From contig JAQFVV010000009.1 of NCBI GenBank assembly GCA_028023455.1, positions 12,772,001 through 12,836,000 on the forward strand: DNA of 64,000 nucleotides, read 5' to 3'. The stretch is from Epiperipatus broadwayi. Its lineage: Eukaryota > Animalia > Onychophora. This document shows positions 1-64,000 of the stretch, one piece after another. How positions within the stretch are numbered: position 1 is the first letter of the stretch; every line of letters begins with the position of its first letter. Position numbers and translations under genes: made by a program. The notes under the pieces were generated by a model, which was not told the DNA's origin, made no database searches, and saw only the letters and a program-made list of their open reading frames with translations.

Positions 1-480
1 AGTAGTAAGATGAAATATAAAGTAAAAGTCGCAATTAAATAGGTTACAAAACATCTTAAAGTTATATAAAATATTTTTATTTCCTTTATATTGCATTCAA
101 CTTCTATCTATTTATTTAAATCAGTGCTATTCACTAATAAATAACATTTTTTAAAGAGAGAATATCTTGAAAGAATAAGCATGAGATAGCCATATGGTAT
201 GGCAACACATATAGTATACGCTTGTTTTAATGACTGTTCTTTAGAACTGACAGCATATGAGTTAATTACTTTCAATAATTGCAGTAATCAAAGTCGTTTG
301 TTTGAAGTTTTAACAATTACCGTTAGCACTACGATTTATAACGAAACCAAGTTTATAAATTCTCTTTATTTCTAACTTATTTAATAAATAATATAACGTT
401 AATCAAAATGAGTGATTATATATTATACGAGTTGCTTAGATAAAATAAAAAGACTTTCGATTCAATATTTAATTAAAACG

Positions 481-500
481 GGGGTGGGTGGGTGGGTGGG
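481..500 (+). repeat. (GGGT)n microsatellite, G-quadruplex-forming motif
   Basis: ggggtgggtgggtgggtggg: five G-runs with 1-nt loops, inside a CpG-retaining stretch (1-1030). Confidence 0.8.
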
Positions 501-768
501 TTACTGCCTTACATTTTATTCTCGGAATCGATATATATATATATATTTCATTAATGTAAAATAAATCCAACCATGATCTGATAATTGTAGTGGAAATAAA
601 AAACAAAAAACAAATGTATTGTATTTAATACATTTTAATCAATCATGTATAAATAAAATCAAAAATAATTGAGGAAAAACTTTACAATAATTATTAAACT
701 TCTAGATACAGGGATACTCATTTAAATTAACGACTCGACTTATATATAGTCATACATTTTTTTTCCAT

Positions 769-870
769 ATGTTAAAGCATTGGCGGAAGCGAACCCGCGA
801 TAACCTTCTGCAAGCAACTGCTTGCTTGCAAGGCCGCTGTGCTGACCTCTCGGCTATTGATGCTTGACAT
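769..870 (-). mobile_element. tRNA-Gly-derived short SINE, copy 1 (anticodon position TGC, internal insertions)
   Basis: Minus strand reads GCATCAATAGCCGAGAGGTCAGCACAGCGGC-CTTGCAA-GCA...GGGTTCGCTTCCGCCAATGC, flanked by ATGTCAA / TTTAACAT, an A-rich tail and an 8-bp TSD (acattttt at 754-761 and 867-874). It aligns with copies at 17.6, 34.5 and 57.7 kb and with the canonical eukaryotic tRNA-Gly(TCC) body. Confidence 0.75.
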
Positions 871-1035
871 TTTTAATACAACTAAATATAATTTCAACAC
901 CATATTAATAAATATATAAATAGGATTATACAGAAATATTTCACTACTAAAAATAATCACAAGAAGATTTGCTAAATAATATTAAAAATCTATATAACGC
1001 GCTATTTCCCCCTGTCTCCGTTTATTGATCTACAG

Positions 1036-1330
1036 CAGTAGTAGTCAACCTGGTCCCTACCACCCACTAGTAGGCATTCCAGCTTTCATGGTGAGCGGTA
1101 GGGGTTTTGTCCGACACTGAAGCACTTTATTTTTTTTAAAATTTTAATTTAAAAAAATTTAATAGAGATTTATATGCTTTGGCTTGCTGTAACTGTACTT
1201 TATAAATTTTATAAAGTAAAGTTACTTCCCTACTTTATAAATCACCATTACTGTGGAACCGGTTAAATTTTTTTACTACTAACAGATATACAAAAGTGGG
1301 CGGTAGGTATAAAAAGGTTGACTACCTCTG
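1036..1330. mobile_element. hAT-superfamily MITE (non-autonomous DNA transposon, 295 bp)
   Basis: 16-bp TIRs CAGTAGTAGTCAACCT / AGGTTGACTACCTCTG (14/16 match); perfect 8-bp TSD ATCTACAG at 1028-1035 and 1331-1338; subterminal CTACC(A/G)CCCAC motifs at both ends. Confidence 0.93.
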
Positions 1331-1849
1331 ATCTACAGGGATGAGTATTCTGCGACTGAGTTTTATTTCTGGTAATCTGAAAAATGCTAGGCTATATTTT
1401 TTAAACTTTACTGGAATAAGCAATAAAACAGGGAAACAACTTATAGCTAATCTTTTAATTATTTTTCATTCCTGTAAAGAGATTAAATATAAGTCATTGT
1501 TTTTCATTTTATTATACATGATCAGTAAATTGAAAGGTTATTTACTTTGTAAATTACAAATTGTATCCTACATATAAATATTACTTAACATTGACAATGT
1601 ATTGTATAATCTTTCCCTCCTTCAGAAAACATCTTTCACTTCATATGAACTCCTGGAGATGCCTGGATGATTTTCCTTTTCTCTAACTATATTGGTTTGA
1701 TATTGTAGCTATTTTGTTAGTCTTAGGTAAATATTTAATTTCTTGAGGTTTCTGCACCAAAGTCTTCAGCATCATTTATACCCCCCCCCCCCCAAACTCT
1801 TCATGCTATTGTTGCTAGGGTTATCATCTATTTCATCTTTAAATAACAG

Positions 1850-4800
1850 GTTTATGGCAATGTCTTTGATTATCTATATGTTTCCAGAAAACATAATTAT
1901 TCACAGTTTTAACACTTCCCATTTGATTAGGTATTATTGCCATGCTATATAACCCTTCAGCCATATTCTGTTTTAATTATCCTAATCCAAACCGTATCAC
2001 CCACTTAATGTTTTGATTATTTCATAGAATAAACTCATGAATTACTCTTATCAGAAATTAAGAGTGATAGTTTCATCTTCATTTTTTTTATTCATAAATA
2101 ATTCAACAGACAATTATTCTGTTGCTGTAGGTGGCATGTGATGATGCAATATGGCTGTACATAATATTTCATGGATGTCAGCCTAATTAAGTTTTTTTTT
2201 AAAACTATGAGTTGCTGAATTGCCTTTCAGTAAATCCATATAATTCAGGATAGCATGAAGATAATATTATATATCTAATATTTCCTTAATTCACAAATTC
2301 TTCAAACTTATTGAATATAAATCCAATTATAAACATCTTATCTTGGAATTACCCCATAAAAAGCAACTCTCTCTCTTAGCTTTTTTACACTTTCTGTATT
2401 CTTTATGGACTTATATTCTGCCCATTGTGAGTATGCATGAATATCATCCACAAATTCTTCAAACTTGTCATGTATAAATCCAGTTGCAATACTTATTGTA
2501 AGACAGCCCACAATAAGCTAATATCTCTTAGCTTCTTTGTTCAATTATTCTTTACAGATTTATATTTGACTCATCTGAAGCATATATTGATTATGGCATC
2601 CTTTACAAATTCTTTAAATGCATTATGGTAAGAAGATAATAGCAAATTAATTTTAACACCTGCTCCCTTCCATGTAATATAACATTGTTTCCTATCAGAC
2701 TGTGCTTCATTTACTCTAAAATGAGAGAGAATTCTTTGTCTTTGTGTTGCCATCTTTCAAAAATCAATTTCATGAGAACTTAATATTCTTTGTCCACACC
2801 CATGCACACACACACATATATAGCTATAATTTTATTAAGACCTGCGTGAATAACATATCTATATTATTGATTTCAGCTTCATCTGTATGAATTTCTATTT
2901 TGTCTGATATTCTTGGCAGACCTTTGTATGATAAAATTCTATTTGATGCACTAGTTTAAAACTATATTCTGATAAAAATGCAGCATGTCTGTGAATTTTT
3001 TTAATTCCAAAAATAACTGTGAGCACTTTTTGTTAAATTATAATTTATCTTGGGTTCTTGACATATGAAGGTGATCACTTTTTCACTCTCATAGGCATTT
3101 ATAGATAATACTATTTTTAAGTTATTATTAAAGTCATTAACAATTTATCTGAAGTCAGTAGAGTTTTAGTACATGTGAAAGTCTTTTTTTGAGCTGTCCT
3201 CACACTTTAGCTTCTGATTTTTTATAACGAAGATCATGTATTAATAATACTAAGTGAGAGTTTCCCTTTTAAAAAACCCTTGTAAAAAAGTCCTAAAAAT
3301 TCTTGATGTTTGCAGACATATAGATTTTCTTTAACTACTCTAATGTTTTCTGGAGTAAATATTTCTCTCTGTCCTTAGTTTATTTCTTCTATTTCACAAA
3401 TACACTTTTCAGGGTTTAATCTTACTCCAAATTTAGCTAGGTGTTTATATACACTCATTACTCTGATTTTAAGAGCTGCTTCAGATATTGCTATAAAAAG
3501 TATGCCATTATAATATCTTAATAGTGTATTATTCTCCCAATTTCTTGAATGAATGTATTCCTTGTAGTCTGGAAAACATTTAGAGTCATTATAAATCCAA
3601 GAAGATAAATGATTGCTTAAAAAAGCCTACAAACATTGTAAGTGTTAGTACCTTTGCTGAATCCTTATATACTGGAAACTCGTAATGTTAAATCCTTATG
3701 CCAAGTATAGCAAAATAAGATATTCAGTACTTATCCTAACATTTAGCATTGGATGTATGTTTTTACACAAATTTTTATTTGCAGTTATATGATAATAACA
3801 AGAGTAACATACTTGGATTTTTATTATTATTATTGGTGTTCCCTTTTTAACTAAGCATCGAAATTTCATCTTCTATTTTTACATTTTGAAAGTCAGATAA
3901 ATTTTGTGATTTACATACAAACCTGTTTTGTATTTTAACCCTTTCATGTTCAGATTTAAATAAATTATGAAAACAATCCAGAATTTTTTTTTCCCTATAG
4001 AAATATGCTTTACTATGTGAAACAACTGCTAAAGGATTGAATTCATTCATAATTTAAAATAAATTGTAATTTTATTTTTCACAATATATACATTTAAACC
4101 TGTATCTTTGAAGTGTAGTCTAACTGAAAATTTGACAACTTCACACACACACATATAAATATAAATTGTGTGTTTGAAGATTAGATATTTCAATATATGG
4201 TAGATTTATGGATTTATTTAACAGAAGTTCATGATCTCTTTTTAATATTAGTGATATTCTTACACACTATTTATGTTCAGCAAGATATTGCATTTACATA
4301 TATTCATAAATGTCTTTTTCCCTGACTGAGCACATCAGAATTTTTTACTAAAATACTTACAAAAAGATGCTAAAGAATCATTTTTTAAAACAAATCTGTA
4401 AATAGAAGGTACTTAGCTTTTTGCAATATTAATGCCAATTTATTTTGTCAGATAAAAGGAGATTCTCTTCTATCTGACCTTCATTTTATTATATTTGTAA
4501 ATAAATTAAGCATTGATACCCGAAAATACTGAAATTTCAAATGAACAGCAATCTTCATTTTTGTATAAATCCGATTGTTCCAAATAATAATTTAAATATA
4601 ATACTAATGATTTTAATCAACAATCATATGTAATGTTAGAAATATAAATCTATTTCATAGAACAAATGTGTCCAAATACTTTAACCCATGGTCAGATAGA
4701 AGAGGATCTCCTTTTATCTGACAAAATATTTGGCATTGATATTATAAAAAAAAAAGGTATATTTACAAGTTTATTTAAAAAGTAGATTTTTTAGAATCTG

Positions 4801-5720
4801 CTTGCAATATATACTACACTAATGTATTCAGACATGTTTGTTCCATGAAATAGATTTATATTCTTAATGTTACATTTGATCAGCAGTAAATACATGTTGT
4901 TTAAAACCATTAATTTATAGACTCTATTGAAGTTTTTTCAGTTGCATTTTACTAATTTTCCCACCTGTTTATTATTTACAAATTACCAGTAGATGATTTT
5001 TCCCCCTACTCTTCTGCTCTCTGGAAAACTTTTGCTACAAGACCTATATTTTTGCAGATATCACATTTTTCATTTGAAATTAACTACATGCTAAATAGCC
5101 TTCTTTTTCAGAGCAAAAACACTTCCACTTTCTTGAATCATATCCCCCCCCCCTCCGATTTTTCTTGCATTTAAACTTTCAGTTTTATTAATAGACACGC
5201 GTTAATTTTTCCTGCAAGCAGTATTATTTTGAAATCGTTTGCATAGGTTTAATACTAATTAACATACTAATCACTTTTATAATGATATCTGAATATATGA
5301 GGTTTGTATTGGCTAGAAGTTATTGTCACAATATCATATCTGTTATTTCCCTTAAAAATTGTTCAGAGGAATGTTTTCTTCATGAAATGTTTCTATAGAC
5401 TGCTTTTTTAGCTAGATCTCAAGAGCGATATATTTTCTTTTTATACTCACTTTTTTGAATTGTTTTCTATTTCAGAAATAGAATCTAGTCATATGCTTAA
5501 ATGGTACAGGATTAAAAACAGTTGTTTCTCTATTATTTCATTATAAGAAAAATCAGAAGTTGATGGATTACACATTCTATTCGAGACCTCCCTTCTCTCT
5601 CATAAAACATAATAATGTTTCTAGCTTTGATTTATTGTTGCCAGTCTTTATCTAATACAAAAATTACTCTATGTAGGCCATTCTATTAGGTTCCATAATT
5701 AATCACTTAAGTCATATGTG
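1850..5720 (-). mobile_element. Highly decayed Ty3/Gypsy LTR retrotransposon internal region (gag-pol remnants)
   Basis: Hand translation of the minus strand gives gag-like 'SYNEIIEK..FNPVP..RFYF*NRKQ' (~5400-5540), RT-like 'KHLAKFGVRLNPEKCICEIEEIN' (~3380-3450), RNase H end 'AFLSEYSFKLV' (~2950-3000) and integrase C-terminal 'GDTVWIR' (~1980-2000). Many stops and frameshifts; boundaries approximate; LTRs not resolved. Confidence 0.6.
4365..4799. mobile_element. Foldback/MITE-like element with ~115-bp imperfect inverted arms, nested in the old Gypsy
   Basis: Arm core gcaatattaatgccaatttattttgtcagataaaaggagattctcttctatctgacc (4423-4479) is the reverse complement of 4690-4745 with few mismatches; ~210-bp spacer; no TSD seen. 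Confidence 0.7.
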
Positions 5721-5920
5721 TGTATATCTGACCAAATCAGTATTAAGTTAGTTAATTTATGAGTTTCTTGTTCCACCTTGGGTATTAGATCATTGAACAG
5801 AGGTGAAAGGATTGAATGTTGGCCGGATTCTGGATCCCAGCATCCAGATTTGATCAGTTTTAGTGTATTTTGCCTGTGTTCTAGATTTTGTTATGTGGAG
5901 GGACAATTCTTACCATTACA

Positions 5921-8625
5921 CCATAAGTTGTGTAACTACAAATAAACAATCTCCTATATGCCTATCTGACCTAAAACCTCCTTGCATTTTCCCCATTACA
6001 TTAGTCTCTTCCATCCATTTTACAACTGTTCCAGCCACCATATATGAGAAAACTTTCTATAAAACTGATGTTATCGCTATCGGTCTATAATTATTTGAAC
6101 TTTCTATGATCCTTACCCTTTCCTTTAAATAATAATCTTACTCTTGTATTACTCCAACTACCTGAAAAAACTCTCTTCTGTGCCATCTTATTAAAACATA
6201 ATAATAACTTTGCTTTTGCTCTATGCCCTAAATTCATTACCATCTCTGCTGTCCATCCATCTAAACCTCTCACCTTTCCAATCTCTTCCCTGCTTCATTC
6301 AGTTAATTTTTTGTGAACCTAACATTCTCATTACTAAATGCTTTCATGTTTTCTATCACTAAGTCCTTCACATCTAACATCTTTTCTATATCCATTACAT
6401 ATCTATTTAAGATTCTCTCTAACTCTTCTCTAGAGCTACATTCTATTCCCTCATCATCTATTAATACTATCTCTCTCTCTCCCCTACATGTCTCCTTTTA
6501 ATGTAATTCTCAAATTTTTTACTCCCATCTCTTCCACTTTTATTAATATCCTCCAGCAATTTACTATTCAACTTCATCCTCTCTCTTTAATTATCCATTT
6601 TAGCCAACTTTTTTAAAAAATACTTTTCCCATTTAGCATTTAATATCGTTTTCACTTTCTTTGTTCTTAATATCACACTTATATCCTCTGCATGCTTCTT
6701 TCCTCTCTTTTATACTTTTACTCTCATTTTTTTATTACTTTTATTCTTCTGCATATTCTCAAATAAAACCTTATTTGCCACTTTTTCTATTTCATCACAC
6801 CACTCCTTATACTCACCCCCAACCAACTGTTCCATGGCTTCTTCAACTTGTATTTTATACTCTTCCAACTTATTCTTATCATTCACTCTCCATCCACATC
6901 TTTCATTATTGTTTCTACCTTTATTTCTATCCTCTATCACATTACTAACCATTTCTATTACAATAAAGTTAGATCACTATTACATACTCTCTCTTCATTA
7001 TCAAACACTTTAATTTTCCGTATTTTATCCATTCCCTCTTTCTCTACCAATACATAATCTATTGTGTGAAATATATTATTCTTAGACCATGTGTATTATT
7101 CCTCATAAATATTTGATAAATTCCCAATGCTCAAATTTTCTCTTTGACAAAATTCCTTCAAAAACTGACCATTCTTATTATCTACATAATCAATTTCTTC
7201 ATTCATATCCCCTATAATCATTATTCTCTTCCTCTTTTCTTTAAAACTCTGTATATCCTTAACTAGGCATTCATATATACTACTGTTCCACTCCATTACA
7301 GTTTGACTATCTCCAGTAGCTATATACACTACAGCCACCTTCCATTCTTGTCTACCCAACCTTATTTCAAACCACAAATGCTCTTGACATTTAACAATAT
7401 TTAAATATTTTTTCGATATAACACCCATACACCATCCTTTTTCTTTTCTATTTGTTCCACATCTTCCAAAATAGGTTCTTCTTCTTCTCTTAGATGTGTT
7501 TCCACTACTGCTAATACCTCAAGCTCTTCATTTTCAATTGCTTTGTTTAATTCCAGCCACTTTTCTGGTCTCCTACCACCTTGCATATTCAAAAACCCAA
7601 TTTTAACAATTTCTTCTTTCCTAACTATCTTACCATTAATCTTACAGATCTATTCCCTCTCCACATCTACACTTATATCTAAATCAACCCTCTTTTGCTT
7701 ATTTCTTATATCCCATCTATTCTTCTTCTTTTTGATAATATACAAGCCCACCCTCCTTTAAAAGTTTCCTGAATTATATTCTTTAAACATCAGACTCCCT
7801 AAAACTTCACTTCCTTGCTTTCCTAAGTGCAATCCATCTTTACTATATAACTCCCTCTTTCCAATAAACCAATCCCATACATCCACAAACATATTATTTC
7901 TCTCATACAATTTTTTCATTCTTTCATTTATAGAACACACCCTATCTAACAAATGCCTCTTGTCAAATCTTGGTAATACTCCAACTACCCCTACTCTTCC
8001 TTTAATCTTACTCAAATTCCTAATCAATTGTACATACTCATCCAATATTCTCTCTGATGGCTCTGACAAATTATTAGTCCCTACCATAACATATACATCT
8101 CTATTATTGTTTTCTTACTTTATCTGTCACATTCCTAATTCTAGTTCCAGGCAAATATACTCTTATATACCTCCTATTTTCCCTTGCAATTATATCCCCA
8201 CATTCTCTGATTAGTGAACCTCCTATCAATACTGTCTCATAGTCTACTTTCTCTATTCCATATGTAACATTTTCTACCACCTTATGGACCTCCTTATCCA
8301 TTTCTTCCTTATCATTTCTACTCAATAATTCCTTTATCTGCTCACACTTTGTCTCTAACAATTTTAATTTTACTTCTACATCTTCACTTCTTCCTCTCTT
8401 ACTTATTCTCTGGCTAACCATCTCCATTGCATTACTACTTTCTTCACCCATATCTCCTGACACTCCACTAAAACCATACTGTGTCCTATCTTCCTTAACT
8501 ACATTTTGCTCCCTCTCCCCTGCCTTTCTCTCTAGCCTATTTACACTTAGAAACCACTTTCTCACCTCTTTTATCACATTTATGCACTGACTACATAAAC
8601 AGAAACTTGTTACACCCTTCATATT
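5921..8625 (-). mobile_element. RTE-X-like LINE, 5' half (ORF1 esterase, APE endonuclease, start of RT), 3'-truncated
   Basis: Broken ORFs 8104-8622 and 7758-8087 (ORF1), 7401-7592 and 7096-7428 (APE: FLNMQGG, VVETHL, IIGDMN) and 6091-6273 (KAKGLDG-type linker). 5921-6730 is homologous to 47329-48141 of the LINE copy at 45.6-48.1 kb. Confidence 0.85.
7758..8622 (-). pseudogene. LINE ORF1 with SGNH/GDSL hydrolase (esterase) domain, frameshifted
   Basis: SGNH blocks are visible: VLIGGS (block I, GDS variant), VGTNN (block III) and KDGLHL (block V), preceded by a coiled-coil-like region and a CxCxxC stub. Confidence 0.8.
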
Positions 8626-8753
8626 TAATAATATAATAATAAATTATACTTTTTTATATATTACAATTTACTAAAGTTCTCTTTGCATAATATCTCATGC
8701 AGTGTTCTTACTGTTTGTTTTTGCCCCCACTAAACCAAATGTATTTCTAATAG

Positions 8754-8850
8754 ACCCCCTGAAGGGAAGAGCAAGATCTGAGTCTGCAAGTAAAAATAAG
8801 AGTCACAAATTGATAGTTTTAACCATTTCTGCTATGAAAAATTATCTCAG
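8754..8850 (+). other. Candidate internal exon of an unidentified host transcript (97 nt)
   Basis: Acceptor tttctaatAG, donor CAG|GTAAGT, one open frame (PLKGRARSESASKNKSHKLIVLTISAMKNYL). No protein family recognised and no partner exon confirmed. Confidence 0.3.
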
Positions 8851-9273
8851 GTAAGTGATGTTATATATCTTTTTTTTCAGCATTTTATGACAAATATGAT
8901 GAAGTTGTTTATGAAAATGTTATTTTAACATTTATCTTTCAAAATTTAGAATTTGTGAACAAATGTAAAAACAAAACATTTAAAAAAGTATTAAAAAATC
9001 TTTTTTTTCTTAATTTTTTTTTGAAGTAATGACTATTTTATCAACTTTATTACATTCTTTCATATTTGCTCTTTCTAACTATGTACCTATTTTTATATTT
9101 ATTGCATTCAAACAGAAGATATATTGTAAATTATATTTGTTATAATTTTTTTTTAAATTCAAGATGGCGACTTGCAGAGGAGGGGGGGGGTTTAAGAAAC
9201 AAAATGAAAAAATTATAATTTTTTTTTCTTTAAAAACTATAGCTATCAAAATATTTTACTATAAATATGCTTA

Positions 9274-9507
9274 TGCGCTTTGCAGATTTTAACTATAAAT
9301 GACTGAATACTAACACTTCAAACACATGATAAAGTCTTTGGGAAAAGATAGAGTGGCCACTCTATCTTTTCCCAAAGACTTTATCATGTGTTTGAAGTGT
9401 TAGTATTCAGTCATTTATAGTTAAAATCTGCAAAGCACATGTGCAACATCTTAATGCTGTTTAACTATTACAGTTTATAAACATCGCACTATATAAAATA
9501 ATTGATT
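9274..9507 (+). mobile_element. Palindromic non-coding retro-insertion (335-bp-monomer family) with 14-bp TSD
   Basis: Spacer-less perfect 160-bp palindrome 9277-9436 centred on TGG|CCA; TSD TATAAATATGCTTA at 9260-9273 and 9508-9521; same sequence family as 19191-19957. Confidence 0.9.
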
Positions 9508-11104
9508 TATAAATATGCTTAATAAAATATTTACTTATTAATTCAAATATTTATATATTTTGAATTTAAAATAAATTAATTCTTTCTCCATAGGAACTCA
9601 TTCTAATTGTTTATTTTTTTTATATGTAAGGTGATTGATTTTTGATGCATTTTGGGCATCAATTGTCACTACAATTCCAGAATAAAGGTGTGCAAAAAAG
9701 GTTTGGTTAAAAAACTCATGTGATTAGATCTAAGGTATGCAGAGATGTTTTAAAAACAATAAAAATTTAAAAAATCCATAATAACATAAATTAAACCATT
9801 AAACATAACACAAATTATTATGTTTAACTAGAATGAATATTATAGATTGGTTAAATGAAATCCAGTTAACAAGAATATGTTTAAAATTCCAAAAATGTAT
9901 ATTTGTCACAGAATTGAAATATTTAAAACATGTGGGCTGAAAAATTAAATAGCATCAAATATCAATTGTTAATAAATTAGTAGATTAACTGAGTAGATAT
10001 CATGTCTGAAGAAATGTTTTAAATATAATATAAAGATATAAAAACTGAACAGTTCAAATTATAGTGACTATGTAGACATGGAATGAATATGATATGAAGA
10101 TCTTTGATTGAAAGGTATCATGAGAAATATGGGTGATAAAGAAAAATAAAAATAATTTGAAATATCACTAAGGAGGAAATCAAAAAATAAGATAGACAAA
10201 AAAATAAATAAATAGAAAGATTGAAATACTATAAAGCAAGAAGAAATCACATTTATTATGTAAAAAAAAGAAAGAAAGAAGATAATGTTAAAAGGAAAAC
10301 ATTTATAGTTAGCTACAAACTGAAAATTACAAATATAATGGCATGGGGGAATGCAAATAGTCAAATAATAATTAAAAGACTTTTTTATTATTATTAATAA
10401 ATTCAACTAGTTTTAAAAAATTATAACTTCAAAATTACTTGCTTATTAAATAAATGAAATAATAAAGCCTGTTTCCTCAATTTGAAAATATTTTTTAAAA
10501 ATTTACTAAAAAGACTGACAATTTCAAAAATTATTTTTCTAGTTAAAACACAGACATATATAGGATTACAATAATGTTTTATGTCTTCAGATTAAAAAAA
10601 AAAATACATATATATCTATTTGAAAAAGTCAATAAATATATAATAAAACTTTTTGTCATTAAAAAAACAAAAACAAGTAATATTTTCCTTAAGGTTTGCG
10701 ATGATGCTATTTTTGTAACGACATTCAATACTTAATATTAGATGATGGAAATAGCTCAATGTATAAATACACAATAAGTAATGTTTAAAAACATGATTAT
10801 GCTCAACAATAATGAAGAAAAAGTTGAAATATTTTTCCCCATTCACGATGAATTTATACTTGATAAATTGCAATACAAATCTGTAAACTAAAATCTTAAG
10901 GGATACAATTGAAAATATAGTAATCAAAACCAAATGACTATTTAACTCAATACATGTGTGCATATTTATAAATATATAAATAATATCATAACAGCCAAAG
11001 TTCAAATCTGCACAGAAGTTTTAAATAAAGCTGTTTGAAGGTACATTAATCAATAATCATTTTTACAATAATTATTTTGAATTATTTCCATTACTTGAGA
11101 GTTG

Positions 11105-11480
11105 TTATTTCTCCCCACTTCTTCAGGTGTCTGACCAGTGACAGTACTAGCATGAGGACACACACAATATTACATTTAAGATGATAACCTAATCAACTAG
11201 GCTCTTCAGACAAAGGCAATAATTAATAAAAATATTATATACTTATCTATGATGGCCCTTCTGAATTCTCCATTCTTTTTAAGAGCAGATTAACAAAGTT
11301 TACAAACATTGTGAATTTTCACATTAGATTAAGTTATGGGATTATTTGTCATTATCATGTAAGTAATCCTAAATTTTTATCTTTTTCATTTTCACTTTTT
11401 ACACTATATTCAAGACTTTTATCAATTCTAATAAGAATTATTTTACTCTATCATCTTAATCTTTACCAATTAAGTGCACA
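11105..11480 (-). mobile_element. Decayed Penelope-like element 3' fragment (GIY-YIG tail, tRNA-like module, hammerhead remnant)
   Basis: Colinear similarity to 52290-52700 (e.g. cttcttcaggtgt..ctgaccagtgacagtac; caaaggcaa..tatacttatctatga). Confidence 0.65.
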
Positions 11481-12789
11481 TAATAATTATTAGATTTACA
11501 TACCACTGATTAGACTAAAGAAAATATTATATGTAGAACTCATAAATACAAATATCTGTTATTCAAAAACTACTATCCAATCATTTAATATCATTATGTG
11601 ATATTATGGATGCTGAGATCACAGCATCTCAATATATAAGTTTTTTTAAAAAAATATTTTAACTAAATTTCTCAAGAAATAGTTTTTTAAAAGAATATTT
11701 TCTTCCATATTTGTTTAGTAGTAGTATGATATCAGATTTGATTACCATACTTGAGCTGTTTAATTTAATGATGACTGTAATAAAAAGAATCAGTTTGATC
11801 AACTGAATGGAACTGTTAAGCACAACTTACTTTTTATATTTATGTTACAAATGATGAATGTATATTTATTTATACGGTAAAATTGTGATTTTTCCTTATT
11901 TTTTTTTTTATAAATAAATTATTATTTGTATATTTTTTGTAATGTACATTATGTATAGTAATTAAATAAAATGGAGTATTTATTTATATAGTGACATCTG
12001 CAAAGCACATGTGTATTAGCTTATTGGCTTATTAATATTATAAATTATGCTTTATGTAAATAGCTTACTAAAAAATAACAAAGTAATAATAATCCATTTC
12101 ATGCATTTGAGGATTTTTTATTTTTATTTTTATGATTTATTTGAACTTCAAATGCTTTTATGAAATGGATTTTTACTTTATTTTTTACTTCTTAGTGGAT
12201 TTACACAAAAGCATTATTTTTTTTAAAAAACTTTTTTTAAATATTATTTTATTTTTTAGTTATAAATAAAACATATAATTTCAATCTAAATAAAATAATT
12301 TTCTTCATGTTTCTTGATTTTGCCAGTTGTATTCATTTTAAATTTGGAATTTAATATTAACCAAATTTTACTTTGTTGGCTCAGTTGTTAAGGTTCTTCC
12401 TGGGAAAAGTAAGGTTGTAAGTTCAAATTTTAATCAGGGACTGAATTTTTTTTAATTTTTAAAAATTCAAAAATTTGGACATTGTGTCAAAAACACAGAC
12501 CGAACAAGTTAATATAAAACATTTGAAATATATTATTTTGCTAATGTAAAAAAAAAAAAAAAGAACAACAAAAGTAACATAAAAAAGGCTCTTATTGCAA
12601 TGTGAGTGCACATTTTGCAGCACAACATTGAACATTTCCATTATATACATACCTATAAAAATTACTGAATCTTATAAAAAGACATGAGATTCTGATTAAA
12701 TTATTATTAAATATGAGAATCAAAACGTTTGAGAAAATTAATAATATATATATAATTTATGACCCAGGAGATTGGCTAAAAGATTTTCT

Positions 12790-13840
12790 TTAATAACTAT
12801 GATTCACTTGAGGGGAAAAAGTCTAATTCAACAAAATATTAGGATTTTTAAAAAATGTTAAAAAGATATATACTTTTAAATAGCTCTGATATATTCTATT
12901 TGAAGAATATTCTGGATTAAAATAAAAGAGAAATATGCAATTAAATGATTACTTGTATTGTTGATATATATAGAAAAATAAATTAATAGTTGTTTCATTT
13001 ATCTTGAAAAGGCATGGGATATGTAAATTGAATTTCTTTGTTGGAAATATTGAAAATTGAAAGGAAATGCCACATTGTTGTAGATATAGCAAAGATTATA
13101 AGTCAAATATTTCATTCATCTCTTGCTTATTTAATACATATTTAGATGGATTACTAAATAACTGTATCATAACGATAGTGTTAGCATTAATAGAAGGATT
13201 GTTGATTATATTCATTTGCTAATGGTATGACAACCATGGTAGAAAGTGAATTAAAAAAAATGGCCGAGCTTGTAGAAAGTTTGGAGTGAAAATAAATGTA
13301 ATAAAACTAAAACAGTAAAAGGAAAAGTTAAAAAAAAAGATTAAGAATAATCAATGGACAGGAAATTGTAGAGCATATTAAGCCTTTTAAATAATAGGAA
13401 ATTGTGATGAAGATATTACTAGAATGAGACTTAAACAAGCTTTTAAAAAGAGTAGAAAATTATTCTGTGATCCACTGGAATTAGATTTAATTATAAAGTT
13501 TTAATTTTGAATATAACTTTATAACGAGCAGAAACATGGTTAATTAAGAAATTGATGAGATTGGAGATTTTAAAAATGTTAATTTGGAGGATAATAGAAA
13601 GACAAGTTCAAAAAATAAAACCAGCATCTTTTTGAAAACGGAAATAAATAATAAAAGTAGGAAAATCACCAAAGATATATTGGAAGGAACAATAAAGGAT
13701 ATGAGAAAAAAAGAGCCAAAAAGTTCATTAATAACGTTAAAAATAAAAAGAGCTAAGGTTTATGAAGAAAAGGACAAGAGACAGAACGTCGGAAATGAGG
13801 GTTTATTGCAAGAAATCTTATCTTTTGACAATAACTAATG
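12790..13840 (+). mobile_element. Decayed RTE-clade LINE RT/3' fragment
   Basis: Remnants resembling F.DLEKAWD (~13000), LFNTYLDG (~13130), KFGVKIN (~13280) and ILEGTI (~13680); many stops; boundaries approximate. Confidence 0.5.
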
Positions 13841-13999
13841 ATAATAAAATTGCTATGGTATTTTTACAATATTAGAAGAATGAAAAGAAATAAACATTTT
13901 GTATAAAAGTTTAATATATTTTGTAAAAACAGCATTTATTTGCAAAAATAATTATTGGTTTTACTAAATTGCCTAACTTATTCTATACTTTCATTAATT

Positions 14000-14960
14000 G
14001 TTGAATTAAGATTTACGCCATTATTTTAATGAGATTTGGTATGGAAAGTAGCTTATAAACAAGTTTCTATGGATTAAAAGTAAGCGATATGTATAGTAAG
14101 AGATGTGTTAGAAATAATTCGATCACTACTAGACTTTCCTTAATAATATTAAGACAGAGTCGACTTTACAGTTCTCATTCCTTTTAAAATAAAGATTAGT
14201 TTTTATTTTAATTCGCATAAGATTAATTCGCATAAAACATTTTAGAATACCCCTTTCTTATGCTGGAAATGAAAAAAAAAAAAGACCGTCTAGATCTGAG
14301 ATGACACTTCAATTAAAGCTTTCAAAAGAAACTCCTTATTTGTCTTACCAATCAAATGAAATTCCGCAGTAAAAGGAAACGCATAACATGATTAGCTTTC
14401 CTTGACAAGTTTTCTCAAGTCACTAAGAGCAATCAAAACAAAACAGCACAGCTGACAGAAAGACACAACCTCAAGTTTTTCATTGCTTATTGATTAGACA
14501 GCTTATTTTCCCCCTTTAAAAATTTGAAAATCTTAGTGAGAAAATATCTCAAAAGAATTTCTCTATTCATTAGATGTGATTAATAAAGTTTAATTTTATT
14601 TGCAAGTTTGTCATCTAGGACGAAAACCGACTAAAGCTGTTTTAAGTTTTATTAAAGGAAAAGATGGGAGAAAAGAAATGAAACGTGATTAGAAAATGGA
14701 TTGATCAGTTTCTCATAATCCAACTATTTTGTTTTAAACAAACAAAACTTCGCAAGCTACTTGAAAAATTTGAATAAAAGTGCAGTATAAAACTTTTTTA
14801 AAATTACCATCAATATTAGATGATTAAACAAGATTACGAAGTCATAGTCGGATGCTGTACTCAAGCTACCGACAAGCTTCAGAAATGGTGAACAGTGAAA
14901 TATGATTATTAATAACAATTGGTATCCGACCAAGGATATTTCCTGCTAACTAAAGAATAC
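14000..14960. promoter_or_regulatory. CpG-retaining non-repeat segment, possible promoter / first exon of a minus-strand transcript
   Basis: Many CpGs in an otherwise CpG-depleted window; minus-strand donor TTG|GTAAGA at 14343-14349; duplicated TAATTCGCATAA motif (~14208-14236). Confidence 0.3.
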
Positions 14961-15489
14961 GTATCCTGGATCATCAAAGACTAGGAATTTTTTTCAATAC
15001 TTTTCTCCTTCATTCAATCACATAAGTCATTATGAGCCACTCATGCCATCTATCAGCTCACTATGCTAATTGTAACAATGGGATTGTGTTTATCATTTTT
15101 AATTATTGACATTTCTGATTCCAATTCATTTTTTTAAAAAACTCAAGCTCTTGAGAATTAAGAAGGCAGGGATGCAGACAAAAATAGAAAGCTGGAAGTC
15201 ATTAGTTATGATCTTTGTTCAAGGCAATACTATCACTAATGAAGTGGTTGAAACTGGATTTGAGACAGAAGTTTTAGCTGGGTAAAGATTCTATATTTAG
15301 ACAGTAGTATTTAAAAATCACTTTGCTTACAACAGATGTGAATGAGATCTAGAAAATATGGTTTAAAAATAGCCTACTTCATATATAGTCTGGCTAGGTG
15401 CCATGTTGGACATATTATTCATTAAATACCAGGAGGCAGTAGAAGTAGTAATAAAAATTTCTAAATATAAGTGTAAAGTTTACTTGACA

Positions 15490-18400
15490 GAAACTCATCA
15501 AGATTAAAATGGAAGTCAGCACTAATGGCGAATGAGCTGTCAAGATTTAAGATCAATATAACTGCTCTTAGTGAAACTCATATTCCAGAAGAAGGGAGTT
15601 TGATAGTTACAAGTTTTTTCGGAAGGTCAGATCAATTAGTAAACGAATACATAGTGTTGAATTTGCAATAAAATCTAATTTAGTATCTTCAATTCTTGGA
15701 ATGTCTTGATGTCAATTGAAAGCTAAAGATCTTAAAATTTAACATGCACAATAGTAGCAGTTCTCAATTTATTAGCATATGCTCTAACATTAGATTGAGA
15801 AAATTCTGAGAAAAAAAGTTTTATTCCTTGCTGGATAGAATTATTATAGTAAGTCTATTTTTTTTTATTGCATATATTGTTAGAATAGTAGATTTAGGCT
15901 AAAAGTTGCTGAAAATATTGGCAATGAAACTCAAATGGTCTGCTATTGTTGAAATTTTGCACAACATATGGATTGATTATCACAAATACTTTGTTGAGGT
16001 AGAAAAATTTTGGTACCTGTGAGTTTTTAAGTAAATCAATATGGCAGCCTATATTTTCAATAAATCAATAGTTTTGGCTCCCTCTTACAAAAATGTTTAC
16101 AAAAAAATGCCTGCTAGAAAACATCGTATTTAATAATTACTTTTTATTACTGTTATTTTAAGAAAAGAAATCATTGTTGAAAAATTAATTACAATATTTA
16201 CAGTTTATTTTTTTGGATTAACTTATTAACAGAAAAATGAAAAACAAAACGATATTTACACTTTATTCATGATGGCAGCATGCAATTATATCATGGATCT
16301 ATAATGCACACATTTTGGGAGGGCAGGATCCTCTATCTTTGGACATAGTTCACTGCATAATGTTCTGTTACAGGAAGGTTCCAAATTTTTATCATTATGA
16401 CAATTTAGCAAAAAAAAAAAAGTGCTGACAAAAAAGAAACATGCTGAATTGAAACAAATTATGACAATGTTAAGAGCGTCTCATTGCTTCCCATGTTAAT
16501 GTAAGTTAAAAAAAAATTGAAATAAAGCTTCTTCATAAAATGTATCAGAATTTATTTCTTTTTTTAAATTTGACAGTCAATTTATTAATGTTGTTTTAAT
16601 TTAACAGCTAACCCATCTTCTGTAGATTATTGGTCCTCAAAATTGTACATTTATCAAAAATACGGGATGCCATCTTGGTTTACTTGAAAACTCACAAGTC
16701 CCAAAATTTCTATAAAAGAACATTTTGATGCATTCATGTTCAACTAGATTACATTATAATTAGAAGTCAGAAAACAAACACACACACAAAACATTATTTG
16801 AGCCTTTCAAGTACAGGTTGTTAATCAGATCACAGATTAATATGCATAAAAATTAAAATGACAATTACATTAAAAATAGGCCTTATTCTTATCAGTTTTA
16901 GCTAGAAAAATTTATGTTCATTCTTTAAACGTATCTACAATATGTGATATATTCCAACAACTATTAAAACCCTAAAATTGCTAATTCAGACCTCCAGGAT
17001 TGTCATGTTACTGTGGCATGGAATTCTTGGGTTTACTAAAAAGAATAATAATGATTGATTTACTGACTTGATTAAAAATATGTAGCCTTTTTTATTTGAC
17101 ACAATAATAAATTATACATGGAGTTTCATAATAAATATAAAGATTTTAAGGCAGAAATTCTACAACAGAAAAAAGGCTTAAAGTGATTGGTGAATTCAAA
17201 ATGCAAAGAAGAAATACACTCATTTGATCTATTCATTTAGATATGGATAAATATATCTAACTTAGTAATGTTAAAACAGCTCTTTGCAATCTTAAGATAT
17301 CTGGAGAAAATTTAAAATATGCGGGTGTTAGTTTTAAAAATCCTAAGAATACATGGATTCACAAAGTTGTGCTACTTTATCTTAAGGATGCTTTCTCTCG
17401 TCTAATTTTTAAAAATAATGGGAGTAAACAAAATTGCAGTAATTATTATGAAGATTTTGTTCAATAGTTTGATTCCAGTCATAGATGAATCGTTACCAGA
17501 AATTCAATGCAGTGTTAGAGGTAAATGCAAGAAAAGTATTGAAAATAAAGTTGATTTATAAATTGCTTTTATTGAATTGACCAAGACCATTGACTCAAAT
17601 TAATTCAGCAGGTCTATGACATTGTTCAAATTAGATGGTCAAACATTGGCGGTCTAACAGTTAGCATAGCTGCCTTCAAAGCAGCTAGCCTGGGTTCGCT
17701 TCCCGGTCAACACTTTGACATATAAAAAAAATTAGATGATTGAGAGTTTATTTGTATTATATAACTTCTAGATGAGGGAATAAAATAAATTGTTATTACT
17801 ATAGATAGAAAATCTGAGGCATTTAAAAGGAAAACAGTTATTAAACAAGGATGTTTAATTGCACTAACAATGTTTTTGATTTTTATGATAATGGTCACTG
17901 CAATTACTTATATGCAGCTTAATGAATCAAGGATTAAAATGCATACAGATTTGATAGTAAAATTGATTAAAAGTAAAAACAAAAACTTCATTGGATTCTG
18001 GATTTATAATATGCTGATGAAGATGATTTACATTATATAGTTAATGTTTTGAAAGCAACATACAGAAGACTTTGATTTATTAATTCTTTATCAATCAGTG
18101 ATAGAAGTAAATCCTCAACAACTTTTAGCTTAGATAGTTATAATTAAAAGGTAAAGTATTTTACCACTGGAAAATGATTGTTCAACTAAATTAGTTATAT
18201 ATAGAGTTATTATTTTTATCTAATTTATTGCATGGAGGTGATATGAATACCCCATTGATGCAATATAAAGACATTAAAAAAATTTCATTTAGGGATCCTC
18301 TACAAAATTTTAAAAATACAATAACAAAATCATAAGATCAATTAATGTGTTCGTCAACTTTTTGAAGATGTGAGATTGTAGAATTCACTATTTTAAAATC

Positions 18401-18790
18401 ATATCTTCATTGGATTGGTCATGTAAAATGAATGCATAATACAAGATTTTCTAAAATAATATTTTATTACAAACCAGTGAGAGAGGTAGAATCCATTTAA
18501 AATTGTTATAAGGATTATCCCAAAAAATTCTAAAAAAGTACAATATTGATTATTTTCGTTGTGAATATGCAGAAAATAGAATACAATAGAGAACTATAAT
18601 TAATCAAGATGTTTTCAGAAAGAAAAGTTTTCTGTAGAAGAAAATAAAGATCAATCTCACAAAATATCAAATAAATTTAAAAATGGATCAACATGTTCTA
18701 CATGTGAATGTATTTAATTTTCAGAGTGATATATTTAATCATCGCAAAAATCATATCTAGTTCAGTAAATAACAGTAGTAGCAACAGCAT
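15490..18790 (+). mobile_element. Decayed RTE (BovB-like) LINE, APE plus RT remnants
   Basis: 'SALMANELSRFKINITALSETHIPEEG' (~15515-15600) matches the RTE endonuclease N-terminus; 'KQGCLIALTMFLIF' (~17845-17885) matches the RT GVKQGC..PTLF motif; interrupted by younger insertions. Confidence 0.7.
17638..17728 (+). mobile_element. tRNA-Gly-derived short SINE, copy 2 (anticodon position TCA)
   Basis: GTCAA-ACATTGGCGGTCTAACAGTTAGCATAGCTGC-CTTCAAA-GCAGCTAGCCTGGGTTCGCTTCCCGGTCAACAC-TTTGACAT-A tail; 10-bp TSD AAATTAGATG (17628-17637, 17729-17738). Confidence 0.85.
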
Positions 18791-18999
18791 TATTTTTATT
18801 ACCATTCTTTTCTCTTGGGAATTGAAATGACTATTTATTTGCAAGTAGCTGCTGATAATGATAAATTATAAGTATTTTAGTTATACATTCCAATTATCAT
18901 TAACAATGTATGTAGACATTAAAAGCCTAATAATGAATATGTATTTGGACTTGCAACAAATCATTTTAATACTCAGCATGCATATTATTTGACCAAAGG

Positions 19000-20300
19000 C
19001 AAGTTAAGTGTCTAGGCAATAGTGGGATAGAAAGATTTTTATAAAAGTTCTTAGAGAGAGATAATTTATTTCTGATAATTTATACAAGAAATAGCATAAC
19101 TGCTTAGAAAATATACTATATGTCTATAATTTTGAGAGGTATTACAAGAGAATGTATAGAGTTATAGAAGAATTAAATATAAATATAAAATAAATCAATT
19201 ATTTTATATAGCGCGAAGTTTTATAAACTGTAATAGCTAAACAGCATTAAGCTGTTGCACATGCGCTTTGCAGATTTTAACTATAAATGACTGAATACAA
19301 ACACTTCAAACACATGATAAAGTCTTTGGGAAAAGATAGAATGGCCATCTATCTTTTCGAACCCAAACTCTTTTGTATGGGCAAATCTTAAGTGTCTGAA
19401 AGTGAAAGCTTGAAGATATTAAATAATCACTAATATCTTCATGCTTTCACTTTCAGACACTTAAGGTTTGCCCATACAAAAGAGTTTGGGTTCGAAAAGA
19501 TAGATGGCCATTCTATCTTTTCCCAAAGACTTTATCATGTGTTTGAAGTGTTTGTATTCAGTCATTTATAGTTAAAATCTGCAAAGCGCATGTGCAACAG
19601 CTTAATGCTGTTTAGCTATTACAGTTTATAAAACTTTGCGCTATATAAAATAATTGATTTATTTACATATATTTAATTTCAAATAAGAATGATGTATCGT
19701 AAATTCTAGTAATTTTCACCAGCGTCATTCATTCAAGCATGTAAAAGTAATTTAAAGTGATTATTTAATATCTTCACGCTTTCACTTTCAGACACTTAAG
19801 ATTTGCCCATACAAAAGAGTTTGGGTTCGAAAAGATAGATGGCCATTCTATCTTTTCCCAAAGACTTTATCATGTGTTTGAAGTGTTTGTATTCAGTCAT
19901 TTATAGTTAAAATCTGCAAAGCGCATGTGCAACAGCTTAATGCTGTTTAGCTATTACAAATATAAAATATAAAACAATGTATGATAACTAGAGAAAACTT
20001 ATTATTTGATGCAAGGGTAGGAGCTTTGGGTATGAAGGAAAGCAGGCAAAAAAGGGATATAAATTTGAATTATAGATATGGAAATAGGAGGCAGGGTCTT
20101 ATATATATATATTTTGGTATATAGAACACTAAAAGAGGATCAGAAGAAATAAAAAGGTGAAGAGAATAAAAGAGATAGAGTTATTTTGGTTAGACCATTA
20201 TAATGAGAATGGGGAATATGAAAATAGTATATTGAAACCAACAAAATAGCTTTTATTAAATTAGATTAAAGGGGGTAGAGACATCAGTACAGAGAGAATA
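19000..20300 (+). mobile_element. Decayed RTE-X-like LINE 3' fragment, split by the palindromic insertion at 19191-19957
   Basis: Removing the insertion restores 'ELYRRIKYKY..MYDN..LFDARVGAL', similar to the 'IYRSKQNI..IYDNSKESSLLFKARTGSL' C-terminus of the LINE at 44.7-44.9 kb. Confidence 0.5.
19191..19957. mobile_element. Inverted-plus-tandem array of a 335-bp non-coding monomer
   Basis: Near-perfect hairpin 19191-~19660 (loop AATAATCAC, 19422-19430) followed by a head-to-tail repeat (taatatcttc at 19431 and 19766, period 335 bp); candidate TSD AAATATAAAA (19181-19190, 19958-19967). Confidence 0.9.
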
Positions 20301-21480
20301 ATTTGATGTTTGTAGATTGGAAAGTACCAATAAGTTGGAATAAGTGAATGTATTTATATTGGTACAAAAAAATTTTGGAGAGAGAAAATTTTAACTTGGC
20401 TAAAAGTCTCTAGCTATATGGCCAATGTATCAAAACTTTTGATTATTCAAAAAAAGCCATATTACATCATATCATATCACAAACAAGTGATAACATATGA
20501 TTATTATTGGTGGTAGATTGCCACTGTTAAACACCCTCTTAACATAGGTTATTTTCTTATCTCAATATTTACTTACAATGTATAAAGACATTCTAAATAG
20601 TTTGAGATTCTGATATTGATTGTTTCACAATTAAAAAAGTAAATTTTTAAATTGTCAACAAGTCAACTCTCTCTCTCCCCCCTTTTTTTATATATATATT
20701 AATTTCTTTAAATGGTTAGTTTAAATAAGTTATATACATATATAAATTATCTTTTTTTATATGACTAGATCCGTGATAATCATTACCCCCCCCCCCACAA
20801 TGCATATTTTTATAAACTGCAATATGATAACTTTTCATGTTATAAATTCGAATTATATATATGTTTAAAAAAATAAAGTAACAAAATTTTTAACATTTAC
20901 TGGATATTTTAAAATTTGCACTTATGAAGTATATGGTTCTTCTAAAAAAGTTACAAATAATTTTGTGACTTTAAAATGTTAGTCATTTTGTGAGTGATAA
21001 TAAATATTCCAAAAGAGTGAATGAAAAAAAAACTCTTAACAATAATAAAATGTATAGATTCATTCATTATGGTTTTATTGCTTAAGTTGAAGCACCTGAA
21101 GTGAAGGATAAGTGTAATCCATAGGCTTTAAGCTCCATAGTCTGCCCATAGCATTGATTCACACAGTAAACTGAATCATTGGAAAATGTAAAAACTTACT
21201 TTGAATTAGGTTATTCTAGAAAAATGCTATTTATTATAGTTACCAAGATTTATTAATTTGATGTAATAAAATAACTTGCAGAATCAAACTTTTTAAAAGA
21301 CTGACATTTACAAAGTCAAGATTTACAATAGAATGCTAATACATTGTACAGGCTTAAACCTGCACTTATATATGTAATATATGCAGGTTCGAACTCAGAC
21401 TTTCACACGATCCACCACTCTAAGTGCCATCTCATATTGCTGACCCATCTGATCACACACATGTTGAAAAGATAAATAAT

Positions 21481-21526
21481 CACCAATATACATATTTCAT
21501 GCTAAACCAGTAATCATCAGTTGATC
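21481..21526 (-). ncRNA. Minimal type I hammerhead ribozyme motif (partly decayed)
   Basis: GATCAA CTGATGA TTACTG GTT TAGCAT GAAA TATGTA TA TTGGTG: core intact, stem II weakened. Confidence 0.65.
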
Positions 21527-22030
21527 TAGATTACTATCTTCACACATATATATAATCAGTACTCAGCTTTATATTAAGATAGCCAATCTCTATACCTTAA
21601 TGGACAAGCTTCAAACTATTCCAACTCACAACTCTTTAGCCTTCCATTTCATTGAAAATCTGATGATGCAATATTCAAAGCCCTTGTTAGTGCCAAGGTT
21701 GTCATCCTACCCATACTGACATATTAGTCATTCTGACCCCTCATGTACAGTGTGTAAAAGGTCTGCCCATCCCTCACATATGTATGTATAAATGGATTAT
21801 TCTCCTGTACATGAGGGGTAAGAATGACTAATATGTCAACATGGATAGGATGACAACCTTGGCACTAACAAGGGCTTTGAACGTTCCATCATCAGATTTT
21901 CAATGAAATGGAAGGCTAAAGAGTTGTGAGTTGGAACAGTTTGAAGCTTGTCCATTAAAGTATAAAGATTGACTATCTTAATATAAAGCTGAGTACTGAT
22001 TATATATATATGTGTGAGGATAGTAATCTA

Positions 22031-22076
22031 GACCAATTGATGATTGCTGGTTTAGCATGAAATACATACATTGGTG
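22031..22076 (+). ncRNA. Hammerhead ribozyme remnant (core mutated, probably inactive)
   Basis: GACCAA TTGATGA TTGCTG GTT TAGCAT GAAA TACATA CA TTGGTG: C3->T and U16.1->C changes. Confidence 0.55.
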
Positions 22077-22384
22077 ATTATTTATCTTTTCAACACGTGT
22101 GGGATCAGGTGTGTCAGCAATAGAATGCTAAGTAAAGCTTAAATGTTATGCTAGGCAATGTAAAATTTTATTTCACGTACTGACATATACATTTTAATGA
22201 TGCTGGTTTCCTTAAAGTTTATAATGTTGCTTTAAATTTGTAAAGCTAAAAAATATATTAAGAATAAGGCAGGTAATAACAAGCTACTATCAATGATGAT
22301 CAGGTACTACTGTCTACTTTGTAAATCTGCCTTCAGGCAGAAAACTCATCATAAATATTCAAACAAAATAGTTTATATATTTCA

Positions 22385-22468
22385 TGTATACGGGATTTAA
22401 ACTCAGACTTACACACAACCCTCAACTCTCCATGCCATATGCAGGTTTAAGCCTGTATAGTGTATTGA
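22385..22468 (+). mobile_element. 84-bp mini-insertion of the hammerhead family (3' end plus inverted B-box segment) with 13-bp TSD
   Basis: Ends in GCAGGTTTAAGCCTGTATAGTGTA, the reverse complement of the 21340 terminus; TSD TTTATATATTTCA at 22372-22384 and 22469-22481. Confidence 0.7.
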
Positions 22469-23018
22469 TTTATATATTTCAGTAAATATATATCAATATT
22501 GTAAGTATATTATTTAATTATAAAATATCAAGTGAAAATATATTTGAGGTATTGCAATAGTTATAAGTAGTAGTAGCTTGCTTGGCATATAAAAAATATA
22601 TAAAAAAAAACAATAATTACTATAATATATAATAATTCAAACTAAACTTGTATAGGATGGAGTGGATGACTGGAGGAACTTAAAAGTCTGGGTTCAAATC
22701 CCCTCTAATTAAACCTTTTCTAAATGTGGTAAACTGTTTAGGGATATGTGGCATAATATTCTCATTTTCTGTGCAACATCTAAATTTTTCCAGAACTAAC
22801 AATTTTCACTTCTATATTTGAACTACTCTTTTCTATGTTTTATCAGCATAATTATAATGTTATTAAAGATTTCTTTTTTGCCATTACATCGATATATCAC
22901 TCTTTGTTATCTTCTTTATCTTATCTTCAAAATGTGACATTATCAATAAAGCAAGTCATATATAACATGGCATTGCTTTTATAAGCTTGTATTTACAAAA
23001 ATGTAATACAGAGAGCAT

Positions 23019-23310
23019 ACCAATAGCGCAAACAAGCTCTTAATTAATAAGTGTGGTAAGAGAAAATATTTTAAAATCTCTATCCGAAATACTCTCGAAA
23101 ACTTTAGTTTCTACTTAAATATTATGTATGAAATAAGTGCTGGGTTTTGAGTTGATATTTTAGATCTAGTGTCTGAATATTCTAGCTCTTCATTGAGGTG
23201 AGCCATAAGCTTGAAACCAATTAGTCTGGGGATAAGAGTATTTCGGATAGAGATTTTAAATATTTTCTCTTACCTCACTTATCAATTAAGAGCTTGTTTG
23301 AGCTATTGGT
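23019..23310. mobile_element. MITE-like element with ~76-bp terminal inverted repeats
   Basis: accaatagcgcaaacaagctcttaatt...ctctatccgaaatactct (23019-23095) versus agagtatttcggatagag...agagcttgtttgagctattggt (23235-23310); no TSD resolved. Confidence 0.8.
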
Positions 23311-23689
23311 TATTGAACATATATGTTTAGATTTATTATTCTGATTTTCATTTTTTTTGTGTGTGTATTTGAGCCTGCTAATGTTACATTTCAAAAGAAA
23401 TTTATTTAAGAAGAAATATTACAGATACACATACTTGGTTATACAAGATGAGTAAGTGAGATTACATTGCATATAGATTAAGAAAATTATGGTAATTGGT
23501 AAAAGAACTATAATGATTTGGTGACAATGATGAAAATAAGTGATAAGCATAATTCACTACAGGTTGTCTCTTATTTTATTTCAAGTTTATTTTTGAAATT
23601 ATTTGAGTGTCTTCTATTGTTACTATTATAGAGATATATGCACCTTGTACATCTTAGTACATAGAGTATAAATGTAGTAGCATGGATTT

Positions 23690-23953
23690 TTACAAAGTTT
23701 GCACTTGGAAATGATTGTAGAGTGAGTAAATGGTGCTGTTCTTTTTCCTATGCATTGTATTTGTATAATTTCTGAAAGCTTCTAGACTGCTGCATTGAAA
23801 CAGGAAATGATTTTGATTCTCATCTTCTCTGTGGCATAGACCACATATGGCATCACTGTTGTTATAGGATCCTTTATATTTGAGAAAATGTAATGTTAGT
23901 AGTGATCTCATGTTTAATTTGATAAAAAATAGCATGCTGTAATTCTTTTTCAT
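23690..23953 (-). mobile_element. Decayed LINE ORF2 C-terminal zinc-knuckle fragment
   Basis: ORF contains CGLCHREDENQNHFLFQC (C-x2-C-x8-H-x4-C), typical of non-LTR ORF2 C-termini. Confidence 0.6.
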
Positions 23954-26900
23954 TCATTTAGTTTTCTTCAAATGAATTAAAAGAGATTCACTTATATATA
24001 CACATGTATTATATCTGCAAATTGAATAGAAGCAAAAAAAAAATTCAATGCATTAAAATTTGTGTTACAATTCTATTTGAAGGTAGTAAAACTGAGTTCT
24101 TAAGTTCATGTGGCCAACCTGTAAGCAGATTAGAAATGCATGTAAAAAACTAAATTCACTTGCAAATGTTAGATAAGATAGCAATATAAAAGCAGAAAAC
24201 AAAACATACAAATACAGCAATACAATGATGGATAAAAAAGATTTAATTAATATAGTGAGAGTATTGAACATAAACATAAAAAACAACTTACTGGCTTTCA
24301 TATCTAAAAAAAAAAATATCTTAAGAATACATATACCTCAACTCTCCAAACAAGAAATTCTCAAAATACTGAAGAAACATCAAAATCCAAGATTCTTGTT
24401 AAAAAAATAAAATAAAATTCAGAAAACAATTTTGCAGAAGATTATCATATATTGACAAATAATGAAATACAGTTCAAAAAATGAAATTATTTTTGATTCA
24501 AACCATATAATAAAGCAGATCATCTCCATTAAAGAAAGTTCAAATACCTATTATTGCAATCATAATTTTTGGATAGAAAATATTCATGTATTCAATGTTT
24601 GTTTGAAGGTCTTTTTTTTGATAATAGCATTTTGCTTGTAGTTATATATATAATTATATGTTGGACTATTTCCATCATTTAGTTAAAATCTTAACTGTTT
24701 TTAGAAAAATTCAAACTTTATACTTTTCTAAATACATTTTGATACTAGTAATAACATATACTTATTAATATAAAACACAATATTTTGAGATATTTAAAAA
24801 AAATCTTATTCAGCATTAGTCTAGCATAGGAATTAAACTGGTGGACTTATGAATGCTGAATTTAAACTAATGCTTTATCCAATTAGGTTAATCTGCCTGA
24901 CAAATTACTCTCCAATAAAAATTTCAAATCTTCCCCAATTGCAATCATAGCCAACACAAAACTTTACAGAAATACCTATTTTAGGTCAGATATAATATTT
25001 TTATATAAAGAATAGTTTTTAATAAAGTAAAATATATGTTCAATTAAAATTGCCATCTTTTTAGAATAGTTTCAATGCCATTTATTTCAAACACCATTTC
25101 TACAATTGTGGTGGTAAACATTAACATATGACATGCCCATGAGCGTGATTTGAGTCCAGGCTGGATGAAACATGGGAAATTTTTCAGGTTACAAGTGCTT
25201 TAGATTCCTAGCATTGATCAAATATGATGTACATGATGATGGGAGATATTATTCCTATGGCTACTGAGTTTATGGTGAACCATTATAAACATTAGCAACT
25301 ATTGTTTATATACATGTATCTTTGACAAATTTTCTTGTTATATGCATAAGAAAGTTCACATTTGGAATTTTAAGAAACATCCTCAATGACGAATAGAATC
25401 ATGCATTGTATGATGTAAAGGGGCAGACTCTAGAGCTCAAAGTCCAGAAATTGCCATTTAGCTCTGTCATTTCTGGTACACGAACTTCTTATGAATTGCT
25501 GAATAACACATCTTTAGATTCTTTTTTTAAATGGTGATTAAAAAATCCAATAAATCCCAATATAAGAGTTTTTCTATATCATTTGTCTCTTTTTCTTTAA
25601 TATTCTATAATAAAAAAATTAGTTTATGAGCAAAAGAAAAGTAATAAATAAAAAAATATAAAAATTTCTCAGAACTGATTAATATTTTAAAAATTTAAAG
25701 TTAAATCCTGAGATTCTCATTATAAATATTAATTAAAATTTTAAATTAAAAAAAAAAAAAGTAATTCAAACTTCAGTGGAATAAAAAAGTAAGTTTGGGT
25801 TAATGATTCGTTTTATTTTCTTCTTAGTTTGTACAGTGTTCCTGTCTACCCCTTTAGCAATATTAGCATTTGCCCTTTCGTGTCATTCAAGTTAATCATC
25901 GCTTTCCTTTTCTTTAGTCATCATTAAACTGTATACATTTTTATTTCTTAATGGTTTTTCTTTATCTATTATAATTGGTTGTTATCTCTCTCTCTTTTTG
26001 AATTTAAAATTGTAATGAATGGAAAAAAGTTTTAATGTTCCATTAGTAGCATCATTGTTTTTGTGATAAAGATATTTCAGTGACAGAAGCAATTCTCATG
26101 TTCAGATTGGAAGACACTTATCAAAAATAAATTTATTAAAATCTAAATTATTATACAGTAATATTTTCTTTTTTTTCGTTTATTAAGCAAACGTTTACCC
26201 CCCTCCCCTTCAACAATACTCTATTATTATAATAAATAATTCATTTCTGCAGAAATTAATTAATTAAAATAATTTTTTTTTTCCTTTTTAAAAACCAAAG
26301 TTCCCAATAAGAATATTTTTTAATGCTCATCAAATATTGGTTGGAAAATGATTTGATAAATAGGACTCCTGTTTTAAATTTTTTTTACTCAAAGAAGAAA
26401 CCACCAAAGACTAAAGAAAAAAATAATAGATAAGAAATAAAATATAGTATTTACTGTTAAATTCATAACAAATCTATGAAATTAATATATTCAACAATAA
26501 AAATAAAACATTCATTACTGAACTTATGGCAAGAAGTATATTAAATGAAAACATTTATCAATTAAACCAAGACAGAATAAATAGATCTTGTTCAAATTTT
26601 ACATTGAAGTTTCTTTATAATAAAATGTTAAATGAAAAGAATCTATAACATATAAAATGCAATCATAATATTAAGTAAAAGCATGAATTTTTTTCATTCT
26701 TCTGCATGGTAGAACCACAACGGCTATTAGGCTCTATATTCACAACCATCCAAGAGATTTTGATGCAAAAATGTCAACCATCTCTATTCAATGCATATTT
26801 CTTGGCCATCACACTCTACCAACATTGCTGAATGAAAAATGGTGAAGCTATTTGAACAAATTTAACACTATAGAATACTGCCATGAGTTATTTTGTTATA

Positions 26901-29900
26901 GTATCATCCAGGTAGCATATGTCTCCTTACATATTAAGATATATATGTAGCTATGTACATTTTATGATGTATGTTTTTTATTTTTCCTTAAATGGATTGT
27001 TTTTAAAATTTCATTTCTTTATTTAACCCTTTCCTGGAAAATTCATGTCACTTTGGGGTCATATTTCCAATTAAATTCAGTAGTCATGATTTTAGTCAGT
27101 CAGCATTTGAATAGTTTCTATATCCATAGTTATAATGAAATCTTGTCATAAATATTTCATAGCATGAGTTATCAGTAAAATATAAAGTTCCATGCTTCAA
27201 AGGTTAAACTGTGATAAATTAGTTTGCACAAAATAGTGGCACTTGTTCAAATTTTATTTGCAAAGCAGAAATGATTATATATATATTTTCAGACTGTTTT
27301 TGATAATTTAAAACAAGTTTTATATTTAATAAATATAAAATGTATTTATGTTTATAATTATATGATGTTTTTAGAAGTATTTAAATCTTGAGAAAAAAAG
27401 ACAAAAATACATTATTAAATAAATAAAAATAATTTTATTTCCTTAAATAAATGTATAACTTTTATAATTTATTCACTTTTTTAAAATTATGCTTCAAATT
27501 AATTTTAATAAAAATTTTGTTAAAATAATTTTATTTAGACAAAACATTAATTATTTAAACTGAAAGCCATATATGTAAATAATTATTTTTTTTTCAAATT
27601 TAGTCTCAATTTATTGCGTTACTTGACGACATAAATAGTTAATATAGTTTTTGCCATAAACAGATTGCTTTTTGGAATTTCATTTCTTATGGATTTGCAT
27701 TTGGTATGAATTATTATCACTTAACACATTTATTACTACCAATTACTTTTTTAAAATGTTGCATTTCATCATAAGCTAGTCCCGATGTAAAGCACGAAAC
27801 AAAATCTATTCATTCTGTATTGCTTTCATTGTTAAATAAATTATTTTCAATGCTAAATTTATTATTTTTATATTTTTATTTAATACTTATTGATGAAAGT
27901 TTAATAATAAATATTTTATTGCCTTGTTAAGTAAATTATTTTCATTGCTTACTATATTATTTTCATGCTTTTACATTATGCATCTCTTTCCATAAATCCT
28001 ACCATAAATATGAACATTTTATTTCTTATCAATTGGATTTTTCTTTAATTAAACTGATACATTTTTTTCATAGCCGTTTTTAATGTAGACATTAGAAAAA
28101 CTGAAGAAAAGTAGATTAAAGAAATATTATGTAGAACATATATTCCCTTAATAAACCATGAAGATTTTTATTATCTTTAATCTAAATTGTACGTCAATGA
28201 ACATTAACAAAAGTACATGACAAATAAATATTCAATGATTAATTTTATTTTCTGGTTTCACTATATGTCATGAGTTAGTTTAAAATGGAGAAAAGGTTGC
28301 CATAAGTCCTTAAACTATATTCATTCTTAGGAAAGTAAAATGTGAAAATATGAGTATACAAAATACTGCTAAAAATTTTCTAGAATATTGATTGTTTTAA
28401 CAATCATAAAATATTAGTAATAAATATTATAACTTGACTATGCTTAAATAAGATTTAGAAAACACATAAACCAAACCATATTTTATAAAGAACCCCATCT
28501 AGTTTCATTCATGCATAATTTCACATTGACTATCTATTGATTGTAGGCAAGCATGTGTCAAAATAAAGTACATGAACAATTAATGGATTGTAGAACTAAA
28601 ATTTAAATGAATTATACTGTGACAATTCAAAACAACTACTGATTTGACATTCCCCATAATCAAATTTTATCTATGTAATTATTATTATTTCTAAATTTTA
28701 TCAATATTTTACTTCGTACTATCTGAATATTTTATAAAACTTGAAAATTTTATTAAAAAAAACCATCTTGATCAATGTAATAAATTAACATTTACATAAA
28801 CTATATGAACAAAAATGTCAGATATATCTAATATTGCAAATATTAATACCATTTTTTTTTTTAGTAATACAAATTTTATTTTTTAAACATTGTTAATTAT
28901 TCATAATAAATATCTGTATGTAGATTATTTCGTCCATTTTTTAGGCCTTAGATATCATACATCTTATATATTTTCAGATATAAAATTACAACCAAAACAT
29001 AAATCACAGATATAATTTTTCAACATCATTTTCTCTGAACAGTTATTTGTAACAAAAATTTCAGTGAGGTTCTTTCCTTAAAAAAAAAAAAATCCCTAGT
29101 TGATAATTATATATAGTAGAAATTGCTGTAAAACATGGTTACACATACATACATACATACCCATCTTTGAAAGCAAACTTTATTAAAAATATATATCATG
29201 AATATTCAGAGTAATAAACAATATTTATATTGCAGTAATCATAATAAGGCCAGAGAATACTCTCTTGATGACAACATGCTAAATCTTACACAATAGTAAA
29301 ATGAGAACACAGTAATATATCAAAATAAATTATAATAAAAAATATTTAATGAAAGAGAAAAAATGATAATATAATTACAATTAGTGACACCCTAGAAACT
29401 GAAATTAAAGTAAAATGGAAAAAGTTATAAATCATTTGAATACTAAACATTATCAAGCAAAACTATATGCTGAGTAAATAATTTATAATAGATAATAAAA
29501 TATGATTATTTCTAATAATTTTATTATTTCATGAAGTTGAAATACAAATTTATTAGTTATTAGACAAATTATGTGATTTAATCAATTAATTAGAGAACCT
29601 GATATCCTGAATATTGTATAAACAAATAGATAATCTCTGAAAGATTTCAAAATCTTATGAAACTGAGTGTCACTTAAATTTGTTTTTGATACTATATGGT
29701 TTCTTCCTTTCATAATAATTTATTATTTGACAATGTAGTTTCCTTTTGTGATAAACCATTTTATTTACATCTAAACATTCATCAATCTTTTGTTTTAATT
29801 TTTTTATTAGCTATTAGAATTTTAGATTTTTATGAAACAATCTCATGACAGTGTTTAATTATTATAGGTATCATTAATTATTTTAACATGAATTCCAATT

Positions 29901-32900
29901 TACTTGATATTTTTTATTTAATCTTTAATACATACACAGTAAAAAAATAAGCACAATATGTTAAATAAATTAATGTACATATATTTTACAATGAAATTAA
30001 AGAATCAGCATAATTTAATATATTGCTATAAATTAATAAAAATAATTAGCAGATGTACCATTTTTCTATTTGTTTTCTTTTAGTCTACTTAGTTTGTGAT
30101 GTCATTTTTTTTAAAAAAATCACTAACTTTTTCTGAAAATATTTACTGTAATCAATTTTAAAAAATATAAATAGATATATATTAAATGCTTTTATTCACC
30201 ATGCACTAAAAAGCATTAACAGAAAAATTATTTTATCTCTATTTATTTTTAACGTTTTAGTATTGGTATAGTAAAACGATATTGTACTTTAAATTGACAC
30301 ATATATACAATTTCTATTTTGTTACATCATTATATGGTTGTAAGTAATGGTCAATTTTAATAAAAATTTTCAATTTAATATAATGATTAGTAAAAAAATC
30401 TATTATTTAATTTATGAAAAAAGTTAAAATATACTGTTTCTTTAGTGTTAAATTGAAGTTATTTTCTTTAAATCAATATAATCTATTTAAGTTATAAATA
30501 TGAAATAAAATTGTGCTATTTATTTTAAAACAGTATTTATAATTAATACAAGTTAATATTTTTATAATTATTAATGGTCAAATAAAAAATTATTTATTTA
30601 TTGTCTTAAAATGATTTAATTAATGATGAAATAAATTTACTACCTGGTTCTCAATCCAATTTATTACTTGTTTAAATCATAAATGTTATATTTTAATTAT
30701 ATTCATTTCATAAAAAGTTTCTCAAATCAATAGTTATAATAATAATATAAATTATAAAATTTATGCATCAAAATTTAAGTTTAAACAAAGAGTATATTAT
30801 TATTAAAATTAAGAAAATAATAATTTCATATTATTAATAAAAAATGTAGACAAATTAATTAATATTCATTTTTTGTCAGATGTCTGGAAGTAATTATTAA
30901 CAAATCAGATATTGTGAAATTTTTCCTGTAAATTTATGATGAGTGCTGATAGAGGAAAAAAAATCAAGAAAATTTTCTAGGTATAAACTAAATTTTTTTG
31001 TCTTAAAACTTTAAGTATACATTTATTGAAATATTATTATTTTAATCTGAAAAGTAATAATTAAACATTTAAAAGCATGGAATATATCTTAAGAAGTTTA
31101 TTTATCAAGTTCATTATGGAATAAGAAGCCAAACGATCCTCATTAGTATACTACAGGAGCTGCCTATAAACTTATGATAAAAAAAAACTTCATTGAAAAA
31201 GATAAAATTGTATTTTAATAAGAAACCCTTGCAGATTAGAAAACCATTTTGCCTACAGAAAATGCAAAGGAGATGTAAGGAATTTATTTTTTTTATTAAT
31301 TTTCATATGCAAAATGTTAGATAACATTTTCTATTAACTCTAATCATTAGTAATGATAAAAATAATTACTTTTATTTATTAAAACTATTGACATATCCAG
31401 TTATAAATTGATTAATGATTTTACTAGGATGATAATGGCCCAAAAGAAGAAAGATTAATGCAGACTAAGTTTTATTCAAAGTTTATTAATACTAATTGTA
31501 ATATTGTCTAAGTATTTTTAATATATTAATTTGTTATGTTTGAATTATTCAGAAATGAAATTGGAGAACTTTATAATTCTATCAGTAAATTTTTTTGAAG
31601 TTGGAGTATGCAGAGAGAAATAAAACTTTTTAAAAATATAATAAATATCTTAATTAAATAATCAAATTCATATTTACTAAATGCAGAGGAATTATTTTAT
31701 CAATGATATAAGAAGTATGAACTTTTGATATAAGAACTTATTATTATTATTGATAACTAACATTTATTTGGATTTTCTTCATGTTTCTATCTACTCTATG
31801 AATAATGGAGAAGAGTGTGAAATCTTTTATTTAGTTCAAAAAGTTGAAGAAACCTTTTTGTTTTTATTACTTTAGTATATGAACTAGTTTTTAAGATAGT
31901 ATTAAATACTCATAATTATTTGTTCATATGTTGTTATTTTTAGATTTAAGATTTTAGAGAATTTTTTGTATAAAAAAAAAAGTCAAAATTTTTATTTATT
32001 TTTGATTATGATTCTATAACATAAAAGTTATATTTATGAGATTGTCATCAACAATGATCATAAAATATTATAATTAAGATAACTATTTTATTTTTAGCAT
32101 AAGATATTGGTATTGAATTATTTAAGCCAGGAATCAGGTAAAATAAATGAGTAATATTTATTATGGGTGTGTTTACACAAAAGTATATGATAGAGAAGTG
32201 AATATATTTATTATAACCTTAATATGAGTATATAAGTGTATGTATAATTGATCTCTGAATAAGTTAAAGGTAAATGACTTATTATATTTATAATAAATTA
32301 TATCAGAAACTATTTGTTTTGTTTTTTTAATCTTCTTGATATGTTCAAAGTATGAAAATGTAAGGGTAAGTTTCGATATTATCTGTGAAATGAAGAATGA
32401 TATTTTTACGCAATTCTAAGTATTTTATATGGAGTGTTAGATGTAAAATAGTGGTACAGCATAGTAGTTTTTTTATTGGGAAATCCTGTAGTGGTATGGA
32501 TGTGTTATTTAATGTTAAGTATGACACAATATAAAGTAAGTTAGAATATTTGTGATATATGGATAGTGACATTTTTCAAAAGCCTGTAAGAGCTTAAAAT
32601 AGAAGCCAAGATAGAAATTAAGGTAGACACAAGAAAAGGTGGCCTTAAGTTACATAATCCATTATATCATTATTTCTTATAGTTTTATAAGGAAACCATT
32701 CCACACTTATAATCATAAAAATCATACTGGTATATACATCATATTAAAAAATTGCAGATTTAAGCAATGATAATAGCTAAACTTTCAAATGATGATAAGA
32801 TCAATCCATTTAATGCAAGGATTAAACATAAAATAAATAAGATGTTAAAAGAATGTAAAAATAAAGATTTTATGAATGTTTTTTATTGAAATGTCTGAAA

Positions 32901-34491
32901 TAGAAGAGGTATGATATTGTAAAAAAAACCCGGATAATTATTCATATTATTGTAAACAATATAATAATGTATCACAGCTTAATGAATATTTAAATAATTA
33001 AATGTTTATTTTTTAACAAATAATAAATGTAGAAAGAGTATAAGTTATAAAGTTATAATTAGATCATAATATTTTAAGAAGATTAAAGATAAATTAATGA
33101 TAATATAAATGAATAGATTTGTGAAATATTTAGAACTTGATCAAATACAAATGGTATTTTATGGATATATTTTAATATGGAAATATTAAGAAATATCTTA
33201 ATATTCACAGAGTTAAGTATGGAATATTTTGTTAATGTTATTTTTTTTTAAAGTTTGTATAATATGTTAAATATTTTTTTAAGTAAATATGAGATGTGTA
33301 AATTTTTCTTAAATTTCGTATTACTACTGTAATAAAATGTTAATGTTGTTTTAAAATTAACAAAGTGTTGAGAGTCTCTTTTCTTGTTTTCCAAGTCATT
33401 ATTCATCATCCTAAACACACATATTATACTGATTAAAAATATTTGGCATTATTATACATAATCTAAATAAAATAATAAAAAAAAAATTGTAATTGTTAAA
33501 GATTTTGATATTGTATCAAAAATATAAATTAATGTAAATTTTTCTTCATCTTACTCAATAATCATAATGAAGACTGATAACTAGTATGCCATATAAAAAT
33601 AATTGGATTATAATTAATAGTGATAAGTATTAGTTAATAATTTTAATTTAATTTTAGTCAATTTTTTAAGAAAATTATTAAATTATTTTGAAAGGGAAGA
33701 ATTGATTAGTATATTTGTTTCTTAATTATTTTTTAAGTGTAGCTAGATGTAAGTAAAATCCATCTCTACATTAGGTTATGTAAATTAATTAATTTATTTA
33801 AAAAAGCAATTATTACCTGAGATGTTGACTGAGTTTAGGAATATTAATAAAGAAGTAGTATACAATTATTTTAATAAGTAAACGAATATGATATTTTGTT
33901 ATAATTAAATTTAACTTTAATGTTAAATATAATTTGCTTATTTTAATTATGAGTCATGGAAGTATTATTGATATTTTAATGAAAAAGTGTTTTGTAATAT
34001 TACTATGCCACTGAGGGTATACTTTTAATATATACTAAATGTTAAAAAGAGATACCTTACTAGATGATTAAACAGCAAGACTTATGATTCGTTATTTTAT
34101 TATTAAATAATTTATTAAGATTGATATAATATATTAAGACATGAAATGAGTAATATTTCTATTGTAAAAATTTCATGTATAAGAAAGATTTAGTTTGGCT
34201 GAGCTAGAAGTTAGTTATTGTTATTTACATGCATCATACCATAGTAATTGGGGGGGGGGGGGCGTCATCCGGTTAGGGTATAATATATATCATTAAATAT
34301 TTCTGCTGTAAGTTAATATATAATTCCTTGTGTATATAATTATATATGTGTGTAATAAATCATTGAATGACAAAAATATGAAAATATTCTTTTAAGTGAA
34401 AAGAGCTTAAAGCTTACCAAAACTATATTGCAAATGAACTTCATTTAATACATTTGACACATATAGTTTATCAATAGATATTTTTTTTCTC

Positions 34492-34586
34492 ATGTTCATA
34501 GCATCGGCCGGAAAGCAAACCTGCTAACCCGGGACAACTGCTTGTAAGGCAGCTGTGCTGACCTCTCGACCACCAATGCTTTACAT
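34492..34586 (-). mobile_element. tRNA-Gly-derived short SINE, copy 3 (anticodon position TAC, T-arm insertion)
   Basis: GCATTGGTGGTCGAGAGGTCAGCACAGCTGC-CTTACAA-GCAGTTGTCCCGGGTTAGCAGGTTTGCTTTCCGGCCGATGC; fully paired acceptor stem; flanks ATGTAAA / TATGAACAT; A-rich tail; possible 8-bp TSD AAAAATAT. Confidence 0.8.
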
Positions 34587-34769
34587 CAATATTTTTGCAA
34601 TAAATTAATAAGTATTCTTCTTATGTATATAATAAAGCATCAAGTAACTCAAAATCTGAAGACCTCCTTTTTGTTGAAAAGTGTTTGACATATTTTCTTT
34701 TAATTCAAAATTTTTTTTGAAAAAAAAAAAAAAACTTAACAAAACTATATTGTAAACTAATTTTATTTT

Positions 34770-35250
34770 ATTTTAAATTAAATGAAGCTTTCAATTGAAC
34801 CAAAAATAACACGAGCATTACTTAAAACATATTGAAGTTCTAAGGAGGAGTTATAAATTTGATATAAAAATTTTGCCACCAGTGTTCTTTATCTAAAAAA
34901 CTAGATCACCAAACTCAAATATTATAGTACCTTATCACTTTAGTAGGAATTTAGAAGAAATGTACCAAATTTCAACAAATTAAATTGAATTTAAATCTAT
35001 ATAACCTTCATCAAGCTTTCAATTTAAACCACAAAAATCTCTATAGTGCCGACCCATAGGCCTTATTTAAAACATTGAAATACAAAACACAAATTTGTAA
35101 TTTGATAAAATTTCCCTGCCCACTAGTCCAGATCTAAAAAAACTAAGTCAACTATCTAAAATATTATAGTGCTCTATCACTTTGGTAATGATTTAAAAGA
35201 AATATACCAAATTTCAACAAATTATATTGAATTTAAATCTATTAAATCTC
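34770..35250 (+). repeat. Diverged tandem duplication, ~240-bp unit x2
   Basis: Anchor accaaatttcaacaaatta at 34964 and 35206 (period 242); flanking blocks also align. Confidence 0.7.
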
Positions 35251-35699
35251 AATTTTAAAGTTTTATTGTAACTTAAATAATAAAAGTGGTCATAAGAGTT
35301 TACAAACAGAGATTATAACTTAAATAAAAGCATTTAATAAAAATAAATTGTTAAATAAATTAACATACATTTTTTAAAACAAAGTCAGTAAATGTTCATT
35401 TATTAAACATTTTGTAAACATCATTCAAAAGATTTTAAAATTAAAAGATACAGTGCTGTTTTTATTTAACATTTGTAATAATAAGTAAAAAAGGGGGAAA
35501 TATTTGTTATTTTGATTACGGTACCATCATAAAAATTTTAATATATAAAACACTGTAAATATATGTCAAATATTGTAGATATCAATAGTTTTAATTTAAT
35601 ATTTACATTCAATGTTTAAATTTTCAGCAGGAGATGTGTACTGTTGAAATATTATTCCAATGTTCTCACCAAGAATGATGGACTATACTACACTACCAT

Positions 35700-36700
35700 A
35701 CTATCTTAAATTATTAGAGAAAGCACCTAATTGCTATCAATTAGCCTTTCTTTGGAAGATTCAGAATTTATATCAAAATACAATGGAATGTAAGAAAGAT
35801 CTAATGGCATTATACTCTTAATCTACAAAATAACAGCAATATAATTAAGACTTTCTGCTTAATATAAAAAATTATTGAATAATAATGCATTGAAAATTTT
35901 GAAAAATTTAAAAACCTCAATTTCCAATACATCAGTTATAAAAGATTTTTATTTTTATGAATAATCAAATATCTGCTTAATAATGCTACATTTAAAATTT
36001 GAATGACCTCTAGGATTCCCATCTGTATAATACAGTAATGCAACCAATCACATATTGACCAAAAACTAAAAAGTATTAATTCTATGTGTTTACAAAATAG
36101 CTATGGATGACTTAGTCATCTTATTATCATCCAAACAATATATCTATCAACTAATTGATATTCTGAACAATTATATAGAAAAATATCTCAAATTCTACAA
36201 AGAAAAATTATCTTCCTAGAACAATTCTCTTAAAAAATTAAATGTCTACTTTCACTGCCTCATTACATAAATTTGTAGGTTACACCATTTTTTTTTTCTG
36301 TAAATACTACGAGATCTGAAATCCAAAGTAAGCTCCTCTCTTTTATAGAAATTGCAAGTAATCAAATCCATACCTAAATACACTACAGTAGATAAAAAAT
36401 TATTTGGAACAAAAATTAAATATCTGGGAACACATATATAATAGTACGTAAAGAACAACTAATTAATCCACCACAATCTAGATTTAAATTTAAATATTTG
36501 GATTTTTTTTTTTTTTTGGTAGGTTTTTCCAATCAATGTCTTTCTAATCAAAAAAAATTTTTTTTTTTGAAGAAACTCGCTATATTCACTAAGAAACTAT
36601 GGAGCATTTCCTAAATAGCTGCCCAGCATGACAAACATATTCAAACACAATAGTTTCAATTATTAGATCTTAAAACCTTCTGTCACTCATTTATTAAGCA
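35700..36700 (+). mobile_element. Possible very decayed Penelope-like RT
   Basis: Remnants resembling the 'PLG.P' and '.MDDL' RT motifs at ~36005-36115; heavily disrupted. Confidence 0.3.
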
Positions 36701-39700
36701 GCATAAGTAGAAAACTTTTCCAAATACACGAATAACTACATTTACATTTTTTATCCTAAGGTTTTTGTTTTAATCAAACACTTTAGAAGCTTCAATCACT
36801 TTTTCATAACAAACTAACTAAAATAAAGAACAGAGACCAAGTACTCACTCCAAATGATATCTTTTCAGCTATATGGAGTTTAGTGAAACTACCGACATCA
36901 TTGTAAATTTCAGACCATAAAAAAATATCTTAATATTATATATTAGTTTATGTAAAAATGTTCTTCCTGTAAACTCATGTAAGTCTTCTCCTTAGAACAT
37001 GAAAACACATAATGTAATGTTCTGATATCTGCATAGCATATTTAAATATGTATTATGTAATGTAATATAAACTTTTATTAGCAATAAAATATGCTTTAAA
37101 ACCAAATATATATATATATCTGAACTACGAGTGATATGATAATCATTAGTTAATAATTGACTAATAATAATTATTAATTATTTATTAAAGTGGATGGTAT
37201 TAAAGATATGCATGCAGGAAGTTTGATAATTATATAACAAATTGTAAGAAATTTATATATGCCATTAGAAAACAATGTTATCTATACAAGTGTCTATATA
37301 TTTTATCTAATACTTTCTACACTGTTGATTATATTTTGTACTTAAAAATATATATATATATATATTAATTCCACTTTCTATTCACTATTTCAAACAGGAC
37401 ACATTACTTTATCTGCCTATAGGATTCTATCTTTAGAAATATAACTTTAGACAATCTTAATAATTACTTTTAGTACCTTTCTTGTAAACTAACAATCTTT
37501 TATGTGTACCTTAAATTCTCTAACCTAAGGAAGGTGAAGTAAGTAGGAAATATAGTACTATGATCAAAACACCATCAAAGGTAGCTTGAAATTTTTTTTA
37601 ACACAATTTTCCCCCCTAGCATTTCAATTTTAGAACAATTTCACAAACTTTCATAAACCTTAAATCATTGAAATATAATTTTAAAACAGGGGAAAAAACT
37701 ATTAATTTTATTTCATTTTCACAAAGTTATTTTACTTAAGAAAAAAAAAGTATTATGTGGTTTTATTAGCTTACGTTTAATTCACTTTAGACAGCATTAG
37801 CTTATATTTGAGGTCCCCAAAATATATATTGACCAGGTATTAAAAATTTACATATTTATAAAATTAAATTGATATAAATATTAAGCTTTAAGAAGTTTGA
37901 AATTTCAAGCCATTAGCCTGAATATGCATAAAAAGATCATTAGATGGAGTATAGTGGAACACAGTACTTCCTGCTAAAAGCCAATTCACAGAATTTGTTT
38001 ATATTGTCACTTACATCTACAATTATTCATGGTTACATAGTACTGTAGCAGACAAATTAATGCTAATATTAAGCTCAGATAACTTATCACTTTAAAAATA
38101 TTTTCTTTTTATTATACCATTTTTTGTCCTTAAAATTACCATGTTGCCCATGATTTCATTTATAGTTTTTGACTTGACATCTTCTGTGAAGCAATTTTAG
38201 ATTACATCAAAAAAACAACAACAACACTCCTATAAATTATATCTTTAATGCTGCTCTATCAGGTTTAATATAGTGGTGAAATCAAAAACTAAATTTGTAA
38301 ATCAATTTTTATTTAAAATAAACAACAACAACAACAAAAAAAATCCTCAGTATAATTAATTGAGTGGACCAGCAGTGTTCAGACAATCATTTTGATGTTA
38401 GATATCACATAGTCTAAACAAATAATCAAGCCATTATTTTTAAAATGTTTATTGCTAAATATTATATATAAGTTTAATGTATTTTATTATACTTATAAAT
38501 ATTTTAAATTTCACCATAAAGTAATGAATAGATTAAGCAAAGAGATACATGGTTATCCTTAAGATCATAATATGTCTGTTTTTGACAGCAAAAATAATTA
38601 TATATTCCTTCATTTCTAAATATCCCACTATGCATGATTAATATGATAGAAATAAAAGGGCTACTTAATAACTACAGTGCATAAGCCAATAACCAGAAAT
38701 TGATCTAGTAATAAAATTATCACATGGGATAAGGTAATATGAATGGATACCATTCAAAAATAATAAACTGTAATTCTAATATAATGAATAAAATTTTTAT
38801 TGCTTTGATCACAAAATCTTTTTGCCTAAAAAATTAATGAGTCACATTTATAAAAAAATAATCATAAACAATATATTTCTTTCTCAACATTCACACATAA
38901 ACTTTGATTTTAATTATAATGCTAAAACTAGAACATATGAAATTCTTATTATCAGAATATGCTTAATAAATATATTTCAACCTTCATAAAAATATTACTT
39001 ATAGGCATGTAAATGTGTACATATAAATAGTTGAACTATACTGACTTTGATAATAATGTTAAGCAGCAGAAATAAATAAAAAATTGAGGAAGAATATTTA
39101 GAGAGGAAAGATGACAATCTGTTCCTACTCTTCATCATCATTTGAAATCAGATATAAATAACTAAAAATTTAACTCAGAAGAATATAAATGAAGGCAGAA
39201 AATGACAAAGAAAAAAGAATATATATTTATCCAAGCATTATTAAATTACTACTAATACATAAATTCTGAAAAACATTCTCGTTTGAAAAAATTCTAGGCA
39301 TAAATGATTTCATGACATTCATCAAGAAAATATTTGATATTATCAGTCTATCTTGCCAATGCTTTTCACTTAATCTTAAAAATTATTTTAGCAAACACTG
39401 CTTAAAATTCACTTCTATTTTTGCATCACAATTTTTATAAAAAAAATATAACTTTTAAATTACAATTCTCAAAAAATGAAACATCCTGACATTTATAAAT
39501 TTACATTTCTTTCCACAATAATATGCATATTTTTTAACCATTATATATTTCTCCTGTTAATGGCATAGTTCAATCATTATGCACTATGATTCTAGCAAGA
39601 ATTTACTGAAAGCTGGTTTAGTGCTATTGAATTTTATTGTACGATCTTATAACTTTTCACAATGGCTTGACTCAGTCAAGTTTTTGGAGAATTTCATTAC

Positions 39701-42700
39701 TATATGAAAAGAGATTAATAGTGGATAATTACAGTTTGAATCAGAGCAAAAATACAGTGAAAGCAGACTGAAATGCTGTAATTATAAGAATATTGGAAAA
39801 AAAAAAATAAATTGATAAAGTTCATTTCTTTTTTGCCTTTTCAAAATCATAAATAGGTTTACAAACAATATTAAAAATACATAAAAGAAAGTTTTCAGTG
39901 GGTTTGAAAAAAGTTTAGAAAGATCTTTCTCAGCAATTTATTACGAAACTGATTATGTAATTGGCATTGACAAAACTCCCATATTTTATGAAGTAAGCTG
40001 TTGTAAAATGAATTATAGACAACAACAAAAAAAAGGCTGAAATTTTTATTATATAGATATAAAATCTTCTTAACTAAAAAATTGTTGAACCATGTTTTTA
40101 AAAATAATCATAAATAATATATTTCTTATTTCAATGTCCATACATAAATCTTTATATGATATTACAAAATTAAATAAACATTTTGCTAATAAATGGTAAT
40201 AATGATCACATAATTAATACATTTGACAATTTGTCATGTAATCTCTTCTTTGTTTTCTAGATAATTCCTATTCAAAAAATTATCAACCAATCAAAAAATT
40301 TTCTTAAAAAGTTTCTTTGATGAGATCTATTATGAAATAGCTGATTCTTTTATTCTTTTTAAAAAATTAAATTGGGTATCTGAATTCCTGAGAAAAATCT
40401 TTCTCTTCTCCCTTCCCCTTCCTCTAAGATGTTAACCATACTTGTTGGTAAAATGTTAGGAAAATTTAAGAGACTATGGATCTCATCATGGAAATCAATT
40501 AAATTTAAATGAAAAGCATTCAAAAAATGATTGAATTTTTATTATATTTCAGTTTACTGATTTTTCAGTGAAACTCTTCATTAACAGTATCATTAATTGT
40601 CAAGTATCGATGGTTGAGATTTGCTTCCCAGCAGATGCTATGTCACATGAGAAAAAAAACAACAGTATCATTAATTTTACACCCCTTCCCCATTGCACAT
40701 ATATTAAGAAAGGCAAATTAAGTATATAAATTGATATCCAAAACATTACTGTTTGTATTTGTTTGTGGTATAATAGTTATAATTTGAGCCAAGTAAAATT
40801 TGGAAATTTTTCATGCCAAAAGAAAAAAAACTTTTTTTAAAATAGCTGACTTAACCAAATCAACAAGCCATTAGCCAACTAATATTAATCAATAAATCAG
40901 TGTCTAGCTATTATTAACCAGAGAGAAAAAAATACCAGATAAATCTAGGTTAGTTACATAAATACCTACACAACTGACTATGTAAAATATATAAAAAGTA
41001 TAACTTTAACACAATGTGATCTTCAGCCACTGGTGGGGTTTTCAAATTCTTATGGGTGCCTACTCTATATCTTGTATTTTTATAGAATATAAGCAATAAA
41101 TTAATGAAATTATATACATTTTTGAAAGAATATTAGGTAATACAAAAATTAAACAAAGGTATTTGCTGAATCACTGTAATGAATAAGAAGGTCATAGACT
41201 GATGGTTGAAAAATTTACGGAAACTAGAAATAATGTTTAAATATATATCTGTCTACTTAAATATTTTATGAAGTGCTCATCATGCTTCATAGAAACTTAG
41301 TTGCAAATATAACTGATAGTATTGAAAGTGCTCAATTGAATGATTTCCAAAATAACAATTCTAAAAAGCAAGTTAAGAATATGACAAGCAATGACAAAAT
41401 GATCATGTTATCATTTGGTCATAATACTCTATAATTTAATTGTCCAACTTGTCTTTGGATCAAACACTTAATATATATTGTTATGACTATCTTGTATATT
41501 CTTCAATATTACTCACATTCAAAAAAGGCAAATGATTTTATTCATTTGTTTGAAGAATAATTTTGAGCACTAAATTTACTTGTGAAAAATAATGCCATAT
41601 GTGATTAGAGTTTGTAATTATATATGTAATGATCTTTAAGTGAATATAAATTTTATACTTGAACTTATATTAATAGAGATAATCAAAAATCAGTAATTCA
41701 TCATTAAGGTTTATACAAGAATATTACTCTTGTAGATTAAATCGTAGTAAAATATAATTTGTCTAATTATTAATGATGATAATTTACCATTTGTTGAGAG
41801 ATGATGTTTTAGAGAATGTGATCTAATGTATATAATATTTTATAAAAAATTATAATATAAGCAAGCAAACATTATACAATTTTCATTATCAATATTATGC
41901 ATTTTTTCAAAAAAAAAATTAGATTTTTAAATTTCAAAGAAATTTTTTCATACATGTTTTAATAACTTTCAGGAAATATCAAGACAAATAATTAAAATAT
42001 CTTTTTTTAATATTAAACATTTGATAAAAAATAGCAGCTGATACTGTGTCTGCCATTTTGTCTAGTGGTTGACGGGAAGACTAAATTTAATGAGAAAATT
42101 GACTTAGGAAATGAAGAGAATGGTGTATCTTGGCAACTAGCAGGAAATGTAGACAGTTTGGCTTTGCTGACTTTGATAGTATGTCAAGGCTCAGAAGTTG
42201 GGAGCATTTAAAACATTGAGTGATACAAATAAGAAAACATTGATTACTAACATTAAAAAAATTACTTTTTTTAAAACTCTAAAATAAAACAACAGATTGT
42301 AATTATTTTCAATCAGATCATTTGTAGACATAATTAATTTAATCCAGTAATTCTAAATTATTAAATTGTATTTATAAATTAAACCAAAGACAACAAATTT
42401 TAAATATCAATTGGAAAGTGATTTTTTTTTTAAAAATGTAAGGATAAAGAAAGAGAAATTAGCAATAATAAACTTAGAAATAAAATGTTTTATAATTTAA
42501 AATACTAACATAATGTTTAATAAAAAAATTGAATTAAAAAAAATTGGGATAGAAAAGAAAAGAAGTTTAAAGTAATTTGAAAATTTTTTTAAATAAAAAA
42601 AATCATTACTAAAGAATAAAGACTATTATAATATATAAATATGCTGTGCATTTAATTAAAATATAATTTGATGATTAACAGTGTAAATAAAACTCAGTAA

Positions 42701-44325
42701 TTAATAAAAGTAAAATAGTTGTCAGTATCAAATATATATATATATTTAAATTTTTAATATCTTATATTTGTATATATTATGTCACAAGCAGTTTGCCAAC
42801 TTACTCAGAGCGCGAAAAAAAGACTCTTTCCAATATTTCTATATAAACTGCTATTATTATAAGCTGTCCTTTTTTATTATAAAGTCTCAGGATTTTGTAA
42901 TTAAAAACAATGCAGAGATTTTCTACTTTTAATTCTCTCTTTGTACTATTTTCATCTTACTTTAAACTCCTTTATTCTTACAATGAAATCCTTAAGGACA
43001 AAGTTGATTAATTATAAATAATAATATATTTAAATATGCATTTTTCCCTAAGAGTTTTATTATTAATAATTTTTATTCTATTGTTCAGAATTATGCATTT
43101 TTAATTTTAACAACTGAATATAATATTCATTTATATATAATAATTATTTTCAAGAGAAGGATATAATGCATATGTGTTTATGTATTTTTCAATATATATA
43201 TAACTAGAACAGAATGATGTATTTCTAATTTAACTAATAAATATTATTATGTTGATATAAGAAAAGGCAAGATAAAACTGATTTGATATTAAAGGTCACC
43301 TGCTGATATCTGTGTTCCTGGCTAAAATACTATAAATTTATGAGATAGTTATTGTTTTTCTTTATGCAATGATATAAGTGCCTAACTGTTTATTCATTTT
43401 CATGCTTGTATATGGGTTTATTAATAAACTTTATTAACAAGTATTATTATTGACATTAGCAATAATTGTTATATATTTGTCCAAGTAAAAAAAGGAACTG
43501 GTATTCTCTCCAAGCTGCCTAAAAAGTCCTCTCTGGATCAGTGTATGCATTGTATATATAAAGGATAATAAATATATATTTTAAGGATTCTTTAAAATAA
43601 TTTTTAATATTGTTTAAAGTAATTTATAAAGCACTTAATAAAAGCCAGCTGTAAAATATTATAAGTCAACATTTTTTCGAATATAAATGTGATGCTACCA
43701 CTTCTGTTTATTTTTATTTATTTGTTGCTTAAATTGAACTAAATACCATAAAGCAAAAATCCATAGTTTATATATATATAAAGGATAGATAGATAATAAA
43801 TAAATAAAGTACACAGAAAAAAATTTTTTTTTTCAATACGGTAGAAAATAATGGGAGCCCATCTCTCACACTTATTTTTATTTCAAATATTTAGCTTAGC
43901 TTATTAATATATTAGTATTTTAGTTAATTACTGGAGGTTAACACATTTAAAAAATCAGGTAAATTCCAATGCCATTTTAAAATTGTGTTAATTAATATAT
44001 ATTTAAAATTTATTTTATCATGTGAGAATATATTTAAAGAGAAACAATAAAAGTTTATCAAATTCAGTAGTAGTTCTCTTTGCAGTATTGATGGTATTTT
44101 AAAATTTATTTTTTCAACTGACATCCTAAAAGTTTATCAATTTCACAGTGAAAGTTTATCAAATTCATCTAAATTGTCAATATTCAAATGAGGAATTAAA
44201 TATGTTATACACAAATACAATTTAATTTATGTAATATTCAATTACAATTTAATTAAAAATATATTTATAAAATCATAATTTACCTTGCTTTAACAAAAAC
44301 CATACTTAATTTTTTTTTCCCCAAC

Positions 44326-45630
44326 ATGTGATGTGATGTGATGTATTTTGGCTTCTCCTTAAACGAAGTCAAGAATATCTCAGCAATTATGCCCAGATAA
44401 ACCTGTTAGCCATTTTATTCTCCATTCCCCACTCTCAAGTCTCCCCATATTCTGCCCCATCCCATTTCCACAACATAATCTTTGTCAACTCTATGGCCTT
44501 TATATCTAAACCCCCCCTTATCTCTTCGAAAACCCAACATAAAAACTAATAACTCACTTTCTGTATAGTCACTTTGTTCATGTCTATTTCCCCATAACTT
44601 CATTATCTGTACCCTTTCTGCTTTCAAGCATTTACATTCAATCAACAGGTGCCTAATATTTTCTATACCTTCCTTACACAATTTGCACACTAAATTATCC
44701 ATGGTTTTTCATTTACATGTATATTCTCTTGTTGCTAAAGATCCCGTTCGAGCCTTAAATAATAAACTACTTTCCTTACTATTATCATAAATTAACTCGC
44801 ATGCAATATTCTGTTTACTTCTATATATATTTAAACTCTTCTTACCCTCCATACTAGTTCTCCATCTCTCCAACTCCCTATTTTTTATTAATGCTTCTAT
44901 TCTTTTATCCCATTCCTTACCACTATAACACTCAACAATCCTCCAACACAATCATCCCATCTTTTATACAAGTATATTGATATAAATTCTTTATCCAAAT
45001 CTTTCGCATACCGCATTACCTTTCTCACCCAACTTGTTGCCTGACCTTTATTCATAACCCAATTGAACACTATTTTTGCTATTCTTTTACTATCCATAAA
45101 CTGCAACCTACCAAACATTTTCATTTTACTTTTTGCATCTCTCATATAAAAACTTGACCATCCCATTTCTCTTTGAATTGCCTCCTTTGCTGTCCACATC
45201 TCTGCATCTAATGCATGTCTTCCTACTTCCCTTTGTACTTTCTCTAAATAATCTAAAACTCTTTTACTAACCCATAATGCATCATTACCATATGTTAACC
45301 CTGCTACTGCAACTCCCTTCCATACTATTCTAGCTACATCATATTTATTATATGAAAATACTGTTAGTTTCTTTACCAAACCCTTTCTTTTCTTTGCTTC
45401 ATTTACCAAGTTTTTCTCCCATTCATCCAAGCAATTTTCCTGATTACATAAGATGATTCCCAAATACCTATATCTATCCACCACACTTAACTTTATATCC
45501 CCCAATAAAAATTCTACATCTTCTCTTTCCCCAGTATTTACCATCATTATATTTGATTTTTCTTCACTAAATTTAATCCCCATCTCTTTACCCACCCTTG
45601 CACATGTCCTCAACATAATTTCCATATCTT
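44326..45630 (-). mobile_element. RTE-X-like LINE 3' copy A (5'-truncated, 1.3 kb) with (ACATC)n tail
   Basis: ORFs 44897-45625, 44709-44951 and 44415-44702 (CKLCKEGIENIRHLLIEC); tail atgtgatgtgatgtgatgt at 44326-44344. Confidence 0.92.
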
Positions 45631-48141
45631 ATGTGATGTGATGTATTATGGCTTCTCCTTAAACGAAGTCAAGAATATCTCAGCAATTATGCCCAGATAA
45701 ACCTGTTAGCCACTTTATTTTACATTCCCCATTCTAAATTTACCCATAATCTGCTCTATCCCATTTCCACAACATAATTTTTGTCAACTCTATAACCTTT
45801 ATATCTAAATCCCCCTTATCTTTCCCCAAACCCAGCATAAAAACCAATAATTCACTTTCTGTATAATCACTCTTTTTATATTTATTTTTCCACAACTTCA
45901 TTATATGTACCCTTTCTGTTTTCAAACATTTACATTCAATTAACAAATGCCTAATATTTTCAATTCCTTCCTTACATAATTTATAAAATAAATCAGCCAT
46001 ATTTTTCCATTTAAATGTATATTCTTTTGTAGCTAAAGATCTCGTTCGAGCCTTAAACAATAAACTACTTTCCTTACTATTATTATATATTAACTCACAC
46101 CTAATATTCTGTTTATTTCTATATATATATTTAAAATTCTTTTTACTCTCCATACTATTTCTCCATCTCTCTAACTCCCTAGTCTTTATTAATAAATTTA
46201 TTCTTTTATCCCATTCCTTACTACTATAACACTCAATAATCCTCTTAACACAATCATCCCATCTTTTGTACAAATATACGGATATAAATTCTTTATCCAA
46301 ATCTTTTGCATACCACATTACCTTTCTCACCCATCTTGTTATCTGCCCTTTACTCATAACCCAATTAAATACTATTTTAGCTATTCTTTTATTATCCATA
46401 AACTGCAATCTACCAAACATTTTCATTTTACTTTTTGCATCTCTCATATGAAAACTTGACCATCCCAATTCTCCTTGAATTGCCTCCCTTGCTGTCCATA
46501 CTTCTGCATCCAATGCATGTCTTCCTACTTCCCTTTGAGCTTTTTCTAAATAATCTAATATCTTTTTACTAACATATAATGCATCATTACCATATGTTAA
46601 CCCTGCTACTGCAACTCCTTTCCATATAATTCTAGCTACATCATATTTATTATATAAAAATACTGTTAATTTCTTTATCAATCCCTTTCTTTTCTTTGCT
46701 TCATTTATCAAATTTTTTCTCCCATTCATCCAAATAATTTTTCTCTGATTACTTAAAATAATTCCCAAATAACTATATCTATTCACCACACTTAACTTAA
46801 TATCTCCCAATAAAAATTCTACATCTTCTCTTTCCTCAGTATTAGCCATCATTATATTTGATTTTTCTTCACTAAATTTAACCCCCATCTCTTTACCCAC
46901 CCTTGCACATGTCCTCAACATAACTTCCATATCTTCTCTTTTTTCTGCACACAAAAATATATCATCCACAAAAAAAAGACCTGACAAAATATATACTCCC
47001 TTACTACCTATTAACGGTATTTCTATCCCTCTTCCTAATCTTTCTATTGCTCTTTCCATTTCACTCAAATACAACACAAACAAAATAGGTGACATAGGGC
47101 ATCCTTGCCTTAGTCCCACACCATTTTTAACTTTAATTGATTCTATATTCTCTAATTGATATATATAATAATTATTTTCATATAATTTCTTAATAATATC
47201 TATTAAAGCTTCATCCATTCCCAAATTTGCTAAACTTATCCATAATCTATTTCTATTTATTCTATCATATGCCTTCTCTATATCTATAAAACTCATATAT
47301 AACTGTTTACCTGCATTCCTACTCATATCCATAAGTTGTGTAACTACAAATAAACTATCTCCTATATGCCTATCTAATCTAAAACCTCCTTGCATTTCCC
47401 CCACTACATTATTCCCTTCCATCCATTTTACAACTTTATTAGCCACCATATACGAGAAAACTTTATATAAAACTGATGTTACCGCTATCGGTCTATAATT
47501 ATTCAACTTTCTATGATCCTTACCCTTTCCTTTAAATAATAGAATAACCTTACTCTTGTATTACTCCAACTACTTGGGAAAACTCTATTCTGTGCCATTT
47601 TATTAAAACAGGATAATAACTTTATTTTTGCCCTATATCCTAAATTCATTACCATCTCTGCTGCCCATCCATCTAAACCTCTTGCCTTCCCACTTTTCAA
47701 TTTCTTCTCTACCTCATTTAGTTCATTTTCTGAAAAGCTAATATTCCCATTACTATATTCTTTCATATTTTCTAACATTCTATCATTCACATCTAACATC
47801 TTTTCTATATTCATTACATAACTATTTAAGATTCTCTCTAAATCTTCTCTAGAACTACACTCGGTTCCCTCATCATCTACTAATACTAACTCTCTCTCCC
47901 CTAAATTTCTCCTTTTAATATAATTCCAAAATTTTTTACTCCCATCTCTTCCACTTTTATTAATATCCTCCAACAATTTACTATTCAATTTCATTCTCTC
48001 TCTATAAATATCTATTTTAGCCAATTTCTTCTTTTCTAAGTACTTTTCCCATTTAGCATTAATATCTTTTTCACTTTCCTTATTCTTAATAGCACACTTA
48101 TATTCTCTACATGCTTTTTTCCTTTTTTTTACACTTTTACT
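45631..48141 (-). mobile_element. RTE-X-like LINE copy B (5'-truncated, 2.5 kb) with RT domain and (ACATC)n tail
   Basis: ORFs 47503-48024 and 45740-47506; tail at 45631-45644 abuts the 5' end of copy A directly. Confidence 0.93.
45740..47506 (-). CDS. Non-LTR reverse transcriptase (ORF2 fragment, 588 aa)
   Basis: RT motifs NYRPIAV, QGGFR, FIDIEKAYD, GLRQGCPMSPILF, FFVDD and YSYLGI; C-terminal zinc knuckle partly decayed. Confidence 0.92.
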   Translation of the reverse strand: MNNYRPIAVTSVLYKVFSYMVANKVVKWMEGNNVVGEMQGGFRLDRHIGDSLFVVTQLMDMSRNAGKQLYMSFIDIEKAYDRINRNRLWISLANLGMDEALIDIIKKLYENNYYIYQLENIESIKVKNGVGLRQGCPMSPILFVLYLSEMERAIERLGRGIEIPLIGSKGVYILSGLFFVDDIFLCAEKREDMEVMLRTCARVGKEMGVKFSEEKSNIMMANTEEREDVEFLLGDIKLSVVNRYSYLGIILSNQRKIIWMNGRKNLINEAKKRKGLIKKLTVFLYNKYDVARIIWKGVAVAGLTYGNDALYVSKKILDYLEKAQREVGRHALDAEVWTAREAIQGELGWSSFHMRDAKSKMKMFGRLQFMDNKRIAKIVFNWVMSKGQITRWVRKVMWYAKDLDKEFISVYLYKRWDDCVKRIIECYSSKEWDKRINLLIKTRELERWRNSMESKKNFKYIYRNKQNIRCELIYNNSKESSLLFKARTRSLATKEYTFKWKNMADLFYKLCKEGIENIRHLLIECKCLKTERVHIMKLWKNKYKKSDYTESELLVFMLGLGKDKGDLDIKVIELTKIMLWKWDRADYG

Positions 48142-49289
48142 AATTTTAATTTTAATTGTAATCTTTTAATTAGTGCTGCCCTCTTTTTGTGTTTTTATGG
48201 CATCATTCAAAAACAGTTATAATACAGGTTTTCCATGCATTTTTATATTGCAAATTACAATTTTTTAAAAAACAATCAAGTATGATGAAGCATAAACTTA
48301 TAAGCTAGTAAAATTCTACTCAAAAAGAGAAAGAAAATCATACAAAATTAATTAAGCTTGCAATATTTATTGAATTATAAAGTCATAAATAAACATAGAT
48401 AATTGTAACTAAGCTTAGCAAGTGCATTCAAAGAGTTATGTTTTCATTTCTTTTCTTTTATACTATTTATTTTAGATCATGTGTAATGGATTAAATTAAT
48501 ACAAAGACCATTAATTTTGTTAAATATTAATTTCATTAAACAAATATTGATTTTCAATACTTTTTCTAAATTTACTAAGCTTAAAAATTCTTAAGGGAAA
48601 CTCATTGGGTATTATTATAAAATTAGCAGTTTCTTCAAATTAAAAATGACTTGGATCAAAAATCAATAATAGACAATTATAAGCAACTAGTAAATAGTGA
48701 AGTTATTATTATTAGGTGCAAACAAGTCAGTGTCAAATCCTGACAATTATTGGATTGACATTTCTCCAGTTTAAACTAACATTCATAAGTTTTTCAGTCT
48801 TTCTAATGCACAAATAAATAAATAATCAAATGGTTTTATTGCGTGAGCATTCATAAGATCAATTGCCAGAAGAGACAGGGCTGAATGCAAACCGTAGGTT
48901 TTAAATTCCAGGGTTTGTCACTCTATTACTGCATCAAAGCCTACAGGACATACATACCCCTAAATATGATGATCTAGTTTATCCATGTTATTGGTGATTA
49001 CCTTCTACTTTCAATATTAATTTTTCCAAACATTATATATTTTTTAAAATAAAGTGGATCATCTCATAATATGTCAAAATAAAATAATTATCAATCAGAT
49101 TATTTTTTTTTGGATGTAAAAAGTTCGAATGTAATCTAATTACTCATTTTTCATGTTAAGTTGTGAAATTGTCATCACTATAATTCAAAAGCATTGCCAC
49201 TTTTTCTTTTCTTTTTCGATATCCAACATTTTCCTACTCATAGTCATGAATAATTCTGATATTCACTTTTAAAAAAAACATCTTACACC

Positions 49290-49470
49290 TGAAGACATTT
49301 ATCACGCTTTTTATTGTAACTTAGTCCAGTGATTTCTAAATGAAGTTGTTGATTAATGATCCAAAAAGGCAGAAATTATGGACTTCTATGTCTTTATTAT
49401 CAAGTTTAAAGTCAGCAGCTATGCTTATTGTGTTGTTTTTGGGCCCTTCATATTTATCTATAAGACACAT
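49290..49470 (-). mobile_element. Decayed RTE LINE fragment
   Basis: Minus frame 'DFKLDNKDIEVHNFCLFGSLINN' resembles the RTE post-RT 'IEVV.DF.LLGS.IN' motif. Confidence 0.5.
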
Positions 49471-49589
49471 TTTCACTATACCTTTAAGAAAAATTAATTT
49501 TAATCAAATTATAAAACAATATTTTAATCAAATTATAAAACAATAAACAATGAAAAATCTATATGAAGAGACTCATGACAAAGTAGTTT

Positions 49590-49880
49590 GTGCATCTGCT
49601 TATAATATCCACAACATATTGTTTAAGTTTCAGGATCATTCCAATTTTTTAAAGTCATAAATGAGTTCAGAAATTTTCTTACAGATAGTAAACCTGTAGC
49701 TAATCAAGCTAATAATAGAATATAGTACAGTAAGTGAGTATTTAGCTAATATTAGCTAGAAGATAAAGATGCCATATTAACCAGGATTTTAAGCAGATGA
49801 ATGTTAATGCACTGATTACAAAAACAGAAGAAATGACTTAAATATAAAGTAATTTTCATCACCAATAGTGGGCATACCAG
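49590..49880 (-). mobile_element. Decayed Penelope-like RT fragment
   Basis: Shares blocks tttagctaa.attagctag, agcagatgaatgttaatg and catcaccaatagtgg with 53235-53345. Confidence 0.55.
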
Positions 49881-50864
49881 ATGTCTGAGATGCTGAGCCC
49901 ACAAAGTATCTTTTTACCTGTATATAATTTTTAATATGGATAAGTAAATTGACATAAAAAGACAATTACAACAACTTTCCTAAATATATTATAGACAATG
50001 TTTATTAAATGCATAGAAGCAGATTTGCCACGTAACACCACTTAAGTACTATGCTAATCAATATATTTAATTTATTTTGTGAATTGTGTTACTACAGGAC
50101 TAGTACATGATGCTCAGAACCTTTCTGTAAGTTAATTCTGAGTGCATTTAATAACAACAAAAATATTGAAAAAAAATGTATTGCATGTTATAGTGCAAAG
50201 TGAATAGATTATTAGAAAAAAATATGAATGAAATTTTATTTAAAATAAATTTATTTACAAAATTTGTATTTTTCTTGATTTCATCTAATTCAACAAATTT
50301 TTCATTTGCAATAGCTAATCAAGAAAAAAATCTTTTGCCAATTAATTATGTCTTAAATTTTTTAATGATGATAATAAAATTTAAAAAAAATATTTTTTTT
50401 TGTTATTAAGATCATAAATTGATTCATAAAAATAAATATTCTTAAGTGCACATAAATGAACTTTAACATGCTGTGCAAATAATGGACATAATTTCTAATA
50501 TGAGAAGTTTTATTAATTTGCATTTAAAGAATGGTAGACTATAATAAACTATACTTAATGATAATATAGTATCTGTCTTCAAATAGGAAGGTAAGAATAT
50601 TTAAAATTTTCTTGAGGTCAAATTCTGACTAAAAATGAAGACTGTAATAAGTTTGTATAAATGTGTTTGTAAGTTTTGAAGATACTACATGAGGATGAAT
50701 ATAAAAAGTATAGATAAAATGAAAAATGACGAATGATAATTATAATATATATATACTTTTAAATGTGGGGGATTTGAACTCAGACTTTAAAGCACCTTAC
50801 AACTATCCACACTATCTCATATCATTGCTACACATGATCATACACATGAAAAATGATCAATAAT

Positions 50865-50910
50865 CACCAATATATGTATTTCATGCTGAACCAGCCCTCA
50901 TCAGTTGGTG
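50865..50910 (-). ncRNA. Minimal type I hammerhead ribozyme (best-preserved copy)
   Basis: CACCAA CTGATGA GGGCTG GTT CAGCAT GAAA TACATA TA TTGGTG: 6-bp stem I, intact core, stem II 5/6, UA cleavage site, short stem III. Confidence 0.8.
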
Positions 50911-51631
50911 CAGATTATCATCTCTCACACATACATATAATCAGTGCTCAGTTTATATTAAGATAGCAAATCTTCATACTTTAATGGATAGGCTTCACTC
51001 TACTTCAACCTCCAACTCTTCAGCCATCCATACCATTGAAAAATCTGATGATGGAAAGCCCAAATCCCATGCTGATGCCAATATTGTTGTCTTGCCCATG
51101 TTGTTGTCCTCATGTCATTTTCACCCCTCATGTACAGGATCATATCAATTTAAATACATAGAAGAGGGATGCAGGCTTAATGTTTAATATTTGAAATACA
51201 GGCACTCTTCATACACCTGTAGCCTAATTGTAAATATAGGGGATTTGAATTCAGACTTTCAAGTGTCTTACAACTATCCACACTATCTCATATTACTGAT
51301 ACACATGATCACACACATGTAGAAAAGATCAATAATCACCAATATACATATTTCATGCATGGTCCTGTACATGAGGGGTCAGAGTGACTTGAGGTCAACA
51401 TGGGCATGACCTGTACATGAGTGGTCAAGTGACTTGGGGTCAACATGGGCATGACACAATATTGGCATCAGCATGGGATTTGGGCTTTCCATCATCAGAT
51501 TTTCAATGGTATAAATGGTTGAAGAGTTGGAGTTTGAAGTAGATTGAAGCCTGTCCATTAAAGTATGAAGATTTGCCATCTTAATATAAACAGAGTACTG
51601 GTTATATATGTGTGTGAGAAATGATAATCTG

Positions 51632-51677
51632 GACCAACTGATGAGTGTTGGTTCAGCATGAAATATGTATATCAGTG
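51632..51677 (+). ncRNA. Minimal type I hammerhead motif (stem I decayed)
   Basis: GACCAA CTGATGA GTGTTG GTT CAGCAT GAAA TATGTA TA TCAGTG. Confidence 0.6.
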
Positions 51678-52273
51678 ATTATTGATCTTTTATACATGTG
51701 TAATCATGTGTATCAGAGATATAAAATAGTGTTGATAGTTGAAGAGTGCTTGAAAGTCTAAGTTCAAATCCTCTATATTTACAATTAGGTTCCAGGTATA
51801 TGAAGAGTGTCTGTATTTCAAATATATAATTTTAAAACAATCTTGATTAAAAAAAATAAACTGCTTATTGCTTACAAAAATCTTTATAATTTATAAAAAT
51901 GCACCTTTTCAAGATGAAAAGTAGAAATTATTTATTTATTTCTTATAACTTATAAATACTAAAAATATAAAAATAGTAAAATGATAGTGTAAAAAATAAA
52001 ACAAAATTACTTGCTTTAAATAAAACATTTGAAGAAAATTCATATTAAGAAAGTTGCTGATAAAGAGTCTTGCAGGTAGTGGTAGCATAACCTACAAATT
52101 GAGTCTAGGTGTTTTCGAGGTTTGTGATAATGGTGTTCTAGTTGTATTTTTATGCTGGATTATTTCCATAATCTAATACGTGTATTGAATGTCTTCAGAA
52201 AAATTTAACTTTATGTAAATATTCCAAATACATTCAACTGTTAGTAATAGCACATCAAACAGGTTAATATATG

Positions 52274-52316
52274 CACAATGTTTCGATGGGTATTATTCTC
52301 CCCTCTTCTTCAGGTG
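52274..52316 (-). ncRNA. Penelope-type minimal hammerhead ribozyme
   Basis: CAC CTGAAGA A GAGGGG AGAATAATA CCCATC GAAA CA TT GTG: 3-bp stem I, stem II 5/6, stem III A-CA-T (probably CpG-decayed ACGT). Confidence 0.65.
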
Positions 52317-52346
52317 TTGCTGGCCTGACCAGTGACAGTACAGCAT

Positions 52347-52424
52347 GGGTTTTGAACCTGGGTTCTTAGATTCTTGATTATTGAATTTTTAAGGTAACAC
52401 TCTAACCAACTGAGCCATCCTGCC
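52347..52424 (-). promoter_or_regulatory. tRNA-like Pol III module (A box TGGCTCAGTTGG, B box GGTTCAAAACCC) in the PLE 3' region
   Basis: Near-consensus A and B boxes; decayed homologues at the same relative position in the PLE fragments at ~11150-11215 and ~56680-56760. Confidence 0.7.
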
Positions 52425-52680
52425 AAAGGCAACAATCAGTAGAAATTTCATATACTTATCTATGAGGTTCCTCCTGATTTCTCCACTTTTTCCTAAGAGC
52501 AAAGTTTATTAGTGGTTTCCATACATTATGTATAGTCACACTAGGTTGGCTTATAGGATTTTTTGCCATTGTCATGTGAGTAGCTTCTTTAAATTTTATT
52601 TGTATTATTTCTTCTCTGTCCAATATTTTTGTAGTTTCCCAATTGAACATATATTCATGGTATATACATGGTCTGCTAAT

Positions 52681-53187
52681 TTAGCACACATCTGTTTTCT
52701 CTCTTCTAATCATCAGTTTATTTTCTTGCAAGCACTTTTCAATGGAACGACTAGTCTCACCAATATATGTTTTTCCACATTTGCATGGTATTTCATAGAT
52801 GCAGTATTTTCTTTTCAGCATTTTGAGTTTAGGCTTTGGAGATGTTAATACTGATTGCAGATTTTCCTTAATTTGTCTGCTATTTTTGGAATGTATGGGT
52901 ACACTATAATACTGATAATTATTTTCTCTTGATGGCTCTTTTTGTTGTCTATTTAACATTTTCTTAATAACAGCTGATGGACAACCATTTTTTATAAGAG
53001 TTTGTTCTATATAAATCTTTTCTTTTTCCAAATCACTGGTTTCTGAATAAATTTCTTTTGCTGTTCCATAGTGACAATATAACTCTATGTTTTGTATTTC
53101 TGGTGTGATTGGATGTATAAAAATACAACCAGTCTGGGTGTACTTGGTAATCAGTCTATGGATTTCTCTTTTAGGCATTTCGCTCAT
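52681..53187 (-). pseudogene. PLE pol fragment with GIY-YIG endonuclease N-terminus
   Basis: CIYEIPCKCGKTYIGETSRS motif; frameshifts upstream and downstream. Confidence 0.85.
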
Positions 53188-54489
53188 AGATAATTCATAT
53201 AGTTATCCAATAAGGCTAGGGAAACGGGCTATTTAGCTAACATTAGCTAGTGAACAAAGCTTCCAGATAATCTGTTTGAGCAGATGAATGTTAATGTGTT
53301 GACTGTAAAAAGCAAAAAAACAAGATAGTCATCACCAATAGTGGAGATATCATATTCCTATAGATGTTGAAGTTATGATTATTTTTATCCTTGGAATAAA
53401 TGCTGAGAATGTGTTTGATTAAATAAGTAATGAATGTGATATATAGTTTAGCATAGTTGGTGAGCAATGACTTCAAGAGTTGAAGATCCTAGATTGAAAT
53501 TTAATTTGTCACTTCTAATAATTAAATATCATTTGTCACTCTACATGCCTAACCATTCTATTAAATATTTTACATTAGAAAGGGAAACAACAAAAAAATG
53601 AATTAAAAAGAAATAACAAAAATAGTATACCCATTAGAATCCAAAGACGAGTTAAGTGAAAAAATATGGCCAAAAAGATGAGCCTTTTCTTAGACATTGC
53701 AAAATGTCATCATTTTTAGAAAACTGTGAAAATGAGCTGGCCTCAAATCTAGAAGCACTTCATGCTATATTTCATTAGCTATCATCCTCGTTCACTATGT
53801 TCATTTGATTTATCCCAACTCCAAATAGAATGATAATGAAATGAGTTTGTTTTAATTTGACTCTAAAAATCCAAGCTGCCAAAAGCTGGGTCTATCCAAA
53901 AGAACTACTTCAAAGACAACTAAATATCTTGTGTTGAATAATGTTTTTACTAGTATTTACATTCATTATATTTTCTCATGACATTTCAAACATGTGTGTG
54001 CATATTTATAAATCTTCATTTCTTTATGCAATTTATCATTTTATAATTGTTAATTGTTTATATATAAATTTTCAAATTTACTAAGGGTGAAAGCACCTTC
54101 ACTTACTCATTAAAAAAGGAACAATATAATTAAAAATTATGTTAAAGTTAAATTATATGTTAGAAGTAGTTATATTTGTAACAATTATTTCCTCTTCCTT
54201 TTTAAAAACATGTAGAGCATTTTACAAACTTTGATAAAATTAAAAAAATGCAAATATTTTTATATTTGAAATAAAATCTTTTAAAATATAATTTGACATT
54301 TAACAAAACTTCAAGAGGATTATATTAAATAAATGCGATAATGATGCATATTTCTATAGCTAAATCAAATAAAATATTAATACAGACTGTACAACATTCT
54401 TCCAAAATCCTTTAACAGGTTTATGAAATTTATGGAGATAAACAAACTTACATGTAGTGACAAAACAAAATAAATGTTTGAAATATCAA

Positions 54490-55270
54490 ACAATATCTTA
54501 ATCTAATTTAATATAACTTATTAGTAAATATTTCTTAAAAACATTAATTTAATAAAAAATAAAATAAATTGAAATTCATTATTTATATTTACTTGATTAT
54601 GACAAAATTTTGTGTTTCTAAATGAAAAAATTGAATATAATAATAAAAAGGATTCCTTATCAAAATGATTAGTAAAAATGTTTAAAAAATATTCCTAAAG
54701 CACTTGTTTAATTACATATATTCTATGCTCTTAATAAATAAATTTGAATGTTACATAGTTTCTATTAGTTCTTAATATTGACTCATAGTAAATCAAAAGA
54801 CTTCGTGTATGTTAATGTATAAAAGAAAATAATTGATATAAAAGTGAGCAGAGTAACATCATGCTCTCAAACCAAAATGCTTCAGATTACCCTATAAAAT
54901 TAAGAATTTAGATTAAAGATAAGATGGCCGCTCTTGTCTTTATAAAGTCTTTACTTTGTGTTTGAATTTGAGAGTTTCCTCTATACTCAATATGACATTC
55001 TTGAGCTATTATATAAATTATTAAGGTACATTAATAAATAAATTTGAATGTTAAATTATTATTGTAGTAAATATTACTTTTAAAAAATTAATTTAATGAA
55101 AAAAAGCAAATTCAATGTCTATTTACATTTACTTGGTGATGAAGAAATTTTGCATTTCTAAATGAAAGAAATTCATCATATGAATAAAGATGGCATCTTA
55201 TAAAAGGGTCTGATGAAAATGCTTAAAAAATATTCCTATTATGTACTAATTGTTTAATGTATTATTACTA
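54490..55270 (+). repeat. Old degenerate tandem array (~240-300-bp units)
   Basis: 54560-54730 aligns with 55100-55270; taataaataaatttgaatgtta at 54732 and 55032. Confidence 0.55.
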
Positions 55271-55929
55271 TAGGGAATACTGCTTTAAATGATTTATGAG
55301 AAAATAAATTTAAATTCATAATCTACTTTTTTCCATGACATTAATTAACATTCATTACTTTTTTAAAAAAATAATTGCAAATTAGTTTGCAGTAAAATTT
55401 TCTCATCTGAAAGTTTATAAAACATATGACTAAAAATCAAGCAATGTATTGTAGTTTATATCATTTTAGCATCAATTTAAAGAAAAGATATATAAAAAAG
55501 TTAAATTATTTAAAAACAACATTTTATATAGGTTTGTGACAAAGTAAGAAAACACTGAGAATGAGATGATAGGTTACAGGTTTGTTCTATAAGTTATTTT
55601 ATTACCAGATTTTATATATATATTTAAAAACTAATAAATCTTAAAAAATTATTATTAAGTGTTGTTAACAATTCAACATTATTTTATTGATACAAAAATT
55701 ATATTTTATAGGATTGTTTAAATTTATTCAAAAGTAAAAAAATAGTTAAATTATTAATAAATCTTTTGAGCTTGAGTTACAATAATGAGGATGAAAGCAA
55801 TAACAAGCTTCTATTCATAATGATCATGGATACTGTTCTTAATTTTAGTGCTTTTTACCAAGACTTCTTATAAACAAAAATCTGTTTTTCTTCAAAAAAC
55901 ATAATATACTAGTTTAATTATATGCTGAA

Positions 55930-56110
55930 CAAGTAGTAAGTTCATTTATCCTATCATCATCAGCTTCTAAAGGCAATGCTTTGCTACTGTGCTACATCGT
56001 TCCATCTTCAGCAATTAGCTTCATATCCTTATGAAAAAAATATTCAACTTCACTAATCACATTTTTAAGATAGAATACTCATGGTCTGCCTCTCAATTTT
56101 CTTTCTATCA
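55930..56110 (-). mobile_element. RTE LINE 3'-end fragment
   Basis: 'RKLRGRP*VFYLKNVISEV...DMKLIAED' resembles the RTE terminal GRP...W motif region. Confidence 0.5.
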
Positions 56111-56674
56111 TATGATTATTTATTTAGACAACAATAAATTTTACACCTTATGACTGGCACATGAGTCAGATTACTGCTAGTCTTGATCAAAGAATTATAT
56201 AAAGTCAAAAACCTGTTAATTTTTATGATTATGCTGTAGCCACTAAATGGTATGGATATATTCTTGAAACAAAAAAAAAATCATTTTGGTATAACAATAA
56301 TATTTGACATACTAAATAACCAGCCTACAAATATGACATACTATTTAAAGACCACTATAATAAATTTGACTCTTTAAATAACATCACATTAAAAAATGAA
56401 TTGTAAAATTATATCTAATAAACAATTGGAAATGAATACTTCTTTTGTTAAATACTTCACTTATTAAATACAAATACATTTTTTTTGTTTGTCAAAAGGT
56501 TTCTAATGATGGTATTTTATTTGTAGCTATATATTGGACTACTTTCAACCATCTAATAGGACTGTTAAATGTTTTCAGAAAATTTCAAATTTTATGTATA
56601 TTTTCATAAATACATTCGATTATTAGTAATAACACAACATTTTGAATGCTATCATTTTCCTTTTTCAATTATTG

Positions 56675-57070
56675 ATGGCCTGACCATTGGGTTTTGGGAA
56701 TTGAACCAGTGATTCATGAGTACTGAATTTAAGATGATTTCTAAGCAACAGTTACTCTGTCAAAGTCAAAGGGAAGATTTATGATTGGTTTCCAAACATC
56801 ATAGTTTATCATATTACATTGTCATATAGAATTATTTGCCATTGACATGTGGGCAGCTTTTTAAAATTTTCTTCTTTTTATTTTTCCTTCTCTGTCCATT
56901 ATTCTTAAGTTTACTGAATCAGTTGGAAAAACAAAAGAATACTAAACAGAGAGAAAAAAATAATAGAAAGAAGACAATTTAAAGAAGCTGCTCACATATC
57001 AATGGCAATAGCTACTAATCTAGTATGCCAATCCATAATGTTTGGAAACAAATTATAAACCTTGTGCTTG
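56675..57070. mobile_element. PLE 3' fragment with inverted duplication (palindrome)
   Basis: 56785-56907 resembles 52500-52630 (GIY-YIG tail); 56935-57060 is its diverged reverse complement. Confidence 0.7.
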
Positions 57071-57658
57071 AAAATAAAAATTACAGAAATTAGGATGACC
57101 ATTATAGTCAAGTATATAAATTTTTTACTGACAGTTGCTTTTGATGAAATGATTTAAATGTTTAAAGAGCATTAACTTAAATTTATTATTCACAAAACTA
57201 AAAATTAGTGATTCAATTCCTATCTGAAGAAGAGAATAATATTACTAAAAGAATGTTTTATGCTAATGTATGTGTTATCATTAACAATTGGATTATGGAA
57301 ATAATCCAATAATTTAAAAACACATTTATTTACTGAAATACTTATTTCAATTCATTAATATCATACTTATTAAATACTATACTGGAACATAAGTAGAATT
57401 AGTATTGGATGAATCATACCAGTGCCATATATATATTCCCCCCCCCCCATATTTTAATGGCTAATAATTTTTTCAATGCCCATGGTTTTACACCGTAAAT
57501 GTTACAGTTGTCTCAAACTCACTAACAGATGTTAATTACAGCGTTAAGTGCACTTTTTTTTGTATACAATTGTATAATAAATATAATAAAGACTTTAATG
57601 ACAAATGCAATAGTTTTATATATTCTATTAAATTTATTGCATGGAAAAAATATAAACC

Positions 57659-57748
57659 AGTCAAGTCTTGGTGGCCTAGCGGTTAGCATAGATGTCTTCC
57701 AAGCAGCTAACCCGGATTCAATTCCCGGTCAACGCTTTGACATATAAA
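57659..57748 (+). mobile_element. tRNA-Gly-derived short SINE, copy 4 (anticodon TCC)
   Basis: AGTCAA-GTCTTGGTGGCCTAGCGGTTAGCATAGATGT-CTTCCAA-GCAGCTAACCCGGATTCAATTCCCGGTCAACGC-TTTGACAT-A tail; 14-bp TSD AAAAAATATAAACC (57645-57658, 57749-57762). Confidence 0.87.
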
Positions 57749-58716
57749 AAAAAATATAAACCTTCTGACAAAACGTAAAACCAAACTGAAAAATTTCATT
57801 TAAAAATGTTTTATAGTAAACATAAACATAATTTTCATGGAGGTAGATTTTATTTGCATTACAATCTCAAAAACATTGTAAAAAAAAAGCATTATTGATT
57901 ATTTTTATGAGAATAGAATACAATGGAAAGCTAAATTGAGTGAAATGTTCTAAGTTTTCCATAAAGAAAAGTTTGCTTCAGGAAAAGTTAAAGATAACAC
58001 CACAAAATGTCACATAAGTAGACTAAATAATATATGTAGACATCCTTGTGGTTCATCAATTGATATTTATATTCATTGTACAACTCACCTTTAACTCTTT
58101 ACTTTTAATTTTTTTGGAACCCCCCCCCCCCCAACATATTTATTTATTAATTGGCCACTAATACATATATATTAATAATTTCAATGTTAATTTGAGGAAG
58201 AAAGAACATTTTATTAAAAAAAAAAATAGTATATTTAAATTGCTTAAATATTAATTATATGTTTTGAATTTTTTTTATAGATTTAAAAAAATGTATTCTG
58301 TAGATTTTGTAAATATTGTTGACTATTTAAAATACTTTATTTTTTATTAGTGTGGTTGCATTTAATTTAATGTAATAATTTCTTAAATTTTTTATTGTCC
58401 ATATGTTCATGAGTTTATCACATGATATTTTATTTTTTAGAACATTATATTGAATGGTAACATGTACATTATATTATTTTATAAAATGAATGGTTAAAAA
58501 TAATATTTATTTATACTGATATTATATTGTTATTTTCTATATTTGTAATAAATACAGTTTTTAATAATTATAAACATAATTTATAAAATGCAGAAATTTA
58601 TCTTCATTGAATAATTTTCACTCTATTGTAAAACCATTTATTTACTGCAAGCTTGAATAATCAAATGGACACAGAATAATGCTACAAAATCCCTACTTTC
58701 AGGCAGATTTCTGGAA

Positions 58717-58815
58717 TTTATCTTCTTCAGTGAAGACTAGGATTCAAAGCCTTAACTAATAAACTCGATGATTTAATTCTAGGTTAGAATCCTAGTTTTT
58801 ACTGATAAAGATAAA
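58717..58815. repeat. 99-bp hairpin / mini-MITE with 29-bp inverted repeats
   Basis: tttatcttcttcagtgaagactaggattc versus the reverse complement of gaatcctagtttttactgataaagataaa (25/29). Confidence 0.6.
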
Positions 58816-59413
58816 AGTCAGAAGCTTATAGTATCTGACATCCATTGATTATTCAAGTTTCTAGTTTATAGCTTTAGGATAGGTAAAAAAATTACTGCTC
58901 TTGGAAATGAAAGAGGAACAAAAGATGTTATGATGGGCATATTGTGCAGTGTTTCCATTTATTACAAATGCAAATAATCACATGATTCTCTCTATGTTTA
59001 ACTTTTACATTAGGAACAACCATCTACTCTATCATTAATGCTAAATGACTTTAGAGTATAGTAGTATTCTAAATATAAATATGTTTCCCAAAAGTACAAT
59101 GTATTTACAATGAACAACTTAGAATAATTTATATTAAATAAAGTATATTTCTTTTTTTAAAAAAATTAAGTATGTTTGGTACATTACTATTTATTTATGT
59201 AAGGTTAGTAAATGTATATAACCACATTCATATAAAATATAATTATCATATCCTAATATGATTAAGATTGCCCTAAATTACTGTATATAATAAATCCTGA
59301 ATTCTACATTAACCACAAATAATCTTCCAAAAATAAGTTCTATTATATAGTAAAACTTAATATGTGATAATTATAATCTTACCTTAAATTTGATTTAAAG
59401 TTCTTATACATAC

Positions 59414-61147
59414 TATAACGGGATTTGCGGTTTTCCATATATATCTTACGCACATATATATAATCTTGAAAGATTGCGTGTATGTGTATATATTGATACA
59501 CGTATATGCGTAATTGTTTAAAAAAAATATTTATTCTTAAATTATTCCATTTTATTGCCCAGCATATTTATGAGCATCAATTTATGACCTCAAGCGCCAA
59601 TCCTATATTTCTATGAGAATTATGCTGGGATAGCTGGAATACCAATATGGAAATGCCCCTGGACTAGCTCTGCTCAGGGCTGGTGGTAAAATTTACTGGC
59701 AGTAGATCTAACCCTCTCTATTTCTTTCTACTAAAAAAAAACTCATAACATAAAAACAAAACCATTCATTTTATACACATTTATTAGCAATGATATTTAC
59801 ATATCTATAAAAAAAAAACATATATTATTTACGTAAGTTGAATTAGTGTCTCTTTTCACTTTTAAATCAAAGATTCATATCAGTTTCTTTTTTTTTGTTT
59901 GCTCTTTTCTCTCTTTATCAAAACCCATACACACACAAATATGCTACAACATGTATGTTGCGATGAAGATTTAATTATGGATGAATTAATATGTGAATAA
60001 AGACAATAAAAAATAATTTGAACTCTCTGTGCAAAAGAAAATAAATTTTAAGTTCACAATTGTGTCAAAGAACAGTTTTCTGAATTATGTGGAGTATGCT
60101 CACTAAGAGTTACATATATACAAATAGAGGGAAAAAAGTATATGTGTTTCCCCGGGGAATTGATCAAATTCACCTTGTGAAAAAGAAATCTCCGGTCCTT
60201 TGTTGGTGAATGGACTTTTTTGAAGTCCGGATTCCATGGCTGAATTCTATTTATTTATTTATTTTACATCTTATGACGATCCAACATTGTTACTTATTGA
60301 GGCAATTTTCCAGGCTTGACGTCCCTTCTCCGATACTGGCAACTGCTATACATTCAGGGGAAGGATTCGAACACCTCGCACATTGAAGCTTCTACCCCAG
60401 CCTGACCATATTTTATCTATATATAATCTGATTTCTGGATTGTTTTTTCTGTATATCAGTCTAACGTCTGCTTTCTTCCACTCTCAAACTTATAATAATC
60501 CTTAATTCCTTTTTTTTTTAATTATCAAATTTATCTTTCTTCTCATTCATTTTCAATTATATTTCCAATCACATTCCATATGCCTTTGTTGGAATGCACC
60601 ACAAAAGCTTTTTACACCTATTTCTTTCCAATTAATATTTAATTAGAATTAGACATTCCAAGATTTTTATAATAATTACTTCCATTGTTCTGCAAAATCA
60701 CTGTCTTCCATCTTGACATTTATAGTTCTTTTGTTGACTTAATATGTATATATTTAAAAAGTTTATCAAACAAAATGTTTTTTTTATTATTTATTTTGTG
60801 AATTTTCATTTTTAATGGTTCAAAAACACACTCACACACATACATAGCGATGTGTATAGCTGGGTTTGGCAAAAGAAAGAGAAAAAAAATCAAAGCAAGT
60901 GTATAACCCCCCATACCTCTTTTATGAGTTCTTTTTAATTAAAATAACTAAATCAATTCAATACAACCACGCAAATGACCATTGATTGTACATCAACTTG
61001 TAAATATTAGTTTTGTTAGTAAAGTAATATATATTTTTAATAATACGTTAGCAATAAGATATATATTTTTTTAATAATGCGTTAAGTATACGAATACGTA
61101 TTTGTCTAATTATCGCAACAGGGTTTGATTATACCTGCCCTGTTGCA
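59414..61147 (-). mobile_element. Putative 3' LTR (~1.73 kb) of the Gypsy element
   Basis: Minus strand starts TGCAACAGGG right after the polypurine tract GGGAGGGGGG (61151-61160) and ends CCCGTTATA (imperfect terminal inverted repeat); CpG-rich like the internal region. The 5' LTR is outside the window, so the boundary is unconfirmed. Confidence 0.55.
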
Positions 61148-61538
61148 ATACCCCCCTCCCAGAAGCCTTCAAATATGGTCTATGGATTTGAATGGCGCCT
61201 AAATTTCGTGAACCATTCGTAATGGCATGAGCTTGAGGGAACGAGCATTGTACAATCCCCTTACTCCTGCCCAGTATTTACCCAGAATGCATTATCCCCT
61301 TGACACTTAACAATAGGGAAAGATTCCTCATATAAACTGCAAAATTTCTTACAGATAAATTTCCCATGTTCGCTCACATGTGGGGTTTTCACCATCATCA
61401 TTAAACCGATGAGGCCTTTCTAGTGTATGTTTGTTTCTTTCCTGACTCCTCTTCAAGGGTGTATGATATGCCTGCTCTTGGTCCTCCTCCACATTTATTG
61501 GCATTTCCTTTGGCCCTGGTATTTTGGCCTTGATTAAT

Positions 61539-62081
61539 TTAGGGGCATGTTTGCCAAACTGGAGCAGCACAGGAGAACTCTGTGGACTCGTTAACTGCCC
61601 AATTTATGTAGTTCAGTATTTCTGGAATCTTTTTAACCCATCCTCGGTGATTAGTTGGGATGTAAGTCCTAAACAACCTACCCAACTGACACATCACCCG
61701 CTCACATGGGTTCGATTGCGGATTCCTAATTGATGTCAGTATGTGTTGAAGCCCTGACTTCTGAACCCATGCTTGCCATTCTCCAGAGATAAATGGTGTG
61801 CTATGATCCGAGAGGATGCTTTGAGGTTTTCCTATCACCGTAAAATATTCCTTTTCAAGGAGACATATGGTGTTTCGGGTATTTGCTTGAGTCATGGGAT
61901 ATGCAGCCACAAATTTACTGAATAGATCATACACCACCAACAAATATTTTTTTCTACTAAAGGCCGGCAATGGTCCATAATAATCTATTGCAATCATCTC
62001 ACGTGGCTTCTTTGGGATTATGGAGCTCATTGCCCCTGCATAATTCCTATTAGCAGGCTTGCTTTTTTTGACAAAGTTCAC
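61539..62081 (-). pseudogene. Gypsy integrase core (rve) fragment
   Basis: D(IDYYG)-D(SDH)-E(CER) catalytic triad. Confidence 0.9.
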
Positions 62082-62235
62082 ATTGGCTGATCATCCTCAC
62101 AACAGTCTTATGCATGCCTCGCCGATAAAACCACTGTCTAAGGCACTTTTCAGTTTTCCACACCCCATAGTGTCCATATATTTGGTGGAAATGAGTCACC
62201 ACGGCATTCCGCATTTGCTGGAATATTACAGGTCT

Positions 62236-62955
62236 TCAACTTTCCGGTCCCCTTTTCGTTCTGTATTGGAGAACAGCTTGGTCAAGTTTGTATCGGTTGA
62301 TCCAACATCTGGACTCATCATTGTTTTCTCTTGTGTTCCTTTCCAGTTGTGTGATTATTTGACCCAACTGGGCATCCTTCCTCTGATGCTGGGCCAATCT
62401 CTTAAGATCATTCTCTACCCCTTCATTAACCCTTAAGTTTATTCCTACCACATATAAATTTTCAGCTTTAAGATGACATGATGGCAAACACACTGGGTTA
62501 TGGCTAAGAGCATCAGCTACAATGTTATCTGACCCCTTACAGTGCTTTACCACATAATTATACTCTTGGAGGTATAGGCTCCACTGCACCAACCGACTAT
62601 TTGTCAGATAACTGTGGTTAATAAATTCTAAACTCTTATGATCCATAACCACAATTATTTTTGATCCCAACAACAATGTGCGGGGTTTTTGGAATGACCA
62701 AACAATGGCTAAAGCTTCCTTTTCTGTGGCAGTGTAATGACGCTCAGGACCCTTGAGCAGCCTAATTAAGAAATACAGCACTTTCACTTGACCATCCTCT
62801 TGAATCTGTGATACTGTTGCTCCCAGCCCATACCTGCTGCTGTCAGTCTGCACCACAAAGGGTTTCTCAAAATCAGGAAAAACCAGCATTACATGTTTCA
62901 TGAACTCTTGCTTCACCTTCTCAATGCCTGGCTTTGCTTTTCGCCCCACTCCCAC
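62236..62955 (-). pseudogene. Gypsy RNase H domain fragment
   Basis: D-E-D RNase H motifs as listed in the ORF translation. Confidence 0.9.
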
Positions 62956-64000
62956 ACTACATCTAATCTAACTAGTGGTTCCATATGTTGAGCAAACTGC
63001 TCCTGAAAACAGGTTGTAGAAGTTACACATACCCAATAAGGATCGTATCTGCTTCTTGGACCTAGGTGCTGGGAAACCTTCAATGGCTGAGATTTTATCT
63101 GGATGTGGCGGGACACCCTGCGATCCTATAGGTGGCCCAAGAATGTAACTTCCTCTTGAAAGAGAACACTTTTCTTCAGGTTTACCTTGATCCCTTTATT
63201 CCAACATTCCCTTAAAAACATTTCCACATCTTTGGTATGTACTTCCACAATATCCGATGCCACCAATACATCATCCACATACATTGTAACTATTTCCTTG
63301 ACCTCATCAGATAATACCCGGTCTAAACATCGCAGTAAACTGGCCCCACTGTTAATCAGGCCGAATGGCATACTGTTAAGCTGATATGAGCAGCCATCAT
63401 ACCTAAAGGCAGTTCACTTACGATCTTTTGGGTGCAGTCTTATCTGCCAATAGCTTGCTGTCAGATCAAATGTTGAAAAAATTTTTTTTCCTTTAGATCT
63501 CCCAAGCAATTCTTGCATGGGTGGTGGTATGTTACAATCTGGGACTGTGACTTTATTCAATTGCCTCGCATAGAGTCATAACCGAACGGAATTATCCTTT
63601 TTCTTGATGACAACTATCGGGTTACAATAAGCTGAGGAGTTTTTTGATATAATACCATATTCCAACATTTGATCTATCTGCTCCTTCACCTGCTCCCTAT
63701 ATTGATGAGAAATTGGGTATGATTTTGCCTTAAATGGTTGTTTCATTTACCTGAATCCTTTGTTCAAACCCTGGGATCATGCCTGGCCTGTCTGAAAATA
63801 CCTGATTGTATTCCTTCAAGATCTTTCTTAGTATTTCCTCCCCCCCCAGCAATCTTTGCCTGGTCTATTTTTTCTGTTATCAAGTCATCATTGTGTTTAT
63901 CAGCAACTTGCACAGCTCCTATTGGACAATCTGTGCTATCCATTATAAATTTAACCACCTCTCCATTACACGTGTCTTGTCTACGTTCGTAGTTCAACTT

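Follow-up and report, generated by a model that had tools for sequence, protein, structure and literature searches.

How can a short non-coding repeat end at one and the same nucleotide in separate insertions and still be read straight through at that nucleotide in a tandem copy? This question is raised by a 335-bp repeat unit in a 64,000-nt stretch of genomic DNA from the onychophoran Epiperipatus broadwayi (contig JAQFVV010000009.1 of assembly GCA_028023455.1, positions 12,772,001 to 12,836,000), which is referred to here as the window and is numbered from its first letter. The window has a G+C content of 26.8%; it is AT-rich and strongly CpG-depleted, which identifies it as eukaryotic DNA. 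A first-pass annotation made from the sequence had read the unit as a retrozyme-like or satellite-RNA-like element whose end is set by an unrecognized mechanism, and had singled it out as the best candidate for an undescribed system in the window.

Searches with nhmmer and BLAST identified two insertions of the unit in the 64-kb window, which we call copies A and B. Unit coordinates are counted from 19431 as position 1, with a period of 335. In copy A, a repeat search revealed an inverted repeat with 234-nt arms (19188-19421 and 19431-19664; 99% complementary, with a gap of 9 nt) and a direct repeat (19431-19623 versus 19766-19958; 99% identity, spacing 335). These two repeats bear out the inverted-plus-tandem array with a period of 335 bp described in the first-pass annotation. 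An exact 12-bp target site duplication (TSD), AAATATAAAATA, flanks the array at 19181-19192 and 19958-19969, and the insertion that constitutes copy A is therefore 19193-19957. The right end of the span given earlier (19191-19957) agrees with this boundary; its left end does not, as the TSD sets the start at 19193. Copy A thus defined consists of a 238-nt inverted arm followed by 1.57 direct units of period 335, and the direct arm runs from position 1 through a full unit to position 192 of the next. Its parts are as follows:

19181-19192, unstranded: left TSD of copy A, 12 bp, AAATATAAAATA (exact match to 19958-19969)
19193-19430, minus strand: inverted arm, running from unit position 229 (the outer end, which is the fixed terminus) inward to position -9 (inverted repeat)
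19422-19430, minus strand: foldback loop, the last 9 nt of the inverted arm (inverted repeat)
19431-19765, plus strand: first full direct unit, 335 nt, with an internal copy of the terminus at 19659/19660 (direct repeat, sequence reading)
19494-19522, plus strand: internal hairpin with a 9-bp stem and the palindromic loop ATGGCCAT, present again at 19330-19358 and 19829-19857 (repeat search, folding)
19643-19664, plus strand: TATA-like box TATATAAAA (19643-19651), terminus ...AATTGATT (to 19659) and TATTT (19660-19664), the proposed start site of reverse transcription (sequence reading, TSDs, variant table)
19660-19765, plus strand: 106-nt "spacer" between the terminus and the next core, found family-wide (bridging contigs, variant table)
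19766-19957, plus strand: second direct unit, partial, stopping at unit position 192 (99% direct repeat, TSD boundary)
19958-19969, unstranded: right TSD of copy A, 12 bp (TSD comparison)

The inversion centre of copy A is a 9-nt loop within an AT-rich, nearly palindromic stretch, and the reverse complement of 19420-19430 was found, on reading the sequence, to match 19757-19767. Repeat and nhmmer searches of the full 64 kb identified no long array.

Copy B (9274-9507) is a palindrome without a spacer, with arms at 9268-9356 and 9357-9445 and 0 nt between them. It is flanked by an exact 14-bp TSD, TATAAATATGCTTA, at 9260-9273 and 9508-9521, and it is composed of the following parts:

9260-9273, unstranded: left TSD of copy B, 14 bp, TATAAATATGCTTA (TSD comparison, repeat search)
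9274-9356, minus strand: inverted arm, unit positions about 79-161 (abutting inverted repeat; BLAST and nhmmer matches to the unit)
9357-9507, plus strand: direct arm, unit positions 79 to 229, stopping at the fixed terminus ...AATTGATT (sequence reading, TSD, nhmmer)
9508-9521, unstranded: right TSD of copy B, 14 bp (TSD comparison)

The centre of this palindrome falls inside the unit's own hairpin, the one with loop ATGGCCAT. Among random window pairs, the chance of an exact flank match is 2.5e-4 for at least 12 bases and 5e-5 for at least 14 bases. Long TSDs of variable length, which the first-pass annotation had named as something to look for, are therefore present, both of them exact, at 12 bp in copy A and 14 bp in copy B.

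The two copies share one outer end to the nucleotide, at unit position 229 (...AATAATTGATT; ...AATTGATT). The second outer end stops short of this terminus, by 37 nt in copy A (position 192) and by 69 nt in copy B (position 161). Copy A's direct arm passes the terminus at 19659/19660 and continues, via the 106-nt spacer, into the second partial unit. Thus, the earlier claim of one fixed end holds at single-nucleotide precision in copies A and B (n = 2 insertions, plus contig break points), where the two ends are the only ones seen directly and the rest of the evidence consists of indirect contig break points. The tandem copy indeed reads through the terminus at 19659/19660, in agreement with contigs from three sequencing runs, and the multimeric template that had been proposed for a non-coding retroelement is supported by this read-through together with the period-335 tandem. 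Read along the sense strand of the element, each TSD opens with TAT (TATAAATA... and TATTTTAT...), and the read-through sequence opens with TATTTAC. Target and template therefore have 3-5 nt of homology just behind the terminus, when the first letters of the TSDs are compared with TATTT.

The same boundary is supported by public sequencing runs. Four DNA runs of one sample of the same organism contain the locus (0.79-0.86 of sampled words), and parts of the unit were also found in runs that are probably RNA or of unknown kind, under two organism labels. Logan contigs from four runs, which are contigs and not reads, were aligned at 85% likeness to a single permuted unit (19560-19900). DNA run X1 alone yielded 7,742 unit pieces, 24% of which were at least 99% alike. 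The 335-bp family is very abundant and partly young or recently active, where abundance is stated only as thousands of distinct contig pieces, since summed contig depth is no copy number. Contigs of three runs span both 19660 and 19766 (19640-19776, 19638-19777, and 19661-19811), indicating that read-through at the 335-nt period is the normal form of the family and not a peculiarity of this locus. The stretch that holds the TATA-like box and the terminus (19638-19669) carries no variant at 10% or above, and the most variable stretch of the unit lies in the spacer (19693-19725).

Among the longest pieces, contig ends gather at 19659-19663 in all four runs. Contigs in the four runs also start at 19659-19663 and head rightward into the spacer, which indicates that the sequence on the left-hand side differs among copies as well. 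Simple 3' termini do not account for these rightward starts. The contig data support a family-wide boundary at the terminus, at which ends are not countable from contigs. In the probable RNA run X8, one contig exits the unit at 19665. The probable RNA runs (their kind is guessed) contain fragments of the unit, some of them within longer transcripts, in contigs that cannot show circles or ends. Separately, a join of 19841 to 19574 is common to contigs of two probable RNA runs (again of guessed kind) with different organism labels. This join corresponds to a 67-nt deletion from the hairpin centre, has depths of 344 and 1108, and in one run lies within a contig of 1.5 kb, as though an old copy carrying the deletion sat in a transcribed, conserved locus.

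We also assessed the sequence character of the unit. The observed/expected ratio of CpG is 0.63 in copy A and 0.36 in copy B, compared with 0.25 in the whole window, so that the unit, described at first as young and CpG-retaining, answers to that description in copy A. The first reading had found no open reading frame (ORF), tRNA head, or poly(A) tail, and the searches concur: the 335-nt unit has no ORF longer than 34 aa, ARAGORN and Rfam find no tRNA in it, and no poly(A), microsatellite tail, or LINE tail was found on it. The 34-aa ORF has no record in the protein collection that was searched, and exact-pattern scans for further unit copies in metagenome, viral, and prokaryotic genome collections returned 0 matches. 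Both small hairpins named at that stage are present, as judged by sequence reading and folding. The only promoter-like stretches are the TATA-like TATATAAAA at 19643-19651 and a B-box-like GGTTCGAA (8/11) at 19488-19495, which, as sequence motifs, are only suggestive of promoter elements. The unit lacks the hallmarks of a SINE, having neither a Pol III head (tRNA, 7SL, 5S) nor a LINE-matching, A-rich, or microsatellite tail.

A fixed end, an inverted arm, and a partial tandem inside one TSD are features that have been described for Penelope-like elements (PLEs). Insertions of PLEs are highly 5'-truncated, often form partial tandems, and often adjoin an inverted 5'-truncated copy, with a tail of 30-40 bp at one end (Craig et al. 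2021, PMC8557442). Palindromes at the inverted junctions have been reported, as have TSDs of 8-10 bp, in a rotifer, and unrelated sequences moved in trans between pseudo-LTRs (Arkhipova et al. 2013, PMC3846280). At AT-rich sites, purified PLE protein cleaves both DNA strands and extends them, and its reverse transcription begins at internal RNA sites, where extra RNA beyond the site leaves the product unchanged (Frangieh et al. 2024, PMC11167929). The same study proposed a multi-copy mRNA as the PLE template and found that hammerhead mutants insert equally to wild type, which makes hammerhead cleavage dispensable for PLE insertion in vitro (PMC11167929).

The 335-bp family displays most elements of this footprint. 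Copy A contains a partial head-to-tail tandem (pseudo-LTR-like) of period 335. In copies A and B, an inverted 5'-truncated copy adjoins the direct arm head to head, and the junction is palindromic. A single short TSD, which varies in length, encloses the composite in AT-rich DNA (chance, 2.5e-4 or less), and the 3' end falls at what would be an internal start of reverse transcription, which is read through in multimers (n = 2 ends seen directly). Apart from the missing hammerhead, the structural traits of the family have already been described, and with a PLE as its mobilizer the family would not represent a new class. The designation as an undescribed system is therefore not sustained, as the layout and the palindrome at the inversion are the published PLE footprint (PMC8557442, PMC3846280). 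Nor does the end call for an unrecognized mechanism, since a fixed end that is read through is the product of internal initiation by PLE reverse transcriptase (PMC11167929). Of the three ways of setting the end that had been put forward (a divergent ribozyme, a nuclease site, or a priming site for reverse transcription), the priming site fits best. Collectively, these data make it fairly likely that a PLE protein, with its reverse transcriptase and GIY-YIG endonuclease, mobilizes the 335-nt unit in trans, and that this unit is a non-coding, non-autonomous retroelement without a hammerhead. Among the window ORFs of at least 70 aa, none has a GIY-YIG domain, and the window has no PLE-type ORF or gene.

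A second repeat in the window has a similar architecture. The repeat at 21340-22117, with a unit of about 470 nt, forms a head-to-head inverted pair (arms 21541-21750 and 21805-22014, and 21435-21554 and 22003-22122) and is flanked by an exact 14-bp TSD, CAATAGAATGCTAA (21326-21339 and 22118-22131). Its two outer ends differ from each other, a trait shared with the 335-bp family. This shared layout and the 14-bp TSD in an unrelated family suggest that one insertion machinery serves several families here. Kinship between the two families was considered and rejected, because a look-alike stretch (AAATAATCAC...TTCATGCT) aligned locally no better than shuffled sequences do.

A reverse transcriptase of another kind might also produce an inverted arm. 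In this case, the unit would be a SINE-like passenger of a LINE, inserted by target-primed reverse transcription, and twin priming on a tandem transcript would give the inverted arm. Twin priming is known to cause 5' inversions in L1, and it likewise leaves an inverted 5' part in a single TSD-flanked retro-insertion. AP-endonuclease LINEs typically insert at AT-rich targets and leave TSDs of 12-14 bp, the 3-5 nt shared by target and template point to annealing of a primer, and LINE genes are present in the window. However, twin priming inverts the upstream neighboring segment, whereas the two arms of the 335-bp family span identical unit positions, converge on a palindromic motif, and have no poly(A). 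The unit also has no Pol III head and no poly(A) or microsatellite tail, and no similarity to its final 80 nt was found in any LINE of the window, the LINE 3' end at 45620-45740 included. Tandem read-through is not a SINE trait, and the same foldback layout recurs in the second, unrelated family at 21340-22117. We therefore consider mobilization by a LINE unlikely.

The only long reverse transcriptase ORF in the window (45740-47506, minus strand, 588 aa, RVT_1) is LINE-like. Its nearest solved relatives are L1 ORF2p and R2, and no relative above 35% identity was found in a collection of 5.8 billion proteins. The 3' end of this LINE (...ACATCACATCACATAA) is unlike the terminus of the 335-bp unit. 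In this region (44897-48024, minus strand), the LINE is directly followed by another copy of its family, which is 5'-truncated. The right flank of copy A (19970-20500) resembles the 3' untranslated region of that LINE family (GAATGGGGAAT...; ...ACATCATATCATATCAC), and copy A may, by this resemblance, have landed beside or inside an old LINE copy. Other remnants of mobile elements were observed in the window. A 109-aa ORF at 7758-8087 (minus strand), 1.2 kb from copy B, has a below-cutoff match to GDSL/SGNH lipases (27.5 bits, E = 5e-6) and might be an esterase-type LINE ORF1. At 61349-63371 (minus strand) lie remnants of an LTR-retrotransposon pol, with integrase core, RNase H, and reverse transcriptase domains in separate ORFs. 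At 34500-34579 (minus strand), an Rfam tRNA match barely above the gathering score (32.2 bits), for which ARAGORN makes no call, is probably a tRNA-derived repeat head.

The terminus could alternatively be made by cleavage of RNA. Cleavage at 19659/19660, by a host nuclease or a self-cleaving motif of a new kind, would give a unit-length linear or circular RNA, which would serve as a rolling-circle template, as in an analog of a retrozyme. The length of 335 nt is within the range of animal retrozymes (170-400 nt; PMC7229834). The rightward contig starts at 19659-19663 in the four runs look as if the 5' and 3' ends of copies both lie there; these break points, on the unexpected side, are the only hint of processing at 19659/19660. 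In addition, the RNA of the unit is more structured than shuffled sequences on both strands (z = -3.4 and -3.0). The value of -3.4 would suit a structured, self-cleaving RNA, and yet these z-scores do not discriminate between the readings. The sense strand also brings together a GAAA, a 9-bp hairpin, and a UH, like the 3' half of a hammerhead with the 5' box missing. This resemblance to a hammerhead 3' half would likewise favor a retrozyme analog; as a grouping of short motifs, we regard it as a curiosity.

The ribozyme searches argue against RNA cleavage. At the gathering score, Rfam returned only one tRNA-like match in the whole window, outside the unit. With the threshold relaxed to E of up to 10, a search of 19100-20050 returned no hammerhead, twister, pistol, hatchet, HDV-like, or other ribozyme; the matches obtained were generic microRNA-precursor models only, which are due to the long hairpin of copy A. 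The CTGANGA box is absent from both strands of the unit. Likewise, scans of both strands for a hammerhead core of the form N-UGA-N-N-A, allowing any paired combination of positions 3 and 8 (including swapped pairs) and followed by stem II and GAA, found none. The failure to find a hammerhead core by eye is thus upheld by the CTGANGA scan, the scans for core variants, and Rfam. Rfam likewise found no hammerhead in the region 50650-52600 (E of up to 5), where the claimed CTGATGA box and GAAA are only 2 nt apart.

Other observations point the same way. Apart from a trivial join at the cut of the reference, the RNA contigs included none that was unit-length or back-joined. The differences between the two copies at the GCGC pair and in the AACAGC hairpin are due to CpG decay or single breaks; none is compensatory, in a comparison whose two copies are too few for covariation. 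Moreover, internal initiation of reverse transcription gives a fixed end without cleavage. Measured against animal retrozymes, the family has tandem non-coding monomers in the range of about 170-400 nt but no type I hammerhead in each monomer. We thus regard an RNA-processing origin of the terminus as improbable, and a ribozyme-free or new-ribozyme counterpart of retrozymes, with RNA cut at 19659/19660 and a circular or multimeric form of it templating the tandem cDNA, as distinctly improbable.

A DNA-level event, in which pieces of a 335-bp satellite or extrachromosomal circle were captured at staggered breaks or a foldback/MITE transposon inserted, would suit the very high copy number, the tandem period, and the foldback shape, but is very unlikely, because the ends lie at unequal unit positions (229 versus 192; 229 versus 161) and so define no terminal inverted repeats, the TSDs are of unequal length (12 and 14), two independent insertions share one end to the nucleotide, and no long array is present in the window. 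Features expected of two specific classes are missing: a foldback/MITE transposon would have identical termini and a fixed TSD length, whereas the termini here are unequal and the TSDs measure 12 and 14 bp; and a Helitron/Helentron satellite would insert without a TSD, whereas exact 12- and 14-bp TSDs were found.

For mobilization by a PLE protein, we infer the following sequence of steps from the observed layout, TSDs, and shared end. Tandem source copies would be transcribed into RNA exceeding one unit. A PLE ribonucleoprotein would nick both strands of AT-rich DNA 12-14 bp apart, and the freed 3' end, ...ATA, would pair with the UAU behind position 229, such that cDNA synthesis would begin at a fixed internal site, after ...AAUUGAUU. 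With a fixed internal start, one end would be constant and yet would be read through wherever the template ran on. The opposite DNA strand would prime a second cDNA at a less defined site, which would give the variable end. Both cDNAs would have the same polarity, and a template jump would join them, either at the palindromic motif (copy B, loop ATGGCCAT) or end to end (copy A, 9-nt loop). The outcome would be a head-to-head foldback, with a partial tandem in addition where the template was multimeric, and no ribozyme would be required. The TATA-like box just upstream of the start site would place a promoter at the 3' end of the unit, pointing outward. If so, only tandem or partial-tandem copies could act as sources, which is speculation at this point.

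Comparison to described systems places the 335-bp family close to several known groups. With PLEs (Penelope/Poseidon, Neptune, Naiad, and Chlamys), it shares the partial tandem, the adjoining inverted 5'-truncated copy, the palindrome, the short variable TSD, the AT-rich target, and the fixed end inside a multimeric template. PLEs, however, carry a reverse transcriptase/endonuclease ORF between the repeats, whereas the 335 nt here are wholly non-coding. The TSDs measure 12-14 bp here versus 8-10 bp in the rotifer. PLEs may have a 30-40 bp tail at one end only, owing to two start sites of reverse transcription; here, the second ends lie 37 nt (copy A) and 69 nt (copy B) short of the terminus. 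Furthermore, the published PLE enzyme started at a site non-homologous to the cut DNA, whereas the 335-bp family has 3-5 nt of homology.

Non-coding passengers offer the nearest parallels in content. Animal tandem hammerhead repeats of 170-400 nt are probable PLE passengers (Cervera and de la Peña 2020, PMC7229834; preprint 10.64898/2026.07.22.740005). These non-LTR retrozymes, with their type I hammerhead, resemble the 335-bp family in that their units are non-coding, able to form tandems, and similar in size, that they are present in many copies, and that their TSDs are larger, and they differ from it in that the 335-nt unit contains no hammerhead of the core variants searched and no other known ribozyme. 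Non-autonomous Chlamys elements give rise to multicopy head-to-tail insertions (PMC8557442). Those of green algae (e.g., MRC1) are alike in being non-coding PLE passengers with pseudo-LTRs, head-to-tail multicopies, and no canonical hammerhead. Unlike the 335-bp family, whose host is an animal and whose PLE partner is presumed, the algal passengers have 3' ends in common with identified autonomous partners. Naiad PLEs of invertebrates are likewise without hammerheads (PMC8557442).

If the 335-nt unit is mobilized by a PLE protein, a very abundant animal repeat would be using a Penelope-type integration route without a hammerhead of its own. This would agree with the in vitro dispensability of hammerhead cleavage and with the hammerhead-free Naiad PLEs, and it would mean that ribozyme-based searches undercount PLE passengers. 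With one sharp start site and a palindrome that attracts inversions, the unit would also provide a short, clean substrate for the study of how PLEs choose their start sites and form head-to-head junctions.
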